Shown: piece after piece, positions 1 to 64,000 of the stretch
Position numbering within the stretch: position 1 is the first letter of the stretch
Layout of the letters: every line of letters begins with the position of its first letter
Source: a phage
Assembly (NCBI GenBank): GCA_021469345.1
Contig: GCA_021469345.1_3049.1
Reading direction: 5' to 3' (one strand)
DNA length: 64,000 nt
The notes under the pieces: model-generated
The model's input: the letters and a program-made list of their open reading frames with translations, nothing else
Database searches by the model: none
What the model was told of the DNA's origin: nothing
Position numbers and translations under genes: made by a program

Positions 1-9
1 GAGATATTT

Positions 10-675
10 ATGTTCCATTACACTTATAAAATAACAAATAAAATTAATAATAAAATTTATATTGGTGTGCATTCTACCGAAAATTTAGATGATGGATATA
101 TGGGTTCTGGTAAATTATTAAAAAGAGCTCAAGATAAGTATGGTATAGAAAATTTTTCTAAAGAAATATTAGAGTATTTTGATGATAAAGAATCTATGCT
201 TGAAGCCGAGAAAAATATTGTCACAGAAGAGTTTTTAAATAGACCAGATGTGTATAATTTAAAACTTGGCGGTGAAGGTGGATGGGACCATATAAATATT
301 CCTGGGATGCTAAACCAGAAGAAAGACGCTAGTTTAAAAGGAGCTAAATCGTTTAAGTCACGTTTTAAAAATGATATTTTACTTCAAGAAAAATATCGTA
401 AACATGGTTCAAATGTATTTAAACGCTTGTGGTCAACTCCTGAATACAGGGAAAAATTTTTAAATAATAGCAGATTTTTAAATAAGCATCATACTCCTGA
501 AACTATTAATAAAATGAAAGAATCTCACGCCAGAAATAAACATCAACAGGGCGAAAAGAATTCCCAATTTGGTATGATGTGGATTCATTCATTAGATGAA
601 AAAGTTTCTAAACGTATTAAGAAAACTGACCCAATTCCAGAAGGATGGCTTAAAGGTCGAAAAATGAAATTTTAA
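10..675 (+). CDS. segB: GIY-YIG homing endonuclease, SegB-like (221 aa)
   Basis: ORF track; KIYIG...YMGSG and NLKLGGEGG motifs; sits directly upstream of tRNA gene as in T4. Confidence 0.8.
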   Translation: MFHYTYKITNKINNKIYIGVHSTENLDDGYMGSGKLLKRAQDKYGIENFSKEILEYFDDKESMLEAEKNIVTEEFLNRPDVYNLKLGGEGGWDHINIPGMLNQKKDASLKGAKSFKSRFKNDILLQEKYRKHGSNVFKRLWSTPEYREKFLNNSRFLNKHHTPETINKMKESHARNKHQQGEKNSQFGMMWIHSLDEKVSKRIKKTDPIPEGWLKGRKMKF

Positions 676-678
676 TTA

Positions 679-754
679 CGGGGCATAGCTCAGAAGGAAG
701 AGCAAGGACCTTCTAAGTCCTGGGTCGTAGGTTCGATCCCTACTGCCTCGACCA
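679..754 (+). tRNA. tRNA-Arg (anticodon UCU), CCA encoded
   Basis: Hand-folded cloverleaf: acceptor 679-685/744-750, D stem 688-691/700-703, anticodon stem 705-709/717-721 with loop CTTCTAA (TCT at 712-714), T stem 727-731/739-743 with TTCGATC loop, discriminator A751, CCA 752-754. Confidence 0.88.
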
Positions 755-755
755 G

Positions 756-1065
756 ACAAGAAGCCGGGTCGCTACCGGTAAGTCGTCGGACTGATGTTCC
801 CTGAGTAAGGACTGGTCTTAATAAATCTTTACGATTTGTTAATACCCCCTTACATCACAACAGAAACGGCGCACCGAATTATCGATTCGAGGAAATATCT
901 TTGCCGTAAGCCGAGTAGCGTTTTTGACGGAACGTTCGGATATGGTCGAGATATGGCCTTTTAAAAATATTGAGTAGCGTCAACTGCTTAATAACCGGGT
1001 TCGAATCCCGGCGTTTCGTACAAACACTTGCCTTAGCAGGTGGAACCCCGACAAGGTTGCCGCAA
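756..1065 (+). ncRNA. candidate stable small RNA(s), comparable to T4 tRNA-cluster species 1/2 RNAs
   Basis: about 310 bp with no credible ORF between tRNA-Arg and a terminator; relatively GC-rich; tRNA-like T-arm CCGGGTTCGAATCCCGG at 995-1011; boundaries not determinable by eye. Confidence 0.3.
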
Positions 1066-1070
1066 GGCTT

Positions 1071-1099
1071 AGCCCCAGCCGAAAGGTTGGGGCTTTTTG
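1071..1099 (+). terminator. rho-independent terminator (10-bp stem, GAAA loop, T-run)
   Basis: AGCCCCAGCC-GAAA-GGTTGGGGCT followed by TTTT. Confidence 0.7.
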
Positions 1100-1100
1100 G

Positions 1101-1108
1101 TATAAATA
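1101..1108 (+). promoter_or_regulatory. T4-type late promoter core TATAAATA
   Basis: exact TATAAATA about 28 nt upstream of ATG 1137. Confidence 0.5.
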
Positions 1109-1136
1109 GATGAGTTAATTAACACAGGAAATAATA

Positions 1137-1418
1137 ATGAAAACTTATGCTCAATTTTTAATGACCGAAGCATCCGCTTCAGATGTTCGCGCTGTAGCAA
1201 CTGCTGCTATTAAAGCTGGTAAATATTCTTATAAAGATGCTTCTGACGAATCTCGGTACAAGTTCTATGACGATATGAGAGCTGAAGGCTTTGTGGGTAA
1301 CTATGTTACCACCGCCTGGAAAAGCCTGGTTGCTACTGGTGCGGCTTTCGAAAAACCTTCTGGTAAACCTGCTCCTAAGGCTGACCCTAAAGCAGCACAA
1401 GAAAAAAAATATTGCTAA
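1137..1418 (+). CDS. internal-protein-like protein with capsid-targeting-like N-terminus (MKTYAQFLMTE); probably the 5' part of a frameshift-interrupted gene
   Basis: ATG with AGGAA SD; N-terminus resembles T4 internal-protein CTS MKTYQEFIAE; ends just after an A8 run (1402-1409). Confidence 0.55.
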   Translation: MKTYAQFLMTEASASDVRAVATAAIKAGKYSYKDASDESRYKFYDDMRAEGFVGNYVTTAWKSLVATGAAFEKPSGKPAPKADPKAAQEKKYC

Positions 1419-1419
1419 A

Positions 1420-1599
1420 GGAATTATCTCTAGGTATGAAGCAATTCTTAAAGAACTTTTGATAATTAAGACCGAAGGCCAGAAACTTGCACGTGCTTAT
1501 AGTTTCAAAGATAATCCACATGCTCATGACCTAGAGTATGTTGAAGACCTCCAAAAAATCATCAAAGACCGCATTTGGTCTGCTAAACAAATCAAATAA
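1420..1599 (+). other. 60-codon open frame with no start codon, likely the 3' continuation of the 1137 gene in the +1 frame
   Basis: frame open from 1291 to 1599 with no ATG after 1418; junction at the A8 tract; terminator follows at 1607. Confidence 0.45.
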
Positions 1600-1606
1600 C
1601 ATTCTT

Positions 1607-1634
1607 AGCCCTAGCCGAAAGGTTGGGGCTTTTT
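1607..1634 (+). terminator. rho-independent terminator, near-identical copy of 1071-1099
   Basis: AGCCCTAGCC-GAAA-GGTTGGGGCT + TTTT; one mismatch versus first copy. Confidence 0.7.
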
Positions 1635-1748
1635 GGTATCTAGGCCTTTCCAGACCTCTCTAGGCATCATTTAGTTTATACCCTTTATAATATATTATCC
1701 TATCTTTTAATTGCCCCTCCCTGCCCCAGAATTCCCCAAAACTTTTTA

Positions 1749-1844
1749 AAAAATTTTTTCACAAAACTGTTTACATCCCTGTTCTTCTATGGTACTATAC
1801 AACTATCAACTACTGATACAGAAAACAACTTGGAGAACGAAATG
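1749..1844 (+). repeat. repeated early promoter-leader cassette (copy A)
   Basis: about 60-90 bp shared with 43728-43813 and 62911-63005, partly with 16410-16500 and 19040-19110. Confidence 0.6.
1769..1800 (+). promoter_or_regulatory. T4-type early promoter
   Basis: GTTTAC at 1769-1774, 18-nt spacer, TACTAT -10, A/T-rich upstream. Confidence 0.7.
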
Positions 1845-2105
1845 GATAATTACGGCGAACTGTTCAACTTCTTTATGAAATGCGTTTCAGAAGATTTTGG
1901 TCGTACAGTGAATGATATTAAAGTTATCGGTCCTGATCATCCGATGTTTGAAACTTACGCAGTAATGGGTAATGAAGATGGTCAGTGGTATACTGTAAAG
2001 GTTGTGATTAACATGTTCACGGCAGAAGGTTATGTTAAACTGTCTTCTAAAGTTTACCATGATAACGATGAAATCGCAGAAGAATATTTCAATAATATGA
2101 AATAA
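1842..2105 (+). CDS. hypothetical protein (e.x region)
   Basis: track ORF trimmed from TTG 1830 to ATG 1842; GGAGA SD. Confidence 0.6.
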   Translation: MDNYGELFNFFMKCVSEDFGRTVNDIKVIGPDHPMFETYAVMGNEDGQWYTVKVVINMFTAEGYVKLSSKVYHDNDEIAEEYFNNMK

Positions 2106-2136
2106 AACGTTTACATGGGCTTATGATTGAGATATT

Positions 2137-2469
2137 ATGAGCCCTATTAATGAGAAGAATGTTATGAGTCTTTATACTGAACTGAATAAAAAATCTGAAG
2201 AATCTGCTGAAACTATTTTTAAAAACGTGCAAAGGCGTATTTTAGAAAAGATGTATAACGCTGCAGCTAAAGGTGAAAAATCTTGCCGGTTTCCGATTAG
2301 GTGTTCTTCAGATTTATGCGCAAATACTATTGAATGGCTGGAAAGTGAAGGTCTTACGGTAGAGAAAAACCCGGCGACTTCTATTGACGGCGAATCATAT
2401 ATTAGTATTTCTTGGGATAAACCTCGTACGAATGAAGGGTACTACAAGTTGTTGAGTTGGAAAAATTAA
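2137..2469 (+). CDS. hypothetical protein
   Basis: ORF track, ATG start. Confidence 0.5.
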   Translation: MSPINEKNVMSLYTELNKKSEESAETIFKNVQRRILEKMYNAAAKGEKSCRFPIRCSSDLCANTIEWLESEGLTVEKNPATSIDGESYISISWDKPRTNEGYYKLLSWKN

Positions 2470-2543
2470 AAATAATGATGTACAAACACCAAGGACGGTG
2501 TTATTATAGACTTATCAAAACAAATACAGAAACGGAGAAATAA

Positions 2544-2708
2544 ATGACTACTTTAATTATTTGGTTCGACGAAAATGAAGAAACATACTGCGTGAACATT
2601 GGCGAAAGCCCAATGCCAGAATTTGAATCTTCAGATAAAAACTCGGTTGTATCTTGGGCTGAAGGTTATAAAGCAGCAAAAGGTGATGTTGAAATAGTTT
2701 ACATCTAA
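2544..2708 (+). CDS. hypothetical small protein (54 aa)
   Basis: ATG 2544 with GGAGA SD; below track length cut-off. Confidence 0.4.
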   Translation: MTTLIIWFDENEETYCVNIGESPMPEFESSDKNSVVSWAEGYKAAKGDVEIVYI

Positions 2709-2726
2709 GTATGAAGGCGTTACTAT
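2697..2726 (+). promoter_or_regulatory. T4-type early promoter
   Basis: GTTTAC 2697-2702, 18-nt spacer, TACTAT. Confidence 0.45.
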
Positions 2727-2752
2727 AGACTTATCATCACAAGGAAAACATT

Positions 2753-3088
2753 ATGAAACGTAACTTTAGTAAAGCTTTTTGTAATAGAAATGATTATCCT
2801 GAAGAGCTTTTTGAATCTAAGGAATTTAAAGAGTTTAACGAACGTTCTCAAAACATGCCTGTACAGTGGGTATTGGATTATGCTAACCGTATCTTTGAAG
2901 GCGTACGTTTCGTTGGCCCCGATGATGAAGCTCCTTATTTTAAAAAGGCTTGGGAACTCGCCAATCAAGCATATATCAATGCTTTAGAATCTTCTAAAGG
3001 TACTGACGATGATTTTATTTTATTGGCTATCAATGATGCTGTTGTCGAGGCCATCGACGCCTTTATCGACGAGCTAGACGAAGAATAA
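2753..3088 (+). CDS. hypothetical acidic protein
   Basis: ORF track; AAGGAAAA SD before ATG. Confidence 0.55.
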   Translation: MKRNFSKAFCNRNDYPEELFESKEFKEFNERSQNMPVQWVLDYANRIFEGVRFVGPDDEAPYFKKAWELANQAYINALESSKGTDDDFILLAINDAVVEAIDAFIDELDEE

Positions 3089-3119
3089 GTTTACAATCTA
3101 TTAAAAACGTGATATTATC
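3089..3119 (+). promoter_or_regulatory. T4-type early promoter
   Basis: GTTTAC 3089-3094 and TATTAT near 3114. Confidence 0.45.
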
Positions 3120-3145
3120 TAATTGTATCAACCTAAGGAAATACT

Positions 3146-3739
3146 ATGAACACACTGAAGAAAATTGTTGAGTTTATTCGCACTAAACTTGGTTCTGCTA
3201 TGGCTAAAAATCTATCTGTTGAAGAACAGTATACTGCTGCAGCAGCAAAACTACTTGATAAAATTAAAGATCTAAAAACTGCTTCTATTAAATCTATTAA
3301 TGAAGAAAAGCGTATTCGTGAACTTATTGTCGAAAAGAATAAGCAGGCCGAATCAAAAGAGCGTGAAATTCGCAAGCTTCTTTCCGAAGGTCAAGATGTA
3401 ACAATGCATGCTAAACTCGGTTTACTATATCGTCGAACAGCTGAGCAGTTGACTACTAAAGCTGACGGTTATGCTGAAATGCGAATTGAAATTGCCAAGA
3501 AAGTAGTTGAGTTAGATGATGCTCGTCAAGAACTTGCAGTTAAATTGGAATATATCCGTGAAACTCGCGCCGCGAATGCCCTTGGAATTAGTACTGCCGA
3601 TGATGTAGTTGAAATCGCAGCGCTGACTAAGGTTGATATTGAAGATACCCTTGCTCGAGTTGAAACCTTTAACGGTAATATTTCCGGGGTTGAAACTACC
3701 TCTGCCGATGTTCAGGAATATATTAATTCTCTGAAATAA
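3146..3739 (+). CDS. hypothetical coiled-coil protein (197 aa)
   Basis: ORF track; long charged helical heptad-like sequence; followed by GC hairpin at 3745-3761. Confidence 0.6.
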
Positions 3740-3781
3740 TGATAAGGGGCTTCGGGCCCCTATTACTTGGAGTAAGTAGGA

Positions 3782-4390
3782 ATGAAAATGCAAAGTGATT
3801 TCAATTCAATGTTTGAAGAGTTCCAAAGACAGGTTGATGTTCCAGACCAATTATTACATGCTCTTAAACGCATGGCAGAAGGACGTAATTATTATTGGGG
3901 TTCTTCATATGAAACTGATGAAAGTCTTTCTGGAAGATTTTATAGAGGTAAAAAGTCTTTAATACGTCCTGGAATACTTATTAACAGTATTGAATCAATT
4001 CATTCATTGACGTGTGATTTTGATGTTGAATTTACTGATTTCATTTCTCCTGAATGGACAGTTTGTTATTTAAACGACGATTTTGATTATCTCGGTGTTT
4101 ATAGTTTAAGTGACGCATGGTTTAAACGTAACTTACAAAAGTCAAATTTATTTTATATTGATACTACGGTAAAATTTCAGGGAAAGAAATATTTCTTTAC
4201 TCTTATAGTTGATTCTGAAACGAAGCATGAAAATAAACGTATTCTTAGTAAAAGGAATATCTTGAATATTGTTGATGATCTTTTTGATAAATTCGTGGAA
4301 AATCCTAGTTTTGAAAGCGATTTATTACTAGAAAAATTTGTTAAGGAATGTAGAGAATATGTCAAAGCCATCAATGCATCTTCCAAGTAA
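3782..4390 (+). CDS. hypothetical protein (202 aa)
   Basis: ORF track, ATG start. Confidence 0.6.
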   Translation: MKMQSDFNSMFEEFQRQVDVPDQLLHALKRMAEGRNYYWGSSYETDESLSGRFYRGKKSLIRPGILINSIESIHSLTCDFDVEFTDFISPEWTVCYLNDDFDYLGVYSLSDAWFKRNLQKSNLFYIDTTVKFQGKKYFFTLIVDSETKHENKRILSKRNILNIVDDLFDKFVENPSFESDLLLEKFVKECREYVKAINASSK

Positions 4391-4751
4391 ACCCTTAAAG
4401 TATGAATCAAAGCACCAGATAATTTCTACTGATGTATTAATAGGTCCTGTAATAGCTGTATCATTTGTAATTCTACTGGGGGTTGGAATAGTTATAGATG
4501 TTATGACTGATATTGAATCTAATATAATATTTGCGTCAACATTAATTCTTCCAATGATAGTTCCATTTTTATTAGTACCTGTAAATTGGGTAGGATACTG
4601 GTATCAAGGAAGGCATTATCGTAAACGCGTACGTGATTGGAAAGCTCAGTGTAAAAAGATTAAAAAGGAACACCAGCTTAAACTTGCTGCGTATGAATTT
4701 GATGAAATTATGAAATTTGTTAAGGAATCACGATGCAAAAGCCAAAACTAA
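4359..4751 (+). CDS. hypothetical membrane protein
   Basis: track ORF trimmed to ATG 4359; two hydrophobic helices. Confidence 0.5.
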   Translation: MSKPSMHLPSKPLKYESKHQIISTDVLIGPVIAVSFVILLGVGIVIDVMTDIESNIIFASTLILPMIVPFLLVPVNWVGYWYQGRHYRKRVRDWKAQCKKIKKEHQLKLAAYEFDEIMKFVKESRCKSQN

Positions 4752-5095
4752 ATAAAGTCAAATATTCGCTTCCTGAGTCATTTTTAATTTTTGCTGTGGC
4801 GTTGGCTGCAGCTCTTGCGGGTAGTCTTTTTGGATTATTAATTGACTGTCTTATTTTAAACATCGACGGCACAGTAAATATAACAGAAGTTTGGAGTGAA
4901 CTTCACTATACTAAAATTATTTCATTATTTTCATTCTTTGGTACCATGTTATATTTTCATTATGATAATTTTAAAATAAATTGGCAAAGAAAAAAGGATT
5001 ACAAAATACAATTAAAAGAATATAATAGCTACATGTCTTATATTGAAAATGAATCAATGAAAGAGTTTGTGAGTGATTGCAGGAAATTAAAATGA
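4733..5095 (+). CDS. hypothetical membrane protein
   Basis: ORF track; N-terminal hydrophobic helix. Confidence 0.5.
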   Translation: MQKPKLNKVKYSLPESFLIFAVALAAALAGSLFGLLIDCLILNIDGTVNITEVWSELHYTKIISLFSFFGTMLYFHYDNFKINWQRKKDYKIQLKEYNSYMSYIENESMKEFVSDCRKLK

Positions 5096-5532
5096 AAACA
5101 TTATCAGCTGGTATTATCTTCATGACAGAAGATAAAGATTTATTTATGGGTCGGGTCACTGGTTCTCGTAAGCCTGGAATGATGGCGCATCGCTGGGATA
5201 TTCCAAAAGGGCGTGTAGAAAGTTCTGATTTGAATGCACTGGAAGCTGCAAAAAGAGAATGCTTAGAAGAGACCGGTTTTAGCAATTATAATCCAGACCT
5301 TCTAGAAGACCTAGGTGTATTTAAATATTCTAGTAATAAAGACTTACAGTTATTTTATTATACGATTCCAGTAGAGCATGAGATGTTTAGAAATTGCCAT
5401 TGCGAGTCTTATTTTGAAAATAAAGATGGCGTTATGATTCCAGAGATGGATGCTTTTGCTCTTATTCCTCGTACTCAGTGGCAATATGTGATTGGCCCTT
5501 CACTTTACCGAATAATGAACAGCCTCTTTTAA
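5092..5532 (+). CDS. nudE: Nudix hydrolase
   Basis: Nudix box G-x5-E-x7-REcLEEtGf; position immediately upstream of e as T4 e.1; start trimmed to ATG 5092. Confidence 0.8.
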   Translation: MKTLSAGIIFMTEDKDLFMGRVTGSRKPGMMAHRWDIPKGRVESSDLNALEAAKRECLEETGFSNYNPDLLEDLGVFKYSSNKDLQLFYYTIPVEHEMFRNCHCESYFENKDGVMIPEMDAFALIPRTQWQYVIGPSLYRIMNSLF

Positions 5533-6063
<531 letters not shown>

Positions 6064-6067
6064 AGTT

Positions 6068-6097
6068 GTTTACTTTCTCCTAGAATTGTGATAGTAT
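6068..6097 (+). promoter_or_regulatory. T4-type early promoter
   Basis: GTTTAC 6068-6073, 18-nt spacer, TAGTAT. Confidence 0.5.
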
Positions 6098-6158
6098 ATT
6101 TACAGTTACTTGAAGAGACAAATTATTAATTAAAATATTTTACATTTAAAGGAAACAT

Positions 6159-6632
6159 ATGAAAACATATCAAGAATTTATTACTGAAGCAGCTATTAAT
6201 TCTCAAATTATTGCTGAATCTTTTACTGATCTTTTGAAATTTAAAAAAGGCCAAAAAATCACTGCTGTATTGGATGATGGTACAGAAGTTGAGATGGATG
6301 TACAAGGATATAATTATGCAGTAGATGGAAAACTGTATAATAAATCTCATGCTAAATTTGATTCATTTGACGACTTTGTTAATACAGTTGAAGATGAAAA
6401 AACTCGTCGATCCATTGCAACTGGTGATGCTAAGGTTCTTATGGCACATGGTCATGAACGCATTCGCGCTAAACAGAATAAAATGGGTGAAGATAATTTT
6501 GCATTAGTTGGTTATCAATCTGGTAAACAAACCTATGGTTATCAGCGTACTGCTACCATGTATAATAAAAATGGTAAAATTGCCTTTGTGAATAGTAAGG
6601 GTTCTATTCAGTACGTTAAATCGTTCAAATAA
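6159..6632 (+). CDS. internal protein (ipIII-like) with capsid targeting sequence MKTYQEFITEA
   Basis: N-terminus matches T4 internal-protein CTS including gp21-type I-x-E cleavage context; position after e. Confidence 0.65.
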   Translation: MKTYQEFITEAAINSQIIAESFTDLLKFKKGQKITAVLDDGTEVEMDVQGYNYAVDGKLYNKSHAKFDSFDDFVNTVEDEKTRRSIATGDAKVLMAHGHERIRAKQNKMGEDNFALVGYQSGKQTYGYQRTATMYNKNGKIAFVNSKGSIQYVKSFK

Positions 6633-6785
6633 GCAAATAAGAAATATGGGAACAACCTGGACCTCATGATTCTGTGAGGGATTCCCGCCAACCTGTAATA
6701 AGGTCGAGCCCAAGTGCGGTAATGGGTAAATACAGAAATGGACAATTCATGCGCCACGGAATGGCCCAAACTTAGAGAGAATAAA

Positions 6786-7325
6786 ATGAGAACATTTTTA
6801 ACTGGTCCTTATCTATCCCTGATGAATGCTTTTACACACCATTCTGATGCTAGAGTAGAAGAAATTTGTAAAAACGATTATATCCCACCATTTGAAGATT
6901 TACTTAAAGAGTATTGTACACTTCGTATAGATGGTGGACGTCAATCTGGTAAATCAATTGCTGTGACTAATTTTGCTGCTAATTGGTTGTATGATGGCGG
7001 AACAGTTATTGTTCTTTCTAATACTTCAGCTTACGCTAAAATTTCTGCAAATAACATTAAAAAGGAATTTTCGCGTTATTCTAATGATGATATACGTTTT
7101 CGTTTATTTACTGATTCTGTGCGTAGTTTTATTGGTAATAAAGGAAGCAAGTTCAGAGGTTTATCGCTTTCGCGAATTTTGTATATAATTGACGAGCCTG
7201 TCAAATCTCCTGATATGGATAAGATTTATAGTGTCCATATTGACACTGTACACTACTGCTGTAATAGTAAATGTTGCATTGGTGGTATTACTCGTCCACA
7301 GTTTTTCGTAATCGGAATGCAATGA
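6786..7325 (+). CDS. small P-loop NTPase (Walker A GGRQSGKS, Walker B ILYIIDEP), Cys-rich C-terminus
   Basis: track ORF trimmed to ATG 6786 with GAGAGA SD; motifs read from translation. Confidence 0.6.
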   Translation: MRTFLTGPYLSLMNAFTHHSDARVEEICKNDYIPPFEDLLKEYCTLRIDGGRQSGKSIAVTNFAANWLYDGGTVIVLSNTSAYAKISANNIKKEFSRYSNDDIRFRLFTDSVRSFIGNKGSKFRGLSLSRILYIIDEPVKSPDMDKIYSVHIDTVHYCCNSKCCIGGITRPQFFVIGMQ

Positions 7326-7657
7326 TGACAGACACTCAGCTTTTCGAATATCTTTATTTTTCGCCAAAAACTATTAAAAATAAATTGGTGAATCATTTTG
7401 AAATTTTGGCAAAAATAACATTTTGAGCGAATTTTATCCTAAGCAATACAAATTACAAAAAGGCGTATTCAAAGGATGCAGAGTTTTGTGCACGGCTCCT
7501 AATGCACGGCTAATGAATAAAATTCCATATTTTACCATGGAATTTATTGATGGGCCTTTTAAAGGACTAATCACCCAAAGTTTAATGGCATATGATTCTG
7601 AGCCATTTTTAATTAAAGAACAATCTTGGATAAATTTATTTTCTAATTGAGGTTTAT

Positions 7658-8020
7658 ATGAAAGCATATCAAATTCTTGAAGGCACACACAAAGGTACTA
7701 TTTATTTTGAACACGGTATTCAAGCACGAATTATTGTCTCTAAAACCTTTAAAGAGGACTCTTTTGTAGACCCAGAAATTTTCTACGGTTTGCATGCCCG
7801 TGAAATTGAAATTGAGCAACAGCCTACAGTTAAAATTGAAGGTGGTCAACACCTGAACGTTAACGTTCTGCGTCGTGAAACTCTGGAAGATGCAGTTAAG
7901 CATCCGGAAAAATATCCGCAGCTGACCATCCGTGTATCCGGTTATGCAGTTCGCTTTAACTCTCTGACTCCGGAACAGCAGCGCGACGTTATCGCTCGTA
8001 CCTTTACCGAGAGTTTGTAA
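7658..8020 (+). CDS. autonomous glycyl-radical cofactor protein (GrcA/YfiD-like)
   Basis: C-terminal [25 protein letters not shown] glycyl-radical motif; a T4 homolog (Y06I) is described in the literature. Confidence 0.8.
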
Positions 8021-8241
8021 TGGCAAAGATAATTATTGAAGGTTCTGAAGATGTGCTAAATGCTTTCGCCGAATGGTTTAGTAATTCAGGCGAACAGCAA
8101 TTTAACGAAGCATGGAACATGGGTGATATTAATGGAATTTATCCTACTACAGAAATTTCTGTTCAGGGATATGGCATTCATGAACCTATTCGTTTAGTTG
8201 AATACGATTTATGTACTGGTGAGGAAGTCAAATATGATTGA
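8020..8241 (+). CDS. hypothetical protein
   Basis: ORF track; TAATG overlap with upstream stop. Confidence 0.5.
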   Translation: MAKIIIEGSEDVLNAFAEWFSNSGEQQFNEAWNMGDINGIYPTTEISVQGYGIHEPIRLVEYDLCTGEEVKYD

Positions 8242-8500
8242 AGATATTAAAGGTTATAAGCCACATACCGACGAAAAAATCGGTAAAGTAAATGCTATTA
8301 AAGACGCTGAAGTTCGTTTAGGACTTATCTTTGATGCTTTATACGATGAATTTTGGGAAGCATTTGATAGCTGTGAAGATGATGAACTCGCGAAGAATTA
8401 CGCCGAAAGCCTCGATCAGTTAACTATTGCTAAAACGAAACTCAAAGAAGCCAGTATGTGGGCTTGCCGTGCAGTGTTTCAACCAGAGGAAAAATACTAA
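8234..8500 (+). CDS. hypothetical protein (88 aa)
   Basis: trimmed to ATG 8234 with GAGGAAG SD. Confidence 0.5.
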
Positions 8501-8778
8501 TGGCTCAATTAAGCGCAGGGTTTGGTTATGAGTATTATACTGCCCCTCGTCGTGTATCTGTTGCTCCTAAGAAAATTCAAAGTCTTGATGACTTCCAGGA
8601 AGTAGTTCGTAACGCTTTCCAGGACTATGCACGTTATCTTAAAGAAGATTCACAGGACTGTCTCGAAGAAGATGAAATTGCTTACTATGAGCAGCGTCTT
8701 GAACAGCTCAAAAATCTACATGAGGTTCGTGCAGAAGTTTCAAAGTCTATGAATAAATTGATTAGATTTAAAGAATAA
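8500..8778 (+). CDS. hypothetical protein (92 aa)
   Basis: trimmed to ATG 8500. Confidence 0.5.
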
Positions 8779-8780
8779 CT

Positions 8781-8810
8781 GTTTACTTTTCCTCTTGACT
8801 GTGGTATAAT
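8781..8810 (+). promoter_or_regulatory. T4-type early promoter
   Basis: GTTTAC 8781-8786, 18-nt spacer, TATAAT 8805-8810. Confidence 0.7.
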
Positions 8811-8837
8811 TTTTCTATCAGTTAAGAGGAGAATAAC

Positions 8838-17945: not shown

Positions 17946-18661
17946 AAAAATATTTTACTATCTATAAAACTGAAATATTAAATTTAAAGACAGGTATTAA
18001 GAAATACTATTATGGTCGACATATAACTAATAACATCAATGATTCGTATGTTGGTAGTGGAAATTATATAGAACGTGTAAAAGTGTCAAATGACCACATA
18101 TTATCAAAAACGGTTTTAGAAGTTTTTGATAATTATGATAAAATGGTACAAGCTGAAATATTATATATCATGGCAGGTAAATTGAAATATGGAAAAAACT
18201 GTGTTAACCTGTCATACGGGGGTGAAGGAGGAAAGGTTGCAGATGAAACTAGGATAAAATGCAAAAAGCATTCTATAAATTTATGGAAAAATCCTAATCA
18301 TATACAGCATATGAAGAAAAAGATGAAAGAGGTCACATCCACGCCGGAAGCTAAATTAAACACTTCAATAAAAACTTCGCAACGATATAAGGACCCAGTT
18401 TTTGTTAGAAAAGTTAGTAATATTATTAAAAAGAAACTAAGCAATCCTACAGTAAAAGAAAAGCATATTAATGGAATTAAAGCTGCAAAGCGTTCTCATT
18501 TAACTATATGGCAGTATGAAGATGAATTATTCGAGCTTTGGAAAGAAACTAAATATGGATGGAGAAAATTTACAAAGGAAGCTATAAAACACGGATATCC
18601 AAATGAACCGTATCGTAGTATGGTATCAACTTTTCAGAAAAGACATTTAGAAGAATCCTAA
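17942..18661 (+). CDS. GIY-YIG homing endonuclease-like protein, paralogous to SegB
   Basis: KKYYYG...YVGSG...NLSYGGEGG parallels KIYIG...YMGSG...NLKLGGEGG of the 10-675 ORF. Confidence 0.65.
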   Translation: MKKYFTIYKTEILNLKTGIKKYYYGRHITNNINDSYVGSGNYIERVKVSNDHILSKTVLEVFDNYDKMVQAEILYIMAGKLKYGKNCVNLSYGGEGGKVADETRIKCKKHSINLWKNPNHIQHMKKKMKEVTSTPEAKLNTSIKTSQRYKDPVFVRKVSNIIKKKLSNPTVKEKHINGIKAAKRSHLTIWQYEDELFELWKETKYGWRKFTKEAIKHGYPNEPYRSMVSTFQKRHLEES

Positions 18662-18743
18662 GACAAAAAGGCAGTTCAGAAATAGATTATATGGACTGCC
18701 ATTAAAAAGATGACTAGAATTAAACTGGTAAACGGAGGTAGTG

Positions 18744-19046
18744 ATGTTATACTCAAAGGCTCGTGAAATTTACGAAACTAAAATTAAAGAAGCAGTATTT
18801 CAGTTCGCAACAACAATGCGATGGACAAATGACTGTGAGTATTCAAAAAATCATAAGAAGCCCATGGTGACAAGAAAGGCTCATATGTTAGTGTTAATAG
18901 ACCGCGAGCAGATTAAAGCCCGAGAAGCCCTCCAGAATCATAAAAAGGCTGCCTTTGAATGGTTTATGGATAACACTGCTCCTGAGACTAAGAAAGCAGT
19001 AAGCGCATGGTTCAGTGGAAAAAATTGCGAAAGAAGTTTCTTTTAG
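18744..19046 (+). CDS. hypothetical protein
   Basis: trimmed to ATG 18744 with GGAGG SD. Confidence 0.5.
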   Translation: MLYSKAREIYETKIKEAVFQFATTMRWTNDCEYSKNHKKPMVTRKAHMLVLIDREQIKAREALQNHKKAAFEWFMDNTAPETKKAVSAWFSGKNCERSFF

Positions 19047-19048
19047 TG

Positions 19049-19080
19049 GTTTACAAGACTGTTCCTCTGTGGTACTATAC
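19049..19080 (+). promoter_or_regulatory. T4-type early promoter (cassette family)
   Basis: GTTTAC 19049-19054, GGTACTATACAACTATCAACTAC. Confidence 0.7.
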
Positions 19081-19106
19081 AACTATCAACTACGGAGGAA
19101 CACAAA

Positions 19107-19379
19107 ATGAACGCTAAAGATATTTTCAACCTGGTAAATTACAACGATGGTAAATTTAAATCTGAAGCACAAAGCAAGTTCTTTAATGACATCTCAATCG
19201 GAGGTGAAATCACTGTTGATGGAGGACAAATTTACAAATCCCGTTGGAATTGGATCGTTATTATCGATGAGATTGGTATTGTAGAAATTTATAAAAATAC
19301 GAAAATCGTGCATTACACTGGTCTCGTGATACTAACGAACAGTACAAAAAGGATAAAGCATCTAAATTATCTCGTGTAA
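19107..19379 (+). CDS. hypothetical protein; 3' part may be frameshifted into the next ORF
   Basis: ATG with GGAGG SD; -1 frame open from 19295 through 19630 with protein-like composition. Confidence 0.5.
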   Translation: MNAKDIFNLVNYNDGKFKSEAQSKFFNDISIGGEITVDGGQIYKSRWNWIVIIDEIGIVEIYKNTKIVHYTGLVILTNSTKRIKHLNYLV

Positions 19380-19417
19380 CTCAAGAAGATATTGAGTTCA
19401 TCAAGAAAGATATTTTG

Positions 19418-19630
19418 ATGTATGATAACTTAATTGCTGAAGAGCAAGCTGTTATTGATAAATTTGATGAGATTAAAGCTTCTCGTGAAATTCCTGATTT
19501 TATGAAAGAATCAGTAAATGAACGATACACTCTCATTTCAGAGCGTATTGAAACTTACAAAAAGCAAAGAGCTGAACGCCAAAATACTCTTCGGAAGTTT
19601 GAAGAACGGTTAAAGACGGTACTCGCATAA
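19418..19630 (+). CDS. hypothetical protein, possibly the C-terminal part of the 19107 gene
   Basis: first ATG in a frame that is open for 41 codons upstream. Confidence 0.4.
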   Translation: MYDNLIAEEQAVIDKFDEIKASREIPDFMKESVNERYTLISERIETYKKQRAERQNTLRKFEERLKTVLA

Positions 19631-19685
19631 CCGCTTTATACCAAGGATGGTATAATGGTTCTAAGCCCTTTTAACTGAGATTATT

Positions 19686-19925
19686 ATGAAACAGTTGATA
19701 ATTAAAAGATTGAATTTATTGATATGTTGTTTATGTATAGTAATTGCATATGGTTATTACGCAATTAATGATTATATGCATTATAAAGATTATGATGTTA
19801 CTGTAGTTAAACCCTTACAGGAACTCAAGGAAAGGGGTCTAGTTTATCGTTTATTGCTGTATATGAACTCAAAGACGGTTATAGATTTAGCGAATATATT
19901 TCGCCAGAGATGTATTCTTCAATAG
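19686..19925 (+). CDS. hypothetical small membrane protein
   Basis: ORF track; hydrophobic N-terminus. Confidence 0.35.
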   Translation: MKQLIIKRLNLLICCLCIVIAYGYYAINDYMHYKDYDVTVVKPLQELKERGLVYRLLLYMNSKTVIDLANIFRQRCILQ

Positions 19926-20099
19926 AAAAAGGTGATAATATTACTGTAAGTTTACGTCCTTTCGACGTAAAACAGACATTGTTTGATAATATTGTTTGGT
20001 TCTTTGGAATGGTATTAGTTCAATCTATATGTGGTGCTTATATAGTCTGTTCCATCTTATTCTGTATATTTAGTAAAATTGAAATTGAGTGAGGAAAAT

Positions 20100-20987
20100 A
20101 TGTCAGTAGTAATTAATAATGTCAATGCAGTAATTAAATCTTTAGTTAATAAAAAATCAAATGAATGGACTGTACTTCAACACGACGAGTCAGATAAATT
20201 TTTTCATAAATTTAACCCAGTACTAAATTTAAATGTTATTGATAAAGATGTTCACGCCGAAATTTTAGATAAGTTTAAAGTTGATATTGGATTTGGATTA
20301 GAAAAACATTTACAACGAACAAACGGGTCTGGAATGCTTTTATCTAATCGCATTATGAAAGCCCTTAATAAAATTGGAGCATTGTCTCGTATTAACGCGA
20401 GTGAAATCCTTCGTAATTATAATAAAGGATATGACCTTTATGGTCGACTAATGCCGAAATTATCATTTGACCAAATGATCGCAGATTTGTGGGAAAATCA
20501 ACGACGATTATTAGCATTAGGCGCTCGATTGGCTAAAGGTCTAGATAAACAAATGATTTTTAAAACTAATAATACAGAAGACCTTAAATGCTTTAAATTT
20601 AGCACTCGTGGAGATGATTATTACGTCAGAGCTCACTCTACAGATTATGCTAATATGGGTCATCATCTCTGTTTAGCTTTTGAAGTTTTAAAAGAAGCCG
20701 GAACATTAGAATATGTGTCTGGTGCAAAATGCCCTATTGGTTCAAGTTGTATTTTAATTTATCGCCCGGATGAATCCAGTTCAACTAAATTGCCTACAAA
20801 ACCTGTACCAGTTCGCAGTAACGAAAAACATTCTGAACAAATTGATTATTTTAATAAGCAAATTGAAGAGCTGAATATTTCTATTCAACAATATGACGAT
20901 GAAATTTTCAGACTATCTGGACTGAGTAGTAAAGCTAAATCTGAGCGTGAAAAGTTAATTAAAATTGTTGATTTACTTAAATCTTAA
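20100..20987 (+). CDS. hypothetical protein, first of a tandem array with C-terminal coiled coil
   Basis: trimmed to ATG 20100 with GAGGAA SD; C-terminal coiled-coil tail. Confidence 0.6.
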   Translation: MSVVINNVNAVIKSLVNKKSNEWTVLQHDESDKFFHKFNPVLNLNVIDKDVHAEILDKFKVDIGFGLEKHLQRTNGSGMLLSNRIMKALNKIGALSRINASEILRNYNKGYDLYGRLMPKLSFDQMIADLWENQRRLLALGARLAKGLDKQMIFKTNNTEDLKCFKFSTRGDDYYVRAHSTDYANMGHHLCLAFEVLKEAGTLEYVSGAKCPIGSSCILIYRPDESSSTKLPTKPVPVRSNEKHSEQIDYFNKQIEELNISIQQYDDEIFRLSGLSSKAKSEREKLIKIVDLLKS

Positions 20988-20995
20988 GGAACACT

Positions 20996-22024
20996 ATGAA
21001 AACTCGTTCTCAAATTGAAGATATGGTTCGTAATGCCAGTTATACTCGTGATGTTATGACATTTTTGTGTGAAAATAATTTAGACCCTGATAAAGTTAAT
21101 CGTGTTATTCATCACTTTAAGTATACGAATAGCAGTGAATGGGTGCGTAATTTTAGTAAAGCAGGGTATATTACACAAATGACTGCTCGTGAACAGCTCA
21201 CCGATTTCTGTAAAACTATTGATTATAAAAATCCTTTGATTGTTCAAGGCGTTGGTCAGAGTAAGGTTGATTTATCAACAGGATTTTTTAATCCAAATCA
21301 TTATCGTCTTGAATGGAGATTTATTGCTCTATTCCGTAAACAATTAAAGCAAATTTTGTCTACTGCTAGTCGATTAAAAGGTTCTGATATTAACTTAAAG
21401 AATCTGAAATTTGATGGTTATACTCTTCAGATGGAAGTAAGACCGTTAAAAGAAAATAATAGAACTGCACGAATTAGCTTTAAGCCTAATACAAAAAATT
21501 CTCTTTCAATTTGTGAATGCCTTAAATCACAGTTGACAGAAGCATTTAAGTATATGGATGTTGTTGCTGCTGTTCAATCTAAGATTTTACCTCGTTTTGA
21601 GCGAAATTGGGAACATACAACAACGTATGAACTTGATATGATCGTTTCATTTAAATACGATTTTTTGAGAAAGGACGAAGTCACGCAAGAGAAAAAGCAG
21701 GAAGTACAAGATAACTTAAATTTAAATTTATCTAATTACTTATCAAACGATCCTAAATTTTGGATGTATAGTTCAGGTAATAAAGATGCATGGAAATTCA
21801 ATAAAGTGAATTTTCTTCCTATTGAAAATCCGAGTCTTAAACCTGTTGAAAAATGGCACGCGGATGCGATTGAGAAGTCCCTTAAGGCAGTAGATGATGA
21901 ACTCGTTAAAGCGACCAATGAAGTGCTAAAAGCTGAAAAGGTGTTAGAACAAGCTCAGTCAAGGGTTCAAAATCTGACAAAGCAACGTTCTAAACTGAAC
22001 AATGCACTAAATGCACTAAACTAG
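20996..22024 (+). CDS. tandem paralog family member (342 aa)
   Basis: MKTR start, KQILSTASRL and YMDVV motifs shared with the 22082 and 23136 ORFs. Confidence 0.65.
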   Translation: MKTRSQIEDMVRNASYTRDVMTFLCENNLDPDKVNRVIHHFKYTNSSEWVRNFSKAGYITQMTAREQLTDFCKTIDYKNPLIVQGVGQSKVDLSTGFFNPNHYRLEWRFIALFRKQLKQILSTASRLKGSDINLKNLKFDGYTLQMEVRPLKENNRTARISFKPNTKNSLSICECLKSQLTEAFKYMDVVAAVQSKILPRFERNWEHTTTYELDMIVSFKYDFLRKDEVTQEKKQEVQDNLNLNLSNYLSNDPKFWMYSSGNKDAWKFNKVNFLPIENPSLKPVEKWHADAIEKSLKAVDDELVKATNEVLKAEKVLEQAQSRVQNLTKQRSKLNNALNALN

Positions 22025-22053
22025 TTTACTTTGCCACAAGGATGTGGTATAAT
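22024..22053 (+). promoter_or_regulatory. T4-type early promoter
   Basis: GTTTAC 22024-22029, 18-nt spacer, TATAAT 22048-22053. Confidence 0.65.
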
Positions 22054-22081
22054 GTTCTTACTTTCTACTGAGGAGATTAAT

Positions 22082-23083
22082 ATGACTCGTAACGAATATA
22101 TCAAATCATTCAATAGAGTTATTGATGATAAAGCTATACCGATGTTTGGCCAAAATAGCGTTCTTTCTATTATCAATCAATGGCTCAATAGTGTTGATGC
22201 AGGTATTGTTTCTTCTACTAAATTTATTCATGAAATTCGTAAAATTTCTAGCCGTGTAGATAAAGATCTTATCAAGAAAACCTTTAAAGAGTCTCGTCTT
22301 CTTTCATATTTGGTTAATCGGGATATTCTTGGTAATTTTGGGAAAGAAATTAAACGAACCAAAGATGTAGTAGGATACAATTGGTTCGGTGATGTTAATA
22401 CTTATCATCTTAATACTAAAGAAGACCCTGAGAATATTTTTACTCGTCGTTGGGTTAGTGAATTTAGGAGTTTTACGAAGCAAATTCTAAAATCAGCTTC
22501 TAAATTATGTTATGGCGATTATCGTCAAATTCATCCTTTAGCTGATGATATGATTATAGCAGAAGAATATGAACTTGATAAAAACAAAGTAGCTATTTTT
22601 ATTAATTACAGATTTTTTACACCAGAAACTAACCAAAAGAACATTAATAAATTTTTCTCAATTGCTAGCACTATAACTCGTCAATTAGAGACCGCATTAC
22701 TTTGTATGGAAACAGTAGAAAATATTCATACTTATCCTTTTAAGAATATATGCGGTTGGGAAGGATATAAACTCGTAATTAGCCTTCGTGAAGTGAAATG
22801 TGCTTATTCACCTACTGATAAAGAAATTTACCAACAAAAATGCGAAGAAATTGTGAATACTCCTAAAGAAGAAACTACCCTTGAGGAACTAATGGAATGT
22901 CTTGATGATTCGCCTGAACCGGTAGAAATTCGTCCAGAAGTTATTGCATTAGAAAAAGCTTATAAAGAAGCTCTAGAAATTTCTAATAAAGCACAGAAAG
23001 AATATGAGAAGGCTAAAAGGATTTGGGAAGAATCTGTCAATCGCTTGGATCGTCTTGAACAAGCTTTACAATTAATTAAGTAA
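22082..23083 (+). CDS. tandem paralog family member (333 aa)
   Basis: trimmed to ATG 22082 with GAGGAG SD; shares KQILKSASKL motif and coiled-coil tail. Confidence 0.65.
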   Translation: MTRNEYIKSFNRVIDDKAIPMFGQNSVLSIINQWLNSVDAGIVSSTKFIHEIRKISSRVDKDLIKKTFKESRLLSYLVNRDILGNFGKEIKRTKDVVGYNWFGDVNTYHLNTKEDPENIFTRRWVSEFRSFTKQILKSASKLCYGDYRQIHPLADDMIIAEEYELDKNKVAIFINYRFFTPETNQKNINKFFSIASTITRQLETALLCMETVENIHTYPFKNICGWEGYKLVISLREVKCAYSPTDKEIYQQKCEEIVNTPKEETTLEELMECLDDSPEPVEIRPEVIALEKAYKEALEISNKAQKEYEKAKRIWEESVNRLDRLEQALQLIK

Positions 23084-23135
23084 TTTAAAGCCAAGGATGG
23101 CTCGGAGTATAAACTATTAACCAAGTGAGAAGAAC

Positions 23136-24068
23136 ATGAAAACTCGTAAACATTATATTGATTATTTTGACAGTCTTATTACTAAACACCGTAATTATCA
23201 GATCGGGCACAGAGCAGTAATCAATAATATTCTTCGTGATTTCCTTCAATATGTTGGTCAGGAAAATCATATCTGTAAAGATACTCAAAACGCTTATTCT
23301 CATTCGTTAGGCAATTTGCTTGAATGGTTTAAACGTTCTCGTATGTTATCTTCTACTGTAGCTCGTGATAACATTAAAAACTTTATGAAACCGAGCTTTA
23401 TTAAATCTGTGACATCTAAAACCGATTTGGTTGAATTTACTATTATTAACGATGTTAAAAAGACTCATTTAGCTGATTGGTTATCTACCATTCCTGAAAC
23501 TAAATTTGCTGATAAATTTGCTTGTGAATTCAATAAACAAGTTAATATGCTTTTTAAACATTCATGTAAATTATTCACAGGCGGCGATGATCGTACAAAT
23601 AAAGTTCATGTTAAAGATTGGGTTACTGCAGTGTTCAAACCAACTGGTAATGGTAACGCATCATTATCAATTGATATCCAGGTTCCTTATTACTACTCAC
23701 GTAATCTCGGTACTATGAAAGCCGAAGAAATTAATAAGCGCAACAAAACCGTTCGTTCTCTGTCTTATAAACTTCGCATGATGTTACAGACTATGGATGT
23801 TGTTGAAATGTTCGACGAAACCGAAGATAACGGTTCAATGTTATATAGTTCTCGTACCCGAATTAAGTTGAAGAACCCTAACGAGTATAAACTTAAGACT
23901 ATTAAAGAACCTAAAGTAGAAAAGGTTGATAACTTGAGCGAAGAACGTGAATATCTCAATTCTCGTTTGATTGAAGTTGAAGCCCAAATTGCAGAACACA
24001 CCAAATTGTTAAAAGCTCTTAATGCAAAAGCAAATGGTTTACGTAATGCTATTGAGGTATTGAAATGA
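23136..24068 (+). CDS. tandem paralog family member (310 aa)
   Basis: MKTR start, NKQVNMLFKHSCKLF and TMDVV motifs, coiled-coil tail. Confidence 0.65.
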   Translation: MKTRKHYIDYFDSLITKHRNYQIGHRAVINNILRDFLQYVGQENHICKDTQNAYSHSLGNLLEWFKRSRMLSSTVARDNIKNFMKPSFIKSVTSKTDLVEFTIINDVKKTHLADWLSTIPETKFADKFACEFNKQVNMLFKHSCKLFTGGDDRTNKVHVKDWVTAVFKPTGNGNASLSIDIQVPYYYSRNLGTMKAEEINKRNKTVRSLSYKLRMMLQTMDVVEMFDETEDNGSMLYSSRTRIKLKNPNEYKLKTIKEPKVEKVDNLSEEREYLNSRLIEVEAQIAEHTKLLKALNAKANGLRNAIEVLK

Positions 24069-24379
24069 AAAAGCGTCTATTAGAAGACATTGCAGCTTCA
24101 AGTAATTCCAGTTTAATTAAAATTATTATGGCCGGTGAAGAAGACGATTTGGAAATGCGTGGAAAGATTCATGGTTGTGATGATTATAGCCCTCCTGTTA
24201 ATTGGGATTCTGTAATGGTCATGGTTAAACGTCGCGAAAGGGCTTCTAAAAACGTTCCTAATTGTCCTGAATGCGGTACTGAACAGGTACAATTAGTTCA
24301 TTGGCAGACTAGTAATCTTCGTTATAAATGTCGCCATTGTAAACACCGATTTGACCGAGAAGAAAATGACCAAGCGTAA
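24065..24379 (+). CDS. zinc-ribbon protein
   Basis: CPECG...CRHCKH four-Cys motif. Confidence 0.55.
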
Positions 24380-24608
24380 AGAATATATGGAGGCTGCTGA
24401 AAAGGCAGTCCGTGAATTAGCAATAGCTTATTATAATGAACATGGTAAATTTCCTGATAGATATAGCGTGCTTAAATCTGCTTTAACTCGTTCATATAAA
24501 AATATGCTATCAGAAGTAAGTGATATTATATACAAACATAAAGAACAAACGGGCCAAAGTCTTGATTACGACGAGACTTTTAAACAAGTACTAGGAATTA
24601 AGGAATAA
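24351..24608 (+). CDS. hypothetical protein
   Basis: ORF track. Confidence 0.45.
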
Positions 24609-24609
24609 T

Positions 24610-24873
24610 ATGTTTAAAGTATATGGTTATGATAGCAACATCCACAAATGCGTGTATTGCGATAATGCAAAACGTCTCTTGACTGTGAAGAAACAGCCGT
24701 TTGAATTTATCAACATTATGCCGGAAAAAGGTGTTTTTGATGATGAGAAAATTGCTGAGCTTCTGACTAAACTAGGTCGTGATACTCAAATCGGCTTAAC
24801 AATGCCTCAGGTATTTGCTCCTGATGGAAGTCATATTGGTGGATTTGACCAATTGCGGGAATACTTTAAATGA
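24610..24873 (+). CDS. nrdC: T4 glutaredoxin/thioredoxin NrdC (87 aa)
   Basis: CVYC active site; translation matches T4 NrdC as recalled. Confidence 0.9.
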   Translation: MFKVYGYDSNIHKCVYCDNAKRLLTVKKQPFEFINIMPEKGVFDDEKIAELLTKLGRDTQIGLTMPQVFAPDGSHIGGFDQLREYFK

Positions 24874-25085
24874 TGCTCGAAGGAACTGATTATATCCATG
24901 ATTATCGTGGAAGCGCGGTATATGTAGGTGATGAAGTTGCAGTTTACTATGGGTATGGAGCTTTGATGACAGCTAAGGTTATTCAAATTAAAAATAACCG
25001 TGCTAAACTTGAAGTTTATTATTCTAATGGCGAAAAGTCTATTTCTAAGTGGAAATATGGCGATTGTATGGTTAAACTGGGGTAA
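24870..25085 (+). CDS. hypothetical protein
   Basis: ORF track. Confidence 0.45.
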   Translation: MMLEGTDYIHDYRGSAVYVGDEVAVYYGYGALMTAKVIQIKNNRAKLEVYYSNGEKSISKWKYGDCMVKLG

Positions 25086-25087
25086 AT

Positions 25088-25258
25088 ATGATTTACGATA
25101 TTAATGTAGCAAGAACTCCATTAATGGTTACTATTCCAGCTGAAGAATTAGATCGTCTTCAGAAAATTGAAGAACTTCTTTGGGAAATTGAATCTGATTT
25201 GCCATCAGGACTAGAATCCTGGATTGATTATGAAGAACTTAATAAGCTTCGGGGTTAA
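25088..25258 (+). CDS. hypothetical small acidic protein (56 aa)
   Basis: ATG 25088. Confidence 0.35.
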   Translation: MIYDINVARTPLMVTIPAEELDRLQKIEELLWEIESDLPSGLESWIDYEELNKLRG

Positions 25259-25380
25259 ACCCTGGTGGGCGGTTAGATGGGAAACTGTAGAGCCAGAGCC
25301 GGAAGAACCGGTTTACACTGATGAAGAAACAGTATATAATGAACCTACAATAAATGACTTAATTGATATGGAGATGGGAC

Positions 25381-25866
25381 ATGATTACAGTAGATAAGTG
25401 GTTTAGAATTAATCGTGCTGATACAGGGCTGTGTAATTACTGGCCGGAACTTAGTGCAGGTACTGTCTTTAAGGTTCGTGAACTTGCAAAAGAATGTGAA
25501 GATGATATAGAGCCTGATACTGGAATTATTGAAATTGAACTTTCCGACGGAAAGATTATTAACATCTATGATAAGCCAATTACGTATTGGTGCTTGTGGA
25601 ATACTGAATCAGTCGCAACTGGCGAAATTGAAGAAGTCGTAGAACGAGTTGATCAAGCTATTCATAAACCTAAAGCCGATTTTCAAGGTGAACGTATTTC
25701 ATACGCATTAGCTAAATTAGCTGCACAAGAAAATAACGATGGCTATGAAGGTAACCTGATGCAAGCTGCCGCAGAGTACATTGAATGGCTTGAAACTCAA
25801 ATTTCTTTTTCTGACCAAAAGATTCGGCAATATAAGCGATTGAATCAAATGTTTTACAATACTTGA
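25381..25866 (+). CDS. hypothetical protein, possibly Pin (Lon protease inhibitor)
   Basis: trimmed to ATG 25381 giving 161 aa; name from position between nrdC and 49 and size only. Confidence 0.45.
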   Translation: MITVDKWFRINRADTGLCNYWPELSAGTVFKVRELAKECEDDIEPDTGIIEIELSDGKIINIYDKPITYWCLWNTESVATGEIEEVVERVDQAIHKPKADFQGERISYALAKLAAQENNDGYEGNLMQAAAEYIEWLETQISFSDQKIRQYKRLNQMFYNT

Positions 25867-25907
25867 AAATAATAAATACCCTTATCTATTTAAGGTAAGG
25901 GTTTATT

Positions 25908-26381
25908 ATGTTATTGACTGGCAAATTATATAAAGAAGAAAAACAGAAATTTTATGATGCACAAAATGGTAAATGCTTAATTTGCCAACGAGAACTAAAT
26001 CCTGACGTTCAAGCTAATCACCTCGACCATGACCATGAATTAAATGGACCAAAAGCAGGAAAGGTGCGTGGATTGCTTTGTAATCTCTGCAATGCCGCAG
26101 AAGGTCAAATGAAGCATAAATTTAATCGTTCTGGCTTAAAGGGACAAGGTGTTGATTATCTTGAATGGTTAGAAAATTTACTTACTTATTTAAAATCCGA
26201 TTACACCCAAAATAATATTCACCCTAACTTCGTTGGAGATAAATCAAAGGAATTTTCTCGTTTAGGAAAAGAGGAAATGATGGCTGAGATGCTTCAAAGA
26301 GGATTTGAATATAATGAATCTGACACCAAAACACAATTAATAGCTTCATTTAAGAAGCAGCTTAGAAAGAGTTTAAAATGA
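25908..26381 (+). CDS. 49: endonuclease VII (Holliday-junction resolvase, 157 aa)
   Basis: translation matches T4 gp49 as recalled, including Zn-binding CxxC...CxxC region. Confidence 0.9.
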   Translation: MLLTGKLYKEEKQKFYDAQNGKCLICQRELNPDVQANHLDHDHELNGPKAGKVRGLLCNLCNAAEGQMKHKFNRSGLKGQGVDYLEWLENLLTYLKSDYTQNNIHPNFVGDKSKEFSRLGKEEMMAEMLQRGFEYNESDTKTQLIASFKKQLRKSLK

Positions 26382-28195
26382 CAATTGAAAAAGAAATTGA
26401 AGGATTGATTCATAAAACTAATAAAGACCTTTTAAACGAGAATGCTAATAAAGATTCTCGTGTTTTTCCAACTCAACGGGACCTTATGGCTGGTATTGTG
26501 TCTAAACACATTGCCAAAAATATGGTCCCGTCTTTTATTATGAAAGCACATGAAAGCGGAATTATCCATTTCCACGATATTGATTATTCCCCTGCTCTTC
26601 CATTTACTAATTGTTGTTTAGTAGATTTAAAAGGAATGCTTGAGAACGGGTTTAAGCTCGGTAATGCACAGATTGAAACTCCTAAATCAATTGGCGTTGC
26701 TACTGCAATTATGACACAAATTACTGCACAGGTTGCTTCCCATCAATACGGCGGAACGACTTTTGCTAATGTAGATAAAGTACTTTCTCCTTATGTTAAA
26801 CGCACCTATGCAAAACATATTGAGGATGCAGAAAAATGGCAAATCGCTGATGCGTTGAATTATGCTCAATCTAAAACAGAAAAAGACGTATACGATGCAT
26901 TCCAAGCTTATGAATATGAAGTAAATACTCTCTTTAGTTCAAACGGACAAACGCCTTTTGTAACAATTACATTTGGTACGGGAACTGACTGGACTGAACG
27001 AATGATTCAGAAAGCAATTCTGAAAAATCGTATTAAAGGCCTTGGTCGCGATGGGATAACTCCTATTTTCCCTAAGCTTGTTATGTTCGTTGAAGAAGGT
27101 GTTAATCTTTATAAAGACGATCCAAACTATGATATTAAGCAGCTTGCTCTAGAGTGTGCAAGCAAAAGGATGTATCCTGATATTATTTCAGCTAAGAACA
27201 ATAAAGCTATCACTGGTTCATCTATTCCTGTTTCTCCGATGGGATGCCGTAGTTTCTTGAGCGTATGGAAAGATTCGACTGGTAATGAAATTCTTGATGG
27301 ACGTAATAATCTTGGTGTTGTAACATTGAATCTTCCTCGCATCGCGTTAGATTCTTATATTGGAACACAGTTCAATGAACAGAAATTTATCGAATTGTTT
27401 AATGAACGAATGGATTTATGTTTTGAAGCTTTGATGTGTAGAATTAGTTCCTTAAAAGGAGTTAAAGCGACTGTTGCTCCTATTCTTTACCAAGAAGGTG
27501 CATTCGGGGTTCGTCTTAAACCTGATGACGACATAATTGAGTTATTTAAAAACGGTAGAAGTTCAGTGTCCCTAGGATACATTGGTATTCACGAATTGAA
27601 TATTCTTGTCGGTCGTGATATTGGACGAGAAATTTTAACTAAAATGAATGCTCATCTTAAACAGTGGACTGAAAGAACTGGGTTTGCTTTTAGTTTGTAT
27701 TCTACTCCTGCTGAAAACCTGTGCTATCGCTTCTGTAAACTTGATACCGAAAAATATGGAAGTGTAAAAGATGTTACCGATAAAGGCTGGTACACTAACA
27801 GTTTCCATGTTTCAGTAGAAGAAAATATCACTCCATTTGAAAAGATTTCTCGCGAAGCACCGTATCATTTCATTGCAACAGGCGGTCACATTTCTTATGT
27901 TGAACTTCCTGATATGAAAAATAACCTAAAAGGTCTTGAGGCTGTATGGGATTATGCTGCACAACATTTAGATTATTTTGGTGTTAACATGCCGGTAGAT
28001 AAGTGTTTTACGTGCGGAAGTACTCATGAAATGACTCCTACTGAAAATGGATTTGTTTGTTCTATCTGTGGAGAAACTGATCCTAAAAAGATGAACACAA
28101 TAAGAAGAACATGTGGTTATTTGGGAAATCCGAACGAACGCGGATTTAATCTCGGCAAAAATAAAGAAATCATGCATAGGGTTAAACACCAATGA
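26378..28195 (+). CDS. nrdD: anaerobic ribonucleotide reductase NrdD (605 aa), intron-free
   Basis: continuous ORF ending in glycyl-radical motif RRTCGYLG; no group I intron or I-TevII ORF. Confidence 0.95.
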   Translation: MTIEKEIEGLIHKTNKDLLNENANKDSRVFPTQRDLMAGIVSKHIAKNMVPSFIMKAHESGIIHFHDIDYSPALPFTNCCLVDLKGMLENGFKLGNAQIETPKSIGVATAIMTQITAQVASHQYGGTTFANVDKVLSPYVKRTYAKHIEDAEKWQIADALNYAQSKTEKDVYDAFQAYEYEVNTLFSSNGQTPFVTITFGTGTDWTERMIQKAILKNRIKGLGRDGITPIFPKLVMFVEEGVNLYKDDPNYDIKQLALECASKRMYPDIISAKNNKAITGSSIPVSPMGCRSFLSVWKDSTGNEILDGRNNLGVVTLNLPRIALDSYIGTQFNEQKFIELFNERMDLCFEALMCRISSLKGVKATVAPILYQEGAFGVRLKPDDDIIELFKNGRSSVSLGYIGIHELNILVGRDIGREILTKMNAHLKQWTERTGFAFSLYSTPAENLCYRFCKLDTEKYGSVKDVTDKGWYTNSFHVSVEENITPFEKISREAPYHFIATGGHISYVELPDMKNNLKGLEAVWDYAAQHLDYFGVNMPVDKCFTCGSTHEMTPTENGFVCSICGETDPKKMNTIRRTCGYLGNPNERGFNLGKNKEIMHRVKHQ

Positions 28196-28662
28196 ATTAT
28201 GATAGATTTTATCCTTGCGATTTTGTGAATGGCCCTGGATGCAGGGTCGTTCTTTTCGTTACAGGTTGTTTGCATAAATGCGAAGGGTGTTATAATAAAT
28301 CAACATGGAATGCTAGAAATGGCGTTCCATTCACTGGTGAAACACTGGAACAATTAATTGAATGTTTGAATAATGATTATATAGAAGGATTAACTATAAC
28401 TGGAGGAGACCCTCTCTATCCTGATAACCGAGATGTTGTTCATTGCATTGTTCAAACAGTAAAAAATCTTTATCCCAATAAAAGCATTTGGTTGTGGACA
28501 GGATATAAATTTGAAGATATTAAACAACTAGAAATGCTTAAATATGTTGATGTTATTATTGATGGGAAGTATGAGAAAAATCTTCCGACTAAAAAGCTGT
28601 GGCGAGGATCAGATAATCAGCGACTTTGGTCAAATACCGATGGGGTGTGGACACATGATTAA
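28192..28662 (+). CDS. nrdG: anaerobic RNR activating protein NrdG (radical SAM)
   Basis: Cys-rich N-terminus; ATGA overlap with nrdD. Confidence 0.88.
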   Translation: MNYDRFYPCDFVNGPGCRVVLFVTGCLHKCEGCYNKSTWNARNGVPFTGETLEQLIECLNNDYIEGLTITGGDPLYPDNRDVVHCIVQTVKNLYPNKSIWLWTGYKFEDIKQLEMLKYVDVIIDGKYEKNLPTKKLWRGSDNQRLWSNTDGVWTHD

Positions 28663-28777
28663 ATTGAATTACATTATGGATACTATAAATGATATGATTT
28701 TTCATTTTGGTCCAGAATTTTATTCCCAATATAGTTTAGTGCTTATCAATGCTTGGTTAATCAATTAAGGGTAAAAT

Positions 28778-28993
28778 ATGTATAAATTTCGTAAAGGTTT
28801 AGCTGATTTTCTTACAACTGTAACATTCTTTCTGTTTATGGCAGTTGGAGCTATTTTCCTTATTCCTTTTATTGCTATATTTTTCGTGATTAGCTTAATT
28901 TCTCCAGAAAAAGGCTTATCTTCTAGTGAGTTTAATGAGCGTCTGGATAAAATTACTAACAAGCTGAATGCTGTTCTTGATAAAAAGGCTTAA
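28778..28993 (+). CDS. small membrane protein
   Basis: ORF track; central hydrophobic helix. Confidence 0.5.
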   Translation: MYKFRKGLADFLTTVTFFLFMAVGAIFLIPFIAIFFVISLISPEKGLSSSEFNERLDKITNKLNAVLDKKA

Positions 28994-28995
28994 TT

Positions 28996-29307
28996 ATGAT
29001 TAGTTTTGAGCGGTATGTAGTAGAGAGTTGGAATGGTTTTGATATGTTCGGTAATGACTATTATTTCTATGAATGTAGTCTGAACCCAAGCTTCTGGGCT
29101 GGACGTGAACAAGACCTCGAAGAAATCAACGCTCGTGCCGATTTGTTAGGTGAACTGCCTACTACTTATTTCACCTTTGATGAATCCGGCTTCGTTATCC
29201 AGGTTTATTTTCCTGAAGAAAACTCTGGTGAGGATTCTGTTAACCCGCCATACTGGGCTTATCAAGGAATTATTTCTCGTGGAACAAAACTCGAACTTAA
29301 AGAATAA
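28996..29307 (+). CDS. hypothetical protein
   Basis: ORF track. Confidence 0.5.
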   Translation: MISFERYVVESWNGFDMFGNDYYFYECSLNPSFWAGREQDLEEINARADLLGELPTTYFTFDESGFVIQVYFPEENSGEDSVNPPYWAYQGIISRGTKLELKE

Positions 29308-29308
29308 G

Positions 29309-29602
29309 ATTGAAATCTATGGCATCCCCGAAGAAGTAGGTCGTTGTCCTGGATGTCAATCAGTTACAAAACTTCTAAAGGAGCTCAATGCTCCTTTTAC
29401 TTTCTATAAAGTTCTTACAAATAACGGTAAGATTGAGTATGATCGTCCACTGATTGTATCTCTTGCTAAACGCGCTGGATTCACATCTCTTAACATTCGT
29501 TATCCAGTCATTTTCATTAATGATTCCAGACAAAAGAACATTAAACACTTCAAAGAAACCCTCATTTCACTTGGATATGATAGAGATATCATAGAAGACT
29601 AA
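29309..29602 (+). CDS. glutaredoxin/NrdH-like redoxin domain (CPGC) with no canonical start codon
   Basis: redoxin-like KIEIYG-x6-CPGC; no ATG/GTG/TTG in frame after upstream stop; start given is first codon (ATT) after 28996 ORF. Confidence 0.4.
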   Translation: MEIYGIPEEVGRCPGCQSVTKLLKELNAPFTFYKVLTNNGKIEYDRPLIVSLAKRAGFTSLNIRYPVIFINDSRQKNIKHFKETLISLGYDRDIIED

Positions 29603-29606
29603 GATG

Positions 29607-29629
29607 GGCCCTCTGGGCCTTTCTTTCTT
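29607..29629 (+). terminator. possible terminator hairpin
   Basis: GGCCC-TCT-GGGCC then T-rich TTTCTTTCTT. Confidence 0.4.
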
Positions 29630-29700
29630 ACATTCTGTATATTACCATTCTAAGCTATCGTTCCCTTCTTATCATTCCCTAAAATATTTTTCACAAAGTT

Positions 29701-29730
29701 GTTTACAACAAGTTCAAACCGTGGTATTAT
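29701..29730 (+). promoter_or_regulatory. T4-type early promoter
   Basis: GTTTAC 29701-29706, 18-nt spacer, TATTAT. Confidence 0.6.
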
Positions 29731-29760
29731 TAACATATGAATTGCCTTTGAGGAATTGAT

Positions 29761-29937
29761 ATGGTTGATAAAGAGATTAAAAGGGATCAGTATTATCGTG
29801 TTAACGGACATATCGTTATTGTTACAGCAGTCGATGATTTAGATGTTCATTATACTGTGATTAAATGGAACAAACGCATGATTTGTGATCGTGCTGTATT
29901 TAGTTCAGTTGCTAAGGAAATTAAACTCCATGGGTAA
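29761..29937 (+). CDS. hypothetical small protein (58 aa)
   Basis: ATG 29761 with GAGGAA SD. Confidence 0.4.
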   Translation: MVDKEIKRDQYYRVNGHIVIVTAVDDLDVHYTVIKWNKRMICDRAVFSSVAKEIKLHG

Positions 29938-30223
29938 AACGTATCGTCGTAAAGACTTGAAAGTTCGTGATTATGACTATTTCGGAAAGCGTAAAGCTCC
30001 TGATGGGGTAAGTCATAAAGATATGGTTGAAAACATTTTTCGCTCAGATAAATGGCGTAGAATGAAAGGTATTGATTCAGAAGTTAAAGATGAGCTAAAT
30101 CGTCAATTACGCGGTGAAGTAAGAAAGTTGAAAAAATCAGTTTACATTGACGATGATTTTGATTATAATACTTCTCAACGAGTTGCTAAACGTAAATCAA
30201 ACGAGTGTTATCGTTATAGCTGA
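29930..30223 (+). CDS. hypothetical basic protein
   Basis: trimmed to ATG 29930. Confidence 0.45.
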   Translation: MGKTYRRKDLKVRDYDYFGKRKAPDGVSHKDMVENIFRSDKWRRMKGIDSEVKDELNRQLRGEVRKLKKSVYIDDDFDYNTSQRVAKRKSNECYRYS

Positions 30224-30230
30224 GGAAAAT

Positions 30231-30362
30231 ATGAATATCAAACGAATGCTTTTTAAGCAGGGGTTATATACTTTAAATGTTACTCCAAAAGGCGATACAA
30301 CTAAGTGGTCAGTAAATGACTGGATTAAATTTATTGATGAAAATGGTAATTGGGAAATTTAA
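30231..30362 (+). CDS. hypothetical small protein (43 aa)
   Basis: ATG 30231 with GAGGAAAA SD. Confidence 0.3.
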   Translation: MNIKRMLFKQGLYTLNVTPKGDTTKWSVNDWIKFIDENGNWEI

Positions 30363-30563
30363 ATGAATCCTGAATCTAAATTATCGCAGCGAATTGCTGA
30401 AGAACGCGCCAAATTTTTCCAGAACATGAAACACAATGGTATTGAGGATGAAGTTTTTCTAAATTGGTTCTGGAATAATAAGTATGCAGCATGTGAAGGA
30501 GCTTTGTCATTGTCAGTCGCAATGATGTACGAAGGCTGGAAGGGTGCCAAAAAGTTTAGCTAA
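30363..30563 (+). CDS. hypothetical protein
   Basis: ORF track. Confidence 0.45.
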   Translation: MNPESKLSQRIAEERAKFFQNMKHNGIEDEVFLNWFWNNKYAACEGALSLSVAMMYEGWKGAKKFS

Positions 30564-30582
30564 GGGCTTCGGCCCTTTTTTT
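30563..30582 (+). terminator. rho-independent terminator
   Basis: AGGGC-TTCG-GCCCT + T7. Confidence 0.75.
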
Positions 30583-30617
30583 GGATAATAAAATTTTAAC
30601 GTAATTGAGGATAATGT

Positions 30618-30944
30618 ATGACTATTCAAATTAAAAACGTCATTAATTCTTACGCATATGATAAAGTAGTTTCTTTGCTAGAAAAAGGCGATATTGTAAC
30701 TCCTCAAATTTTGGATAAATGGGAAAAAGAGCTTCATCAGATGATGAAACAGAATGATCAGAAGATTGGACGCAATACTGTCCGTGAATTGTTGGTTCAA
30801 TATATCTTGTCAGAATTTGATGTTAAAGCTTTTGGTGTAGAATCTAAAGCTTATCAAAAGCATGAAATTTCCGATAAAACTATTCGTCGCATGAAAAATC
30901 AACGCAAGAAAAAATTTGCAGACCTGAAAATTACTAAGGTATAA
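30618..30944 (+). CDS. hypothetical protein
   Basis: ORF track; GAGGA SD. Confidence 0.5.
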   Translation: MTIQIKNVINSYAYDKVVSLLEKGDIVTPQILDKWEKELHQMMKQNDQKIGRNTVRELLVQYILSEFDVKAFGVESKAYQKHEISDKTIRRMKNQRKKKFADLKITKV

Positions 30945-30946
30945 TT

Positions 30947-31162
30947 ATGAACGAAGCTCTTATTAACGATTTGCGTCTTGCTGGATATGAAGTAAATACA
31001 AATGGCATTGGTTTAACTCAAATTGAAGGAAATGGATTCATCCTTGAGTATGAATTTAGCCAATGGTGGTTATATGCCAATTATGGCGAATTGATTGAAT
31101 ATGTTGACCAATTTGATTCACTAGATGCAGCTCTTGAAGCGGCTAAGTTGATGAATGTATGA
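30947..31162 (+). CDS. hypothetical acidic protein
   Basis: ORF track. Confidence 0.45.
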   Translation: MNEALINDLRLAGYEVNTNGIGLTQIEGNGFILEYEFSQWWLYANYGELIEYVDQFDSLDAALEAAKLMNV

Positions 31163-31428
31163 AATTAATTAATATTTCTATTGCTATTGAAAATTTTGGT
31201 ATTTTCTATGTTGACCAATACATGAAAATTTCATTTTTCCCAAATAAAACTGGTGTTGGATATTGGGAAAGCCATGTTTCTGAATTAACTGGAAGTAAAT
31301 ATTCTAATACCCATAAAAAGTTTTTAGACTTTTTATATCGCGCTGATATTAATGATCATTACATAGATATTCATGAATTTAAAAAGATGATGGAGAAAGT
31401 ATTCCAAGCATACTGTTTACTTAGATAA
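31159..31428 (+). CDS. hypothetical protein
   Basis: ORF track. Confidence 0.45.
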   Translation: MKLINISIAIENFGIFYVDQYMKISFFPNKTGVGYWESHVSELTGSKYSNTHKKFLDFLYRADINDHYIDIHEFKKMMEKVFQAYCLLR

Positions 31429-31440
31429 CTGATATCCTCT

Positions 31441-31469
31441 ATGCTTTAAGATAGATCTTCAAATATTAT
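31441..31469 (+). promoter_or_regulatory. candidate T4 middle promoter (MotA box + -10)
   Basis: ATGCTTTAA at 31441-31449, 13-nt gap, TATTAT 31464-31469, upstream of gene 55. Confidence 0.4.
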
Positions 31470-31506
31470 GATATAATAGATCTATGAATTGAGCTAAGAG
31501 GTGAAA

Positions 31507-32064
31507 ATGTCAGAAACTAAGCCTAAATATAATTACGTAAACAATAAAGAGCTTTTACAAGCTATTATTGATTGGAAAACAGAATTAGCAAATAATAAAG
31601 ACCCAAATAAAGTAGTTCGTCAGAATGATACTATCGGATTAGCCATTATGCTTATTGCAGAAGGCTTATCTAAACGTTTCAACTTTTCAGGATACACCCA
31701 GTCTTGGAAACAAGAAATGATTGCAGATGGTATAGAAGCTTCTATTAAGGGGCTTCATAATTTTGATGAAACGAAATATAAAAACCCACATGCGTATATA
31801 ACTCAAGCTTGTTTTAATGCATTCGTCCAACGTATTAAAAAAGAACGTAAGGAAGTTGCAAAGAAATATAGTTACTTCGTTCACAATGTCTATGACAGCC
31901 GTGACGACGATATGGTTGCGTTAGTAGATGAAACTTTTATTCAAGACATCTACGATAAAATGACGCATTACGAAGAATCAACCTATAGAACACCGGGGGC
32001 TGAAAAGAAAAGTGTTGTAGACGATTCTCCTAGTTTGGATTTTTTATATGAGGCTAACGATTAA
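31507..32064 (+). CDS. 55: late sigma factor gp55 (185 aa)
   Basis: translation matches T4 gp55 as recalled; trimmed from GTG 31501 to ATG 31507. Confidence 0.9.
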
Positions 32065-32266
32065 CCTCTCCGGATTCTTGGAAGAAATACCTGAAGTTGA
32101 AGCTATTCCCTATTTACTTAAAATGTATCTCAGGGAAGTTTTAGCTCTTGACATTGATATTGATCCAGAAAATCCGTATGATACCGCTTTTAAATCTAAT
32201 GGTGTAGAATTAAACTATCGGTATCATTTAACAGATGATGATTTTTATTTTATATTAGAGAAATAA
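32048..32266 (+). CDS. hypothetical protein
   Basis: ORF track. Confidence 0.4.
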
Positions 32267-32267
32267 T

Positions 32268-32585
32268 ATGACTGATAAACCCGAAATTAATGATGAAGTG
32301 GAAAAGCTTATTTCTTCTATTGAAGAAAAGAACCGTCTTGAAGCAGAAAGAAAAGCAAATAAGTTATTGTCTAAAAACAAACGCGAACTGAACCGTCTTT
32401 ATAAACACGCTCAGATTGCAGCTGAAAACAATAATTTTGCTCAATACGAATATGCTATCAAGAAAAGTCGGGATATTCTAAAACAGCCATATAATGATGA
32501 ACTCATTAGTATTCTTTGGAAGACTACTAGATCACAGATTGAGGATATGATTGATGCTTACACACGTAAAATTCAAGCGTCTTAA
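32268..32585 (+). CDS. hypothetical coiled-coil protein
   Basis: ORF track. Confidence 0.5.
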   Translation: MTDKPEINDEVEKLISSIEEKNRLEAERKANKLLSKNKRELNRLYKHAQIAAENNNFAQYEYAIKKSRDILKQPYNDELISILWKTTRSQIEDMIDAYTRKIQAS

Positions 32586-32757
32586 AATTAATGCAGGATT
32601 TACTGAATCTTTGAATGGTCATCTTTGTGTGAAAATTTCTGAAAAAGAATACCATGATAGTTCAATTAAAGAAGTTAATCCTCCTATTGTAAGAGCAGAC
32701 CCTAATATGAAAGTGTGGGTTGATTCTTATCAAGTCAAAAAATGGTGGCAACTGTGA
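32554..32757 (+). CDS. hypothetical small protein
   Basis: trimmed to ATG 32554 with GAGGA SD. Confidence 0.35.
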   Translation: MLTHVKFKRLKINAGFTESLNGHLCVKISEKEYHDSSIKEVNPPIVRADPNMKVWVDSYQVKKWWQL

Positions 32758-32933
32758 AAGATGAACACCAGACTTCTGAAATAGATTATAATAAAATTCG
32801 TTCCTCTAGAGAGGAAATGATGAGACGCTTTAAAGAGTCTCATGATAAAGCTAAAGCAGAAGGAACTATAACATATAAGCGCATAAAATTTAGAAGCTCT
32901 AATGAGCCTCTGTATGGTGTATTATGTGGATAG
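32742..32933 (+). CDS. hypothetical small protein
   Basis: ORF track; followed by GGAGC-TTCG-GCTCC hairpin. Confidence 0.4.
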   Translation: MVATVKDEHQTSEIDYNKIRSSREEMMRRFKESHDKAKAEGTITYKRIKFRSSNEPLYGVLCG

Positions 32934-32999
32934 GAGCTTCGGCTCCTATATTGCTTTATAAATTTTTGGTAAAATAAACCAAAACAATGAGGATATTAA

Positions 33000-34202
33000 A
33001 TGAAAGTATGTATTTTTATGGCTCGAGGTCTTGAAGGTTGCGGTGTAACTAAATTTTCTCTTGAGCAGCGTGATTGGTTTATTAAAAATGGTCATGAAGT
33101 AACTTTGGTTTATGCTAAAGATAAATCATTTACCCGTAATTGCGCGCATGATTATAAATCATTTTCAATTCCGGTTTTATTGGCAAAAGAATACGATAAA
33201 ACACTTAAGCTGGTAAATGATTGTGATATTCTAGTTATCAATTCAGTTCCTGCTACTTCAGTTGAAGAAGACACTATTAATAACTATAAAAAAATTATTG
33301 ATAACATTAAGCCTTCGGTTCGTGTTGTAGTTTATCAGCATGACCATTCTTCTCTTTCTTTGCGTCGAAATTTGGGATTAGAAGAAACTGTTCGTCGAGC
33401 TGATGTTATTTTTAGCCATTCTGATAATGGTGATTTTAATAAAGTTTTAATGAAAGAATGGTATCCGGAAACTGTTTCTTTGTTTGATGATATTGAAGAA
33501 GCACCGACCGTATATAACTTTCAGCCTCCTATGGATATTGCGAAGGTTCGATCAACCTACTGGAAAGATGTTTCTGAAATTAACATGAATATCAACCGTT
33601 GGATTGGTCGTACTACTACATGGAAAGGTTTTTATCAGATGTTTGATTTTCACGAAAAACATCTTAAACCCGCAGGACTAAGTACTATTATGGAAGGTCT
33701 GGAACGTTCTCCAGCGTTCATTCCTATTAAAGAAAAAGGAATTCCATACGAGTATTATCGTCTTCATCAAGTAGACCAAATTAAAATTGCTCCTAATTTG
33801 CCAACGCAAATTCTTGACCGTTATGTAAATAGCGAAATGCTTGAACGCATGAGTAAATCCGGATTTGGTTATCAGTTGAGTAAGTTGGATAAAAAATATC
33901 TACAGCGCTCTTTAGAATATACTCATCTCGAGCTTGGTGCATGTGGAACAATTCCGGTATTTTGGAAATCTACTGGCGAAAATTTAAAATTCCGTGTTGA
34001 TAATACTCCGTTAATTTCACATGATAGCGGTATCGTTTGGTTTGATGAAAATGACATGGAATCAACATTTGAACGTATTAAAGAACTGTCATCTGACCGA
34101 GCTCTTTATGACCGTGAACGTGAAAAAGCATATGAATTTTTGTATCAGCATCAAGATTCAAGCTTCTGCTTTAAAGAACAGTTTGACATTATTACAAAAT
34201 AA
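33000..34202 (+). CDS. agt: DNA alpha-glucosyltransferase (400 aa)
   Basis: translation closely matches T4 alpha-gt as recalled. Confidence 0.95.
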   Translation: MKVCIFMARGLEGCGVTKFSLEQRDWFIKNGHEVTLVYAKDKSFTRNCAHDYKSFSIPVLLAKEYDKTLKLVNDCDILVINSVPATSVEEDTINNYKKIIDNIKPSVRVVVYQHDHSSLSLRRNLGLEETVRRADVIFSHSDNGDFNKVLMKEWYPETVSLFDDIEEAPTVYNFQPPMDIAKVRSTYWKDVSEINMNINRWIGRTTTWKGFYQMFDFHEKHLKPAGLSTIMEGLERSPAFIPIKEKGIPYEYYRLHQVDQIKIAPNLPTQILDRYVNSEMLERMSKSGFGYQLSKLDKKYLQRSLEYTHLELGACGTIPVFWKSTGENLKFRVDNTPLISHDSGIVWFDENDMESTFERIKELSSDRALYDREREKAYEFLYQHQDSSFCFKEQFDIITK

Positions 34203-34241
34203 AGGGCTTCGGCCCTTTAGCTTTATACGGAGTTTGATATA

Positions 34242-34382
34242 ATGATATTTCTTGGATATGTGATACTTTTTCTAGCGTTTTATTTGTTCACCAGAGCATG
34301 TTGGATTGGGTTCTTTAGCACTCCAGATGGATTTATTTCAATAATTTTATTTTGCATTTCAATGACGGTTCTTGATATATGA
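34242..34382 (+). CDS. hypothetical small membrane peptide (46 aa)
   Basis: ATG 34242; hydrophobic; stop overlaps gene 47 start. Confidence 0.3.
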   Translation: MIFLGYVILFLAFYLFTRACWIGFFSTPDGFISIILFCISMTVLDI

Positions 34383-35398
34383 AAATTTTAAATTTAGGTG
34401 ATTGGCATTTAGGCGTTAAAGCTGATGATGAGTGGATTCGCGGTATTCAAATTGATGGAATTAAGCAAGCGATAGAATATTCTAAGAAAAATGGAATTAC
34501 GGTATGGATTCAATATGGTGATATTTTTGATGTGCGAAAAGCAATCACACATAAAACTATGGAGTTTGCCCGTGAAATAGTTCAAATGCTTGATGACGCT
34601 GGAATCACATTACATACTATTGTAGGAAATCACGATCTCCACTACAAAAATGTAATGCATCCAAATGCTTCTACTGAGCTTTTGGCTAAATATCCTAATG
34701 TTAAAGTATATGATAAGCCTACTACAGTAGATTTTGACGGATGTTTAATTGATTTAATTCCGTGGATGTGCGAAGAAAATACTGGTGAAATTCTTGAACA
34801 TATCAAAACTTCATCTGCTTCTTTTTGTGTTGGTCACTGGGAACTGAATGGATTTTATTTTTATAAAGGAATGAAATCTCACGGTCTTGAACCTGATTTC
34901 CTTAAGACTTATAAAGAGGTGTGGTCTGGTCACTTCCATACTATCTCTGAGGCTGCTAACGTTAGATATATTGGGACACCATGGACACTAACTGCAGGTG
35001 ACGAGAATGACCCTCGCGGGTTCTGGATGTTTGATACAGAAACAGAACGAATGGAATTTATTCCAAACAATACTACCTGGCATCGTAGAATTCATTATCC
35101 ATTTAAAGGAAAAATTGACTATAAAGATTTTACAAATCTATCAGTACGTGTTATAGTAACTGAGGTAGACAAAAATCTGACGAAGTTCGAATCTGAACTA
35201 GAAAAAGTTGTGCATTCATTACGAGTTGTGTCAAAGATTGATAACTCTGTCGAGTCAGATGACAGTGAAGAAGTTGAAGTTCAATCGCTTCAGACGTTGA
35301 TGGAAGAATACATTAATGCAATTCCAGACATCACTGATTCTGATCGCGAAGCACTTATTCAATATGCAAATCAGTTATATGTAGAGGCAACACAATGA
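34379..35398 (+). CDS. 47: recombination endonuclease subunit gp47 (Mre11-like)
   Basis: phosphoesterase motifs GDxHL, GNHD; position upstream of gene 46. Confidence 0.9.
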   Translation: MKILNLGDWHLGVKADDEWIRGIQIDGIKQAIEYSKKNGITVWIQYGDIFDVRKAITHKTMEFAREIVQMLDDAGITLHTIVGNHDLHYKNVMHPNASTELLAKYPNVKVYDKPTTVDFDGCLIDLIPWMCEENTGEILEHIKTSSASFCVGHWELNGFYFYKGMKSHGLEPDFLKTYKEVWSGHFHTISEAANVRYIGTPWTLTAGDENDPRGFWMFDTETERMEFIPNNTTWHRRIHYPFKGKIDYKDFTNLSVRVIVTEVDKNLTKFESELEKVVHSLRVVSKIDNSVESDDSEEVEVQSLQTLMEEYINAIPDITDSDREALIQYANQLYVEATQ

Positions 35399-35658
35399 CT
35401 TTTGATGAATTTAAAAATGTTATGATGAGTCAGCATTTTGAATGCGAAGTAAAAGATGATATTGGACATAAAGAAATTATTGAATATTGGTTTGAACCAC
35501 TAGAAGTTGAAGATAATTGTATTAAAAAGGTTACAGTCTGCACTGACTGGGCAGTATCTTTTAACTTCAACATTTTAGATAATGACACACCTAAATCATT
35601 GCGAGATATGGCCGTATCTTGTATTAAGGATGCATACTGTGAAGTTTTCGACATTTGA
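35395..35658 (+). CDS. hypothetical protein
   Basis: ORF track. Confidence 0.45.
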   Translation: MTFDEFKNVMMSQHFECEVKDDIGHKEIIEYWFEPLEVEDNCIKKVTVCTDWAVSFNFNILDNDTPKSLRDMAVSCIKDAYCEVFDI

Positions 35659-35845
35659 TATTAATGATGAATTCATAGCAAACATTGATTACACCGAAGA
35701 AGATTCTAGATATGTTGGAATAATTTATATTACATCAAAAACAGCACAAGGTGTTGTTTGCATGGCTGAATTTGATGAATACTTTTTAGATTATGATGAT
35801 ATGATAGAATGGTCTAAAAGATACATTAAAAGGAATCTTTTGTGA
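35630..35845 (+). CDS. hypothetical protein
   Basis: track ORF 35582-35845; start uncertain. Confidence 0.35.
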   Translation: MHTVKFSTFDINDEFIANIDYTEEDSRYVGIIYITSKTAQGVVCMAEFDEYFLDYDDMIEWSKRYIKRNLL

Positions 35846-37524
35846 AGAATTTTAAACTAAACCGAGTTAGGTATCAAAATATAATGTCAGTAGGTGGAAA
35901 TCCTATTGACATTCAATTAGATAAGGTTCAAAAAACTCTTATTACTGGACGAAATGGCGGTGGTAAGTCTACTATGTTAGAAGCCATCACATTTGGGCTT
36001 TTTGGTAAACCATTTCGTGACGTAAAGAAAGGCCAATTAATAAACAGTACAAATAAGAAAGAACTTTTAGTTGAACTGTGGATGGAATATGATGAGAAAA
36101 AGTACTATATCAAAAGAGGACAAAAACCGAACGTTTTCGAAATCACCGTTAACGGTACACGTCTTAATGAATCTGCCAGCAGTAAAGATTTCCAAGCAGA
36201 ATTTGAACAGCTTATCGGAATGTCATATGCCAGTTTCAAGCAGATTGTTGTCCTTGGTACAGCAGGGTATACCCCTTTCATGGGTTTGTCGACCCCTGCG
36301 CGAAGAAAGCTTGTGGAAGACCTGCTCGAGGTAGGAACATTAGCTGAAATGGATAAGCTTAATAAAGCACTAATACGTGAATTAAATTCACAAAACCAAG
36401 TGCTTGATGTTAAAAAAGATAGTATTATCCAACAAATTAAAATATATAATGATAATGTTGAACGCCAGAAAAAATTAACGGGTGACAACCTTACTCGTCT
36501 GCAAAATATGTATGATGATTTGGCAAAAGAAGCTAGAACGCTAAAATCGGAAATAGAAGAAGCTAATGAAAGATTAGTTAATATTGTTTTAGACGAAGAC
36601 CCGACTGATGCATTTAATAAAATCGGTCAAGAAGCAGTTTTAATTAAATCAAAAATTGACTCGTATAATAAAGTCATTAATATGTATCACGAAGGTGGAT
36701 TATGTCCAACCTGTTTGTCACAATTAAGTTCCGGTGATAAAGTTGTTTCTAAAATTAAAGATAAAGTTTCTGAATGTACGCATTCATTTGAACAGCTTTC
36801 AACACACCGTGATAATTTAAAAGTTCTTGTTGATGAATACCGAGATAATATTAAAACCCAGCAGTCGTTGGCAAATGATATTCGCAATAAAAAGCAATCT
36901 CTAATCACGACGGTAGATAAAGCTAAAAAAGTTAAAGCAGCTATAGAAAAAGCATCATCTGAGTTTATTGACCATGCTGATGAAATAGCACTGCTTCAAG
37001 AAGAACTTGATAAAATTGTTAAGACAAAAACTAATTTAGTAATGGAAAAATACCATAGAGGAATTTTGACTGATATGCTCAAAGATTCTGGTATTAAAGG
37101 CGCTATTATTAAAAAGTACATTCCATTATTTAATAAGCAGATTAACCATTATCTTAAAATAATGGAAGCGGATTATGTGTTTACATTAGATGAAGAATTT
37201 AATGAGACAATTAAATCCCGTGGTCGTGAAGATTTTAGTTATGCTTCATTTAGTGAAGGTGAAAAAGCACGAATTGATATTGCTCTTTTATTTACTTGGC
37301 GTGATATTGCTTCTATTGTATCTGGTGTTAGTATTAGTACATTAATACTCGATGAAGTGTTTGATGGGTCATTTGATGCCGAAGGTATTAAAGGTGTAGC
37401 TAATATTATAAATTCAATGAAAAACACTAATGTTTTTATAATTTCGCATAAAGACCATGACCCACAAGAGTATGGTCAGCATCTTCAAATGAAGAAAGTT
37501 GGTCGATTTACTGTAATGGTTTAA
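35842..37524 (+). CDS. 46: recombination endonuclease subunit gp46 (Rad50-like ATPase, 560 aa)
   Basis: Walker A GRNGGGKST, coiled coil with CxxC zinc hook, Walker B LILDEVFD; GTG start. Confidence 0.9.
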   Translation: MKNFKLNRVRYQNIMSVGGNPIDIQLDKVQKTLITGRNGGGKSTMLEAITFGLFGKPFRDVKKGQLINSTNKKELLVELWMEYDEKKYYIKRGQKPNVFEITVNGTRLNESASSKDFQAEFEQLIGMSYASFKQIVVLGTAGYTPFMGLSTPARRKLVEDLLEVGTLAEMDKLNKALIRELNSQNQVLDVKKDSIIQQIKIYNDNVERQKKLTGDNLTRLQNMYDDLAKEARTLKSEIEEANERLVNIVLDEDPTDAFNKIGQEAVLIKSKIDSYNKVINMYHEGGLCPTCLSQLSSGDKVVSKIKDKVSECTHSFEQLSTHRDNLKVLVDEYRDNIKTQQSLANDIRNKKQSLITTVDKAKKVKAAIEKASSEFIDHADEIALLQEELDKIVKTKTNLVMEKYHRGILTDMLKDSGIKGAIIKKYIPLFNKQINHYLKIMEADYVFTLDEEFNETIKSRGREDFSYASFSEGEKARIDIALLFTWRDIASIVSGVSISTLILDEVFDGSFDAEGIKGVANIINSMKNTNVFIISHKDHDPQEYGQHLQMKKVGRFTVMV

Positions 37525-37579
37525 TTTATAAGAGATTATGCTTTAATTTATTAGAGTATAATCTCTGTGGAGGAAAAAC

Positions 37580-37768
37580 ATGGAATATTCAACTGGACAA
37601 CATCTATTAACTATTCCTGAAATAAAACGATATATTCTGAGAAATAATTTTTCTAATGAAGAGCATATAGTTACTGAATCTATGCTTAAGAATGCATTTA
37701 AATCAGAATATACGAAAATAATGTCCAACAGAAATGAAGCTTGGACTGTTACTGATTATTATGACTAA
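37580..37768 (+). CDS. hypothetical small protein
   Basis: ORF track; GGAGGAAAAA SD. Confidence 0.45.
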   Translation: MEYSTGQHLLTIPEIKRYILRNNFSNEEHIVTESMLKNAFKSEYTKIMSNRNEAWTVTDYYD

Positions 37769-37777
37769 AGGTGTATT

Positions 37778-38167
37778 ATGACTAAAATTACTGTGAATTA
37801 TACTGTTGATGTAAAAGATATTCAGCCAAAACACGTGCGTTCTGAATCAAATCCACAAAACCAAAATAAAATTCGTCGCGCATGGGTTTTGTCTCTTTCT
37901 GATAACGCAATGGAAGTTATTCAGAACAAAATTAAATCTGCACCTGCTCGTCATGCGTATTATGAAGCTATCGATCGTGAAGTAAGTAATAAATGGATTG
38001 AACTAATGCGCAAACATACTACAGAATCCCTAAACGCCGGTGCTAAATTTATTATGACTTCATGCGGTGAACGTTTAGAAGATGAATATTGCGGTAATGC
38101 AGATGAACGTCTAATTGCTGCTGCTCAAATTGTTGCGAAAACAATTGCGGCTGATTTTAATCGTTAA
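37778..38167 (+). CDS. rpbA: RNA polymerase binding protein RpbA-like (129 aa)
   Basis: position between genes 46 and 45 and size as in T4. Confidence 0.7.
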
Positions 38168-38168
38168 T

Positions 38169-38191
38169 TGCTTTATTAAATTAGTTATAAA
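38169..38191 (+). promoter_or_regulatory. candidate T4 middle promoter upstream of gene 45
   Basis: TTGCTTTAT MotA-box-like at 38168-38176 and TATAAA -10 about 11 nt downstream. Confidence 0.45.
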
Positions 38192-38222
38192 ATTAAATCT
38201 CATTTGAATTGAAGGAAATTAC

Positions 38223-38909
38223 ATGAAACTGTCTAAAGATACTACTGCTCTGCTGAAAAATTTCGCTACTATTAACTCTGGCATTATGCTTAAATCCGGT
38301 CAATTTATTATGACTCGCGCGGTTAATGGTACAACTTATGCAGAAGCAAATATTTCTGACACTATTGATTTTGATGTAGCAATTTACGATTTGAACGGTT
38401 TTCTCGGTATTCTGTCTCTAGTTAATGATGATGCAGAAATTTCGCAATCAGAAGATGGAAATATCAAAATTGCAGATGCTCGCTCAACAATTTTTTGGCC
38501 AGCAGCCGATCCGAGTACAGTAGTTGCTCCTAATAAACCAATTCCATTCCCGGTAGCATCTGTTGTTACTGAAATTAAAGCTGAAGACCTTCAACAGCTG
38601 TTGCGTGTATCTCGTGGTCTGCAAATTGATACAATTGCTATCACAGTAAAAGAAGGTAAAATCGTAATTAACGGTTTTAATAAAGTAGAAGATTCTGCTT
38701 TGACCCGTGTTAAATATTCTTTGACTCTTGGTGATTATGATGGTGAAAATACATTTAATTTCATTATCAATATGGCAAATATGAAAATGCAACCAGGAAA
38801 TTATAAACTTCTGCTCTGGGCAAAAGGTAAACAAGGTGCTGCTAAATTTGAAGGTGAACATGCGAATTATGTAGTAGCTCTTGAAGCTGATTCTACCCAC
38901 GATTTTTAA
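38223..38909 (+). CDS. 45: sliding clamp gp45 (228 aa)
   Basis: translation matches T4 gp45 as recalled. Confidence 0.95.
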   Translation: MKLSKDTTALLKNFATINSGIMLKSGQFIMTRAVNGTTYAEANISDTIDFDVAIYDLNGFLGILSLVNDDAEISQSEDGNIKIADARSTIFWPAADPSTVVAPNKPIPFPVASVVTEIKAEDLQQLLRVSRGLQIDTIAITVKEGKIVINGFNKVEDSALTRVKYSLTLGDYDGENTFNFIINMANMKMQPGNYKLLLWAKGKQGAAKFEGEHANYVVALEADSTHDF

Positions 38910-38960
38910 TAGAGGGCTTCGGCCCTTTATAATTTACACTAAAACTTGAATGAGGAAATT

Positions 38961-39920
38961 ATGATTACTGTAAATGAAAAAGAACACATTCTTGAACAGA
39001 AATATCGTCCATCTACTATCGATGAATGTATTCTTCCCGCCTTTGATAAAGAAACCTTTAAATCTATTACAAGTAAAGGTAAGATTCCACATATTATTCT
39101 TCATTCTCCTTCTCCAGGAACAGGTAAAACAACTGTAGCGAAAGCATTGTGTCATGATGTAAATGCTGATATGATGTTTGTGAATGGGTCAGATTGTAAA
39201 ATTGATTTCGTTCGTGGTCCTTTGACTAATTTTGCTAGTGCAGCTTCATTTGATGGTCGTCAAAAAGTAATCGTTATTGATGAATTTGACCGCTCAGGAT
39301 TAGCAGAGTCTCAGCGACATCTTCGTTCCTTTATGGAAGCTTATAGTTCAAACTGTAGTATTATTATTACTGCTAACAATATTGATGGTATTATTAAACC
39401 ACTTCAGTCACGTTGCCGAGTTATTACATTCGGTCAACCAACTGATGAAGATAAAATTGAAATGATGAAGCAGATGATTCGTCGATTGACTGAAATCTGC
39501 AAGCATGAAGGAATTGCTATAGCTGATATGAAAGTTGTAGCAGCTTTGGTTAAAAAGAATTTTCCTGATTTTCGTAAAACTATTGGCGAGCTCGATAGTT
39601 ATTCATCTAAAGGTGTTTTGGATGCTGGTATTTTATCACTGGTTACTAACGATCGTGGTGCTATTGATGATGTTCTTGAGTCTCTCAAAAATAAAGATGT
39701 TAAACAACTCAGAGCTTTAGCACCAAAATATGCAGCCGATTATTCGTGGTTCGTGGGTAAACTTGCAGAAGAAATCTATTCACGTGTAACTCCACAGAGT
39801 ATTATTCGTATGTACGAAATTGTCGGCGAAAATAATCAGTATCATGGTATTGCAGCTAATACTGAATTGCATCTAGCTTATCTTTTCATTCAGTTAGCAT
39901 GTGAAATGCAGTGGAAGTGA
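38961..39920 (+). CDS. 44: clamp loader large subunit gp44 (319 aa)
   Basis: matches T4 gp44 as recalled; trimmed from TTG 38946 to ATG 38961 with GAGGAAA SD. Confidence 0.95.
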
Positions 39921-39921
39921 T

Positions 39922-40485
39922 ATGAGCTTATTTGAAGATGATATTCAATTAAACGAGCATCAAATTGCTTGGTATTCAAAAGATTGGACAGCTGTCCAAT
40001 CCGCTGCTGATTCTTTTAAAGAAAAAGCTGAAAATGAGTTTTTTGAAATAATTGGAGCTATTAATAATAAAACTAAATGCTCTATTGCTCAAAAAGATTA
40101 TTCAAAATTCATGGTTGAAAATGCATTATCACAATTTCCAGAGTGCATGCCAGCTGTATATGCTATGAATTTAATCGGTTCTGGATTAAGTGATGAAGCT
40201 CATTTTAATTATCTGATGGCTGCAGTTCCTCGTGGTAAAAGATATGGTAAATGGGCAAAACTGGTTGAAGATTCTACCGAAGTATTGATTATTAAGTTAC
40301 TTGCTAAACGGTATCAAGTTAACATAAATGATGCAATTAACTATAAATCAATTCTTACTAAAAATGGAAAACTACCTTTAGTATTAAAAGAACTAAAAGG
40401 TTTAGTCACGGATGATTTTTTGAAAGAAGTGACTAAGAACGTAAAAGAACAGAAACAACTCAAAAAACTAGCATTGGAATGGTAA
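39922..40485 (+). CDS. 62: clamp loader small subunit gp62 (187 aa)
   Basis: matches T4 gp62 as recalled; trimmed to ATG 39922. Confidence 0.9.
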
Positions 40486-40486
40486 A

Positions 40487-40855
40487 ATGATTGAAATTAC
40501 TCTTAAAAAACCTGAAGATTTTCTGAAAGTAAAAGAAACTCTGACTCGTATGGGAATTGCTAATAATAAAGATAAAGTTCTGTATCAGTCCTGTCATATT
40601 CTCCAGAAAAAAGGACTATACTATATCGTTCATTTTAAAGAAATGCTTCGTATGGATGGTCGCCAGGTTGAAATGACAGAAGAAGATGAAGTTCGTCGTG
40701 ATTCGATTGCATGGCTGTTAGAAGATTGGGGACTGATTGAAATCGCTCCCGGTCAAAGAACTTTTATGAAAGATTTAACTAATAACTTCCGAGTTATTTC
40801 TTTTAAGCAAAAACATGAATGGAAACTCGTTCCTAAATATACGATTGGTAATTAA
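40487..40855 (+). CDS. regA: translational repressor RegA (122 aa)
   Basis: matches T4 RegA as recalled; ATG overlaps gp62 stop region. Confidence 0.9.
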   Translation: MIEITLKKPEDFLKVKETLTRMGIANNKDKVLYQSCHILQKKGLYYIVHFKEMLRMDGRQVEMTEEDEVRRDSIAWLLEDWGLIEIAPGQRTFMKDLTNNFRVISFKQKHEWKLVPKYTIGN

Positions 40856-40933
40856 GCAAGGGGCTTCGGCCCCTTATTTGGAGTATAATATATCAAGAGC
40901 CTAATAACTCGGGCTATAAACTAAGGAATATCT

Positions 40934-43630
40934 ATGAAAGAATTTTATATCTCTATTGAAACAGTCGGAAATAACATTGTTGAACGTTATATTGATGAAA
41001 ACGGAAAGGAACGTACTCGTGAAGTAGAATATCTTCCGACTATGTTTAGGCATTGTAAGGAAGAGTCAAAGTACAAAGACATCTATGGTAAAAACTGTGC
41101 TCCTCAAAAATTTCCATCAATGAAAGATGCTCGAGATTGGATGAAGCGAATGGAAGACATCGGTCTCGAAGCTCTCGGTATGAACGATTTTAAACTCGCT
41201 TATATCAGTGATACATACGGTTCAGAAATTGTTTATGACCGAAAATTTGTTCGTGTAGCTAACTGTGACATTGAGGTTACTGGTGATAAATTTCCTGACC
41301 CAATGAAAGCTGAATATGAAATTGATGCTATCACTCATTACGATTCAATTGATGATCGTTTTTATGTTTTCGACCTTTTGAATTCAATGTACGGTTCAGT
41401 ATCAAAATGGGATGCAAAGTTAGCTGCTAAGCTTGACTGTGAAGGTGGTGATGAAGTTCCTCAAGAAATTCTTGACCGAGTAATTTATATGCCATTCGAT
41501 AATGAGCGTGATATGCTCATGGAATATATTAATCTTTGGGAACAGAAACGACCTGCTATTTTTACTGGTTGGAATATTGAGGGATTTGACGTTCCGTATA
41601 TCATGAATCGCGTTAAAATGGTTCTCGGTGAACGTAGTATGAAACGTTTCTCTCCAATCGGTCGAGTAAAATCTAAACTAATTCAAAATATGTACGGTAG
41701 CAAAGAAATTTATTCTATTGATGGCGTATCTATTCTTGATTATTTAGATTTGTACAAGAAATTCGCTTTTACTAATTTGCCGTCATTCTCTTTGGAATCA
41801 GTTGCTCAACATGAAACCAAAAAAGGTAAATTACCGTATGATGGTCCTATTAATAAACTTCGTGAGACTAATCATCAACGATACATTAGTTATAACATCA
41901 TTGACGTAGAATCAGTTCAAGCAATTGATAAAATCCGCGGGTTTATCGATCTAGTTTTAAGTATGTCTTATTACGCTAAAATGCCTTTTTCTGGTGTAAT
42001 GAGTCCTATTAAAACTTGGGATGCTATTATTTTTAACTCATTGAAAGGTGAACATAAGGTTATTCCTCAACAAGGTTCGCACGTTAAACAAAGTTTTCCA
42101 GGTGCATTTGTGTTTGAACCTAAACCAATTGCTCGTCGATACATTATGAGTTTTGACTTAACGTCTCTGTATCCTAGCATTATTCGTCAGGTTAACATTA
42201 GTCCTGAGACTATTCGTGGTCAGTTTAAAGTTCATCCAATTCATGAATATATCGCAGGAACAGCTCCTAAACCGAGTGATGAATATTCTTGTTCTCCGAA
42301 TGGATGGATGTATGATAAGCATCAAGAAGGTATCATTCCAAAGGAAATCGCTAAAGTATTTTTCCAGCGTAAAGATTGGAAAAAGAAAATGTTCGCCGAA
42401 GAAATGAATGCCGAAGCTATTAAAAAGATTATTATGAAAGGTGCAGGGTCTTGCTCAACTAAACCAGAAGTTGAACGATATGTTAAGTTCAATGATGATT
42501 TCTTAAACGAATTATCAAATTACACCGAATCTGTTCTTAATAGTCTGATCGAAGAATGTGAAAAAGCAGCTACACTTGCTAACACAAATCAGCTAAACCG
42601 TAAAATTCTTATCAACAGTCTTTATGGTGCTCTTGGTAATATTCATTTCCGTTACTATGATTTGCGAAATGCTACTGCTATCACAATTTTTGGTCAAGTT
42701 GGTATTCAGTGGATTGCTCGTAAAATTAATGAATATCTGAATAAAGTATGCGGAACTAATGGCGAAGATTTCATCGCAGCAGGTGATACTGATTCGGTAT
42801 ATGTTTGTGTAGATAAAGTTATTGAAAAAGTTGGTCTTGGCCGATTCAAAGAGCAGAACGATTTAGTTGAATTCATGAATCAGTTCGGTAAGAAAAAGAT
42901 GGAACCTATGATTGATGTTGCATATCGTGAGTTATGTGATTATATGAATAACCGCGAGCATCTGATGCATATGGACCGTGAAGCTATTTCTTGTCCTCCG
43001 CTTGGTTCAAAGGGCGTTGGTGGATTTTGGAAAGCGAAAAAGCGTTATGCTCTAAACGTTTATGATATGGAAGATAAGCGATTTGCTGAACCACATCTAA
43101 AAATCATGGGTATGGAAACTCAGCAGAGTTCAACACCAAAAGCAGTACAAGAAGCTCTCGAAGAAAGTATTCGTCGTATTCTTCAGGAAGGCGAAGAGTC
43201 TGTCCAAGAATACTATAAGAACTTTGAGAAAGAATACCGTCAACTTGACTATAAAGTTATTGCTGAAGTAAAAACCGCGAACGATATAGCGAAATATGAC
43301 GATAAAGGTTGGCCAGGGTTTAAATGCCCGTTCCATATTCGTGGGGTGCTAACTTATCGTCGAGCTGTTAGCGGTCTGGGTGTAGCTCCAATTTTGGATG
43401 GAAATAAGGTAATGGTTCTTCCGTTACGTGAGGGAAATCCATTTGGTGACAAGTGCATTGCTTGGCCATCAGGTACGGAACTTCCAAAAGAAATTCGTTC
43501 TGACGTACTATCTTGGATTGACTACTCAACTTTGTTCCAAAAATCGTTTGTTAAACCGCTTGCGGGCATGTGTGAATCGGCAGGTATGGACTATGAGGAA
43601 AAAGCTTCGTTAGACTTCCTGTTTGGCTGA
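40934..43630 (+). CDS. 43: DNA polymerase gp43 (family B, 898 aa)
   Basis: exonuclease and polymerase motifs (DxE, YGDTDS); size and position as T4. Confidence 0.97.
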   Translation: MKEFYISIETVGNNIVERYIDENGKERTREVEYLPTMFRHCKEESKYKDIYGKNCAPQKFPSMKDARDWMKRMEDIGLEALGMNDFKLAYISDTYGSEIVYDRKFVRVANCDIEVTGDKFPDPMKAEYEIDAITHYDSIDDRFYVFDLLNSMYGSVSKWDAKLAAKLDCEGGDEVPQEILDRVIYMPFDNERDMLMEYINLWEQKRPAIFTGWNIEGFDVPYIMNRVKMVLGERSMKRFSPIGRVKSKLIQNMYGSKEIYSIDGVSILDYLDLYKKFAFTNLPSFSLESVAQHETKKGKLPYDGPINKLRETNHQRYISYNIIDVESVQAIDKIRGFIDLVLSMSYYAKMPFSGVMSPIKTWDAIIFNSLKGEHKVIPQQGSHVKQSFPGAFVFEPKPIARRYIMSFDLTSLYPSIIRQVNISPETIRGQFKVHPIHEYIAGTAPKPSDEYSCSPNGWMYDKHQEGIIPKEIAKVFFQRKDWKKKMFAEEMNAEAIKKIIMKGAGSCSTKPEVERYVKFNDDFLNELSNYTESVLNSLIEECEKAATLANTNQLNRKILINSLYGALGNIHFRYYDLRNATAITIFGQVGIQWIARKINEYLNKVCGTNGEDFIAAGDTDSVYVCVDKVIEKVGLGRFKEQNDLVEFMNQFGKKKMEPMIDVAYRELCDYMNNREHLMHMDREAISCPPLGSKGVGGFWKAKKRYALNVYDMEDKRFAEPHLKIMGMETQQSSTPKAVQEALEESIRRILQEGEESVQEYYKNFEKEYRQLDYKVIAEVKTANDIAKYDDKGWPGFKCPFHIRGVLTYRRAVSGLGVAPILDGNKVMVLPLREGNPFGDKCIAWPSGTELPKEIRSDVLSWIDYSTLFQKSFVKPLAGMCESAGMDYEEKASLDFLFG

Positions 43631-43643
43631 TAGAATAAATCTA

Positions 43644-43664
43644 GGGACCTCCGGGTCCCTTTTT
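43644..43664 (+). terminator. rho-independent terminator after gene 43
   Basis: GGGACC-TCCG-GGTCCC + T5. Confidence 0.75.
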
Positions 43665-43727
43665 CATACAAGTAATATAAATCTATACTTAGGAAAAATA
43701 GATGATTCTAGGTCCTGTAAATTCATT

Positions 43728-43813
43728 AAAATTTTTTCACAAAACTGTTTACATCCCCGTTCTTCCATGGTACTATACAACTATCAACTGATACGGATTT
43801 GGAGAATGAAATG
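43728..43813 (+). repeat. repeated early promoter-leader cassette (copy B)
   Basis: about 62 bp near-identical to 1750-1811 (2 mismatches) plus similar SD-ATG leader. Confidence 0.6.
43747..43778 (+). promoter_or_regulatory. T4-type early promoter
   Basis: GTTTAC 43747-43752 and GGTACTATACAA. Confidence 0.7.
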
Positions 43814-44191
43814 AAAATCGCTATTTTGGTTATTGCATTAGGTCTTACTGGTTGTGTAGCTCAAGGACCAGTAGTAAATCAGTCTGATGTAGGAAAAATT
43901 GTAAACTGTTCAAGCAAATTTTATAATCCTAATGTCAAGTGTTATAAAGAAGCTCCAAAGCAAACAGTAGAACAAATGCAGGCGAATTTTGACGAAGCTA
44001 TTCGTCCAGATGAATCTGCTCAAGCATATCGTAATTCTGATGTAATTACACGCAAAGAAAAAATTGAAAACTACTGCGCCGAAATTTGGGCTAATTGGGC
44101 TAATAATTATCAATGGCGTACTGGTAAAAATGCTCCGATGGAGTATGTAGTGAATTCTTATAATTCATGCGTAAAAAATTTGACTAAGTGA
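43811..44191 (+). CDS. lipoprotein (lipobox LTGC), imm.1 position
   Basis: trimmed from TTG 43799 to ATG 43811; signal peptide MKIAILVIALGLTGC. Confidence 0.55.
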   Translation: MKIAILVIALGLTGCVAQGPVVNQSDVGKIVNCSSKFYNPNVKCYKEAPKQTVEQMQANFDEAIRPDESAQAYRNSDVITRKEKIENYCAEIWANWANNYQWRTGKNAPMEYVVNSYNSCVKNLTK

Positions 44192-44198
44192 GGAAAAC

Positions 44199-44450
44199 AT
44201 GGAAACTTTAGTAGCAGGTTCAATTTTTATGGTTTTAGTTTCAGGTGTGTTGGCTATTATTATATACATGCTTCCATGGTTTATCGCCTTGATGCGTGGG
44301 TCAAAATCGACAGTAGGAATCTTTTTCACATCTTTACTGTTTAACTGGTCAATTATTGGTTGGTTTATTACATTTATTTGGTCAATTGCAGGTGAAACTA
44401 AAAAGTCTGCACAACCAAATCAAGTAATTATCATCAGAGAGAAGGAATGA
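44199..44450 (+). CDS. imm: superinfection immunity protein Imm (83 aa, membrane)
   Basis: two hydrophobic helices; size and position between genes 43 and 42. Confidence 0.8.
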   Translation: METLVAGSIFMVLVSGVLAIIIYMLPWFIALMRGSKSTVGIFFTSLLFNWSIIGWFITFIWSIAGETKKSAQPNQVIIIREKE

Positions 44451-44596
44451 AAAGCAAAATTATAACAGTGTTGCTTTTAATCTTGATGATTATAATAAGT
44501 ATATACTATAGTGTAACGGTTCCTCTTATGATTCCAACTATTATTTTAGGTTGGGGTTTATTACTGTTACAAGTTAAATATGAATGTATCAATTGA
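44447..44596 (+). CDS. hypothetical small membrane protein (49 aa)
   Basis: ATG overlaps imm stop; hydrophobic. Confidence 0.4.
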   Translation: MKSKIITVLLLILMIIISIYYSVTVPLMIPTIILGWGLLLLQVKYECIN

Positions 44597-44603
44597 GGTT
44601 TAA

Positions 44604-45344
44604 ATGATTAGTGACTCTATGACAGTTGAAGAAATCCGTCTTCGTTTGGGGCTTGCATTAAAAGAAAAAGATTTCGTAGTTGATAAAACCGGTGTTAAAA
44701 CTATTGAAATTATTGGCGCATCATTTGTAGCAGATGAACCGTTTATTTTTGGCGCTCTTAATGATGAATACATTCAGCGTGAACTTGAATGGTACAAGTC
44801 TCAAAGTCTGTTTGTTAAAGATATTCCAGGTGAAACACCAAAGATTTGGCAGCAGGTAGCATCTTCTAAAGGCGAAATTAACTCGAATTATGGCTGGGCT
44901 ATTTGGTCAGAAGATAACTATGCCCAGTATGATATGTGTTTAGCTGAACTTGGTCAAAATCCTGATTCTCGACGTGGTATCATGATTTATACTCGTCCAT
45001 CCATGCAATTTGACTACAATAAAGATGGTATGTCAGATTTCATGTGTACTAATACAGTACAGTACCTGATTCGTGATAAAAAAGTCAATGCAGTAGTAAG
45101 CATGCGCTCAAATGACGTGGTCTTCGGATTCCGTAATGATTATGCATGGCAAAAATACGTATTAGATAAATTAGTATCTGATTTGAATGCCGGCGATTCA
45201 ACTCGTCAGTATAAAGCAGGTTCTATTATATGGAATGTTGGAAGTCTTCATGTATATTCTCGTCATTTTTACTTGGTTGATCATTGGTGGAATACTGGCG
45301 AAACTCATATTGTGAAAAAAGATTATAACGGTGAGTGGAAATGA
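44604..45344 (+). CDS. 42: dCMP hydroxymethylase gp42 (246 aa)
   Basis: thymidylate-synthase-like fold motifs; size and position as T4. Confidence 0.93.
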   Translation: MISDSMTVEEIRLRLGLALKEKDFVVDKTGVKTIEIIGASFVADEPFIFGALNDEYIQRELEWYKSQSLFVKDIPGETPKIWQQVASSKGEINSNYGWAIWSEDNYAQYDMCLAELGQNPDSRRGIMIYTRPSMQFDYNKDGMSDFMCTNTVQYLIRDKKVNAVVSMRSNDVVFGFRNDYAWQKYVLDKLVSDLNAGDSTRQYKAGSIIWNVGSLHVYSRHFYLVDHWWNTGETHIVKKDYNGEWK

Positions 45345-46183
45345 TTCAATTCGTAATTCCAAGCTATCAGCGTGTTGGGGCAGTTTCTGCCCTTGATATG
45401 TTTCCAACTGATTATGAACCTCATATTGTAGTGCGTGAACACGAAGAAAAAGCTTATTATGATGCCTATGGGTCTAAAGCTAAAATTGTAACTATTCCTG
45501 ATGATGTAAACGGAATTGCCGGTACTCGTAAAGCAATTACTGATATGTATGCAGGTCAACGAATCTGGATGATTGACGATGATACTACTATTCGTATGAG
45601 TTCAATGCGAAAAAGAGATGATCGTCGTTGCGTAGATAAAGTCAATCAATTAACCCGTGAACAATTCTACGAATTGATTCAATACGTTGAAGATGCTATG
45701 GATTGCGGGTATTATCATGGTCATGCTCGTCTACCTATTTTTAAAATTACTTCATCTTGGGGTAATTATCGTGAAAATTCATATGGATTCACGAATACAT
45801 GGTATGACCTTGGAAAACTTACGACAGAACAAATTGGGTATGGAAAAATTGATTTGTGCGAAGATATGTATGCATTTCTCAATTTAATTAATCAAGGTTA
45901 TCCGCATTTGGCTTTGTTCAAATATCTGGTTGTATCTGGAAAAGCACAAGCTCCTGGCGGGTGTAGTTCAATTCGTAGTAATTCTAAACATAATAGAGCG
46001 CTTGAGCAAATCAATAGAGAGTTTCCAGAGCAAGCTCGTTGGAAAACATCGAATATTGAAAAACGAAAATCGTTGGGTGAAGAAGACGAGCCATTAAAGG
46101 TTCTTCGCATGTGTGTTTCGCGTAAAGAAAAATCAGAAGCATTTCATAAGTTTAATGCTATTCATCCAATAGCAGTTGATTAA
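45341..46183 (+). CDS. putative glycosyltransferase with DxD motif, at the beta-gt locus
   Basis: trimmed from GTG 45335 to ATG 45341; IWMIDDDT motif; not similar to T4 beta-gt as recalled. Confidence 0.55.
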   Translation: MIQFVIPSYQRVGAVSALDMFPTDYEPHIVVREHEEKAYYDAYGSKAKIVTIPDDVNGIAGTRKAITDMYAGQRIWMIDDDTTIRMSSMRKRDDRRCVDKVNQLTREQFYELIQYVEDAMDCGYYHGHARLPIFKITSSWGNYRENSYGFTNTWYDLGKLTTEQIGYGKIDLCEDMYAFLNLINQGYPHLALFKYLVVSGKAQAPGGCSSIRSNSKHNRALEQINREFPEQARWKTSNIEKRKSLGEEDEPLKVLRMCVSRKEKSEAFHKFNAIHPIAVD

Positions 46184-46260
46184 TGCCTAAATTTATTGTG
46201 TTATAATTACTCTATCTTTAACCAGTGAGGAAAATATAATGATGCCTATGGAAAAAATGA

Positions 46261-47442
46261 ATGTCTATTGCAGATTTAAAATCCCGTTTGATTAAAGCTT
46301 CCACTTCTAAAATGACTGCTGAACTGACTACATCTAAATTCTTTAATGAAAAGGATGTAATCCGTACAAAAATTCCAATGCTCAATATCGCTATTTCAGG
46401 TGCGATTGACGGTGGTATGCAGTCTGGTTTAACTATTTTCGCAGGGCCTTCTAAACACTTTAAATCAAATATGTCTTTGACTATGGTTGCGGCATATTTG
46501 AACAAATATCCTGACGCGGTTTGTCTATTCTATGATAGTGAATTTGGTATTACTCCAGCTTATTTGCGATCCATGGGAGTTGACCCGGAACGAGTAATTC
46601 ATACGCCAATTCAGTCAGTTGAACAGCTGAAAATTGATATGGTGAACCAGCTTGAAGCTATTGAGCGCGGTGAAAAAGTCATTGTATTCATCGACTCAAT
46701 CGGTAATATGGCTTCTAAGAAAGAAACTGAAGATGCCTTGAATGAAAAATCTGTGGCAGATATGACTCGTGCTAAATCACTGAAGTCATTATTCCGTATT
46801 GTTACTCCTTATTTTAGTATTAAAAACATTCCATGTGTTGCGGTTAACCACACAATTGAAACAATTGAAATGTTTAGTAAAACCGTGATGACAGGTGGTA
46901 CAGGCGTAATGTATTCGGCTGATACCGTATTCATTATCGGTAAGCGTCAGATTAAAGATGGTTCTGATCTTCAGGGGTATCAATTTGTTCTAAATGTAGA
47001 AAAATCTCGTACCGTTAAAGAAAAAAGTAAATTCTTTATTGATGTTAAATTTGATGGTGGTATCGATCCTTATTCTGGATTGTTAGATATGGCTCTAGAA
47101 TTAGGATTTGTAGTAAAACCTAAAAATGGCTGGTATGCTCGTGAATTTCTTGATGAAGAAACCGGCGAGATGATTCGCGAAGAAAAATCTTGGCGTGCAA
47201 AAGATACCAATTGCACTACATTCTGGGGTCCTTTATTTAAGCATCAACCATTCCGAGATGCTATTAAACGTGCTTATCAGTTAGGTGCTATTGATAGTAA
47301 TGAAATTGTTGAAGCTGAAGTTGATGAATTGATTAACTCAAAAGTTGAAAAATTTAAATCTCCAGAAAGTAAAAGTAAATCAGCAGCTGATTTAGAAACT
47401 GACCTCGAGCAGTTAAGTGATATGGAAGAATTTAATGAATAA
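46261..47442 (+). CDS. uvsX: UvsX recombinase (RecA-like)
   Basis: Walker A GPSKHFKS; close match to T4 UvsX as recalled. Confidence 0.95.
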   Translation: MSIADLKSRLIKASTSKMTAELTTSKFFNEKDVIRTKIPMLNIAISGAIDGGMQSGLTIFAGPSKHFKSNMSLTMVAAYLNKYPDAVCLFYDSEFGITPAYLRSMGVDPERVIHTPIQSVEQLKIDMVNQLEAIERGEKVIVFIDSIGNMASKKETEDALNEKSVADMTRAKSLKSLFRIVTPYFSIKNIPCVAVNHTIETIEMFSKTVMTGGTGVMYSADTVFIIGKRQIKDGSDLQGYQFVLNVEKSRTVKEKSKFFIDVKFDGGIDPYSGLLDMALELGFVVKPKNGWYAREFLDEETGEMIREEKSWRAKDTNCTTFWGPLFKHQPFRDAIKRAYQLGAIDSNEIVEAEVDELINSKVEKFKSPESKSKSAADLETDLEQLSDMEEFNE

Positions 47443-47779
47443 AGATGATTTAGACTTAGATCTAGAAATTATCGATGAATCCCCCTCTTCGGAGGGGGAA
47501 GAAGAAAGAAAAGAACGTCTTTTTAATGAGTCTCTTAAGATAATTAAATCTGCCATGGAAAATGTTATCCAGGAGATTGTCATTAAACTAGAAGATGGTT
47601 CTACACACATTGTGTATGTGACAAAATTAGATTGGGTTGATGGAAAAGTCGTAATGGACTTTGTTGTTCTTGACCAAGAAAGAAAAGCTGAGTTAGCTCC
47701 TCATGTAGAAAAATGTATTACAATGCAACTACAAGATGCATTTAATAAAAGGTCAAAGAAAAAGTTTAAATTCTTTTAA
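47435..47779 (+). CDS. 40: gp40-like protein (114 aa)
   Basis: trimmed from GTG 47417 to ATG 47435; position between uvsX and 41. Confidence 0.55.
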   Translation: MNKDDLDLDLEIIDESPSSEGEEERKERLFNESLKIIKSAMENVIQEIVIKLEDGSTHIVYVTKLDWVDGKVVMDFVVLDQERKAELAPHVEKCITMQLQDAFNKRSKKKFKFF

Positions 47780-47788
47780 GGAGTAAGT

Positions 47789-49216
47789 GTGGTAGAAATT
47801 ATTCTTTCTCATCTTATATTTGATCAAGCTTATTTTTCAAAAGTTTGGCCATATATGGATTCAGAATATTTTGAAAGTGGTCCAGCTAAAAATACGTTCA
47901 AATTAATTAAATCTCATGTTAATGAGTATCATAGCGTTCCATCTATTAATGCGTTAAATGTTGCATTAGAAAATAGTTCATTTACTGAAACAGAATATTC
48001 TGGTGTAAAAACACTTATTTCAAAACTAGCTGATTCTCCGGAAGACCACAGCTGGTTAGTAAAAGAAACAGAAAAATATGTTCAGCAAAGGGCGATGTTT
48101 AATGCTACGTCTAAAATAATCGAAATTCAAACTAATGCTGAGCTTCCTCCGGAAAAACGAAATAAGAAAATGCCGGATGTTGGTGCTATTCCTGACATTA
48201 TGCGTCAAGCATTATCAATTTCATTTGATAGCTACGTTGGTCATGATTGGATGGATGACTACGAAGCACGTTGGCTATCTTATATGAATAAAGCTCGTAA
48301 GGTTCCATTTAAACTCAGAATTCTAAACAAAATTACTAAAGGCGGAGCTGAGACTGGAACGCTGAACGTTTTAATGGCTGGCGTTAACGTTGGTAAATCA
48401 TTAGGACTTTGTTCATTAGCAGCAGATTATTTGCAGCTTGGTCATAACGTTCTTTATATCTCCATGGAAATGGCAGAAGAAGTCTGTGCTAAGCGTATTG
48501 ACGCTAATATGCTTGATGTTTCTCTTGATGACATTGATGATGGACATATTTCTTACGCTGAGTATAAAGGAAAAATGGAAAAATGGCGTGAGAAATCTAC
48601 TCTCGGTCGTTTAATTGTTAAACAGTATCCTACTGGTGGAGCAGATGCTAATACATTTCGATCACTTTTAAACGAATTGAAGCTCAAAAAGAATTTTGTT
48701 CCAACAATCATTATTGTCGACTATCTAGGTATTTGTAAATCTTGCCGCATTAGAGTTTATTCAGAAAATAGTTACACAACTGTTAAAGCTATTGCAGAGG
48801 AATTGCGGGCTCTGGCTGTTGAAACCGAAACTGTTCTTTGGACTGCAGCGCAGGTTGGTAAACAAGCTTGGGATTCTTCCGATGTTAACATGAGCGATAT
48901 TGCAGAATCTGCCGGTCTTCCAGCGACAGCCGATTTTATGCTTGCGGTCATTGAAACCGAGGAGCTAGCAGCTGCTGAACAACAACTCATTAAGCAAATC
49001 AAATCACGATATGGTGATAAGAACAAATGGAATAAGTTTTTGATGGGTGTTCAAAAAGGAAATCAGAAATGGGTAGAAATTGAACAAGATTCTACTCCAA
49101 CTGGAGTGAGTGAAGTAGCAGGTTCACAACAGATTCAGGCTGAGCAGAATCGCTATCAAAGAAACGAATCGACTCGAGCTCAGTTAGATGCTTTGGCAAA
49201 TGAATTAAAATTTTAG
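47789..49216 (+). CDS. 41: replicative helicase gp41 (DnaB-like, 475 aa)
   Basis: Walker A GVNVGKS; size and position as T4; GTG start. Confidence 0.95.
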   Translation: MVEIILSHLIFDQAYFSKVWPYMDSEYFESGPAKNTFKLIKSHVNEYHSVPSINALNVALENSSFTETEYSGVKTLISKLADSPEDHSWLVKETEKYVQQRAMFNATSKIIEIQTNAELPPEKRNKKMPDVGAIPDIMRQALSISFDSYVGHDWMDDYEARWLSYMNKARKVPFKLRILNKITKGGAETGTLNVLMAGVNVGKSLGLCSLAADYLQLGHNVLYISMEMAEEVCAKRIDANMLDVSLDDIDDGHISYAEYKGKMEKWREKSTLGRLIVKQYPTGGADANTFRSLLNELKLKKNFVPTIIIVDYLGICKSCRIRVYSENSYTTVKAIAEELRALAVETETVLWTAAQVGKQAWDSSDVNMSDIAESAGLPATADFMLAVIETEELAAAEQQLIKQIKSRYGDKNKWNKFLMGVQKGNQKWVEIEQDSTPTGVSEVAGSQQIQAEQNRYQRNESTRAQLDALANELKF

Positions 49217-49245
49217 TTTACAAGCTGACGAGACTATGGTATAGT
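49216..49245 (+). promoter_or_regulatory. T4-type early promoter
   Basis: GTTTAC 49216-49221, 18-nt spacer, TATAGT; imperfect inverted repeat around -10. Confidence 0.6.
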
Positions 49246-49274
49246 AGTCTTGTTGGTTAAATGAGGAGATTTTT

Positions 49275-49457
49275 ATGGAATTGGTAAAGGTAGTTTTTAT
49301 GGGGTGGTTTAAGAATGAAAGCATGTTTACTAAAGAAATCACAATGATGAAAGATGACGTTCAATGGGCTACTACTCAATATGCTGAAGTTAATAAAGCA
49401 TTAGTTAAAGCTTTCATTGATGACAAGAAAGTATGTGAAGTGGATTGCCGAGGATAA
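49275..49457 (+). CDS. dmd: Dmd antitoxin (60 aa)
   Basis: size and position first after gene 41; sequence recalled as T4 Dmd. Confidence 0.8.
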   Translation: MELVKVVFMGWFKNESMFTKEITMMKDDVQWATTQYAEVNKALVKAFIDDKKVCEVDCRG

Positions 49458-49458
49458 T

Positions 49459-49716
49459 ATGCATATTGTTTTATTTAAACCTACACCGTATAACATCAGG
49501 AAAAATACTCAATTCAAAGCACTTATTGCAGATACGTGGGAATTGGTGTTAGATATTCCACCAGAAGAAAGTCCTCCATCTGGTCGAGTGGAATTTATTA
49601 AGTTTGCTGTACGTCCTACGAAACGACAGATTCGTCAGTGTAAAAGGTATTTTCGTAAGATCGTTAAGCTAGAGAAACAGTTTGTAACATGTGATTACGC
49701 AAAAGTTTTAAAATAA
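49459..49716 (+). CDS. hypothetical protein (61.4 position)
   Basis: trimmed to ATG 49459; this T4 position is reported in the literature as tifA but identity not verifiable here. Confidence 0.4.
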   Translation: MHIVLFKPTPYNIRKNTQFKALIADTWELVLDIPPEESPPSGRVEFIKFAVRPTKRQIRQCKRYFRKIVKLEKQFVTCDYAKVLK

Positions 49717-49718
49717 CT

Positions 49719-49748
49719 GTTTACTTTTATTGGAAATTGAGATACTAT
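49719..49748 (+). promoter_or_regulatory. T4-type early promoter
   Basis: GTTTAC 49719-49724, 18-nt spacer, TACTAT. Confidence 0.55.
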
Positions 49749-49777
49749 ATAAACATAAACTACTGAGGAGATTAATC

Positions 49778-50071
49778 ATGAAAAAATTTATCTTTGCTAC
49801 AATTTTTGCTTTGGCTTCTTGTGCTGCTCAGCCTGCTATGGCAGGTTATGATAAAGATTTGTGCGAATGGTCTATGACTGCGGATCAGACTGAGGTTGAA
49901 ACTCAAATTGAAGCAGATATTATGAATATCGTTGAGCGCGATCGTCCTGAAATGAAAGCTGAAGTGCAAAAACAACTTAAGTCTGGTGGTGTAATGCAGT
50001 ATAATTATGTTCTGTATTGCGATAAAAACTTTAATAACAAAAATATCGTAACCGAAATCACAGGTGAATAA
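49778..50071 (+). CDS. sp: Spackle periplasmic protein (97 aa)
   Basis: trimmed to ATG 49778; signal peptide; size and position as T4 sp. Confidence 0.75.
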   Translation: MKKFIFATIFALASCAAQPAMAGYDKDLCEWSMTADQTEVETQIEADIMNIVERDRPEMKAEVQKQLKSGGVMQYNYVLYCDKNFNNKNIVTEITGE

Positions 50072-50072
50072 T

Positions 50073-50705
50073 ATGATTTATTATATGCACAAAAATCCAC
50101 CGTTTAAATACGGTAAATTTCCTGATGCACAATGTTATAATATAACGCCTGATGAAAATAACCGTGGATATCTTATTGGCACAATTTTTGTAATTGTTAA
50201 AGATAACGAAATCGTTGCCTGGGCAGATTTTAAAGGTACAACACATGATGTTAATCCGGTGCCTTTCACATATTACAATATAATGGATTTGGCATATGAT
50301 TATAATTGGTTTAATCATGACAATTTAGTTCATATTGAAGGCGTAGGATTTGACATCTCTTATTCTAGTTATTCGTTGTGCCCTATGAGCCGAGCTTATA
50401 AAGAGCCTGAATATTTTTCATTTCGTCGGCGTGTAGACTTTAAACGCAGTACAGAGTATGTCGGTGGAATCTTTGTTAAAGATAATCGAATTACTCGCAT
50501 TATTTATCCTTTGGGCTTTGGTCAAAAAGATATTGATGTTGATTTAGACTTTACTGAAAACAGCATTAATCATATTGCTTCTGTGTATTTTGATATTGAT
50601 CACAAAATTGTAATATGTGGATATGAATTACCATCCGAAAAACAGTCTAAAGTAAATGTTTCTATTGATGACCAAATTTTTAATGCTTTTATGAATAGAG
50701 GTTAA
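50073..50705 (+). CDS. hypothetical protein (61.2 position, 210 aa)
   Basis: trimmed from GTG 50064 to ATG 50073. Confidence 0.55.
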   Translation: MIYYMHKNPPFKYGKFPDAQCYNITPDENNRGYLIGTIFVIVKDNEIVAWADFKGTTHDVNPVPFTYYNIMDLAYDYNWFNHDNLVHIEGVGFDISYSSYSLCPMSRAYKEPEYFSFRRRVDFKRSTEYVGGIFVKDNRITRIIYPLGFGQKDIDVDLDFTENSINHIASVYFDIDHKIVICGYELPSEKQSKVNVSIDDQIFNAFMNRG

Positions 50706-50706
50706 T

Positions 50707-50871
50707 ATGAAAACATTTAAAGAATTTATCAAAGAAGATATGGTCGCTGGAGATTCAGGTGGTAATCCTGAAAATATCTCTACTGGAACAACATCAGGTG
50801 CTGTAGTAAATAAAGGTCCTGAACAGATTCCTAAAAAGAAAAAAGAGGAATCTAAAGAAAAAGAAGAGTAA
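50707..50871 (+). CDS. small protein with capsid-targeting-like N-terminus MKTFKEFIKE (54 aa)
   Basis: ATG 50707; N-terminus resembles internal-protein CTS with I-x-E cleavage context; Lys/Glu-rich tail. Confidence 0.45.
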   Translation: MKTFKEFIKEDMVAGDSGGNPENISTGTTSGAVVNKGPEQIPKKKKEESKEKEE

Positions 50872-50873
50872 AA

Positions 50874-51902
50874 ATGTCATCAATACCTTGGATTGATAAT
50901 GAGTTTGCATACCGTGCATTAGCTCATTTACCTAAATTCACACAAGTAAATAATAGTTCAACTTTTAAATTGCGGTTTAGATGCCCAGTGTGTGGAGATT
51001 CAAAAACCGACCAAAATAAAGCCCGTGGATGGTATTATGGTGATAATAATGAAGGAAATATTCATTGTTATAACTGTAACTATCATGCACCAATCGGAAT
51101 ATATTTAAAGGAGTTTGAACCTGATTTATATCGTGAGTATATCTTTGAAATAAGAAAAGAAAAAGGTAAAAGTCGTCCAGTAGAAAAACCTAAAGAACTT
51201 CCTAAACAACCTGAGAAGAAAATAATTAAATCTCTTCCGTCATGTGTTCGATTAGATAAACTGGCGGAAGACCATGCAATTATAAAATATATAAAAGCTC
51301 GTTGTATTCCAAAGGATAAATGGAAATATCTTTGGTTTACAACTGAATGGCCTAAATTAGTTAATAGCATAGCACCGGGAACATATAAAAAGGAAATACC
51401 TGAGCCTCGTCTTGTTATTCCAATTTATAATGCTAATGGAAAAGCTGAGTCTTTTCAAGGACGTGCATTAAAGAAAGATGCTCCTCAAAAATATATCACC
51501 ATCAAAGCTTATCCTGAGGCAACAAAAATCTATGGAGTCGAACGAGTTAAAGATGGTGATGTATATGTTCTAGAAGGACCTATAGATTCACTTTTTATTG
51601 AAAATGGTATAGCTATTACGGGCGGTCAATTAGACCTAGAAGTTGTTCCATTTAAAGATAGACGTGTGTGGGTTTTAGATAATGAACCTCGTCATCCTGA
51701 CACTATTAAGCGAATGACTAAATTAGTTGATGCAGGAGAAAGGGTTATGTTTTGGGATAAATCTCCCTGGAAATCAAAAGATGTTAATGATATGATTAGA
51801 AAGGAAGGTGCAACCCCTGAACAAATTATGGAATATATGAAAAATAATATTGCCCAGGGGTTAATGGCTAAAATGCGGTTATCTAAATATGCTAAGATTT
51901 AA
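50874..51902 (+). CDS. 61: DNA primase gp61 (342 aa)
   Basis: zinc-ribbon CPVCGD...CYNC and TOPRIM region; size and position as T4. Confidence 0.9.
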   Translation: MSSIPWIDNEFAYRALAHLPKFTQVNNSSTFKLRFRCPVCGDSKTDQNKARGWYYGDNNEGNIHCYNCNYHAPIGIYLKEFEPDLYREYIFEIRKEKGKSRPVEKPKELPKQPEKKIIKSLPSCVRLDKLAEDHAIIKYIKARCIPKDKWKYLWFTTEWPKLVNSIAPGTYKKEIPEPRLVIPIYNANGKAESFQGRALKKDAPQKYITIKAYPEATKIYGVERVKDGDVYVLEGPIDSLFIENGIAITGGQLDLEVVPFKDRRVWVLDNEPRHPDTIKRMTKLVDAGERVMFWDKSPWKSKDVNDMIRKEGATPEQIMEYMKNNIAQGLMAKMRLSKYAKI

Positions 51903-52099
51903 ATTAACCCAACTAAAGCAAATGCTAAATCTACAAATGTATCAAGAGTAACTACTGGAATACTAACGCCATGAGCAATAGCAACTGGCGATAAAACAAA
52001 ATTCCAAAGTAAAATTCCTACCATAGCAGAAATAGTAAAAGCTATACGCTTTTTATTACCTTTGATGGCATTAACAAGTGCCATTAATTTTTGTACCAT
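51899..52099 (-). CDS. small hydrophobic membrane protein (66 aa), antisense to flanking genes
   Basis: ORF track; AAGGAGG SD 4 nt before ATG on minus strand; GATAAATA late-promoter-like element upstream; two predicted TM helices. Confidence 0.5.
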   Translation of the reverse strand: MVQKLMALVNAIKGNKKRIAFTISAMVGILLWNFVLSPVAIAHGVSIPVVTLDTFVDLAFALVGLI

Positions 52100-52201
52100 A
52101 TGTCCTCCTTTAAATTAATATTTATCGCAAAACGTGTTAGTATTACTATCAAATACATATGATGAAGAATTGTATAATTCGTTTTTTGCTGCAATAAATG
52201 A

Positions 52202-52990
<789 letters not shown>

Positions 52991-53050
52991 TTGCTTACAT
53001 ACTCAAATGATATAATTATTTAACTTATTAATGAATTGAAAGGAAAACTA

Positions 53051-53569
53051 ATGGCTCACTTTAATGAATGTGCTCATTTGATCAAAGGTGTTGATAAAGC
53101 AAATCGTGCATATGCTGAGAATATTATGCACAATATTGACCCACTGCAGGTTATGCTTGATATGCAGCGGCATTTACAGATTCGTTTGGCTAATGATAAA
53201 CCAGAAACAAATCGTCATCCCGATTCACTTGAAACTGCAGGAGAAGTTCTTGCTTGGCTGCGAAACCAAGACGATTATATCGCAGACGAAACTCGCGAGT
53301 TATATACTTCTCTTGGCGGTATGAGTAATGGCGAAAAAGAAGCTTCTGCTGTATGGAAACCTTGGAAGAAACGTTATTCTGAAATGCAATCCAAGAAAAT
53401 TCAAGATTTATCTCCTGAAGATCAGCTTGAAATTAAATTTGAACTGATTGACCAATTTCACTTTTTCATGAATAAATTTATTGCTCTTGGAATGTCAGCT
53501 GAAGAAATCTTTAAACTTTATTATCTGAAAAATGCCGAGAACTTTGCTCGTCAGGACCGAGGTTATTAA
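53051..53569 (+). CDS. 56: dCTP pyrophosphatase gp56
   Basis: trimmed from TTG 53036 to ATG 53051; size and position as T4. Confidence 0.85.
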   Translation: MAHFNECAHLIKGVDKANRAYAENIMHNIDPLQVMLDMQRHLQIRLANDKPETNRHPDSLETAGEVLAWLRNQDDYIADETRELYTSLGGMSNGEKEASAVWKPWKKRYSEMQSKKIQDLSPEDQLEIKFELIDQFHFFMNKFIALGMSAEEIFKLYYLKNAENFARQDRGY

Positions 53570-53769
53570 TGGCTCGTTTAAATAAACGCCAGCTCAAGAA
53601 AGCCCATAAGAAACGTATTGACCAGCTATTTAAAGATTATAACAAGGAGCTCGTATGTGAGCTCTTATCTAATCAGCTTCGTATGGTTGATTGGATTGTA
53701 GAAAAAGGTCCTGACGAAATTTTTGTCAGTGAAGAAGCCTTAAAATTAATTATAGAGCATTCAAAATGA
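53569..53769 (+). CDS. hypothetical basic protein
   Basis: ORF track. Confidence 0.4.
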   Translation: MARLNKRQLKKAHKKRIDQLFKDYNKELVCELLSNQLRMVDWIVEKGPDEIFVSEEALKLIIEHSK

Positions 53770-53939
53770 AAATATCCAAAGAAGAATTTATTAGACGTCA
53801 AAAAGCTTTAATTAATTTACATGAGTGGTATGCTTATCAACTTAAAGTAGATAGCTCTAACATAAATGCTGTAATGGCTTTATATAAACAAATTCAAGAT
53901 GAGCATGAATTCCTGGCACAAGTTTTCATTGAAGATTGA
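53766..53939 (+). CDS. hypothetical small protein (57 aa)
   Basis: ATG 53766 overlapping upstream stop. Confidence 0.3.
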   Translation: MKISKEEFIRRQKALINLHEWYAYQLKVDSSNINAVMALYKQIQDEHEFLAQVFIED

Positions 53940-53947
53940 TATAAATA
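53940..53947 (+). promoter_or_regulatory. T4-type late promoter core TATAAATA upstream of soc
   Basis: exact TATAAATA about 30 nt before soc ATG, then AAGGAG SD. Confidence 0.55.
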
Positions 53948-53978
53948 CACCTGTAATTAAACAATAAAGGAGTTTATT

Positions 53979-54215
53979 ATGGGTGGTTTCGTTAATATAA
54001 AGACCTTTACTCATCCAGCAGGTGAAGGCAAAGAAGTTAAAGGTATGGAAGTTTCTGTTCCGTTTGAAATCTATTCTAACGAGCATCGTATTGCAGATTC
54101 TCATTATCAGACCTTTCCTTCTGAAAAGGCAGCATATTCTACTGTAGTTTCTGATGCAGCTGACTGGAAAACTAAGAATGCTGCAATGTTTACGCCTACA
54201 GCAATAGGTGGTTAA
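53979..54215 (+). CDS. soc: small outer capsid protein Soc homolog (78 aa)
   Basis: VNIKTF and HYQTFPSEKAAYSTV segments match T4 Soc as recalled. Confidence 0.85.
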   Translation: MGGFVNIKTFTHPAGEGKEVKGMEVSVPFEIYSNEHRIADSHYQTFPSEKAAYSTVVSDAADWKTKNAAMFTPTAIGG

Positions 54216-54223
54216 TAATTCAA

Positions 54224-54247
54224 GGACTCCTTCGGGAGTCCTTTTTT
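54224..54247 (+). terminator. strong rho-independent terminator after soc
   Basis: GGACTCC-TTCG-GGAGTCC + T6. Confidence 0.85.
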
Positions 54248-54256
54248 CATTTTATG

Positions 54257-54286
54257 GTTTACATATCAAAATGAGTATGGTATAAT
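54257..54286 (+). promoter_or_regulatory. T4-type early promoter
   Basis: GTTTAC 54257-54262, 18-nt spacer, TATAAT 54281-54286. Confidence 0.65.
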
Positions 54287-54312
54287 AGAATTATCTTATA
54301 GAGGAGAGCACT

Positions 54313-54519
54313 ATGTTAAATCGTTGGATTAAACCGAATGAAGATTTAGATATTATCATTTCACGACATGTAATGAAGAAATATGAACTACAACCATGGT
54401 CTACAGAAGTTGTTGTGCATTCATTTATGATGTACGCAGATGGTTCTGTCGAATTTAATGCAGAGATTCGATATGATTATGGTGAAAAGCAAGTCGAATT
54501 CAAAAGAGGCTTTTTGTGA
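54313..54519 (+). CDS. hypothetical protein
   Basis: ORF track; GAGGAGAG SD. Confidence 0.45.
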   Translation: MLNRWIKPNEDLDIIISRHVMKKYELQPWSTEVVVHSFMMYADGSVEFNAEIRYDYGEKQVEFKRGFL

Positions 54520-54857
54520 TGTTTATCTTTAATTGGTTTAAAAGTTTCTTTACGGATTTTTTCTCTACAGTTCCTGGGGAAGGTGTAGTTCCTATTTCAA
54601 ATGACTACCTTCCTTTAACTGTAGTTGAGTATGTTTATATGGGAGATGGAACAGTAGAAGCAGTTACTATGACTTATGAAGAAGCCCAGGAATATTATAA
54701 AAATCCTTGGCGCTGGTCAACACCTACATCATCTAATACGCAGAATACACAGTCTAGTTCTGATTCATATGATACTAATGTTCCTGTTCATGTATGGACT
54801 GGCGATTCATGTGGAAGTTCTTGTGATTCTAGTTGTTCATCTACATCTTGTGATTGA
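54519..54857 (+). CDS. hypothetical protein with Ser/Cys-rich C-terminal tail
   Basis: trimmed from GTG 54516 to ATG 54519; tail [18 protein letters not shown]. Confidence 0.5.
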
Positions 54858-54865
54858 GGAAAATT

Positions 54866-55351
54866 ATGGAAGCGATTTTGTTTGAAATGTATATTAGCAG
54901 TAATAGTTTGTCGTTTGCTAAAGACGTTCCAATTACCGTAGCAGTAATGATTGATAAGGGTTATTGTGACCCAATGTATCTCGTAGAAAATTTTGTTTCA
55001 ATGCCAGTTCCAGAAGATGCTGAAATAAAACTTAAAAAGATTGGTATTATTGAAACTGTACCAAATATTCCGTTTAGAGCAATTGAAGCATTTACTAAAT
55101 CCGAATACATTAATGTTAGCGCAGAACAATATAATGATAAACCTTTATCTTTTTATTCGTACGATTCAGTATATAGTTGGAAAATAGATAAAGGAAATAA
55201 ATTTATAATTGTGGACGAAGATGCTTTATCATACTTTATTTCTTCTGTATGGAATAGTTTACATCCAAATTTGCTAAAAATTCATGAATTTGATGATGCT
55301 CCTACTGTTGTTTTAGGTAAAACAAATGAAAGTTCTGAAGAAAATGCTTGA
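54866..55351 (+). CDS. hypothetical protein (161 aa), possibly Mrh
   Basis: trimmed from TTG 54854 to ATG 54866; name from size and approximate position only. Confidence 0.4.
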
Positions 55352-55529
55352 ATGGTTCAATAGACCAAACTCAATGTATATTGATGACGGTTGGGTTGAA
55401 CAGGCAAATAAAGAAATGCAGAACGAATCAGAAGAATGGATGAAATCAATGATTAGTGCTGAGAAAGAAAAGAAATTAGAGCGCTCAGCGCTTAGATTGA
55501 TGAGAGACATCTATGGAGATAAATCATGA
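55326..55529 (+). CDS. hypothetical small protein
   Basis: ORF track. Confidence 0.35.
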
Positions 55530-55690
55530 ACAGATATATGACGCTAGAAGAGGCTAAAGCTAAAGCAAATGAAGCAATGGATTTGCTTCTTAAAATTGGC
55601 AGTAAAATGATGGAAGAAAATGAGAAATATATCCAGGAAAACAAAATTCCTGACGGTCCATTAGTAGGCAAAAGGAAATCACATGATTGA
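55526..55690 (+). CDS. hypothetical small protein (54 aa)
   Basis: ATG 55526, overlaps neighbours. Confidence 0.3.
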
Positions 55691-56153
55691 AGTAGCAAAA
55701 CACTATTCAATAGAATTTATGTCTAAAGAAGGTAAATCAGTAAATACACTTGATAAAAAGTGCTCATTAATTATTCCTTTAGCAGAAAATCCGGATCTTT
55801 TAATTAAAGATATAAAAGAAAGAAAATATCCAGAAAATATTATTCTAATTATAAAGCATACTGAAGATATTTTGCAGAATACTGATTCACCGTTTTCTTC
55901 TTCTGAAGCTTTAACTATTAAAGGCTATAAAAGAGCCCATGAATATGGTCTTTTTGACATGTTTGAAGACGATAAAGTTAAATTAGCGAGTCAACCTTCT
56001 AAAAGTAAAACATTCATTATTGAAGATATTAAAGATATAAATGCATTTGTTAGGATGGTCTGGGCTCATTTTGATGTTGGACTACGCTGGAGAATGTCCG
56101 AAGAAGAAAGAAAGATCATTGAAACTAATCGTAAATTTGGTTTTTATCGCTAG
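55683..56153 (+). CDS. hypothetical protein
   Basis: ORF track. Confidence 0.5.
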
Positions 56154-56161
56154 GAATTAAT

Positions 56162-56344
56162 ATGGATTTATTTGAGATGTTAGAAGATAATCATTCTACG
56201 AATAACCAGAATGATTCTAGTGATTATAAGAAAGAATACCGTATAGTATTACAGAATTATGGAATTGAAGCCCCAGATGCTCTTCTAGAAGAACTAGCTT
56301 CATACCATCTTGACCCTCCGCCCTGGGCTCCCTGGGCAAAATAA
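56162..56344 (+). CDS. hypothetical small acidic protein
   Basis: ORF track. Confidence 0.4.
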   Translation: MDLFEMLEDNHSTNNQNDSSDYKKEYRIVLQNYGIEAPDALLEELASYHLDPPPWAPWAK

Positions 56345-56355
56345 TTCAAAAAGTT

Positions 56356-56385
56356 GTTTACTTTCCTTTCTAACGATGATATGAT
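56356..56385 (+). promoter_or_regulatory. T4-type early promoter
   Basis: GTTTAC 56356-56361, 18-nt spacer, TATGAT. Confidence 0.55.
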
Positions 56386-56411
56386 AGCTTCTGAAGTATA
56401 CGGAGGCTATC

Positions 56412-57035
56412 ATGATTATTAATCTTGCAGATGTTGAACAGTTATCTATAAAAGCTGAAAGCGTTGATTTTCAATATGATATGTATAAAAAAGTCTGTGA
56501 AAAATTTACTGACTTTGAGCAATCTGTTCTTTGGCAATGTATGGAAGCCAAAAAGAATGAAGCTCTTCATCGGCAATTGAATAAAATCATTAAAAAGCAT
56601 TTAACTAAATCGCCTTATCAGTTATATCGTGGTATATCAAAATCAACAGAAGAACTTATTAAAGATTTACAAGTTGGAGAAGTGTTTTCAACGAACAGAG
56701 TAGATTCATTTACTACTAGTTTGCACACAGCATGTGGTTTTTCTTATGTTGAATATTCCACTGAAATAATATTTCGCTTAAAAACTGATAAAGCTTTTAA
56801 TTATTCTGACCATATCAGCGATATTATACTTTCTTCTCCTAATACTGAGTTCAAGTACACGTATGAAGATACTGATGGGCTAGATTCAGAGCGTACTGAT
56901 AACTTAATGATGATTGTGCGTGAACAAGAATGGATGATTCCAATTGGAAAGTATAAAATAACTTCTATTTCAAAAGAAAAATTACACGATTCATTTGGAA
57001 CATTTAAAGTTTATGATATTGAGGTAGTTGAATGA
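56412..57035 (+). CDS. modB: ADP-ribosyltransferase ModB-like (207 aa)
   Basis: R-S-E signature: LYRG, FTTSL, EQEWMIP; tandem with paralog. Confidence 0.75.
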   Translation: MIINLADVEQLSIKAESVDFQYDMYKKVCEKFTDFEQSVLWQCMEAKKNEALHRQLNKIIKKHLTKSPYQLYRGISKSTEELIKDLQVGEVFSTNRVDSFTTSLHTACGFSYVEYSTEIIFRLKTDKAFNYSDHISDIILSSPNTEFKYTYEDTDGLDSERTDNLMMIVREQEWMIPIGKYKITSISKEKLHDSFGTFKVYDIEVVE

Positions 57036-57634
57036 AATACTCAGTAATGCAACTAAAAGATTTTAAAATAAAATCAATGGATGCATCGGTGCGTGCTTCT
57101 ATTCGTGAAGAATTACTTTCTGAAGGGTTTAATTTATCTGAAATTGAACTTTTAATTCATTGTATTACTAATAAGCCAGATGACCATACTTGGTTAAATG
57201 AAATAATCAAATCTCGTTTGGTTCCAAACGATAAACCTCTTTGGAGAGGTGTTCCAGCTGAGACTAAGCAGGTGTTAAATCAAGGAATTGATATTATTAC
57301 ATTTGATAAAGTCGTATCAGCTTCATATGATAAAAATATAGCTCTACATTTTGCTTCCGGTTTAGAGTATAACACACAAGTTATTTTTGAATTCAAAGCT
57401 CCCATGGTATTCAATTTCCAGGAGTATGCTATAAAAGCTCTACGCTGTAAAGAATACAATCCAAACTTTAAGTTTCCGGATAGCCATCGTTATCGTAATA
57501 TGGAATTAGTTTCAGATGAACAAGAAGTAATGATACCAGCTGGAAGTGTATTTAGAATTGCAGATAGATATGAGTACAAAAAGTATTCAACATATACTAT
57601 CTATACTCTTGATTTTGAAGGATTTAATCTATAA
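57032..57634 (+). CDS. modA: ADP-ribosyltransferase ModA-like (200 aa)
   Basis: R-S-E signature: LWRG, VSASY, EQEVMIP. Confidence 0.75.
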   Translation: MKYSVMQLKDFKIKSMDASVRASIREELLSEGFNLSEIELLIHCITNKPDDHTWLNEIIKSRLVPNDKPLWRGVPAETKQVLNQGIDIITFDKVVSASYDKNIALHFASGLEYNTQVIFEFKAPMVFNFQEYAIKALRCKEYNPNFKFPDSHRYRNMELVSDEQEVMIPAGSVFRIADRYEYKKYSTYTIYTLDFEGFNL

Positions 57635-57691
57635 TGGAAGGACTTAGATTCATTATACCATGAAATTTTTAAAGCATTTTTACATAAAGTT

Positions 57692-57721
57692 GTTTACAAT
57701 CTGAAGTAAAAATGTTATAGT
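57692..57721 (+). promoter_or_regulatory. T4-type early promoter
   Basis: GTTTAC 57692-57697, 18-nt spacer, TATAGT. Confidence 0.6.
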
Positions 57722-57757
57722 ATAAGTAGTTAACCGTCCGTAAGATGTGAGAAAAAT

Positions 57758-58507
57758 ATGAAACTGTCTAATAATCAAATTCGTAAAATTAAACGTCGTT
57801 TAGAGCATACTCAGGCATCTGCCAAAAGACGTTCTAAAGATTTTAACTTAGACTTCAATTACATTAAGAACATTTTAGATCAGAAAGTTTGCGCTTACTC
57901 GGGTGAATCTTTCAATAACTCTGTTGAAGGTGAGAAATTATCCTTAGAACGTTTTAATAACGATATCGGCTACATTAAAGGTAATGTTATCCCAGTTAAG
58001 AAAAAATATAACACGGCTCGTTCTGATTTAACATTAGAAGAACTTATTGAGAAACGTGATGCCATTGCAAGACGTATCGCTAATCCTTCTGCCCGTAAAG
58101 TAGAGAAACTTAATCTCGACGAGAAGAAGTGGGCCCAAATTAAAAAGGTTTATGGCACTATTTTAAAAATCCGAGCAAAACGTGAAAATCGTGTTAAGCA
58201 TATGGCGAACATGATGAAAAATCAACCTTTATCTAACGAATCTAAACTTAAAATTGTTGCTTTGAAAGCACGCATTAATGGCTCACATCAAGCAGAAGGT
58301 CATGAACTTACTAAACTCAACGTTCTTCTTAAAGGCTCTGACTGGAAAACTAAAACTAAATTAACTAACGCTGAATCGCTTTTCGAAACATATGATAAAG
58401 TTATCCAAGGTCTGCAACGTTTTGAAAAGATTGGTTTCATTGGTAAATTAAAATTGAAACGTGGCTTACCACTTAGCGCATCATTATTCCAACTGATTAA
58501 AGGTTAA
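57758..58507 (+). CDS. srd: Srd-like protein (249 aa)
   Basis: basic helical protein at the T4 srd position between modA and dda.1. Confidence 0.6.
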   Translation: MKLSNNQIRKIKRRLEHTQASAKRRSKDFNLDFNYIKNILDQKVCAYSGESFNNSVEGEKLSLERFNNDIGYIKGNVIPVKKKYNTARSDLTLEELIEKRDAIARRIANPSARKVEKLNLDEKKWAQIKKVYGTILKIRAKRENRVKHMANMMKNQPLSNESKLKIVALKARINGSHQAEGHELTKLNVLLKGSDWKTKTKLTNAESLFETYDKVIQGLQRFEKIGFIGKLKLKRGLPLSASLFQLIKG

Positions 58508-58509
58508 TT

Positions 58510-58821
58510 ATGGTTTATGTATATGCAATAGTTTATCGAGATATGGAAGGATTTACTGTCCCGGTTCCACTTGATGAGCATCGTCCTGCAGTATTTTTTA
58601 GAAAGGATATTGCAGATAAAGTTTTCGATACTTTGAAAACGCAGTATAAAACAGATTTAAAAATGGGAGTTCTAAGAATGGTCGAAACTCCGCGTAAGTT
58701 CTGGTTTAATAAGCTTGAAATGAAACACGTTAAACTAGATGCGGAGACACAAAGATTATATCAGCGAATTTTAGATACTGGGCGTATTGTTAGTATTCCA
58801 ATTGCAGGGACTTTCCGATGA
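58510..58821 (+). CDS. hypothetical protein (dda.1 position)
   Basis: ORF track. Confidence 0.5.
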   Translation: MVYVYAIVYRDMEGFTVPVPLDEHRPAVFFRKDIADKVFDTLKTQYKTDLKMGVLRMVETPRKFWFNKLEMKHVKLDAETQRLYQRILDTGRIVSIPIAGTFR

Positions 58822-60137
58822 CATTTGATGATTTGACAGAAGGCCAGAAAAATGCCTTTAACATTGTTATGAAGGCTATTAAAGAAAAGAAACATCATGT
58901 AACTATTAATGGACCTGCCGGTACCGGTAAGACTACTCTTACTAAGTTCATCATTGAAGCTTTAATATCTACGGGTGAAACTGGTATTATTTTAGCAGCT
59001 CCTACGCATGCGGCTAAAAAGATTCTTTCAAAACTATCAGGGAAAGAAGCGAGTACTATTCACAGTATTCTTAAAATTAACCCAGTTACGTATGAAGAAA
59101 ACGTTCTTTTTGAACAGAAGGAAGTGCCAGATTTAGCTAAATGTAGGGTATTAATCTGCGACGAAGTGTCAATGTATGATAGAAAGCTATTTAAAATTCT
59201 GCTTTCAACTATCCCGCCGTGGTGTACTATAATTGGAATAGGTGATAATAAGCAAATTAGACCTGTTGATCCAGGAGAAAACACTGCTTATATTAGTCCA
59301 TTCTTTACACATAAAGATTTTTATCAGTGTGAACTCACTGAAGTTAAACGCAGTAATGCTCCTATTATTGATGTAGCTACTGACGTTCGTAACGGTAAGT
59401 GGATTTATGATAAAATTGTTGACGGGCATGGAGTACGTGGATTTACTGGTGATACCGCTTTACGTGATTTTATGGTAAATTATTTTTCAATCGTCAAATC
59501 TCTAGATGATTTGTTTGAAAATCGCGTAATGGCATTTACGAATAAATCTGTTGATAAGTTAAATAGCATTATTCGTAAAAAGATTTTTGAAACTGATAAA
59601 GATTTTATTGTCGGTGAAATTATTGTAATGCAGGAACCATTAATTAAAACATATAAAATTGATGGAAAGCCTGTGTCAGAAATTATTTTTAATAACGGAC
59701 AGTTAGTTCGTATTATAGAAGCAGAGTATACATCAACCTTTGTTAAAGCTCGTGGTGTTCCTGGAGAATATCTAATTCGTCATTGGGATTTAACAGTAGA
59801 AACTTACGGCGATGATGAATATTATCGTGAAAAGATTAAAATAATTTCATCTGATGAAGAACTGTATAAGTTTAACCTATTTTTAGGTAAAACGGCAGAA
59901 ACTTATAAAAATTGGAACAAAGGCGGAAAAGCTCCGTGGAGTGATTTTTGGGATGCTAAATCACAGTTTAGTAAAGTGAAAGCACTTCCTGCATCAACAT
60001 TCCATAAAGCTCAGGGCATGTCTGTAGACCGTGCTTTCATTTATACGCCTTGTATTCATTATGCAGATGCTGAATTGGCCCAACAACTTCTTTATGTTGG
60101 TGTTACCCGTGGTCGTTATGATGTATTTTATGTATGA
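58818..60137 (+). CDS. dda: Dda DNA helicase (SF1B, 439 aa)
   Basis: Walker A GPAGTGKT, Walker B LICDEVSM; size as T4 Dda. Confidence 0.95.
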   Translation: MTFDDLTEGQKNAFNIVMKAIKEKKHHVTINGPAGTGKTTLTKFIIEALISTGETGIILAAPTHAAKKILSKLSGKEASTIHSILKINPVTYEENVLFEQKEVPDLAKCRVLICDEVSMYDRKLFKILLSTIPPWCTIIGIGDNKQIRPVDPGENTAYISPFFTHKDFYQCELTEVKRSNAPIIDVATDVRNGKWIYDKIVDGHGVRGFTGDTALRDFMVNYFSIVKSLDDLFENRVMAFTNKSVDKLNSIIRKKIFETDKDFIVGEIIVMQEPLIKTYKIDGKPVSEIIFNNGQLVRIIEAEYTSTFVKARGVPGEYLIRHWDLTVETYGDDEYYREKIKIISSDEELYKFNLFLGKTAETYKNWNKGGKAPWSDFWDAKSQFSKVKALPASTFHKAQGMSVDRAFIYTPCIHYADAELAQQLLYVGVTRGRYDVFYV

Positions 60138-60158
60138 TTAAATTTGAGGAAGCTATTC

Positions 60159-60404
60159 ATGGAAATAACTAAAGATCAGTTTTATCTTCTTCAGGATAAA
60201 GTAAGCGAAATTTATGAAATTGCTTATAGCAAAAATCGTGAAACTGTAAAAATAGAATCTAGTAAGTTGAGGCTTCAATTAGAAGAAATTGAACGAGATT
60301 TAATTGCGTTAGAATTCTTTTGTGGTGAAGTGAAAACTGTTACAATTAATGATTATGTTTTAGGCGAAATTAGCTATCTTTATGAGGCGATTATTAATGA
60401 TTGA
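60159..60404 (+). CDS. hypothetical small protein, tandem paralog 1
   Basis: trimmed to ATG 60159; LEEIERDL...INDYVLGEI shared with next ORF. Confidence 0.5.
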   Translation: MEITKDQFYLLQDKVSEIYEIAYSKNRETVKIESSKLRLQLEEIERDLIALEFFCGEVKTVTINDYVLGEISYLYEAIIND

Positions 60405-60639
60405 GTTGAGTTGGTACCAGTTTAAATCTCTTATGACAAATGTTAAAGCTGTCATTGAAGAAAATCCAGGTCCTGAAAATATTACTATTCGCGAAAAAGC
60501 TTTAAAGATAGTATACAGTCTTGAAGAGATACAAAAAGATATTGAATCTATGGCAAAATTTATTGACGAGCCTATTAATAAAGTTTATATCCAAGACTAT
60601 ACTGTAGGTCAAATTCGCGATTTAGCAAGGAAAATTTAA
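60397..60639 (+). CDS. hypothetical small protein, tandem paralog 2
   Basis: trimmed to ATG 60397; LEEIQKDI...IQDYTVGQI. Confidence 0.5.
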   Translation: MIELSWYQFKSLMTNVKAVIEENPGPENITIREKALKIVYSLEEIQKDIESMAKFIDEPINKVYIQDYTVGQIRDLARKI

Positions 60640-61322
60640 TGTTTGATTTTATTATAGATTTTGAAACAATGGGAAGCGGTGAAAAGGCAGCTGTTATTGA
60701 TTTGGCTGTTATTGCCTTTGACCCTAATCCAGAAGTAGTTGAAACATTCGATGAACTAGTTTCACGTGGCATTAAAATCAAATTTGATTTAAAAAGCCAA
60801 AAAGGACATCGTCTTTTTACTAAAAGCACTATCGAATGGTGGAAGAATCAATCCCCTGAAGCTCGAAAAAATATTGCACCATCAGATGAAGATGTAAGCA
60901 TCATTGATGGTATTGCAAAATTTAATGATTACATCAATGCACATAATATCGATCCTTGGAAATCTCAGGGTTGGTGTCGTGGAATGTCGTTTGATTTTCC
61001 AATTTTAGTCGATCTCATTCGCGATATTCAACGTCTTAATGGCGTTTCTGAGAATGAGCTTGATACATTTAAGTTAGAACCGTGTAAATTTTGGAATCAG
61101 CGTGATATTCGTACCAGAATTGAAGCACTTCTGCTTGTTCGTGATATGACCACGTGTCCTCTTCCAAAAGGAACCTTAGATGGATTTGTTGCGCATAATT
61201 CTATTCATGACTGTGCGAAAGACATCCTGATGATGAAGTATGCTTTGCGATACGCTATGGGTCTTGAAGATGCTCCATCAGAGGAAGAGTGCGATCCTCT
61301 ATCTCTTCCAACAAAACGATAA
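60639..61322 (+). CDS. dexA: exonuclease A DexA (DEDDh 3'-5' exonuclease, 227 aa)
   Basis: DFET motif near N-terminus and HNSIHD near C-terminus; size as T4 DexA. Confidence 0.88.
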   Translation: MFDFIIDFETMGSGEKAAVIDLAVIAFDPNPEVVETFDELVSRGIKIKFDLKSQKGHRLFTKSTIEWWKNQSPEARKNIAPSDEDVSIIDGIAKFNDYINAHNIDPWKSQGWCRGMSFDFPILVDLIRDIQRLNGVSENELDTFKLEPCKFWNQRDIRTRIEALLLVRDMTTCPLPKGTLDGFVAHNSIHDCAKDILMMKYALRYAMGLEDAPSEEECDPLSLPTKR

Positions 61323-61327
61323 AAAGT

Positions 61328-61358
61328 TGTTTACTTCCTCAGTTAGTTGTGGTATTAT
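61328..61358 (+). promoter_or_regulatory. T4-type early promoter
   Basis: GTTTAC near 61328 and TATTAT -10; coordinates may be off by 1. Confidence 0.55.
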
Positions 61359-61385
61359 AACACCATAGCTACTGAGGATAATAAA

Positions 61386-61886
61386 ATGAAAATTTATCGT
61401 GTTGAATCATCGTTTAGTATTCTTAATTATGAAGATGCTATAACAATACGTCGAAATCTTTGTGTTCAAATAACGCCGTACAGGAGTATAATAGATTCAT
61501 GGAGCGAAGAGTGGCTATTACACGTAGGTTATGACAGACCTAATTTTATGCATCATAGCGATAATAATAAAAGAATTCCTTTACCACACGAAGATAAACT
61601 ATTAGTTAAAAACGCTAATAAAGTAATTAATACTAAGTTCAAGAAAGATTATGTTGGAGTAGAATATCATATTCCAGGATGGTTTATAGGTCTTTATCAT
61701 TTTGCTTTCGCTAGCGAATATGATATGATGAGATGGTTCACGCGAGAAGAGCGGGAAGAATTATCTTCTAAAGGATTTTATCTCGCTGTATACGAAGTTC
61801 CTGAAGATGAAGTTATCATTGGTGGGCACCAAGTAATGTTCCGCAAATCGCATGCTGAATTAAAAGGCTTTATTACTTTAGATTAA
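61386..61886 (+). CDS. hypothetical protein
   Basis: track ORF 61347-61886 trimmed to in-frame ATG (MKIYRVESS). Confidence 0.5.
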   Translation: MKIYRVESSFSILNYEDAITIRRNLCVQITPYRSIIDSWSEEWLLHVGYDRPNFMHHSDNNKRIPLPHEDKLLVKNANKVINTKFKKDYVGVEYHIPGWFIGLYHFAFASEYDMMRWFTREEREELSSKGFYLAVYEVPEDEVIIGGHQVMFRKSHAELKGFITLD

Positions 61887-61896
61887 AGAGAAAATC

Positions 61897-62334
61897 ATGA
61901 TTAAAAATAATGCTGTTTATCAATTGAAAAAATTTGATGAAATTAAGAATTTTTCGGTACTGTCTAATACAGCTCATAATAAGTTTTGTGAACTTCTTGG
62001 TTTAACTGGCGGATATCCTTTTACTGTTATTAGTGTTAATAGCGGAATTCTTATCGATATGATGTATATTGAAATTAGAAACTATTATGGAATGGTATCA
62101 CCGCTTATTATTTATGAAAAAGATTTTAGTCTATTGACAGAAATTGAAAAACCTGAAGATCCAACTGATCTACTGTGTAAGGCAGTTTATATTCGTCGTC
62201 CATTCGCGAATCCTGTGGGTGGATGGGTGACTGATCAGTGGATTGAAGATGGTGTTGAACTTCTGAACGTAGTTCATGCTGGAGAGTACTCTGTAGTTCC
62301 TCGCAGCGCAGTGATTAATGTTCGTGTAAGCTAG
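61897..62334 (+). CDS. hypothetical protein, paralog of the 62408 ORF
   Basis: C-terminal GWVTDQWIEDGVELLNVVHAGEYSVVP matches AYITDQWVEDGVKLYNAVFLGTYKVIP. Confidence 0.5.
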   Translation: MIKNNAVYQLKKFDEIKNFSVLSNTAHNKFCELLGLTGGYPFTVISVNSGILIDMMYIEIRNYYGMVSPLIIYEKDFSLLTEIEKPEDPTDLLCKAVYIRRPFANPVGGWVTDQWIEDGVELLNVVHAGEYSVVPRSAVINVRVS

Positions 62335-62363
62335 TTTACAAACTCTTGGGACCAGAGTATAAT
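62334..62363 (+). promoter_or_regulatory. T4-type early promoter with stem-loop around -10
   Basis: GTTTAC 62334-62339, 18-nt spacer, TATAAT 62358-62363 flanked by GGGACC/GGTCCC. Confidence 0.6.
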
Positions 62364-62407
62364 GGTCCCGTGGAGTATAAAATCTTTTTAACAAGTGAGA
62401 GATAACT

Positions 62408-62905
62408 ATGATTATTAATATTGGTGAATTAGCTCGTGTATCTGATAAATCCCGTTCTAAAGCAGCAGGAAAATTGGTCGAAATTGTAAGCATTCAGCTT
62501 AAACACGGCGTTAAAGATGAAGATTCTGAAGTAAAAGTGCGTATCATTCCTAAAGATGGAAAGTCTAAACCTCAGTTTGGTTATGTTCGCGCGAAATTTC
62601 TTGAATCTGCGTTTTTGAAAGCTGTTCCCGCTAAAGGAATTGAAACGATTGATACTTCGCATGTAGGTGTAGACTTTAAGTGGAAACTCGGTCAGGCTAT
62701 TAAGTTCATTGCTCCTTATGAATTCGAATTTACCGAAGATGAGGAAGGGGTTGTTCAAAAACATCGTACTCGTGCTATGTGTGCATACATTACCGATCAA
62801 TGGGTAGAAGATGGCGTTAAGTTGTACAACGCGGTATTTTTAGGAACATACAAAGTCATTCCTGAAAGTTGGATTAAACACTATAGCAAAGCTCGCTGTG
62901 CATAA
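62408..62905 (+). CDS. hypothetical protein (165 aa)
   Basis: ORF track; paralog of the 61897 ORF. Confidence 0.5.
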   Translation: MIINIGELARVSDKSRSKAAGKLVEIVSIQLKHGVKDEDSEVKVRIIPKDGKSKPQFGYVRAKFLESAFLKAVPAKGIETIDTSHVGVDFKWKLGQAIKFIAPYEFEFTEDEEGVVQKHRTRAMCAYITDQWVEDGVKLYNAVFLGTYKVIPESWIKHYSKARCA

Positions 62906-62910
62906 AGTTT

Positions 62911-63026
62911 AAAATTTTTTCATAAAACTATATACATCAGTAGTTGATTATGGTACTATATCAATATCAACTACTGATACAGAAAACAACTTGGAGAATA
63001 AAATGGAAATTCGCCAAAGGTGCTGA
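62911..63026 (+). repeat. repeated early promoter-leader cassette (copy C) with truncated 7-codon ORF
   Basis: leader CAACTACTGATACAGAAAACAACTTGGAGAA identical to copy A; ATG at 63003 followed by stop after 7 codons; degenerate -35. Confidence 0.55.
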
Positions 63027-63076
63027 TACTCTTCTGAAACGCATCGCTCCAATGTTTAATTAATGAGGAAATTGTA

Positions 63077-63292
63077 ATGAAACGTAAAATTGTTCAGAAC
63101 TGCACTAATGATGAATTTGAAGATGTATTATTTGATCCAAATTTGGTAGTAGTTCAAAAGGAACATACTAGCAAGTTTACTCACTTGACTTCGGTTTATG
63201 TGTATGAGAAAGTCGGTGATAAACAGCCAATTTACGGTGTATTTCGTGAAATTACTGAAGATGGCACAACTTACTGGAAGGAAATTTATTAA
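63077..63292 (+). CDS. hypothetical protein
   Basis: ORF track; GAGGAAA SD. Confidence 0.45.
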
Positions 63293-63711
63293 TGGCTATT
63301 AAATTTGAAGTTAATAAATGGTATCAATTTAAAAATAAACAAGCTCAAGAAAATTTTATTAAAGACCATACTGATAACGGAATCTATGCACGACGTTTAG
63401 GTATGGAGCCTTTTAAAATTTTAGATGCTGATTATCTTGGGCGTCCTACTAAAATTATGACATCCATAGGTGTGCTCAAACGTTGTGCCGGTGGTGATAT
63501 CCTTGACGAAAACTTTATCTGGCTCTCTACTAACGAAGCTGGGTTCTTTGATGAAGTTGAAAATCCATATCAGGCTGCTGAAGAACAAGAGCAGGAAGAG
63601 CAAGAACAAATAGAAGATTTCACAGAATTCCCGGTAATGAAAGTTACTATTGAAAATAATGAACAAGCATGGTCCTTGTATCAAATGTTGAAAGCCCACT
63701 TTAAGGAATAA
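63292..63711 (+). CDS. hypothetical protein with acidic [10 protein letters not shown] stretch
   Basis: ORF track. Confidence 0.45.
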
Positions 63712-63713
63712 TT

Positions 63714-63890
63714 ATGCCTCTTTATGATTATAAATGTCAATCCAAAGACTGCGCAAAAGAATACGAAAAAATCAAGAAAATTTCTGAAATGGATACTGAT
63801 GTATGTCCTGATTGTCATCGGATTGCTATTCGGTTAGTTTCCGCTCCTAAGCATGTGAATGGTGGTTTTTACGACTTACTTAAAGGGTAA
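63714..63890 (+). CDS. FmdB-type zinc-ribbon protein (58 aa)
   Basis: MPLYDYKCQSKDC...CPDCH pattern typical of FmdB zinc-ribbon family. Confidence 0.5.
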   Translation: MPLYDYKCQSKDCAKEYEKIKKISEMDTDVCPDCHRIAIRLVSAPKHVNGGFYDLLKG

Positions 63891-63892
63891 TT

Positions 63893-64000
63893 ATGTTTAA
63901 AATCGGTAAGAAATATCGTATTCGCGAAGGCGAAGAAAAGAAATATCTAATGTCTGCTATTTATAGGAATGGTTCTATTAATGCTGTAATATCTACAAGC
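63893..64000 (+). CDS. hypothetical protein, 5' fragment truncated by window end
   Basis: ATG 63893 after upstream stop; open to window end. Confidence 0.3.
   Translation, partial: MFKIGKKYRIREGEEKKYLMSAIYRNGSINAVISTS

What the first reader, a model, noticed from the sequence alone, without database searches (positions are those of the whole stretch)
1137..1634. Internal-protein-like gene interrupted at an A8 tract and bracketed by duplicated terminators
The ORF at 1137-1418 starts with a capsid-targeting-like sequence and stops right after an eight-A run (1402-1409). The +1 frame continues open for 60 codons (1420-1599) with no start codon and ends at a terminator. The overlapping part of that frame upstream of the A-run reads like an out-of-frame translation (Leu-rich), so the junction is at the homopolymer. 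This is either a genuine frameshift mutation, a homopolymer sequencing error, or slippage that produces two protein forms. The gene is also bracketed by two 36-bp near-identical terminator hairpins (1066-1101 and 1602-1637, one mismatch) and has a TATAAATA late promoter at 1101-1108, making it look like a self-contained late cassette.
Basis: seen in the sequence. Interest (0 to 1): 0.5.

Follow-up and report, generated by a model that had tools for sequence, protein, structure and literature searches.

The report
Slippery A-run breaks injected-protein gene
A small accessory gene of a T4-like phage, probably coding for a protein packed into the capsid and injected with the DNA, is cut short here by one extra A in a run of seven, and the same run is found one or two bases too long or too short in about 7% of related phage genomes sampled, so it looks like a natural mutational on/off hot spot and not a sequencing mistake.

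Summary
ORF 1137-1418 (93 aa) and the +1 frame to 1599 are two halves of one gene. Every intact relative has A7 (GAA AAA AAT) and a single 153-157 aa ORF of family phrog_2280; the window has A8.

The 36-nt direct repeat, a 10-bp terminator hairpin, lies at 1068-1103 and 1604-1639, 2 nt from the stated coordinates. TATAAATA is at 1101-1108. T4 has one hairpin and no gene here, so this is a 536-bp cassette.

A8 is unlikely to be an assembly error. A read-level assembly of run SRR17583572 matches window 1-1819 exactly. The same 93-aa product occurs in at least three genomic backgrounds.

The tract varies repeatedly. I verified A8 in nine sequences on at least six flanking haplotypes. A6, A9 and A7+C also occur. 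About 7% of GenBank copies sampled are out of frame, several from Illumina data. Resetting the tract to A7 restores an intact ORF in all 11 copies tested.

Coding runs of 7 or more are almost absent from the window; the only other is the agt tract shown to be a contingency locus in T2.

Best reading: replication slippage at a hypermutable tract in an internal-protein-like cassette gene. This is a new member of known kinds. The protein's function and any adaptive switching are unproven.

The parts
1068..1103 (+). Direct-repeat copy 1. It is the intrinsic terminator hairpin (stem 1071-1080/1085-1094, GAAA loop, U5) that ends the tRNA/rnaD/rnaC cluster. Its last 3 nt overlap the late promoter.
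   Evidence: T4 has this same hairpin once, followed directly by the sequence found after copy 2.
1101..1108 (+). T4-type late promoter consensus TATAAATA, 29 nt upstream of the start codon.
   Evidence: A late promoter is annotated at the same place in Yersinia phage fPS-65.
1126..1130 (+). Shine-Dalgarno-like AGGAA, 6 nt before the ATG.
   Evidence: read from the sequence
1137..1418 (+). Truncated reading frame (93 aa). It holds the capsid-targeting-like leader (residues 1-11), an N-terminal three-helix domain, a Pro/Lys/Ala linker, then KYC and a stop created by the frameshift.
1402..1409 (+). A8 homopolymer. It is A7 in all intact alleles and is the site of the +1 insertion. It is the longest homopolymer in the 64-kb window.
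1408..1599 (+). C-terminal half of the gene, now in the +1 frame (NIAKGIISRYE...SAKQIK*). The frame is intact and is predicted to form a helical hairpin.
1604..1639 (+). Direct-repeat copy 2 (one C>T change that turns a C-G pair into U-G). It is the terminator of the cassette. The sequence after it is the T4 rnaC-e.8 spacer.

Best explanation
The region is a 536-bp gene cassette: late promoter, ribosome-binding site, one gene, and a copy of the rnaC terminator hairpin. It is inserted between rnaC and e.8 of a Tequatrovirus (T4-like) genome.

The gene belongs to family phrog_2280. It encodes a 153-aa two-domain helical protein whose N-terminus looks like the capsid-targeting leader of T-even internal proteins. 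It is therefore most likely packaged into the head and injected (inferred). By analogy with Ip1-3 it may act against a host defence (speculative).

In this genome the gene is out of frame because the A7 tract that encodes Glu-Lys-Asn at the linker/C-domain boundary has gained one A. Translation stops three codons later. The product keeps the leader, the N-domain and the linker. The C-terminal domain sits intact in the +1 frame.

The insertion is a real mutation of the kind made by strand slippage of the replicating polymerase in homopolymers (mechanism inferred from established T4 genetics). The tract is a hot spot. Length variants A6, A8 and A9 have arisen many times in independent lineages, and they are recent or reversible, because the downstream frame never decays. 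The tract therefore behaves like the contingency loci recently described in T2 and T4. Whether switching is adaptive is not shown.
For: One gene, +1 A:
- Alignments and translations show A7 and a single ORF in relatives.
- phrog_2280 spans both halves (E = 5e-52 for the repaired protein).

Cassette:
- T4 has one hairpin and no gene at this site.
- The repeats and terminators are confirmed.
- Some relatives carry a second leader-bearing gene in tandem.

Real, not an artefact:
- The Logan assembly of SRR17583572 is 100% identical to window 1-1819, including A8.
- The same run is the only source of two other private truncated products of this genome.
- The identical 93-aa product lies on 5 contigs in at least 3 backgrounds.
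- A8 in teqhal and A9 in fPS-65 come from Illumina data.

Hot spot:
- A8 is verified in 9 sequences on at least 6 flanking haplotypes; A9 and A7+C also occur.
- A6 products exist in three allele types.
- 3 of 43 unique records and 4 of 60 evenly sampled records are off-length.
- A8 products P0035, P0036 and P0027 are on 19, 9 and 6 contigs; the commonest full-length form listed is on 40.
- Sister phages bov10K1 and bov9_1 differ only at this tract over the 40 kb compared.

Recent or reversible:
- Resetting the tract to A7 gives an intact ORF in all 11 frameshifted copies, 0-3 aa from the nearest A7 allele.

Tract is exceptional:
- The window has 4 runs of 7 or more against about 70 expected. 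The only other coding one is the agt tract, which is a proven contingency locus in T2 (bioRxiv 10.1101/2025.10.21.683753).

Domain boundary:
- The AlphaFold model has pLDDT 78.5, with the linker at residues 76-87 and the tract encoding residues 93-95.
Against: - No reads were inspected directly. If SRR17583572 was sequenced on a homopolymer-error-prone platform, both assemblies could share a systematic error.
- One relative (Pu-Krd-SF4) has error-like single-base indels at this site and at two other short runs, one of them in essential gene 4. Some database variants are therefore artefacts.
- This phage carries several other private frameshifts in accessory genes. Its A8 may simply be part of general decay and not a switch.
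- Packaging, injection and any function of the protein are untested. Fold searches found nothing.
- The leader of this allele ends M-T-E, not the L/I-x-E protease motif.
- Reversion has not been observed.
Confidence: 0.75

Rival explanations
1. Homopolymer sequencing or assembly error: the phage really has A7 and an intact 153-aa gene.
For: - A 7-to-8 miscount is a classic error of pyrosequencing, Ion Torrent and nanopore.
- Pu-Krd-SF4 shows error-like indels at this very site and in essential gene 4.
- bov10K1 and bov9_1 differ only at this tract in the 40 kb compared.
Against: - An independent read-level assembly (Logan, SRR17583572) gives A8 and also reproduces a +T and a -4-nt indel elsewhere in this genome. 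Those are not homopolymer miscounts.
- The same product is found in 4 further assemblies from at least 2 other backgrounds.
- A8 and A9 occur in Illumina-only genomes.
- The window's clear coding frameshifts all lie in accessory genes in the first third of the window (a possible further one is at 32770) and none in the core replication genes. Random errors would not be distributed that way.
Confidence: 0.08
2. One-off, irreversible pseudogenisation: this phage is shedding dispensable genes. The A8 is one such dead-end lesion and has no switching role. The recurrence elsewhere only reflects a high mutation rate plus weak selection.
For: - Other private frameshifts lie in rI.1, nrdC-region and vs-region genes of the same genome.
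- The gene is absent from T4, so it is dispensable there. The T2 tables list no homopolymer of 6 or more inside the gene next to e.8.
- Other disruptions of the gene exist in the databases (P0007, P0052, P0010).
Against: - The tract is conserved as A7 in every intact allele, down to 71% protein identity, although runs of 7 or more are about 17-fold depleted in this genome.
- Out-of-frame copies never show secondary decay.
- Both halves stay under purifying selection in lineages that now carry A8: 8-20 nt differences but only 2-3 aa differences.
- These points fit a reversible state better, but they do not prove it.
Confidence: 0.15
3. Programmed recoding: the A-run is a slippery site. Ribosomal +1 frameshifting, or RNA-polymerase slippage, makes both the short and the full-length protein from the A8 template.
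For: - A +1 slip of tRNA-Lys from the first AAA (1404-1406) to 1405-1407, or loss of one A in the transcript, would restore exactly the wild-type ...QEKNIAKG... sequence (read from the sequence).
- Poly-A runs are known slippage sites (general knowledge).
Against: - In about 93% of the genomes sampled the gene is in frame with A7. The out-of-frame minority includes -1, +1 and +2 states, whereas recoding sites are conserved in one shifted configuration.
- There is no stable RNA structure at or after the tract (z = +0.5), and no Shine-Dalgarno-like stimulator upstream.
- A8 is short for efficient transcriptional slippage (general knowledge).
- Low-level leaky restoration cannot be excluded.
Confidence: 0.04

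Closest known systems
Phage contingency loci (homopolymer tracts in T2 agt and T4 rIIA; Gomez, Barrick and Waters, bioRxiv 10.1101/2025.10.21.683753)
   Same: - A homopolymer A-run lies inside a non-essential T-even gene connected with host defence.
- +/-1 length changes switch the reading frame.
- The downstream frame is kept.
- The window's own agt carries the homologous tract, and that is the only other coding run of 7 or more in the window.
   Different: - That work measured mutation and reversion rates within laboratory populations of T2, T4 and T6. T4 lacks this gene, and the T2 tables I searched list no such tract.
- Here the evidence is comparative: polymorphism among natural isolates and metagenomic contigs.
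- Reversibility and a fitness trade-off are inferred, not measured.
- The short state here keeps a complete N-terminal domain and is not an obvious null.
T-even internal proteins Ip1, Ip2, Ip3 and the polymorphic IP loci (Repoila et al. 1994, as cited in PMC3012670, PMC12373910 and PMC2839356)
   Same: - A conserved leader of about 11 residues (MKTY..F...E|A).
- A small non-essential gene with its own late promoter.
- Conserved regulatory blocks on both sides.
- Presence/absence and tandem-cassette polymorphism between phages.
   Different: - The cassette sits between rnaC and e.8, not in either of the two described IP loci (ipI; ipII/ipIII). PMC2839356 states that IP genes are absent elsewhere.
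- There is no sequence or fold similarity to Ip1-3 beyond the leader.
- Packaging, cleavage and target are untested.
- The leader of this allele ends M-T-E.
PeSL mobile regulatory cassettes of RB49/phi1 (Arbiol et al. 2010, PMC2839356)
   Same: - An ORFan is flanked on both sides by a conserved G/C-stem stem-loop terminator plus a promoter.
- A related genome carries a single hybrid element in place of the cassette, as expected from recombination between the flanking repeats.
   Different: - The promoter here is a T4 late promoter, not a sigma-70-like early promoter.
- The repeated unit is only the 36-nt terminator.
- No mini-circle was tested.
Streisinger slippage hot spots in T4 rII and lysozyme genes (classical genetics; own knowledge)
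   Same: Single-base additions and deletions concentrate in runs of A.
   Different: Those were laboratory mutants. Here the variants are fixed in field isolates at about 7% frequency in the samples examined.

Membership tests
phrog_2280 (uncharacterised T4-like phage protein family) | Significant full-length match to the family profile | tested here: met
   Repaired protein E = 5.1e-52 over profile 1-172 of 178. ORF1 matches 1-90 and the downstream frame 96-172.
T-even internal proteins (IP) | N-terminal capsid-targeting leader of about 10-11 residues (MKTYQEFIAE-like) | tested here: met
   MKTYAQFLMTE compared with MKTYQEFITEA of the window's phrog_3155 internal virion protein. There is a weak hit of residues 1-43 to phrog_7857 'internal virion protein' (E = 0.05). 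The leader-like start is kept in distant family members P0050, P0051, P0053 and P0055.
T-even internal proteins (IP) | Prohead-protease site (L/I)-x-E at the end of the leader (own knowledge of gp21 specificity) | tested here: inconclusive
   This allele has L-M-T-E|A, with M at position -3. The 152- and 157-aa alleles have canonical L-N-E|A, and the 157-aa forms have it twice.
T-even internal proteins (IP) | Packaged in the head and injected with the DNA | not testable with these tools
   Needs virion proteomics or injection assays.
T-even internal proteins (IP) | Located in one of the two polymorphic IP loci (ipI; ipII-ipIII) | tested here: not met
   The gene lies between rnaC and e.8. It shares the cassette logic of those loci, with flanking conserved blocks and tandem leader-bearing genes in some phages.
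Contingency locus (simple-sequence-repeat phase variation) | Simple repeat inside the coding sequence whose length sets the reading frame | tested here: met
   A7 is in frame. A6, A8 and A9 are out of frame.
Contingency locus (simple-sequence-repeat phase variation) | Tract-length polymorphism among otherwise near-identical genomes, arising independently | tested here: met
   bov10K1 and bov9_1 differ only at the tract in the 40 kb compared. A8 occurs on at least 6 flanking haplotypes. 3 of 43 and 4 of 60 records are off-length.
Contingency locus (simple-sequence-repeat phase variation) | OFF variants keep the rest of the gene intact (reversible state) | tested here: met
   All 11 frameshifted copies give a full-length ORF after the tract is reset.
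Contingency locus (simple-sequence-repeat phase variation) | Measured high, reversible switching rate and a phenotype under alternating selection | not testable with these tools
   Needs fluctuation or reversion assays and host panels.
Programmed ribosomal frameshift / transcriptional slippage gene | Shifted configuration conserved among homologues | tested here: not met
   The in-frame A7 is the majority state, about 93% of sampled records.
Programmed ribosomal frameshift / transcriptional slippage gene | Stimulatory RNA structure or upstream Shine-Dalgarno-like element | tested here: not met
   The fold of 1385-1480 is no better than shuffles (z = +0.51). No SD-like motif precedes the run.
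PeSL-type mobile regulatory cassette | ORFan flanked by repeated promoter plus stem-loop elements, with relatives carrying a single element instead | tested here: met
   A 36-nt repeat lies on both sides, and T4 has one copy and no gene. The promoter type differs (late, not sigma-70-like early), so this is an analogue, not a homologue.

The most novel reading that the evidence does not exclude
The A7 tract is maintained by selection as a phase-variable switch in a third, previously unlisted internal-protein cassette locus (rnaC/e.8) of T-even phages. Replication slippage continually produces progeny that inject either the two-domain protein or an N-domain-only form (or none). This hedges bets between hosts whose defence is blocked by the full protein and hosts that sense or are insensitive to its C-terminal domain. 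It would be the first contingency locus shown to act on an injected virion protein, with its footprint visible in natural isolates.
Probability: 0.25. Interest if true: 0.7.

Novelty: new member of a known kind. Interest (0 to 1): 0.45.

Why it matters
If the tract is a true switch, T-even phage stocks are mixtures that differ in the proteins they inject. That bears on host-range tests, on phage-therapy preparations, and on how anti-defence genes are scored as present or absent in genome surveys. Annotation pipelines currently split this gene into one or two 'hypothetical proteins' in roughly one genome in fifteen of those sampled.

The locus also offers a natural test case for the 2025 proposal that phages use contingency loci. 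It adds a candidate third internal-protein locus whose product has no assigned target.

If it is only a mutational hot spot in a dispensable gene, the practical lesson is narrower. An A8, A6 or A9 call here should not be 'corrected' as a sequencing error without looking at the reads.

Tried and rejected
- tblastn with the 20-aa junction peptide ASGKPAPKADPKAAQEKKYC, meant to list all A8 copies, found nothing. I did not establish why; low-complexity masking is one possibility.
- An exact-pattern scan of IMG/VR for the tract with variable length found only 2 contigs, both A7. That collection gave no frequency estimate.
- The DNA-level indel scan of the window against relatives was too noisy in divergent stretches. 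I replaced it with a tblastn frame-switch scan and a filtered indel list.
- Pfam gave no family.
- Rfam found only the tRNA; rnaC and rnaD have no model.
- Foldseek against the PDB found nothing below E = 0.16. Against BFVD it found only uncharacterised family members. The fold therefore gave no functional clue.
- The profile search of 1.84 billion representatives gave only 10 hits, all phage ORFans.
- Repoila et al. 1994 is not held in the library, so its content is cited through later papers and from memory.
- The supplementary tables of the contingency-locus preprint do not cover this gene. T4 has nothing between e.8 and tRNA-Arg, and the T2 tables list no homopolymer of 6 or more inside the gene next to e.8.
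- I considered that ORF2 might be an independent gene and rejected it. It has no ATG or ribosome-binding site, and it is always fused in frame with ORF1 when the tract is A7.

Full report
**Context.** The window is a Tequatrovirus (T4-like) genome read on the strand opposite to the T4 map. It opens in a segB-like homing-endonuclease gene (10-675). This is followed by tRNA-Arg (679-754) and the region that corresponds to rnaD and rnaC in RB27 and T4. The finding lies between rnaC and e.8.

**The observation.**
- ORF 1137-1418 (93 aa) ends three codons after a run of eight A at 1402-1409.
- The +1 frame stays open to 1599, has no ATG, and reads as Leu-rich nonsense upstream of the run.
- PHROG family phrog_2280 matches ORF1 to profile positions 1-90 and the downstream frame to positions 96-172. 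The repaired 153-aa protein matches end to end (E = 5e-52).
- Alignment with RB27, vB_Eco-B1.1, G8 and SP21535 shows one difference of length inside the gene: A8 in the window against A7 in the relatives. All four relatives have a single 152-153 aa ORF.
- The repaired window protein is identical to that of phages G8 and Pu-Krd-SF3.

**The cassette.**
- The direct repeat is 36 nt with one mismatch, at 1068-1103 and 1604-1639. No such match is expected by chance.
- Each copy is a 10-bp GAAA-loop hairpin followed by U5, at -20.6 and -18.3 kcal/mol. The single mismatch converts a C-G pair into U-G.
- TATAAATA at 1101-1108 overlaps the last 3 nt of copy 1. AGGAA at 1126-1130 serves as ribosome-binding site.
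- T4 has nothing between rnaC and e.8 except one copy of the hairpin. It is joined on the left to the sequence upstream of copy 1 and on the right to the sequence downstream of copy 2.
- The window therefore carries a 536-bp insertion bounded by a duplicated terminator. This is the footprint expected from recombination between stem-loop repeats, as described for PeSL cassettes (PMC2839356).
- In Pu-Krd-SF3, fPS-65 and PhAPEC2 a second gene with the same kind of leader (MKTYAEFLTEA..., 188 aa in SF3) follows in tandem.

**Is the extra A real?** Three lines of evidence say it is.
- The exact 93-aa product is encoded on five public contigs. One is a Logan read-level assembly of run SRR17583572 and is 100% identical to window 1-1819, including A8. 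Three others (GCA_053820905.1, SRR30543731, SRR32363265) share a second genomic background, 95% identical in the flanks. SRR31605624 is a third background, 93% identical.
- The window has other private indels in accessory genes. One is a +T in rI.1 at 12197, which none of the closest of 503 matching phage records shares. Another is a 4-nt deletion at 19302, which none of the closest of 741 matching records shares. The truncated products of both are again found only in the Logan assembly of SRR17583572. Two assemblies of that sample therefore agree on lesions that are not homopolymer miscounts.
- A tblastn frame-switch scan and a filtered indel scan against phage bov9_1 place the clear coding frameshifts of the window in the accessory region 1-21 kb, with one further possible case at 32770. 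None falls in the core replication genes. Random sequencing error would not respect essentiality.
- I could not inspect reads or learn the sequencing platform of the run.

**The tract is a recurrent hot spot.**
- The gene is present in 512 records of the phage collection, 470 at full length. Alleles range from 71% to 100% protein identity and include a Mosigvirus.
- Every intact allele examined has the same G-A7-T tract, while the flanking third codon positions vary.
- I verified A8 by sequence in the window, FJ1, bov10K1, T4_ev240, ECO07P3, teqhal, G28, PYps55T and AUBRB02. These lie on at least six different flanking haplotypes and two N-terminal allele types.
- fPS-65 has A9. Pu-Krd-SF4 has A7 followed by an extra C.
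- A6 products (...QEKISLKELS... or ...QEKILLKELS...) exist in three allele types: SfPhi01 and vB_Eco_F26, the window-type allele, and the Mosigvirus type.
- In the window-type allele group, 3 of 43 unique GenBank records are off-length.
- In an evenly spaced sample of 60 of the 333 records of the commonest allele group, 4 are off-length: A6 twice, A8 once and A9 once. That is about 7% in both groups.
- In the 15-billion-protein collection the A8-truncated products P0035, P0036 and P0027 sit on 19, 9 and 6 contigs. The commonest full-length sequence listed sits on 40.
- teqhal (A8) and fPS-65 (A9) were sequenced on Illumina instruments, the latter at more than 200-fold coverage (PMC7552041 and PMC7917993).
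- bov10K1 and bov9_1 are identical over the 40 kb compared except for this one base.
- Some database variants are surely artefacts. Pu-Krd-SF4 differs from its sister SF3 by three single-base indels next to short runs, one of them in essential gene 4.

**The out-of-frame state is young or reversible.** Resetting the tract to A7 gives an intact, full-length ORF in all 11 frameshifted copies. Each is 0-3 amino acids from the nearest A7 allele, even where 8-20 nucleotides differ. Both halves are therefore under purifying selection in lineages that currently carry A8 or A9.

**The tract is exceptional for this genome.** The window holds 4 homopolymers of 7 or more bases, where a first-order Markov model expects about 70. 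It holds 1 of 8 or more where about 26 are expected. Two of the four are terminator T-tracts. The only other coding one is A7 at 33288-33294, nt 289-295 of the alpha-glucosyltransferase gene. That is the tract (A9 in T2) that Gomez, Barrick and Waters showed to be a reversible contingency locus. The same preprint reports a mean variant frequency of about 3e-4 at runs of 6 or more in T2 (bioRxiv 10.1101/2025.10.21.683753). That study does not cover the present gene.

**The protein.**
- There is no Pfam family.
- An AlphaFold model of the 95%-identical P0001 (pLDDT 78.5) gives a three-helix N-domain (residues 4-71), a low-confidence Pro/Lys/Ala linker (76-87) and a C-terminal helical hairpin (88-154). 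The tract encodes residues 93-95, at the linker/C-domain boundary. The A8 product is therefore leader plus N-domain plus linker.
- Distant relatives keep the leader-like start and the N-domain but carry other C-termini. Klebsiella-phage hits cover only the N-domain. The short form could therefore be functional.
- Foldseek found nothing informative.
- The leader MKTYAQFLMTE|A resembles that of the window's bona fide internal virion protein gene at 6159-6632 (phrog_3155). T-even internal proteins share only such a leader (PMC3012670). Ip1, Ip2 and Ip3 each inhibit a different GmrSD type IV restriction enzyme (PMC12373910). An injected anti-defence role is thus a reasonable inference, not a result.
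- The literature describes two IP loci and states that IP genes are absent elsewhere (PMC2839356). The rnaC/e.8 site would be a third.

**Programmed recoding.** A +1 slip of tRNA-Lys on the first AAA, or loss of one A in the transcript, would regenerate the exact wild-type sequence. Some leaky full-length product is therefore conceivable. But the in-frame A7 is the majority state, the minority includes -1, +1 and +2 forms, and no RNA structure or Shine-Dalgarno-like stimulator accompanies the run. I rate programmed recoding as unlikely.

**Verdict.** This is a real single-base expansion, by replication slippage (inferred mechanism), of a hypermutable A7 tract in an internal-protein-like cassette gene. 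The window's copy is in the truncated state. The site is a new member of two known kinds: T-even IP-type cassettes and phage contingency loci. The population-level footprint, about 7% of the sampled genomes off-length with no decay, is the part worth following up.

Noticed in passing
window 12041-12205 (indel at 12197): rI.1 is truncated to 54 aa (70 aa in bov9_1) by an extra T after an A5 run. None of the closest of 503 matching phage records has the extra base. The truncated product is found only in the Logan assembly of SRR17583572.
   Followed up: partly
window 19107-20092 (indels at 19302, 19811, 20082): Two nrdC-region genes are split. A private 4-nt deletion splits one (ORFs 19107-19379 and 19415-19630). 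Two 1-nt deletions split the other (ORFs 19686-19925 and 19910-20092). The closest of 741 matching records are 5-6 nt longer over this stretch. The 90-aa product is again found only in SRR17583572.
   Followed up: partly
window 7271-7650 (near 7414) and 32551-32933 (near 32770): Two further possible frameshifts relative to phage bov9_1. A 108-aa gene of the vs region is split into ORFs 7271-7426 and 7423-7650. A 1-nt deficit lies between gene 47 and agt. I did not check whether these are unique to this genome.
   Followed up: no
window 33288-33294 (agt, 33000-34202): An A7 run at nt 289-295 of the alpha-glucosyltransferase gene. It is homologous to the A9 tract at nt 288-296 of T2 agt, shown experimentally to be a contingency locus. 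It is the only other coding homopolymer of 7 or more in the window. Runs of 7 or more are about 17-fold depleted overall (4 observed, about 70 expected).
   Followed up: partly
window 6159-6632: A bona fide internal virion protein gene (157 aa, phrog_3155, E = 6e-102) with leader MKTYQEFITEA. It has the same length (474 nt) as the gene labelled ipIV in T2.
   Followed up: partly
window 50707-50871: A 54-aa ORF in the replication-gene region starts with a capsid-targeting-like MKTFKEFIKED. It belongs to phrog_1823 (unknown function). Its tail is Lys/Glu-rich.
   Followed up: no
L016 (Pu-Krd-SF3) 20356-20922; also fPS-65 (L018) and PhAPEC2 (L022): A second leader-bearing gene (MKTYAEFLTEAAKLPSE..., 188 aa in SF3) follows the cassette in some relatives, with its own different terminator hairpin. 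The rnaC/e.8 site therefore holds tandem internal-protein-like cassettes.
   Followed up: partly
proteins P0009 and P0010: Database chimeras. P0010 joins the first 31 residues after the leader Met to a different, Nudix-like-looking sequence (not tested), perhaps through a deletion towards e.1. P0009 carries another N-terminus (Pfam PF26894) joined to the last 31 residues of this protein. Both suggest module shuffling around the gene.
   Followed up: no
L015 against L016 (Pu-Krd-SF4 against SF3): The sister genomes differ by three single-base indels next to short homopolymers over 40 kb. One truncates the essential head-completion gene 4. SF4 therefore looks like an error-prone assembly and should not be counted as biological tract variation.
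   Followed up: yes
window 679-754: The tRNA-Arg(UCU) of the window matches the G8-type sequence (98.8%) but aligns poorly with the T4/SF3 tRNA-Arg at the same position. Two different tRNA-Arg genes therefore alternate at this site.
   Followed up: no

Follow-up and report, generated by a model that had tools for sequence, protein, structure and literature searches.

Five short cassettes scattered over a 64,000-nt stretch of phage DNA, the whole of which we refer to as the window, are real copies of a strong early promoter together with its leader. Taken as a whole, the evidence is best explained by a reused subfamily of early promoters whose copies have been exchanged by recombination, some of them bearing, as a separable feature, a hairpin that would form only in read-through RNA; we put the probability of this reading at roughly 0.8. 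Cassettes of this kind have already been described, as T4 early promoters and as promoter early stem-loop elements (PeSLs), and to that extent the finding is correct but ordinary. Two parts of it may be new: a rule by which an early promoter has either a terminator upstream or a hairpin, and a conserved hairpin at the regB promoter.

The window and its relation to T4

The window is a segment of a T4-like phage (Tequatrovirus). Megablast with its first 8 kb returned 946 phage records, mostly T4-like phages of Escherichia, Shigella and Yersinia at 92-95% identity, and by local BLAST the window is collinear with T4 (NC_000866) from 71,927 to 5,657 at 92-98% identity, its plus strand being the early-gene strand of T4. 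For the comparison of spacers and leaders, about ten T4-like genomes were fetched from IMG/VR; an exact-pattern scan of the same resource gave 21 stretches and protein-anchored fetching about 60 loci. The sole Rfam match in the window is a single tRNA gene (679-751), with no match at any of its promoter cassettes. In T4, eight tRNAs, RNA C and RNA D lie just upstream of the position that corresponds to this gene.

Several other differences from T4 were seen. The nrdD intron with I-TevII, mobC and mobB are absent from the window, and the mobD and segF regions are replaced (window 26913, 28200, 32990, 14821-15367 and 53532-53940). Many indels unrelated to promoters are explained by these differences in homing-endonuclease content. 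A 261-bp insertion relative to T4 (31173-31434) lies between the 55.1 and 55 orthologues and starts near a GTTTAC motif at 31415.

Five copies of an early promoter and leader

A first-pass annotation of the window had placed a recurrent promoter-leader unit at five sites, and all of its coordinates were borne out. The predicted elements, with the terminators that precede three of the copies, are as follows.

1750-1844, plus strand: copy A; UP-like A/T block 1750-1768, -35 GTTTAC 1769-1774, TGG and -10 TACTAT 1790-1798
About 1805-1841, plus strand: leader of copy A; GGAG 1832-1835, followed by the ATG (1842) of the e.8 orthologue, 87 aa
43728-43813, plus strand: copy B; -35 43747-43752, -10 43771-43776, leader CAACTGATACGGATTTGGAGAATGAA
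43811, plus strand: ATG at the end of copy B, start of the imm.1 orthologue (DUF5481, 126 aa)
62911-63005, plus strand: copy C, between motB and cef; -35 ATATAC 62930-62935, -10 62954-62959, ATG 63003
16413-16500, plus strand: copy D, orthologue of the T4 nrdC.10 promoter; -35 16432-16437, -10 16456-16461, leader unlike the others, ATG 16498 of a 49-aa ORF
19030-19109, plus strand: copy E, at nrdC.8; -35 19049-19054, -10 19073-19078, ATG 19107
1607-1630, plus strand: intrinsic terminator about 140 nt upstream of copy A
43643-43660, plus strand: intrinsic terminator after gene 43, about 85 nt upstream of copy B
16383-16402, plus strand: intrinsic terminator immediately upstream of copy D

To judge by their sequence, copies A-E very probably belong to the sigma-70 early promoters known from T4, and downstream of each come a short leader, a ribosome-binding site of GGAG type and a start codon; that they are active as promoters is predicted by orthology with T4. 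Their common plan runs from an A/T-rich, UP-like block through GTTTAC(A) as the -35 and 17 bp of spacer, closed by TGn, to TAYTAT as the -10, and TGG stands before TACTAT in all five. A -35 GTTTAC(A/T) and a -10 TAnnAT at 17-bp spacing (18 nt between GTTTAC and TAnnAT) are exact in A, B, D and E, while C has a weakened -35, ATATAC. The UP-like block AAAATTTTTTCACAAAAC, at about -40 to -60, is present in A, B and D, has two changes in C and is missing from E. Every copy ends in a Shine-Dalgarno sequence (SD) and a start codon, which in copy C is that of a decayed gene. The copies are co-oriented with the early genes downstream and occupy positions identical to those of T4 promoters; by synteny, A is assigned as the promoter of the e.8 orthologue, B of imm.1, D of nrdC.10 and E of nrdC.8, and C lies in the motB-cef spacer.

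As annotated, A and B differ at just 2 of 62 positions (1750-1811 against 43728-43789), and D and E are partial copies (16413-16509 and 19030-19126). The identity of the A and C leaders had been said to run through SD and ATG; an exact match of 31 nt, CAACTACTGATACAGAAAACAACTTGGAGAA, does extend up to the ribosome-binding site, but two mismatches precede ATGGA. The same family occupies the same loci in T4 (70,696, 27,080, 55,384, 53,943 and 6,630), a related T4 copy is annotated in X75802 as a promoter with -35 and -10 signals, and a search of phage records with copy A gave 534 matching records, at about three places per genome.

Likeness beyond the promoter consensus

A generic sigma-70 scan of the window was undiscriminating (100 matches against 83 expected), and a T4-specific anchor, GTTTAC-N18-TAnnAT, was used instead. 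Requiring GTTTAC, 18 nt and TAnnAT, then SD and ATG, on the plus strand gives 24 early promoters, which we aligned on the -35/-10 anchor, scoring each pair against column frequencies that include the cassette family itself. The top 8 of the 276 pairs all come from the five copies. A and B are the closest (z=7.5; 63 of 75 positions identical, 16 of 18 in the spacer where 7 would be expected), and A-D, A-E, A-C, B-D and B-C score z=4.3-5.1, against a median pair of z=-0.4. The first-pass annotation had allowed that the copies might turn out to be plain consensus matches; what we found is identity that extends past the -35/-10 consensus.

Another way to view the family is through its combinations of parts. 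Across about ten genomes, at least ten early genes with no relation to one another have the strict cassette in front of them, e.8, imm.1, nrdC.10, nrdC.8 and motA among them, and the invariant blocks of the cassette, TTTTCACAAAACTGTTTACA and TGGTACTATACAACTATCAAC, are combined with differing spacers and leaders into a mosaic. Copies A and B share the e.8 spacer, which A joins to the e.8 leader and B to the imm.1 leader. The nrdC.10 spacer has an imm.1-type leader in T4 and another leader in copy D of the window, and in copy C the e.8 leader is joined to a third spacer. Expressed as spacer-leader types, these are S1-L1 at e.8, S1-L2 at imm.1 in the window and hybrid-L2 at imm.1 in T4, S3-L2 at nrdC.10 in T4, S3-L5 at copy D and S6-L1 at copy C, with S4-L2 and S2-L3 found elsewhere. 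Even at one locus the spacer changes between phages: at imm.1 it is e.8-like in the window and in one relative (L079), equal to the copy A spacer in another (L081), and nrdC.8-like over its 5' half in T4 and a third (L003). From these mosaic patterns in about ten genomes, we infer that the copies are related by descent and recombination, rather than by convergence, while part of their identity is explained by strong selection on the UP, -35, TGn, -10 and +1 elements.

Gene content at the cassettes

If the cassettes serve in modular gene shuffling, as the first-pass annotation had suggested, gene content should differ between relatives exactly at the copies. This is so for three of the five, B, C and D; at A and E, no indel junction falls inside the cassette in the genomes compared. 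At copy B a gene of 78-85 aa is inserted at the cassette ATG in four phages, with ATGAAAAT at both junctions. The events at C and D leave the following features in the window.

63003-63062, plus strand: remnant of an 89-aa gene at copy C, of which the start codon and the 3' end (..KFAKGADTLLKRIAPMFN*) are left, out of frame
16498-16907, plus strand: two genes between copy D and the next promoter, P16911, of 49 aa and of 87 aa (DUF4031)

The 89-aa gene is intact in one relative (L034), whereas about 207 nt of it, between ATGGAAAA and ATGTAAAA, have been deleted from both the window and T4. The start codon of copy C now opens just seven codons, with ATGGAAA retained. Because this dead start codon travels with the promoter, copy C was inherited or copied rather than reinvented. 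The 49-aa ORF and the DUF4031 gene are found in the window and in L041 and are absent from T4, L042 and L043; in these last three the D-type promoter sits directly on nrdC.10, which in the window is driven by P16911.

Junctions inside the element occur at copies B, C and D and also at the promoters 2109, 2478, 2697, 3089, 6068, 16911 and 49719. Downstream of e.8 (2105-3127), four configurations are found among relatives, and every breakpoint lies in promoter 2109, 2478, 2697 or 3089. Over the whole window, a promoter cassette is involved in 13 of the 54 distinct indels and replacements, and the other 41 fall elsewhere. Breakpoints in cassettes make up 23 of 108 (21%), about four times the cassettes' share of the DNA (5.2% of the window). 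Early promoters, however, are found at some 24 of roughly 120 gene boundaries, or about 20% (an estimate, the boundary count being taken from T4 gene tables), and the share of breakpoints is no higher than this. The idea of modular shuffling agrees with the junctions at B, C and D and finds no further support in breakpoint frequency.

Many junctions lie outside promoters, in 7-48 bp of other homology. A 502-bp segment upstream of copy A (1104-1605), absent from T4, encodes a 93-aa ORFan (1137-1418) and perhaps another small ORF; on each side it has a 36-nt copy of an intrinsic terminator, the two being direct repeats (1068-1103 and 1604-1639) that are 97% identical and one of them the terminator listed above for copy A, and the same terminator in other phages is associated with a different insertion of 668 bp. 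This shows that terminator repeats act as recombination substrates upstream of A. Ordinary short-homology recombination fits the junctions as a whole, with promoters as one substrate beside terminator repeats and ATGAAAAT-type starts, and a privileged role for promoters is unsupported.

At the internal-protein (IP) locus (6037-6644), the conserved IP leader and first codons (MKTYQEFI..) are retained in the gene that follows promoter 6068, while the body of the gene and the segment that follows replace ipIII, ipII and denV of T4, with several variants among relatives.

Hairpins across the promoters

The first-pass annotation had also pointed to inverted repeats around the -10 of several early promoters, giving two examples. 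Both are present as reported: GGGTA/TACCC at 16921-16925 and 16941-16945, and GGGACC/GGTCCC at 62348-62353 and 62364-62369. The promoters P16911 (-17.8 kcal/mol, z=-3.7) and P62334 (-19.7 kcal/mol, z=-4.6) fold as proposed, significantly so against dinucleotide shuffles. For the cassette copies themselves the picture is divided, in that C and E have stem-loops and A, B and D have none across the -10, with an ordinary terminator upstream instead. Nine of the 24 window promoters fold at z<-3.5, a score that only 1.3% of random windows and 2.8% of translation starts lacking a promoter attain; the nine include copies C and E and the regB, motB.2, dmd and mobD.2 promoters. The predicted hairpins are these.

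62936-62978, plus strand: copy C, 13-bp stem; spacer ATCAGTAGTTGAT pairs with ATCAACTACTGAT (+1 to +13), -10 in the loop
19061-19101, plus strand: copy E, 13-bp stem; spacer TGTTCCTCTGTGG pairs with the SD-containing CTACGGAGGAACA
16911-16979, plus strand: P16911, promoter of nrdC.10; hairpin 16920-16946 (GGGTAGTAGTGT / GATACTATTACCC) encloses the -10
62334-62410, plus strand: motB promoter; hairpin 62342-62376 with a GGGACC / GGTCCC core encloses the -10 TATAAT
2109-2166, plus strand: promoter 2109; hairpin 2117-2144 across the -10; left breakpoint of four gene-content variants in relatives
8781-8840, plus strand: regB promoter; hairpin 8787-8833, spacer TTTTCCTCTTGACTG pairs with CAGTTAAGAGGAGAA (SD)
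61329-61388, plus strand: motB.2 promoter; hairpin 61336-61378 includes the SD GAGGA; -24.4 kcal/mol
13772-13832, plus strand: mobD.2-type promoter; 15-bp hairpin 13779-13814
49216-49277, plus strand: dmd promoter; hairpin 49223-49258; paralogue of the mobD.2-type promoter at 13772-13832

The hairpins of copy C (-20.2 kcal/mol, z=-6.9; identical in T4) and copy E (-20.0 kcal/mol, z=-4.75) had not been remarked in the first-pass annotation. In every case the spacer between -35 and -10 supplies the 5' arm, and the 3' arm begins at the -10 or at +1 and extends into the leader. Because the 5' arm lies in the spacer, an RNA started at the promoter itself is without it. The mobD.2 and dmd orthologue promoters differ in their stems in a compensatory manner (e.g. 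GGTTAT/GTAATC against GACTAT/GTAGTC), and T4 has the same hairpins with changes from A-U to G-U. At copy E, regB (8781) and motB.2 (61329), the SD lies in a helix that takes its 5' strand from sequence missing from the promoter's own transcript; in the folds of the window promoters C, 16911, 62334, 2109, 13772 and 49216, the SD is not in the helix.

A terminator or a hairpin

We then considered a set of 273 unique promoters from about 45 phage contigs, which contains related sequences, such that the counts drawn from it are not fully independent. Within the set 24% fold at or below -16 kcal/mol, compared with 1.4% of spacer-swapped chimeras; thresholds on minimum free energy (MFE) were used, counts of spacer-to-downstream pairs in MFE structures having failed to separate promoters from chimeras. 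Where an intrinsic terminator lies within 80 nt upstream, none of 47 promoters has a hairpin, whereas 84 of the 226 promoters with no such terminator do (Fisher, 5e-9). The contrast persists when promoters are counted by gene group (1 of 30 against 39 of 110, p=2e-4). The single mixed group is nrdC.10, for which T4 has a terminator and a plain promoter and the window has a hairpin promoter and no terminator. All five copies keep to the rule, A, B and D having a terminator only and C and E a hairpin only. Such mutual exclusion is as a function in RNA read-through predicts.

The sense strand folds better than the antisense strand in 72 of 90 cases selected symmetrically (35 of 46 groups, p=5e-4), while chimeras are unbiased, which points to RNA, not DNA, as the form of the hairpin. 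Because U-tails are absent, the hairpins are not canonical terminators; their tails are A-rich rather than U-rich, with a mean of 1.6 T in 8 nt. The SD lies inside the 3' arm in only 11 of the 40 hairpin-bearing gene groups.

Stem sequences can vary between phages at one and the same locus. The nrdC.10 promoter has stems of GGGTA/TACCC, GATAGGACTA/TAGTCCTATC, GGTATGAG/CTCATACC, GGAGCT/AGCTCC or CATCTA/TAGATG, depending on the phage. In three distant T4-like phages (L069, L072 and L073), a stem followed by a T-run encloses the -35 of the nrdC.10 promoter, e.g. GGAGTG..CACTCCTTTTTT (about 105 nt before position 10001). Read from its letters, this is a predicted intrinsic terminator fused to the promoter, and as such a third arrangement of the two functions.

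At regB, by comparison, an anti-SD in the spacer pairs with the SD in all 12 lineages, and the flanking bases covary. Over these 12 lineages, the promoters average -19.4 kcal/mol in native form and -11.4 kcal/mol as spacer-swapped chimeras. RNAalifold on a MAFFT alignment of the regB promoters recovers a 5-bp CUCC/GGAG core only, the recovery being small because the stems lie in different registers.

Alternative explanations

Independent promoters might have converged, without recombination, on one optimal sequence for maximal early transcription. T4 early promoters do have an unusually long consensus (PMC2988021), and that of the 24 promoters in the window itself covers the UP block, GTTTAC, TGn, the -10 and TATCAA. 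We nevertheless regard convergence as quite unlikely, in view of how far the likeness reaches beyond these elements: into the A/B spacer, with 16 of 18 positions shared where 7 are expected, into the 31-nt leader common to A and C while other early leaders differ freely, into the start codon and second codon of a deleted gene and, in some phages, into 'AGAATTCCCTAAAAA' upstream of the UP block. Spacer variants that are allelic at one locus, moreover, match paralogues elsewhere. Recombination could instead be of a specialised kind, with the cassettes as active mobile elements, PeSLs in the strong sense, whose stem-loop is read by a recombinase or structure-specific nuclease so that mini-circles are excised and reinserted. 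Inverse PCR has found mini-circles between PeSLs in RB49 and phi1 (PMC2839356), and several of the variants compared here have both breakpoints inside promoter cassettes. A fixed site of action is hard to reconcile with junctions that vary (leader, ATGAAAAT, ATGGAAAA, terminator repeats) and consist of 2-48 bp of ordinary homology, with stems that have no motif in common, with the lack of an embedded stem in A, B and D, and with the 41 of 54 indels that lie away from promoter cassettes; the G-U bias of the sense strand, too, speaks for RNA and not DNA. This reading we judge very unlikely.

The same bias bears on a third possibility, that the inverted repeats act in DNA, either as cruciforms modulating promoter opening or as operators of a dimeric repressor that shuts off the early promoters. 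The repeats are centred on the -10, and the mechanism of early-promoter shut-off is incompletely understood (PMC3014915). Yet the stems share no sequence that a protein could read, their position after the -10 varies between +3 and +24, the sense RNA is the strand favoured by G-U pairs, and the exclusion between hairpin and upstream terminator fits a function in RNA read-through. A role in DNA seems to us barely probable. Specifically, a repressor operator and a site-specific recombination site were both rejected, there being no shared stem motif and no constant junction.

A model for the cassettes

We therefore return to a reused promoter subfamily with a separable hairpin. The copies would have arisen, and would stay alike, through homologous recombination or gene conversion between dispersed promoters, presumably performed by the phage's own recombination machinery. 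With 20-100 bp of homology available, genes could enter, drop out or be exchanged at the leader or start codon, and a newcomer would arrive pre-wired to an early promoter. Where no terminator lies upstream, the spacer would be complementary to the first transcribed bases, and the hairpin would form only in read-through RNA from an upstream promoter, never in RNA from the cassette's own promoter. Its most likely effect would be to insulate the unit by stabilising or marking the 3' end of the upstream RNA. In about a quarter of the hairpin-bearing groups (copy E, regB and motB.2 in the window), the ribosome-binding site would in addition be hidden, leaving translation to the gene's own early transcript alone. 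That read-through-only hairpins are a general insulation device for early cistrons, with promoter-dependent translation of regB, nrdC.8 and motB.2, is a tentative proposal that we think has rather less than an even chance of being right. For regB itself, whose SD is subject to self-cleavage, the hairpin would be a further means of restricting RegB synthesis, confining it to own-promoter transcripts.

Comparison with known systems

T4 early promoters have a UP/-35/TGn/-10 architecture with further consensus regions (PMC2988021), and the cassettes agree with them in hexamers, spacing, TGn, A/T upstream block, orientation and orthologous genes (PMC2988021; PMC1524935). The T4 copies, at 70.7, 55.4, 53.9, 27.1 and 6.6 kb, are near-identical to ours. 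The differences amount to a few bases per copy, the leader of copy D and some neighbouring genes, and none of them is essential.

PeSL cassettes were described in RB49 and phi1, with stems between or across the promoter boxes (Arbiol et al. 2010, PMC2839356), and were later listed for the PST/T4 pair, with stems just upstream of the promoter (Comeau et al. 2014, PMC4122927). The resemblance proposed in the first-pass annotation holds, in that the published description, about 100 bp of A/T region, early promoter, stem-loop, SD and ATG in variable regions, matches what is found here. The cassettes are likewise repeated in variable regions, with indels or replacements adjacent and crossovers between -10 and ATG, and there is a stem-loop in the same intergenic element at every copy, embedded in C and E and as a terminator hairpin upstream of D, B and A. 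Whereas the published PST/T4 stems lie upstream of the promoter, many of those in the window span the -10 and +1, as in RB49 and phi1. Unlike PeSLs, however, the window stems have neither a G(n)/C(n) motif nor U-tails, and we see no excess of breakpoints over the gene-boundary expectation.

Repeats based on early promoters, with AT-rich stems, also flank interchangeable small genes at the IP loci of T-even phages (Repoila et al. 1994, as summarised in PMC2839356). The window has a similar case in the gene following promoter 6068, whose leader and first codons are kept and whose body is replaced relative to T4. The five copies, for their part, lie outside the IP loci and precede unrelated genes.

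For the hairpins that hide an SD, the closest precedents are T4 e, soc, 49 and I-TevI, in which a helix encloses the SD and draws its 5' strand from sequence upstream of the proximal promoter or inside it, such that only transcripts from that promoter can be translated (PMC3014915). Copy E, regB and motB.2 have this geometry as well. In the known cases, though, the promoter is late (gp55) and the hairpin delays expression, whereas the window promoters are predicted early sigma-70 promoters, and expression would be limited to the first minutes. Most of the window hairpins, moreover, exclude the SD. The SD hairpins of the window thus work, at most, like this class and are not members of it. T4 reviews, a scope that leaves aside the older T4 literature, yielded no description of the regB hairpin.

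Implications

The cassettes illustrate how small accessory genes come and go in a large lytic phage while regulation stays intact, an idea that has already been published. A gene placed behind a unit of about 100 bp is expressed at once after infection, and the repeats give recombination a foothold. If confirmed, the terminator-or-hairpin rule would explain how densely packed early genes remain independent of one another, and the hidden ribosome-binding site would account for the restriction of toxic products, the RegB nuclease among them, to the first minutes of infection.

Follow-up and report, generated by a model that had tools for sequence, protein, structure and literature searches.

In T4, the most thoroughly annotated phage, two small stable RNAs of unknown function, C and D, are encoded in the tRNA cluster. 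HDV-like "theta" ribozymes and the large RNAs GOLLD and ROOL adjoin phage tRNAs as well, and the question of what phage tRNA regions do now centres on the evasion of tRNA-cleaving host defences. Arbiol, Comeau and Krisch are said to have described in 2010 the PeSLs, mobile regulatory cassettes of T4-type phages composed of an early promoter and a stem-loop. Structures are available for GOLLD and ROOL (PMC12286853). The head-to-tail (interdigitated) double T-loop module, present in RNase P (J11/12-J12/13), at the apex of T-box Stem I and in the 23S L1 stalk, docks the tRNA elbow, its two loops intercalating reciprocally and stacking on G19:C56 of the tRNA. This module is marked by the conserved residues AG..A and UG..A (PMC3664808), and further examples of it are predicted to exist (PMC4810234).

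The locus considered here belongs to a stretch of 64,000 nucleotides (the window, always taken as a whole), which according to megablast is 97–98% identical to the T4-like phages AR1, RB32 and RB14 (Tequatrovirus), annotated in the order Ip4, vs.8, vs.7, vs.6. The first-pass annotation, made from the letters alone, had called the gene at 6159–6632 ipIII-like and regarded what follows it, a GC-rich segment and a gene for a P-loop NTPase, as an anomaly at the place where ipII and denV were expected. The 6159–6632 gene is labelled Ip4 in the annotations of AR1, RB32 and RB14, and its product was recognized by Pfam DUF7412 (E 5.7e-96) and by phrog_3155 "internal virion protein" (E 6e-102). It is true that ipII and denV cannot be recognized: T4 DenV and IpIII gave no tblastn match within the 64-kb window, and the sole match of T4 IpII was the capsid-targeting N-terminus that it has in common with Ip4. 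The anomaly itself vanished, since e-Ip4-vs.8 is the normal order in phages of the RB32/RB14/AR1 type and contains no insertion; a different internal-protein cassette stands in for the ipIII-ipII-denV block of T4. The genes vs.7 (7322–7650) and vs.6 (grcA, 7658–8020) both come after vs.8 in the same order as in AR1 and T4, and the sole tRNA gene of the window is tRNA-Arg at 679–754 (ARAGORN, Rfam). The features of the locus are as follows.

6159–6632, + strand: gene of the internal virion protein Ip4, the upstream exchangeable cassette.
6648–6686, + strand: 5′ hairpin domain, lineage-specific, with compensatory variants among T4-type relatives.
6681–6731, + strand: conserved core, a predicted three-way junction (covariance model R1, 65.3 bits, E 8.8e-21).
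6688–6690 / 6723–6725, + strand: P1, core helix.
6691–6694 / 6701–6704, + strand: P2, core helix, with loop GUAAUA at 6695–6700.
6705–6707, + strand: J2/3, core junction CGA.
6708–6709 / 6716–6717, + strand: P3, core helix, with a variable loop at 6710–6715.
6718–6722, + strand: invariant GGUAA, core junction J3/1.
6731–6735, + strand: UACAG, tentative candidate for a pseudoknot or an alternative pairing with CUGUA 6693–6697.
6753–6765, + strand: 3′ hairpin GCCA/UGGC with loop CGGAA, Tevenvirinae-specific and conserved in T4-like members.
6775–6788, + strand: Shine-Dalgarno-like GAGAG (6775–6779) and the start codon ATG 6786 of vs.8, placed by the starts of homologues.
6786–7325, + strand: vs.8 homologue of 179 aa, a predicted single-domain P-loop (ASCE/RecA-like) NTPase (phrog_1488, tblastn, motifs, AF2/Foldseek).

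The core of the element is about 45 nt long, CCUGUAAnAAGGUCnAGC-N5-6-GCGGUAA, and consists of about 25 invariant nucleotides in loops and junctions framed by three short helices: P1 of 3–5 bp with register shifts, P2 of 4 bp and P3 of 2 bp. Compensatory substitutions occur in each of the three. In the alignment of 54 distinct sequences 88.5% of cells are paired as compared with 81.6% in shuffles, and covariation scores 0.223, with shuffles giving 0.092; none of 500 shuffles reached the observed value in either case, although such controls overstate the significance because many of the sequences are closely related. The innermost pair of P1 is AU in 25 sequences, UA in 13, CG in 9 and UG in 7, and is nowhere unpaired, while the outer pairs of this helix are unpaired in 26–57% of sequences. 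P2 and P3 are almost invariant, and their support therefore comes from few sequences: the P3 pair is CG in 49 and UA in 4 sequences belonging to 3 sequence types, and the outer pair of P2 is AU in 51, GC in one and GU in one. Because of the register ambiguity of P1 the +1 slide control yielded a score of 0.206, near the observed one, and the test of cognate against non-cognate P1 strands discriminated weakly, since CCC/GGG is common to many lineages.

Structures on both sides of the core vary between lineages. The 5′ domain is formed by an outer stem, GGGAA 6648–6652 with TTCCC 6682–6686, and by an inner one, CCTCA 6662–6666 with TGAGG 6675–6679, closing an 8-nt loop; the latter is the hairpin pointed out already in the first-pass annotation, and it was found exactly as described there. 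Compensatory variants of these stems are CCUUA/UAAGG in L160 and GGGAG/CUCCC in L020, and in the same position rV5-like phages have CACAU/AUGUG and CUACG/CGUAG. A generic hairpin abutting P1 from the 5′ side was not above shuffles in 24 lineages (mean stem 5.1 versus 4.6 bp), and for this reason the 5′ hairpin is not claimed for the whole family. A lone 5-bp hairpin is, for its part, no more than chance expectation. On the 3′ side, the hairpin at 6753–6765 is changed by two compensatory swaps to GGCA/UGCC in L175 and appears as GCC/GGC in L209. The UACAG/CUGUA pairing is retained through U-G in the UGCAG variant of L020, and analogous but shifted 3′ complements, UUACA and AGGUUA, occur in other lineages. 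In the fixed register, however, pairing of loop L2 (GUAA) with the 3′ tail (UUAC) embraces 56% of cells and shows no covariation, so that a pseudoknot with L2 may be tentatively considered as lineage-specific at most. RNA folding, proposed at the outset as a check, did not distinguish the segment: the minimum-free-energy fold of 6633–6790 was no better than shuffles (z = +0.62 and −0.62 on the two strands). The case for a structured RNA thus comes from comparison of phages, not from thermodynamics.

The element is present in more than 1000 phage records of at least five unrelated lineages, and its core is near-invariant in Tevenvirinae, rV5-like, phAPEC8-like and N4-like phages, in a jumbo contig and in metagenomic phages. 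Its 32-nt centre is identical in the window and in L007, though their vs.8 proteins are only 39% identical, and in rV5 and PsgM04F the core is 92–95% identical amid unrelated surroundings. Based on this one can assume that selection acts on the element at the nucleotide level. In T4-like phages it adjoins vs.8 about 6 kb away from the tRNA cluster, whereas outside this group it is located at the edge of tRNA gene clusters or inside them. Of 33 non-Tevenvirinae loci, 24 have the element on the strand of the adjoining tRNAs, and not one has its nearest tRNA on the opposite strand; the position of the element ranges from 35 nt behind the nearest tRNA to about 570 nt ahead of it, with both side and distance variable. 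The former extreme is L198, where the element follows tRNA-Ser and precedes a hairpin with a U-run, recognized as a terminator by eye. In rV5 the element is followed, before the next gene begins, by an annotated sigma-70 promoter, and a TTGACA-type promoter-like sequence was read by eye in the same position in L022 and PsgM04F. In KpCHEMY26 and PsgM04F the element is flanked by long complementary arms, GUUGUGAU...UCACAAC. The genes that come next are different: vs.8, an ip gene in JD18, tRNAs or, in L426, terminase genes.

Comparison with known RNAs gave no assignment. Rfam 15 (4227 models including RNase P, T-box, tRNA, riboswitches and small ribozymes) had nothing over 6633–6785 at E ≤ 10, nor over the element at E ≤ 1 in L198, L147, L005, L006, L168, L184 and L342; these searches, together with a run on the whole window at gathering thresholds, returned only tRNAs and noise, and neither Rfam nor ARAGORN detected a tRNA or tRNA-like cloverleaf at the element. 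Likeness to the specificity domain of RNase P RNA (J11/12-P12) was considered and rejected: with filters off, R1 scored at best 7 bits on E. coli rnpB and the rrnH operon (23S rRNA), which is no homology, and the shared 9-mer GUGCGGUAA is within chance. Host mimicry was rejected as well: antisense complementarity to 16S, 23S and 5S rRNA and to rnpB was no better than in shuffles. An intrinsic terminator, annotated over the hairpin in phage ASO78A, was discarded too, as no terminator-like site was found in 6633–6785, and the hairpin is followed by GATTCCCGCC with no T-run. PeSLs resemble the element in being short, conserved and non-coding, in having a stem-loop, and in marking the borders between exchangeable cassettes of a hyperplastic region. 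Yet PeSLs have an early promoter, while no early promoter, and no promoter-like hexamer pair at all, was found inside 6633–6785, so that membership in this class was rejected; the core also occurs in rV5-like and N4-like phages, from which PeSLs are not known. The T4 RNAs C and D are likewise phage-encoded, non-coding and tRNA-associated, but have no similarity to the element in sequence or model, and the window, which holds the tRNA-Arg end of the cluster, contains only one R1 match. As in theta, GOLLD and ROOL RNAs, location of the element correlates with tRNA genes, but there is no Rfam match to HDV-like, GOLLD or ROOL families, and the element differs from them in size (core of about 50 nt) as well as in its pattern of invariant nucleotides. 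No paper containing the core sequence, and nothing relevant on RNAs of phage tRNA clusters, was found in the literature. Thus, as far as sequence and text searches can tell, the element appears to be undescribed in RNA family databases and in the literature searched.

Before a function is ascribed to such an RNA, readings that need no RNA at all should be weighed. For about 40 years the segment has been on record as the N-terminal part of a hypothetical protein in T4, where the frame is open from an ATG 26 nt past denV through vs.8, so that the 219-aa vs.8 of the GenBank record begins inside the segment and takes 40 extra residues from it; in AR1 a vs.8 of 195 aa is annotated, and its in-frame ATG at 6738 is preserved in the window. 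However, one conserved piece of DNA is read in two different frames in the T4 and AR1 extensions, a 1-nt indel setting these apart. In the window the T4 extension is split across two frames and closed by TAG 6773–6775, and the 1-nt difference in length from T4 is located immediately 5′ of the GAGAG/ATG region. Any open forward frame over 145 nt is preserved in 10 of 69 variants, while 59 have stops in all three. Nearly all full-length vs.8 homologues, down to 21% identity, start with M-x-x-(F/L)-LT (the MxxLT motif) at the ATG equivalent to 6786, and the same core is intergenic in unrelated phages. Since the T4 reading frame is broken in the window and in most relatives, the segment is considered non-coding, and the probability that it encodes an extension of Vs.8 is negligible. 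Equally little credit can be given to recent acquisition of foreign DNA, in which a GC-rich patch and the NTPase gene would have been imported in place of ipII and denV. The composition noticed initially is indeed atypical (45.1% GC in 6633–6785 and 48.4% in 6643–6770 against 34.3% in the window), and it corresponds to the 98.4th percentile of 153-nt windows, yet 101 of 6385 such windows are equal or higher, and the vs.6/grcA stretch reaches 50.7%. Comparison with T4 refutes the import: the segment and the ORF are syntenic and 92–95% identical in T4 and hundreds of Tequatrovirus genomes (95% for the T4 counterpart of the segment between denV and vs.8), the GC content of vs.8 (34.1%) is usual for the genome, and the ORF is T4 vs.8, which invalidates this reading for the gene as well. 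The varying part of the locus is the upstream Ip4 cassette. From the original alternative of acquired DNA or structured RNA only the second half is left, in agreement with covariation and conservation across phage families, and the GC-rich 6648–6770 is native and non-coding. Somewhat more can be said for a site acting as DNA, one that would either anchor homologous exchange of the ip/denV cassette or delimit its recombination, as in PeSLs, or be bound by a protein. T4 has denV upstream and the window Ip4, and the two sequences become similar precisely where the element begins on its 5′ side (6648, GGGAAC), at the cassette boundary; further relatives carry still other cassettes upstream, and the accessory ip locus tolerates deletion under laboratory conditions (PMC9391042). 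On the other hand, phages outside the T4 group have no ip cassette and share only the 45-nt core, its orientation follows that of neighbouring tRNAs, promoter consensus is missing in contrast to PeSLs, and compensatory changes together with a twofold excess of G-U over A-C in helices (28 versus 13) favour single-stranded RNA, which makes the DNA-level role very improbable.

Among the RNA-level alternatives, an aptamer of riboswitch type within the vs.8 5′ leader, controlling translation or transcription of vs.8 through a small ligand, has an architecture in its favour: a junction closed by P1, about 45 nt long and with invariant loop and junction nucleotides, is typical for aptamers, in T4-like phages the element is directly 5′ of vs.8, and mutually exclusive pairings can be drawn, as the 5′ stem GGGAA/UUCCC overlaps the 5′ strand of P1, ACCUG has downstream complements, and in L198 a helix could form between the 5′ terminator arm and the 3′ strand of P1 plus UUU. 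Such control is nevertheless hard to reconcile with the inconstancy of the downstream gene and with the annotated promoter (rV5) or promoter-like sequences (L022, PsgM04F) that separate the element from the following gene; besides, the Shine-Dalgarno sequence of the window is not obviously sequestered and Rfam riboswitches do not match, so that we consider this function improbable. A cis-acting element of RNA processing or stability, possibly a small self-cleaving ribozyme, deserves more attention. By providing a site for a host RNase or by cleaving itself it would define the ends of transcripts or generate them, allowing flanking tRNAs and mRNAs to mature or survive independently. In favour of this role are its places of occurrence, namely tRNA cluster borders, gaps between cistrons and the immediate approach to terminators or promoters, as well as the flanking arms of KpCHEMY26 and PsgM04F, which resemble RNase III stems, the look of small ribozymes as compact junctions with many invariant unpaired nucleotides, and the precedent of theta ribozymes adjoining phage tRNAs. 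But about 25 nucleotides invariant across unrelated phages are unneeded for a plain nuclease site or an exonuclease block, ribozyme families of Rfam do not match, the arms are lineage-specific, and the variable distance and side relative to tRNA would be unexpected. Processing may therefore be kept as a possible, though not the likely, function.

We find it rather probable that the element is a structured RNA module not described before, which is transcribed together with tRNAs or early genes and would bind a conserved partner through its invariant loops. The + strand RNA would be made here within the early Ip4-vs.8 transcript and elsewhere within transcripts of tRNA operons, and might exist as a discrete or stable RNA. 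Folded as a compact three-way junction, it would expose single-stranded UGUAA (loop L2), J2/3 and GGUAA (J3/1) to one conserved macromolecular partner, and binding of this partner, rather than control of the adjacent gene, would be its mode of action. The likeliest partner is, speculatively, a tRNA or pre-tRNA contacted through T-loop-like pentanucleotides, or else a host enzyme or nuclease recognizing tRNA, for which the element could serve as a decoy or sponge. This speculation stems from the genomic association and from a loose resemblance of the pentamers to the double T-loop module: two T-loop-type pentanucleotides, UGUAA and GGUAA, are held close by short helices, and UGUAA, invariant but for two single-sequence variants, fits the UG..A signature in an element genomically tied to tRNAs. 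The second pentamer, with its GAUAA and inserted-U variants, deviates, having G and not A at position 1 and a variable G2 (GAUAA in L148 and L175), and the two loops follow one another in reverse order; the likeness is offered as a functional analogy only. The distance of about 6 kb from the tRNA cluster in T4-like phages also speaks against a partner in tRNA biology. We put forward only tentatively, as a rather unlikely extension, that this is a new class of phage small RNAs acting on the tRNA system, by docking to the elbow of tRNA or pre-tRNA or as a decoy for a tRNA-targeting host enzyme or defence nuclease, which travels with tRNA clusters and is present in T4. If this is true, the element would be part of an RNA-based toolkit for translation management or counter-defence. 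If it is a functional RNA of any kind, annotations of vs.8 in T4, AR1 and RB-phages need correction, T4-like, rV5-like, phAPEC8-like, N4-like and jumbo phages would have in common a new RNA family whose 32-nt centre exceeds the surrounding genes in conservation, and its linkage to tRNA clusters would provide a testable way into what phage tRNA regions do beyond codon supply.

The search for further members was extended in several ways. BLAST against 5,426 complete E. coli genomes showed that the element is absent from them, and the single "plasmid" match is a record of 137.6 kb, rV5-like in size. Scanning genome contigs with the 14-mer GTAATAAGGTCGAG was uninformative because the pattern is too short: all 120 matches listed were chance ones lacking the rest of the motif. 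Two relaxed gapped patterns applied to viral contigs yielded, among the matches listed, mostly chance hits as well, but after filtering they added at least about ten new divergent members.

The gene downstream of the element turned out to be ordinary and known. Judging from sequence similarity, the ORF 6786–7325 is the orthologue of T4 vs.8: it matches phrog_1488 over the full length (E 1.6e-79, residues 3–179 on profile 2–177 of 177), and T4 Vs.8 (NP_049732) is 92% identical to it over the 179-aa body in tblastn. It is thus a conserved T4 vs gene, which the first-pass annotation would have taken as evidence against its reading; the same cannot be said of the segment as coding sequence, whose frame is not conserved. 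The 179-aa P-loop NTPase recognized there from GGRQSGKS (Walker A) and ILYIIDEP (Walker B) was upheld, since both motifs are near-invariant in the family as G(G)RQ[ST]GK[ST] and, after a hydrophobic strand, hhhh[DE]EP. The Cys-rich C-terminus (HYCCNSKCC) is also present, but it is missing in distant members, and a functional significance of it is not supported. No Pfam family exceeded its cut-off, so that no specific ATPase family is assignable; the ATPase domain of large terminases (Terminase_6N) was rejected, its 12.9 bits (E 0.087) falling short of the gathering threshold of 22, and phrog_2, the profile of the terminase large subunit, matched weakly (E 6.5e-6). Sequence search in PDB gave nothing significant, no paper mentioning vs.8 was found, and hhalign probabilities of 0.1–0.2% indicated no link with proteins of the ORFs adjoining the element in KpCHEMY26 and rV5. 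As the AF2 model from a shallow alignment of 12 sequences was unusable (pLDDT 44), an alignment of 31 sequences was taken, giving pLDDT 86.3. Foldseek related this model to ATPase domains of SF1/SF2 helicases, large terminases and KaiC with probability 0.97–1.0 (best E 2.6e-4, TM about 0.5; TMq 0.38–0.52 over the top matches). With Walker A and B and a predicted alpha-beta-alpha fold vs.8 is like ASCE/RecA-like ATPases, but at about 175 aa it is devoid of the second RecA lobe, nuclease or DNA-binding domain, and represents a small stand-alone P-loop NTPase family of T4-like phages and similar metagenomic sequences. Residues G55, K56 and A59 are invariant or near-invariant in the 31 sequences of this family, at identities down to 21%.

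The window belongs to a Tequatrovirus: positions 6100–7700 align over their full length with AR1, RB32, RB14, Sf22 and about 300 more T4-like genomes at 96–98% identity. The GC-rich segment considered here, hereafter the element, lies in the gap upstream of vs.8.

Gene order around the element in the window
5077–5532, + strand, nudE
5569–6063, + strand, e lysozyme
6159–6632, + strand, Ip4
6633–6785, + strand, 153-nt gap
6786–7325, + strand, vs.8
7322–7650, + strand, vs.7
7658–8020, + strand, vs.6/grcA

In T4 the order is e, ipIII, ipII, denV, vs.8, vs.7, vs.6, and therefore the internal-protein/denV cassette has been exchanged in this neighbourhood, which is known as accessory (PMC9391042). 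The absence of denV, noticed in the first-pass annotation, was confirmed, as T4 DenV and IpIII queries gave no tblastn match within the 64-kb window. ipII and denV had been expected there, whereas Ip4 in place of ipIII, ipII and denV is the normal state in RB32/AR1-type phages.

The GC content of 6633–6785 is indeed atypical (45.1% against 34.3% in the window, the 98.4th percentile of 153-nt windows, 101 of 6385 being equal or higher). Acquisition of foreign DNA, suggested at first pass, is nevertheless next to negligible as an explanation, since T4 itself contains both the ORF and, at its denV–vs.8 junction, the same segment with 95% identity; the homology begins with GGGAAC (6648), directly past the stop codon of either upstream gene. 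The GC maximum of the neighbourhood (50.7%) falls at 7850–7999 within the vs.6/grcA glycyl-radical cofactor gene (Pfam Gly_radical, E 2.6e-18) and fits a host-derived gene, so that local GC peaks are not specific to the element. That the segment is conserved coding sequence can be practically dismissed too. In GenBank, T4 vs.8 has 219 aa and starts within the segment (NC_000866 64253–64912; 1754–2413 in the T4 locus L026) and AR1 vs.8 has 195 aa (L001 3136–3723), but these extensions read different frames of the same DNA, and in 59 of the 69 distinct element variants each of the three forward frames is interrupted by a stop within the 145 nt considered. In the window the T4-type extension lies in frame 2 (6674–6778, closed by TAG) and vs.8 in frame 3, with a 1-nt indel relative to T4 immediately 5′ of the vs.8 ATG. 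The family-wide start is the methionine of MRTFLT, giving 179 aa, and M-x-x-(F/L)-L-T is the N-terminus of full-length members. It appears that both annotations are over-extended N-terminally into a conserved non-coding element, and that of T4 currently hides a putative RNA motif inside a hypothetical ORF. The central 32 nt are identical in the window and phage L007, though their vs.8 proteins are only 39% identical; selection acts at the nucleotide level itself.

As for the protein, nothing about it is new or unusual. The ORF is the conserved T4 gene vs.8 (phrog_1488, E 1.6e-79; 92% identical to T4 Vs.8), an identity that the first pass had itself named as grounds for refuting its reading. 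No Pfam family lies above its threshold, and all three motifs noted earlier (GGRQSGKS, ILYIIDEP, HYCCNSKCC) are present. The family is small: clustering at 50% leaves 41 representatives, which with few exceptions are 165–185 aa long. Its Walker A, G(G)RQ[ST]GK[ST], and Walker B, hhhh[DE]EP, are near-invariant, while the Cys-rich C-terminus of the window's ORF is absent from more distant members. The AlphaFold model (pLDDT 86.3, 31-sequence alignment) matched in Foldseek RecA-like/ASCE ATPase domains with TM about 0.4–0.5, among them DSH9 and SLFN11 helicase domains, RecD, P74-26 large-terminase ATPase, UvsW and KaiC. Because of these matches and the Walker motifs the initial reading as a P-loop NTPase is correct at the level of fold and motif.

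The other initial suggestion, a structured RNA, holds in a stronger sense than proposed: the core (6681–6731) is conserved across phage lineages with compensatory pairs. The hairpin first pointed out (CCTCA 6662–6666, TGAGG 6675–6679) exists, its 5 bp (6662–6679) being within chance expectation, and when the segment was folded by minimum free energy it had no advantage over shuffled sequences (z = +0.62 and −0.62). With the alignment anchored on its invariant nucleotides, the core is predicted to form a three-way junction of short helices P1–P3: 5′-P1-A-[P2: CCU-GUAAnA-AGG]-UCnA-[P3: GC-N5-6-GC]-GGUAA-P1′-3′. Its covariance model (51 positions, 10 pairs) gives 65.3 bits (E 8.8e-21) in the window and detects a single copy per locus, except for the T4-like contig L186 with two tandem copies (− strand, 5092–5140 and 5203–5253, about 110 nt apart). 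For 54 distinct sequences, many of them closely related, paired cells amounted to 88.5% versus 81.6% in shuffled alignments and the covariation score to 0.223 versus 0.092, both unattained in 500 shuffles (0/500). The P1 register moves by 1–2 nt among lineages, so that a +1 slide control nearly equals the true covariation score. The innermost P1 pair is AU in 25 sequences, UA in 13, CG in 9 and UG in 7, and is never unpaired. C-G of P3 changes to U-A in four sequences of three types (L342; L358 and L399; the second copy of L186), and the outer A-U of P2 to G-C in L381 and the second L186 copy and to G-U in L360. An excess of G-U over A-C in the helices (28 versus 13) favours the + strand. Flanking hairpins covary as well: by lineage in the 5′ inner hairpin (CCUCA/UGAGG, CCUUA/UAAGG, CACAU/AUGUG, CUACG/CGUAG), in its counterpart in KpCHEMY26, PsgM04F and L342 (GAGUG/CACUC, GAAUG/CAUUC, AAUGU/ACAUU, GUGUAU/AUACAC) and in the Tevenvirinae 3′ hairpin (GCCA/UGGC, GGCA/UGCC). 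A family-wide 5′ hairpin and a fixed-register pseudoknot between the P2 loop (L2) and the tail failed their tests and were rejected.

BLAST with the 158-nt segment matched 1033 phage records, and outside Tequatrovirus the conserved part is a core of about 45 nt. It is 92–95% identical in two phages, rV5 (Vequintavirus), where it occupies unannotated DNA directly upstream of the tRNA cluster, and PsgM04F, related to phAPEC8-like phages, where it lies between tRNA-Thr and tRNA-Gly; somewhat more divergent is the core of KpCHEMY26 (Schitoviridae), in a 1-kb non-coding gap past the tRNA cluster. Further members, obtained by scanning IMG/VR and metagenomes for the pattern, include Jiaodavirus, other Tevenvirinae types, the 360-kb contig L342 and, among the matches listed, at least about 10 other lineages. 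The element was not found in 5,426 complete E. coli genomes, and its sole "plasmid" match is a 137.6-kb E. coli record (CP057073) with rV5-like size and an rV5-type motif. Host or type labels look doubtful for this record and for phages MG065635, MG065662 and OR584014; "Campylobacter" phages C12 and A142 are 99–100% rV5-like around the element, and in "Pseudomonas" phage PsgM04F the DNA beside the element matches that of an E. coli phage at 96% identity.

A tRNA gene lies on the same strand within 1.7 kb of the element in 24 of the 33 non-Tevenvirinae loci (within 1.2 kb in 23), and in none of the 33 is the nearest tRNA on the opposite strand; 9 loci have no tRNA in the DNA fetched. In T4-likes the tRNA cluster is on the same strand too, but about 6 kb upstream of the element.

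Position of the element relative to the nearest tRNA gene
Locus L198, 35 nt past tRNA-Ser, followed by a hairpin and U-run terminator read by eye
Locus L342, 42 nt past tRNA-Glu
Locus L426, 131 nt past tRNA-Lys
PsgM04F, 121 nt past tRNA-Thr
rV5-like phages, 510–570 nt ahead of tRNA-Arg

Neither the window's copy nor those at 7 other loci match any Rfam 15 family, and tRNA, promoter cassette and intrinsic terminator were rejected, though ASO78A annotates a terminator across the hairpin. The invariant pentamers UGUAA and GGUAA are reminiscent of T-loops, namely of the UG..A and AG..A residues conserved in the double T-loop module that docks the tRNA elbow (PMC3664808), but the second departs from this signature, some members having variants of it, and the two loops come in reverse order. 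The core model gave no match to rnpB or rRNA of E. coli, and antisense complementarity to rRNA or rnpB is not unusual. The T-loop resemblance is therefore a functional lead rather than membership. No description was found in the literature searched, the coverage of which is incomplete, so that a prior one may exist; the segment seems to represent an RNA motif that many phages share and that is as yet undescribed.

The data demonstrate that the element does not code for protein, that purifying selection on it is strong and its structure constrained, and that it is strand-specific, phage-restricted and linked to tRNA clusters. One can assume that it is an RNA module whose invariant unpaired nucleotides would bind a conserved partner, most plausibly a tRNA, pre-tRNA or tRNA-recognising host factor. 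A rather unlikely alternative is that it acts in cis on RNA processing or stability, or is a small ribozyme. A riboswitch-like leader of vs.8 is improbable: in rV5 the element is followed by an annotated sigma-70 promoter, and TTGACA-type promoters were read by eye at the equivalent site in L022 and PsgM04F, which places the element on the 3′ side of a transcription unit there and not in the leader of the next gene. An anchor for DNA recombination seems quite improbable.

Long non-coding arrays adjoin the tRNA clusters of the N4-like KpCHEMY26 (L147 2370–3370) and the phAPEC8-like PsgM04F (L006 1900–2340). The motif is one of their units, which have long complementary arms at their ends (AAGAGCAYUG...CAGUGCUCUU; GUUGUGAU...UCACAAC), and the remaining units may be further unannotated RNAs. 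In rV5-like phages (L005 1880–1930; L022 ~8590–8640) a module YAGAGGGCUUGAWAGUGC, repeated either side of the motif, may be another repeated RNA or a processing signal. Within 6740–6765 of the window, the loop of the Tevenvirinae 3′ hairpin shows GGA (GCCA-CGGAA-UGGC; AAGGAA in many relatives) with a second AUGGA about 15 nt 5′ of it; this pair just 5′ of the vs.8 ribosome-binding site resembles paired CsrA-type GGA binding sites. Downstream, vs.7 of the window (7322–7650) is frameshifted: the A-run 7411–7415 has 5 A versus 6 in T4 and ASO78A, so that frame 2 encodes the N-terminal 31 aa and frame 1 the C-terminal 80 aa. Either vs.7 is truly a pseudogene here or the homopolymer was misread in sequencing. 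At 8020–8241 T4 Vs.5 (58 aa) aligns across two frames, where the window and AR1 have a single intact 73-aa ORF, and the frameshifted version seems to belong to the T4 reference rather than to the window phage.

Follow-up and report, generated by a model that had tools for sequence, protein, structure and literature searches.

A run of four adjacent open reading frames (ORFs) in the 64-kb stretch of phage DNA analyzed here (the window) raises two questions: whether neighboring genes that sit in separate database families descend from a single gene, and whether the immune-inhibitor function published for the T4 ortholog of one of them extends to the others. These ORFs make up the nrdC.6-nrdC.5-nrdC.4-nrdC.3 block, and the phage that carries them is T4-like (Tequatrovirus). 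An earlier note on this DNA had described a tandem array of four paralogs with coiled-coil tails, and the coordinates and lengths that it gave agreed with our re-check.

20100..20987, plus strand: ORF A, 295 aa, ortholog of T4 nrdC.6; phrog_2257; precomputed Pfam assignment PF26899
20996..22024, plus strand: ORF B, 342 aa, ortholog of T4 nrdC.5; Pfam DUF7235/PF23882, 426.6 bits
22082..23083, plus strand: ORF C, 333 aa, ortholog of T4 nrdC.4; phrog_1435; precomputed Pfam assignment PF26897
23136..24068, plus strand: ORF D, 310 aa, ortholog of T4 nrdC.3; phrog_1435

For this window the array is ordinary: each gene is the ortholog of a known T4 ORF, and the one function known among them has already been published. 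ORF B is 95.3% identical to T4 NrdC.5 over its full length, lies between nrdC.6 and nrdC.4 as in T4, and matches the PF23882 model from end to end (E = 8e-128; the gathering score is 30 bits), while the Pfam scan gave no match to this model for ORFs A, C, and D. For ORF C, the ATG at 22082 (333-aa form) is the right start, since an upstream ATG at 22052 falls within the -10 element of a promoter-like site, a GAGGAG Shine-Dalgarno sequence lies at 22070-22075, and M1-T2-R3 is invariant among its homologs. ORF A, intact in the window and frameshifted in the T4 reference, is the most divergent member of the superfamily. ORF D has nrdC.4 as its closest paralog; its allele is 62.7% identical to T4 nrdC.3, a gene found in Tequatrovirus-level relatives alone. 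When the 64-kb window was searched with the family profiles, no members beyond these four were found.

Sequence searches of Pfam, NCBIfam, and the PDB returned no functional name for the four proteins, and PHROGs labels the nrdC.3-6 products "unknown function." Many GenBank records call them thioredoxins. We reject this label: the Pfam and NCBIfam scans found no thioredoxin or glutaredoxin family, and the AlphaFold2 (AF2) models made for B and C show a different architecture. The name appears to have been carried over from the gene designation nrdC.x, and the present analysis corrects this widespread misannotation. The database label "tail sheath stabilizer" was also rejected as a description of the array genes.

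Common descent of the four genes

The four neighboring early genes are diverged tandem copies that go back to one ancestral early gene, duplicated repeatedly, and three separate database families (PF23882, PF26897, and PF26899) are joined here in a proposed superfamily. Pairwise BLASTP was too weak to settle the matter except for C-D (E = 5e-7): the values for A-B (0.19) and B-D (0.27) were insignificant, and that for B-C (0.006) was marginal. These scores, together with the division of the four among three families by Pfam and PHROGs, would favor the view that the genes are unrelated and that their motifs agree through chance or low complexity. Profile-profile comparison spoke strongly against it. 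C and D aligned with an hhalign score of 97.6% (E = 2.6e-12). For B-C, hhalign gave an E value of 4.4e-4 (z = 7.8), and none of 32 column-shuffled controls reached the observed score; with the tails removed, z was still 5.8 against such controls. First-pass family profiles left A unlinked, and enriched profiles alone resolved it: against the enriched B/C/D profile, A scored 93.9% (E = 1.6e-7; z = 18.9), a score reached by 0 of 60 shuffled controls. The profile alignments are collinear across 260 to 290 columns. B-D alone fell below significance, and homology of this pair rests on transitivity via C.

Structure comparison pointed the same way. In Foldseek searches, the nrdC.4 model matched nrdC.6 of JS10 (E = 2.9e-5) and of Sf25 (E = 2e-4); against nrdC.3 and nrdC.6 entries the probability was 1.0, with TM scores of only 0.3 to 0.45, the models being flexible and multi-part. 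The AF2 models of B (pLDDT 71.2) and C (pLDDT 81.8; pTM 0.65) have their secondary-structure elements in the same order and share their top Foldseek matches; the alignment underlying the B model contained C-family rows, so that B resembles C partly by construction. We give next to no credence to the unrelated-genes view, which is refuted by the shuffle controls and the structural cross-matches between families. The paralogy of all four that the earlier note had claimed is thus shown, and the products of nrdC.6, nrdC.5, nrdC.4, and nrdC.3, known T4 ORFs all, are mutually related.

The motifs on which that note had relied proved to be real family signatures and not chance matches, the profile-profile scores lying beyond every column-shuffled control. 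B and D begin with MKTR, as noted, and C begins with MTR. KQILSTASRL, KQILKSASKL, and KQVNMLFKHSCKLF are all present, as are the YMDVV, CMETV, and TMDVV blocks, and in 32 sequences drawn from three families both sets align in register. The F-x-KQ(I/V)L-type motif, previously seen in three of the proteins, has a diverged version, NQRRLLALGARLAKG, in nrdC.6 (A). Five collinear blocks define the proposed superfamily: N-terminal (K)TR; F..SR.L......L..F; F[RN]....[IL]L..[AS]..L; AL..M..V; and, in the tail, QR..L..A[IL]..L[KN]. B, C, and D are in register over all five, with seven invariant columns in the 32-sequence alignment of their families (T3, R4, F71, V86, M187, V190, and K220); A aligns to all but the N-terminal KTR. 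The blocks are retained in the distant members P0237, P0239, and P0241. These five blocks, together with the terminal L-x-x-A-L-x-x-L-K motif, define the conserved elements that can now be mutated.

The four products appear to follow a common plan, in which a helical bundle at the N terminus is followed by an alpha/beta core, then by a disordered linker of 30 to 50 residues, and last by a terminal heptad helix. The coiled-coil ends of about 40 residues proposed earlier for all four were borne out as C-terminal heptad helices of 45 to 60 residues:

20832..20984, plus strand: heptad helix of A, approximately residues 245-295, ending KLIKIVDLLKS and broken at RLSGLS
21842..22021, plus strand: coiled-coil helix of B, residues 283-342, ending KLNNALNALN
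22934..23080, plus strand: C-terminal helix of C, residues 285-333, ending RLEQALQLIK
23919..24065, plus strand: heptad helix of D, approximately residues 262-310

AF2 modeled a single long terminal helix of 59 residues in B (283-341) and 48 in C (285-332). Over the last 56 residues, L, I, V, M, or A occupies 15 of 16 heptad a/d positions in B, 12 of 16 in D, 11 of 16 in C, and 10 of 16 in A, and all four tails end in L-x-x-[AI]-[LIV]-x-[LAV]-[LI]-[KN]. A sequence joining a foreign N terminus to an nrdC.5 tail (P0236) was set aside as evidence for a modular tail, being a single 803-bp metagenome contig; its N-terminal half had no match among the sequences fetched for comparison.

Expression and variation of the array

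An early promoter had been placed inside the array, and a promoter-like site is present at that position.

22024..22053, plus strand: T4 early-type sigma-70 promoter-like site; GTTTAC (22024-29), 17-base spacer, TGgTATAAT (22045-53)

A generic promoter scan was not enriched overall (26 sites found versus 25.1 expected in shuffles), and support for this site therefore comes from its own quality, from where it lies, and from a promoter annotated at the homologous position in phage Lutter (MT682714.1). It is predicted to split the array into two units, nrdC.7/.6/.5 and nrdC.4/.3/.2 onward. nrdC.5 has been called an early gene (PMC9391042). A small hairpin (22032-22049) overlaps the promoter-like site.

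Copy number across genera is 1, 3, or 4, and in Jiaodavirus and Marfavirus phages the syntenic site holds just one copy. In Klebsiella phages 17-11 and F48, the ORFs of 257 to 262 aa that lie a short way upstream of the lone family member were tested as extra copies and proved unrelated. Between genera, the bodies of nrdC.5 are only 21 to 27% identical, and nrdC.4 and nrdC.6 are about 45 to 50% identical; the tail is the best-conserved part. dN/dS for the four genes is 0.14 to 0.28, versus 0.01 to 0.04 for nrdC, nrdC.1, and gp49, and, as gene-wide values below 1, these do not demonstrate positive selection. The dS of nrdC.3 is 0.70, versus about 0.18 for its neighbors, and sliding identity located a variable segment within this gene:

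23300..24000, plus strand: hypervariable cassette inside nrdC.3; DNA identity to T4 of 57 to 67%, versus 92 to 100% in the flanks

Frameshifts, deletions, and duplications are all found among natural variants of the array. Loss variants include the frameshifted nrdC.6 of T4, whose reference sequence is without the nrdC.6 tail, and a split nrdC.4 in L006; in L014, an in-frame deletion takes out most of the helix and leaves the terminal motif. P0120 was rejected as a homologous recombinant between paralogs: its deletion links positions that are not equivalent, through the short microhomology "FNK(Q)VN," and is thus no evidence of homology.

Counter-defense as a probable role, and its competitors

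The suggestion that such arrays encode anti-defense factors holds, as published work, for T4 nrdC.5, which counteracts the Dsr1 sirtuin defense (Srikant, Guegler & Laub, eLife 2022, PMC9391042); for nrdC.6, nrdC.4, and nrdC.3 it is our inference. When T4 nrdC.5 is supplied on a plasmid, a deletion phage again plates on MG1655 that carries dsr1 (PMC9391042), and these functional data cover one of the four genes and come from the T4 ortholog rather than this phage's protein. Dsr1 combines a SIR2 NADase effector with a TPR sensor that recognizes the major capsid protein. Its known trigger is a capsid protein and not a tail protein, a poor fit with the tail-terminator resemblance taken up below. 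The nrdC.1-6 block is deletable on laboratory hosts (PMC9825161). Of the flanking genes, gp49.2 inhibits OLD and nrdC.1 inhibits Septu, so that the nrdC region behaves as an anti-defense island; these two proteins and the Lon inhibitor Pin share the same early accessory region, within about 3 kb downstream, and are small proteins unrelated to the paralog family. A literature search found no direct Dsr1 inhibitor other than NrdC.5.

NrdC.5, the inhibitor of a widespread defense, is thus one of four paralogs of head-linker-coiled-coil design; ORFs A, C, and D appear to share its architecture and lie outside the DUF7235 model. Because the T4 version of one paralog switches off Dsr1, nrdC.3, nrdC.4, and nrdC.6 are good candidate immune inhibitors, three concrete counter-defense candidates in the best-studied phage. 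The best explanation, which we consider probable, is a paralog array in which A, C, and D act in counter-defense like NrdC.5 and are expressed early. NrdC.3, NrdC.4, and NrdC.6 would be accessory proteins, each of them matched to its own host sensor or to one allele of a sensor. Early expression, from a promoter upstream of nrdC.7 and from the internal one at 22024-22053, would mean that the inhibitors are already present when the sensors' triggers, the late structural proteins, appear. It is conceivable that the defense protein's sensor domain is occupied by the globular head, acting as a non-activating pseudo-ligand, a testable structural hypothesis for TPR sensors, and that the coiled-coil tail oligomerizes the inhibitor and so raises its avidity. 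Among functional analogies for an inhibitor that occupies the sensor, the best, by description rather than by sequence or structure, is DSAD1 of an SPbeta-type phage (PMC11087589, PMC11263360), which is reported to silence DSR2, a SIR2-domain NADase defense triggered by a structural protein. It differs in phage, host, and target (DSR2 versus Dsr1), and it is not known to form paralog arrays.

Natural loss variants show that individual copies can be dispensable, and this counts against the best explanation. They also lend some weight to an unlikely alternative in which only nrdC.5 works in counter-defense, the others being drifting duplicates or having some unrelated early task, for example in taking over the host or in binding nucleic acid. 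No published phenotype was found for nrdC.3, nrdC.4, or nrdC.6, the whole block is dispensable, and the N-terminal helices of D weakly resemble the SAM-like DNA-binding domain of tyrosine recombinases (E = 0.002 to 0.09). Mere drift is difficult to reconcile with the dN/dS values, which indicate purifying selection on all four, with the identity kept by nrdC.6 and nrdC.4 across genera, or with the persistence of the five blocks and the tail motif in members less than 20% identical. Somewhat less likely still, the four proteins might form one hetero-oligomeric complex through their related tails rather than act as independent inhibitors. The common terminal motif, the conservation of the tail, the sparing of that motif in L014, and the nrdC.6-.5-.4 order kept across genera would all suit such a complex; a single syntenic copy in two genera and the missing nrdC.6 tail in T4 would not, nor would the rescue of a Dsr1-sensitive T4 clone by plasmid nrdC.5 alone (PMC9391042, which leaves unstated whether that clone kept the other paralogs).

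In another reading the four are structural or assembly factors related to tail terminator or completion proteins, as a RefSeq record annotates nrdC.5; we regard it as highly improbable. No tail-family Pfam match was found among 32 members at E values up to 1, the promoter is of the early type rather than late, and a deletable block (PMC9825161) has no essential virion role. A bolder proposal, to which we attach as little weight as to the hetero-oligomer, is that the head derives from or mimics such a protein and serves as an early decoy, plugging the clefts of TPR-type sensors (Dsr1, Avs7-like, and Avs15-like) without activating them; the three or four copies and the swappable nrdC.3 cassette would then form a decoy repertoire, oligomerized by the common coiled-coil tail. 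Comparison with tail terminator and completion proteins (lambda gpU, T5 p142, Mu, SaPI1 DUF3168, and GTA) showed no sequence-level relationship and similarity scores in the gray zone. Those genes are late and structural, whereas the nrdC genes are early and dispensable, and the NrdC proteins have an extra N-terminal helical domain and the coiled-coil tail.

The nrdC.x array and its neighborhood

The window is a segment of a T4-like (Tequatrovirus) genome: 657 phage records match nucleotides 20000 to 24100, the top match at 94.5% identity, and T4 nrdC.6-nrdC.5-nrdC.4-nrdC.3 are collinear with four consecutive ORFs, A to D. The ORF lengths and MKTR starts described in the earlier note all check out.

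Features of the array (window coordinates)
20100-20987: ORF A, 295 aa, T4 nrdC.6 (93.4% amino acid identity over the first 259 aa)
20996-22024: ORF B, 342 aa, T4 nrdC.5 (95.3% amino acid identity)
22024-22029: GTTTAC of a promoter-like site 5' of ORF C, followed by a 17-base spacer
22045-22053: TGgTATAAT of the same site
22070-22075: Shine-Dalgarno sequence GAGGAG (ATG of ORF C at 22082)
22082-23083: ORF C, 333 aa, T4 nrdC.4 (93.7% amino acid identity)
23136-24068: ORF D, 310 aa, T4 nrdC.3 (62.7% amino acid identity)

A promoter had been proposed inside the array, and a promoter-like site is present at 22024 to 22053; in phage Lutter, a promoter is annotated at the same spot, with further promoters before nrdC.8 and nrdC.7. 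The layout from 22024 to 22082 matches the T4 early-promoter pattern. A generic promoter scan, taken as a whole, showed no enrichment over shuffled sequences.

The array is preceded by nrdC.7, nrdC.8, nrdC.9, and a mobD-like ORF and is followed by nrdC.2, nrdC.1, nrdC, pin, and gene 49. The nrdC.8 and nrdC.7 equivalents (19107-20092) are each broken into two short ORFs, of 90 and 71 aa and of 79 and 60 aa; compared with phage slur03 (97.7% identity otherwise), the window lacks 4 nt near 19301 and 1 nt near 19810, and the splits reflect either true pseudogenization or errors in the sequence. The mobD-like ORF (17942-18661, 239 aa) appears homing-endonuclease-like, judging from its N-terminal sequence, and only two of the seven Tequatrovirus sequences compared (window included) carry an ortholog of comparable length, in line with expectation for a mobile gene. 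The nrdC.2 gene (24065-24379) shares an ATGA overlap with the stop codon of nrdC.3. Its product contains a CPEC...CRHC zinc-ribbon-like motif and is 104 aa long in the window versus 129 aa in slur03; an ortholog of similar length was likewise present in only two of the seven sequences, window included.

The four products fall into three database families: ORF A in phrog_2257 and PF26899, ORF B in phrog_2351 and DUF7235 (PF23882), and ORFs C and D in phrog_1435, with PF26897 on C-family proteins. In GenBank, many records label the whole block (20100-24068) "thioredoxin," a name that we reject, since domain scans give it no support. The nrdC.5 product is called "tail sheath stabilizer and completion protein" in one RefSeq record and "coil protein" in another entry. 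The N-terminal helices of nrdC.3 (23136-23400; residues 30 to 86 of D) weakly resemble the SAM-like N-terminal domain of tyrosine recombinases/XerD, but these matches (E = 0.09 in Pfam, 0.002 and 0.011 in NCBIfam) fall far short of the cutoffs.

Relationship and architecture of the four proteins

From profile comparison, motif register, and structure comparison, we conclude that A to D are homologous genes. Paralogy had been proposed from shared motifs; BLASTP alone backs only the C-D pair (E = 5e-7, 26% identity over 150 residues), with B-C marginal (E = 0.006) and no significant match in the A-B and B-D pairwise searches, whereas profiles link all four. With family alignments drawn from 14 related loci in four divergence tiers, hhalign joined C to D (97.6%, E = 2.6e-12, 288 columns) and B to C (33.6%, E = 4.4e-4, with 260 columns aligned collinearly). 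In the B-C column-shuffle control, none of 32 shuffles reached the observed score (z = 7.8, and 5.8 with the tails removed).

First-pass profiles of A against B, C, or D gave no significant hhalign match (E = 0.035 to 0.26, probability at most 1.4%) and mostly stayed inside the shuffle range, with A-D at full length reaching z = 3.2. An exhaustive HMMER search with a B+C+D profile matched only 19 cluster representatives among 1.84 billion, including the distant members P0237, P0239, and P0241, in which all five motif blocks are retained. The A link became significant once these distant members were joined to the B/C/D profile and the A family was diversified (93.9%, E = 1.6e-7, score 57.7, 274 collinear columns); the shuffled scores averaged 13.4 with a maximum of 18.9, and none of 60 reached the observed value (z = 18.9). 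The claimed KQIL...SA(S/R)KL and xM(D/E)xV blocks are present, and a MAFFT alignment of 32 sequences placed all B, C, and D motifs in register, with seven invariant columns.

Predicted structures of B and C are compatible with this paralogy. The AF2 model of C (pLDDT 81.8, pTM 0.65) matched, by Foldseek, an nrdC.3-type protein (1.4e-8) and the nrdC.6 proteins of JS10 (2.9e-5) and Sf25 (2e-4), each with probability 1.0, as well as 300- to 375-aa proteins from T4-like phages infecting Acinetobacter, Klebsiella, Erwinia, Serratia, Pectobacterium, and Yersinia. The B model (pLDDT 71.2) has the same secondary-structure order, with the caveat that the alignment behind it included C-family rows; its best matches, in Mineola (4e-8) and Cronus (3e-7), were both also matched by C. 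The shared predicted plan begins with a helical bundle of ~80 residues, continues with an alpha/beta core (beta element, two helices, beta hairpin, long helix, second beta hairpin) and a low-confidence linker (B, 229 to 279; C, ~261 to 283), and ends in a single long helix (C, 285 to 332; B, 283 to 341).

These terminal helices, together with hydrophobic heptad a/d positions in all four tails (B, 15/16; D, 12/16; C, 11/16; A, 10/16), support the coiled-coil ends proposed earlier, and the weak Pfam matches on the tails were without exception to coiled-coil families. All four families share the terminal motif L-x-x-[AI]-[LIV]-x-[LAV]-[LI]-[KN], and the tail end is the best-conserved segment between genera, nrdC.5 included. 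An nrdC.4 homolog (locus L014, 6941-7912) has lost most of the C-terminal helix by in-frame deletion and keeps the terminal ...DRLEQALELLK motif. P0236, a 173-aa protein on an 803-bp metagenome contig (L020), joins an unrelated N-terminal stretch of 118 residues, without a match in the window or compared loci, to a near-identical nrdC.5 tail, reflecting either a domain swap or chimeric assembly.

That these genes are T4 ORFs, one with a published function, was already known; new here is the grouping of four ORFs from three database families as a single superfamily, along with the terminal motif common to their tails, the series of copy numbers, the cassette within nrdC.3, and the tail-terminator-like lead.

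Links to antiphage defense

The suggestion of an anti-defense role is supported by the published effect of one member. Neither ECOR17 nor MG1655 bearing ECOR17 dsr1, which encodes a sirtuin defense protein, supports plating of a T4 clone with compensatory deletions, and plating returns when T4 nrdC.5 is supplied from a plasmid (PMC9391042). The nrdC.1-6 block can be lost (PMC9825161). NrdC.1 inhibits Septu (bioRxiv 10.1101/2025.11.20.689424) and Gp49.2 inhibits OLD (PMC13096335); our literature search found no reported function for nrdC.3,.4, or.6.

Foldseek searches with the B and C models returned many weak matches to tail terminator/completion proteins, at gray-zone scores and interleaved with other alpha/beta folds; no sequence-level link joins these proteins to the family of the array. 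Dsr1 reportedly senses the major capsid protein via a bilobed TPR sensor common to Avs7, and related TPR-like sensors enclose other globular structural proteins, the tail terminator included (PMC12803255). We hypothesize that proteins of the array could act as an early-expressed pseudo-ligand for structure-sensing receptors.

Copy number, divergence, and natural variants

In more distant T4-like loci, the order nrdC.6-nrdC.5-nrdC.4 is kept and nrdC.2 directly follows nrdC.4, so that nrdC.3 counts as an additional copy in the T4-proper lineage; a single copy occupies the syntenic site in Klebsiella phages of Jiaodavirus and Marfavirus. For other genera, the adjacency of UniProt accessions E5E4A1/E5E4A2 and E5EYP0/E5EYP1 points to tandem pairs. 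Identity of nrdC.5 is at least 88% inside Tequatrovirus and only 21 to 27% in other genera, where nrdC.4 and nrdC.6 retain 45 to 50%. Across seven Tequatrovirus genomes, dN/dS was 0.14 to 0.28 for the array; pin gave 0.14, and nrdC, nrdC.1, and gene 49 gave 0.01 to 0.04. Within nrdC.3, a sharp-edged cassette (~23300-23900) has 57 to 67% DNA identity to T4, between flanks at 92 to 100%.

Loss and rearrangement variants of array genes occur naturally. In reference T4 (L016, NC_000866, 52066-52893), a frameshift immediately past KQIEEL deprives the 275-aa nrdC.6 of its conserved coiled-coil tail, which is readable intact in another frame; the window copy is unbroken. In P0120 (three contigs, the longest 167058 bp), a deletion with an FNK(Q)VN microhomology at its junction joins nrdC.5 residues 146 to 274 to nrdC.3 from residue ~132. 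It takes out the tail of nrdC.5, the whole of nrdC.4, and the N terminus of nrdC.3, in keeping with microhomology-mediated deletions reported in T4. The nrdC.6 protein of Shigella phage Sf25 (P0122, 378 aa) contains an internal tandem duplication of ~83 residues (IRAHSTDY...KQIEEL twice). In a Tequatrovirus contig (L006, 7001-8003), nrdC.4 is split into ORFs of 193 and 158 aa by an apparent frameshift, and BFVD holds nrdC.4 fragments of 155 to 158 aa from phages G8 and T2.

Follow-up and report, generated by a model that had tools for sequence, protein, structure and literature searches.

A T2/T6-type β-glucosyl-HMC-α-glucosyltransferase gene between gene 42 and uvsX of a T4-like phage

Since the times of classical phage chemistry, the DNA of T2 and T6 has been known to carry β-1,6-glucosyl-α-glucosyl (gentiobiosyl) hydroxymethylcytosine (gentiobiosyl-hmC) (PMC6024577, PMC13216743, PMC13390438). 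Neither phage has a β-glucosyltransferase (β-GT), and in both of them gentiobiosyl-hmC is made by an enzyme of the TAGT (TET-associated glycosyltransferase) family (PMC13216743, PMC6024577, PMC13390438, PMC11078745), which transfers glucose from UDP-glucose, in β-1,6 linkage, onto the α-glucosyl-hmC already present in DNA (PMC13216743, PMC11078745). Genetic work with T6 revealed that phages deleted for the gene (known as ba-gt, ggt or g-gt) have DNA that is degraded by the Brig1 glycosylase and are more sensitive to Brig1 (PMC11078745), and a T6 delta-g-gt strain was put to the same use in later work (bioRxiv 10.64898/2026.02.25.707755). More generally, phages usually pair either an α-glucosyltransferase (α-GT) or a β-GT with a TAGT, α-GT plus TAGT being the majority configuration in Tequatrovirus, so that the α plus β pair of T4 is the exception, found in 6 of 753 phage genomes encoding glucosyltransferases (PMC13216743).

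In this work, we analysed a stretch of 64,000 nucleotides of phage DNA (hereafter, the window) for which the original prediction, made from the letters alone, had pointed to a glycosyltransferase other than that of T4 at the locus where T4 carries its β-gt gene. The open reading frame, its orthology with T2 and T6, family membership, GT-A fold, motif conservation and co-occurrence with a-gt and gene 42 were all computed here, whereas the gentiobiose chemistry, the T6 deletion phenotype and the LC-MS data on near-identical phages come from the literature.

The gene and its neighbours

The locus and its partner gene elsewhere in the window comprise the following features:

33000–34202, + strand: a-gt, DNA α-glucosyltransferase (PF11440 AGT at 5.2e-236)
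44604–45344, + strand: gene 42, dCMP hydroxymethylase (PF00303, thymidylate-synthase family, at 1.3e-15; collinear and near-identical with T4 gp42)
45341–45344, + strand: ATGA, in which the start codon of ba-gt overlaps the stop codon of gene 42 (aATGA), read directly from the sequence
45341–46183, + strand: ba-gt (ggt), β-glucosyl-HMC-α-glucosyltransferase of the TAGT family with a GT-A fold, 280 aa (supported by the ORF, Pfam, PHROG, identity with T2/T6 and the structural model)
46261–47442, + strand: uvsX, the downstream neighbour (PF21134 and PF00154, RecA)

The open frame that ends at 46183 on the + strand begins, in the six-frame ORF list, with a GTG at 45335, and an ATG at 45341 opens an intact ORF of 280 aa with the same length (843 nt) as the annotated T2 coding sequence. 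Judging from its homologues in 689 phage records, this ORF is genuine and no chance frame. Both flanks claimed for it were confirmed, gene 42 by collinearity with T4 and uvsX by its Pfam domains, and the α-gt gene that the original prediction had placed at 33000–34202 is indeed conserved there. The order 42 – ba-gt – uvsX is the same in T2, T6, EL and EH2; in the window, 77 nt separate ba-gt from uvsX. The ATGA overlap, which is also annotated in T2, T6 (AP018814), EL and EH2, suggests that ba-gt is co-transcribed with gene 42 and may be translationally coupled to it. No gene of the PF09198 type (T4 β-GT) occurs between 42 and uvsX in the window, and no TET/JBP dioxygenase gene adjoins ba-gt, whose neighbours are gene 42 and uvsX. 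A scan for promoters and terminators around ba-gt gave no excess over a shuffled background, and a terminator-like hairpin at 45377–45393, inside the coding sequence, is probably due to chance. The wider region from 30000 to 54000 (24 kb) shows about 97% identity to many Tequatrovirus genomes.

Some other genes of the window deserve a brief mention. Between imm and gene 42, positions 44447–44596 (+) encode a conserved and very hydrophobic ORF of 49 aa (MKSKIITVLLLILMIIISIYYSVTVPLMIPTIILGWGLLLLQVKYECIN), whose counterparts in WL-3, EL and EH2 bear the label of hypothetical or phage protein; the T4 copy, with three substitutions, is intact and unannotated in NC_000866. At 50064–50705 (+), next to the primase gene, lies a homologue of gp61.2 which, with an E value of 1.5e-137, matches the Pfam anti-defence family AdfA (Anti-DarT factor A). 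Finally, both ARAGORN and Rfam detect a single tRNA-Arg(TCT) at 679–754 (+), probably the edge of a T4-type tRNA cluster.

The identity of the ORF is supported by several comparisons. The Pfam family PF20691 (TAGT) is matched at 38.1 bits against a gathering cut-off of 27.5, with residues 3–207 covering profile positions 2–205 of 205, a modest score because distant TET-associated proteins make up most of the model. The match to PHROG 842 (phrog_842), described as "beta-glucosyl-HMC-alpha-glucosyltransferase", reaches 2.8e-89; NCBIfam has no model for the protein. In a direct comparison with the T2 and T6 glucosyltransferases, of the kind that had been proposed as a check, 274 of 280 residues (98%) are identical to T6 AP018814, and the proteins of both T2 records share 276 of 280, differing from the window protein by R11H, K46R, V50I and P251S. 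The differences in T6 are Y40N, K46R, V50I, D55G and R106H, to which the lesions of two T6 records (see below) have to be added. Thus, the T2 and T6 genes (T2 AYD82639.1; T6 BBF63468.1 and AXN58083.1) are the same gene as that of the window, with 98–99% identity, 280 aa, the same position between 42 and uvsX, the same ATGA overlap and the same co-occurrence with a-gt. EH2 differs from the window protein by 2 substitutions and WL-3 by none, and phages EH2, NR1, TB37, QOTSP and EL of the Durham Collection are among the closest matches. The gene is said to have been cloned originally by Winkler and Rueger, in a paper of 1993 in Nucleic Acids Research.

Searches with the gene and its flanks by megablast retrieved 545 phage records, 477 of them covering most of the query; "beta-glucosyl-HMC-alpha-glucosyl-transferase" is a recurrent annotation in them for the gene flanked by those of dCMP hydroxymethylase and UvsX. 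Similarly, tblastn found a homologue in 689 phage records, over at least 80% of the length in 685 of them: 102 records at an identity of at least 99% and 370 at 95–99% (RB3, RB51, wV7, ime09, Shfl2 and T6 included), about 200 at 60–80% in T4-like phages of Klebsiella, Enterobacter, Salmonella and Proteus, and one at 48% in a Serratia phage. Altogether, we are highly confident that the ORF encodes the T2/T6-type β-glucosyl-HMC-α-glucosyltransferase, with gentiobiosyl-hmC as its product, which is the first of the two options that the original prediction had left side by side, the other being a different DNA sugar-modifying transferase. The finding is correct but ordinary, as T4 is already known, at textbook level, to differ from T2/T6 in this respect.

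The genomic position by itself, which is the slot of β-gt in T4, could have indicated a diverged β-glucosyltransferase of the T4 type, that is, a GT-B enzyme of families GT63 and PF09198 (PDB 1JG7) that puts a single β-glucose on 5hmC. Besides the slot downstream of gene 42, both enzymes share the use of UDP-glucose and a β linkage on modified DNA, but they are unrelated in sequence and fold, and the T4 enzyme acts on bare 5hmC instead of α-glucosyl-hmC. When the T4 protein itself was tried as a match (NP_049658, locus L001), the best BLASTP hit had an E value of 2.2 over 8 residues; T4 β-gt matches PF09198, whereas the window protein gives no match to this family at E up to 1, and its model shows a single-domain GT-A rather than a two-domain GT-B architecture. 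A T4-type enzyme can be discarded on these grounds, and the lack of similarity to T4 β-gt, stated in the original prediction, holds when computed.

Fold, conserved residues and family

The AF2 model of the window protein (pLDDT 95.2) consists of a single α/β domain, and fold searches with this model retrieved GT-A enzymes and nucleotidyltransferases. The predicted structure thus has the GT-A fold of nucleotide-diphospho-sugar transferases and includes a DxD motif, in line with the initial reading of the segment IWMIDDDT. Searches of the PDB by sequence, either with the single protein or with a profile of 82 sequences, gave only chance-level matches, with no detectable solved structure for the family; the weak match to entry 9jma (AvpGT, E 2.2) is meaningful only given the support of the fold search. 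Similarly, inverting GT-A enzymes of the GT2 type such as TarS and TarP of S. aureus, AvpGT, WrtF and K4CP of E. coli show 8–16% identity and no significant sequence match, and their acceptors are lipids, teichoic acids or glycans, whereas that of the window enzyme would be glucosylated duplex DNA.

An exhaustive HMMER search with an E cut-off of 1e-3 yielded representatives of 330 clusters, and a family alignment was built with the window protein and 81 full-length relatives (19–78% identity to it), all 82 of which match PF20691. The motifs IPSYxR, DDD, ED, GGC and R are common to the window protein and these 81 diverse relatives. Four residues are invariant (82/82), D80, D175, G186 and G207, while R11, D79, D81, G206 and R212 each occur in all sequences but one (81/82), R11 in all 81 without a gap at this position. 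The codons of the residues discussed below are:

45371–45373, + strand: R11 (Arg in 81/81 sequences of the family alignment, His in T2)
45575–45583, + strand: D79-D80-D81, DxD-type motif in IWMIDDDT (residues 75–82, nt 45563–45586; D80 in 82/82, D79 and D81 in 81/82)
45860–45865, + strand: E174-D175, CED motif (D175 in 82/82, E174 in 67/82)

In the model, the DDD motif follows the strand of residues 74–78. By analogy with GT2-type enzymes, D79–D81 have a putative role in binding the metal and the nucleotide sugar. D175 lies about 95 residues past the DxD motif, at the start of the helix 174–184, and is the likely candidate for the catalytic base of an inverting mechanism, by analogy with GT2-type GT-A enzymes.

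The TET/JBP association that gives PF20691 its name, and that its HMM does not demand, is found neither at this locus of the window nor in T2 and T6, which Pfam and the literature count in the family all the same. In contrast with the TET-associated TAGTs, gp42 would make 5hmC here at the level of the nucleotide, and a sugar on the base (α-glucosyl-hmC) would serve as acceptor instead of 5hmC itself. One may ask whether the window protein could be a TAGT with another specificity, acting directly on 5hmC or using a different sugar donor, and thus not producing gentiobiosyl-hmC. TET-associated members are thought to act directly on 5hmC, the family is as diverse as its 330 representatives indicate, and many phages have a solitary TAGT, with neither α-GT nor β-GT, which suggests other acceptors (PMC13216743). 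The window protein, however, is only 2 aa away from that of EH2, whose DNA contains gentiobiosyl-hmC by HPLC/MS (PMC13390438), and 4 aa away from that of T2. Moreover, none of the differences from EH2 or T2 alters an invariant residue in the window protein, and the window has α-gt, whose product makes the acceptor. Another specificity is consequently very improbable, and the protein is best regarded as the gentiobiosyl-forming enzyme of T2 and T6.

Sugar pattern and degree of diglucosylation

The pathway is established for T2 and T6, and for the phage of the window it is predicted from its genes. There, gp42 would make hm-dCMP, which would be built into replicated DNA as 5hmC. The α-GT encoded at 33000–34202 would then transfer glucose from UDP-glucose onto 5hmC in α linkage, giving the acceptor of the ba-gt protein, which is predicted to bind UDP-α-glucose and a divalent metal through D79–D81 and to transfer a second glucose, with inversion, to the 6-OH of the first one. 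The resulting β-1,6 linkage would yield gentiobiosyl-hmC. The DNA of the window phage is thus expected to contain bare 5hmC, α-glucosyl-hmC and gentiobiosyl-hmC, with no β-glucosyl-hmC. This is the kind of glycosylation pattern different from T4 that had been anticipated, and it agrees with the literature on T2 and T6, where gentiobiosyl-hmC comes from a TAGT and there is no β-GT.

Measurements on near-identical phages go in the same direction. LC-MS and HPLC detected gentiobiosyl-hmC but not β-glucosyl-hmC in phages whose gene is 97.5–99.3% identical to that of the window, and the authors attributed the second glucose to the TAGT gene, syntenic with T4 β-gt (PMC13390438). The extent of diglucosylation is however highly variable. 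The share of gentiobiosyl-hmC is about 5% in T2 versus 72% in T6 (PMC6024577), and it amounts to about two-thirds in the EH2 group, which lacks a dam-like gene, and about 40% in the EL group (EL/BGP/Geo), which carries one and shows an hmC:glc:gentiobiosyl ratio of about 1:2:2 (PMC13390438). Since near-identical genes go with values from about 5% to about 70%, the sequence does not reveal the extent of diglucosylation. A dam gene is also present in the window:

52211–52990, + strand: Dam-type N6-adenine DNA methyltransferase (PF02086, 6e-51)

A prediction of the mono-/di-glucosyl ratio for the window phage was considered and set aside: its ba-gt allele is nearest to that of EH2, yet its dam gene is as in the EL/BGP/Geo group.

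The sequence records of T2 and T6 themselves hold some peculiarities at this gene. Both T2 genome records (L004 and L005) carry R11H, where the window keeps Arg11, and from the conservation of this position the change is a candidate cause of the weak second glucosylation in T2. As for T6, record AP018814 (L002, 3001–3840) has a 3-nt deletion in ba-gt with the loss of one Asp of the DDD (IWMIDDT), whereas record MH550421 (L003, 3138–3980, minus strand) has a CAG to TAG change at codon 10, its annotated 'ggt' coding sequence starting at Met21 with 261 aa. These lesions could be mutations of laboratory stocks or sequencing errors.

Such observations might lead one to think that ba-gt is weakly active or inactive in the window phage as well, its DNA being essentially α-monoglucosylated as in T2. 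T2, with a near-identical gene, reaches only about 5% of gentiobiosyl-hmC (PMC6024577), and the lesions in both deposited T6 records, together with T2, indicate that phages can do without this function under laboratory conditions. On the other hand, the window ORF is full length and keeps all invariant and nearly invariant residues, R11 included, and its allele is identical or nearly so to those of phages with about two-thirds of gentiobiosyl-hmC (EH2). A weak or inactive enzyme is very improbable, and an active ba-gt making gentiobiosyl-hmC stands as the preferred reading.

History of the locus and meaning of the finding

A short remnant of the gene can still be recognised in T4. It corresponds to the following segment of the window:

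46161–46185, + strand: final 23 nt of ba-gt and the 2 nt that follow, present as a relic in T4 (blastn-short 24/25, 96%, E 1.4e-6)

The T4 relic, which includes the ba-gt stop codon, maps at about 5238–5262 of locus L001 (NC_000866), on the minus strand and directly upstream of segA. At the other end of the locus, T4 and the window cease to be homologous within gene 42, 18 nt short of its end. Taken together, the relic upstream of segA and the break close to the end of gene 42 suggest that a β-gt cassette displaced an ancestral TAGT gene in T4. The words segA, remnant, synteny and homing are absent from a 2026 NAR paper on the T4 glucosyltransferases.

The 42 / glucosyltransferase / uvsX locus is an insertion site of homing endonucleases. 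In T4, the homing endonuclease gene segA sits between β-gt and uvsX (locus L001, 4571–5236); in WL-3 (MT968995, locus L006, 1863–2504), an endonuclease gene separates 42 from the TAGT gene, and several Klebsiella phages carry a GIY-YIG gene beside their TAGT gene. Neither segA nor any other homing endonuclease was found in the 42–uvsX locus of the window by DNA alignment.

We tentatively propose, as a combined scenario that is possible but on balance doubtful, that the TAGT gene is ancestral in the slot between 42 and uvsX, where it was displaced by β-gt in T4, and that variation at residue 11 determines how much of the hmC is mono- and how much di-glucosylated. If the part on residue 11 were true, it would explain the contrast between T2 (5%) and T6 (72%), and the window phage, with its Arg11, would be predicted to be a high-gentiobiosyl phage.

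The sugars on hmC are far from indifferent for the phage. Brig1 attacks α-glucosyl-hmC DNA and spares gentiobiosyl-hmC DNA (PMC11078745), the enzyme BapA releases no glucose from gentiobiosyl-hmC DNA (bioRxiv 10.64898/2026.02.25.707755), and GmrSD-type enzymes target DNA with either α-glucosyl-hmC or gentiobiosyl-hmC (PMC13216743). Although the identification of ba-gt in the window adds no new biology, it is of use for annotation and for the prediction of host range in phage therapy, as the gene tells which pattern of hmC sugars the DNA carries and, with it, the sensitivity of the phage to host defences and laboratory enzymes.
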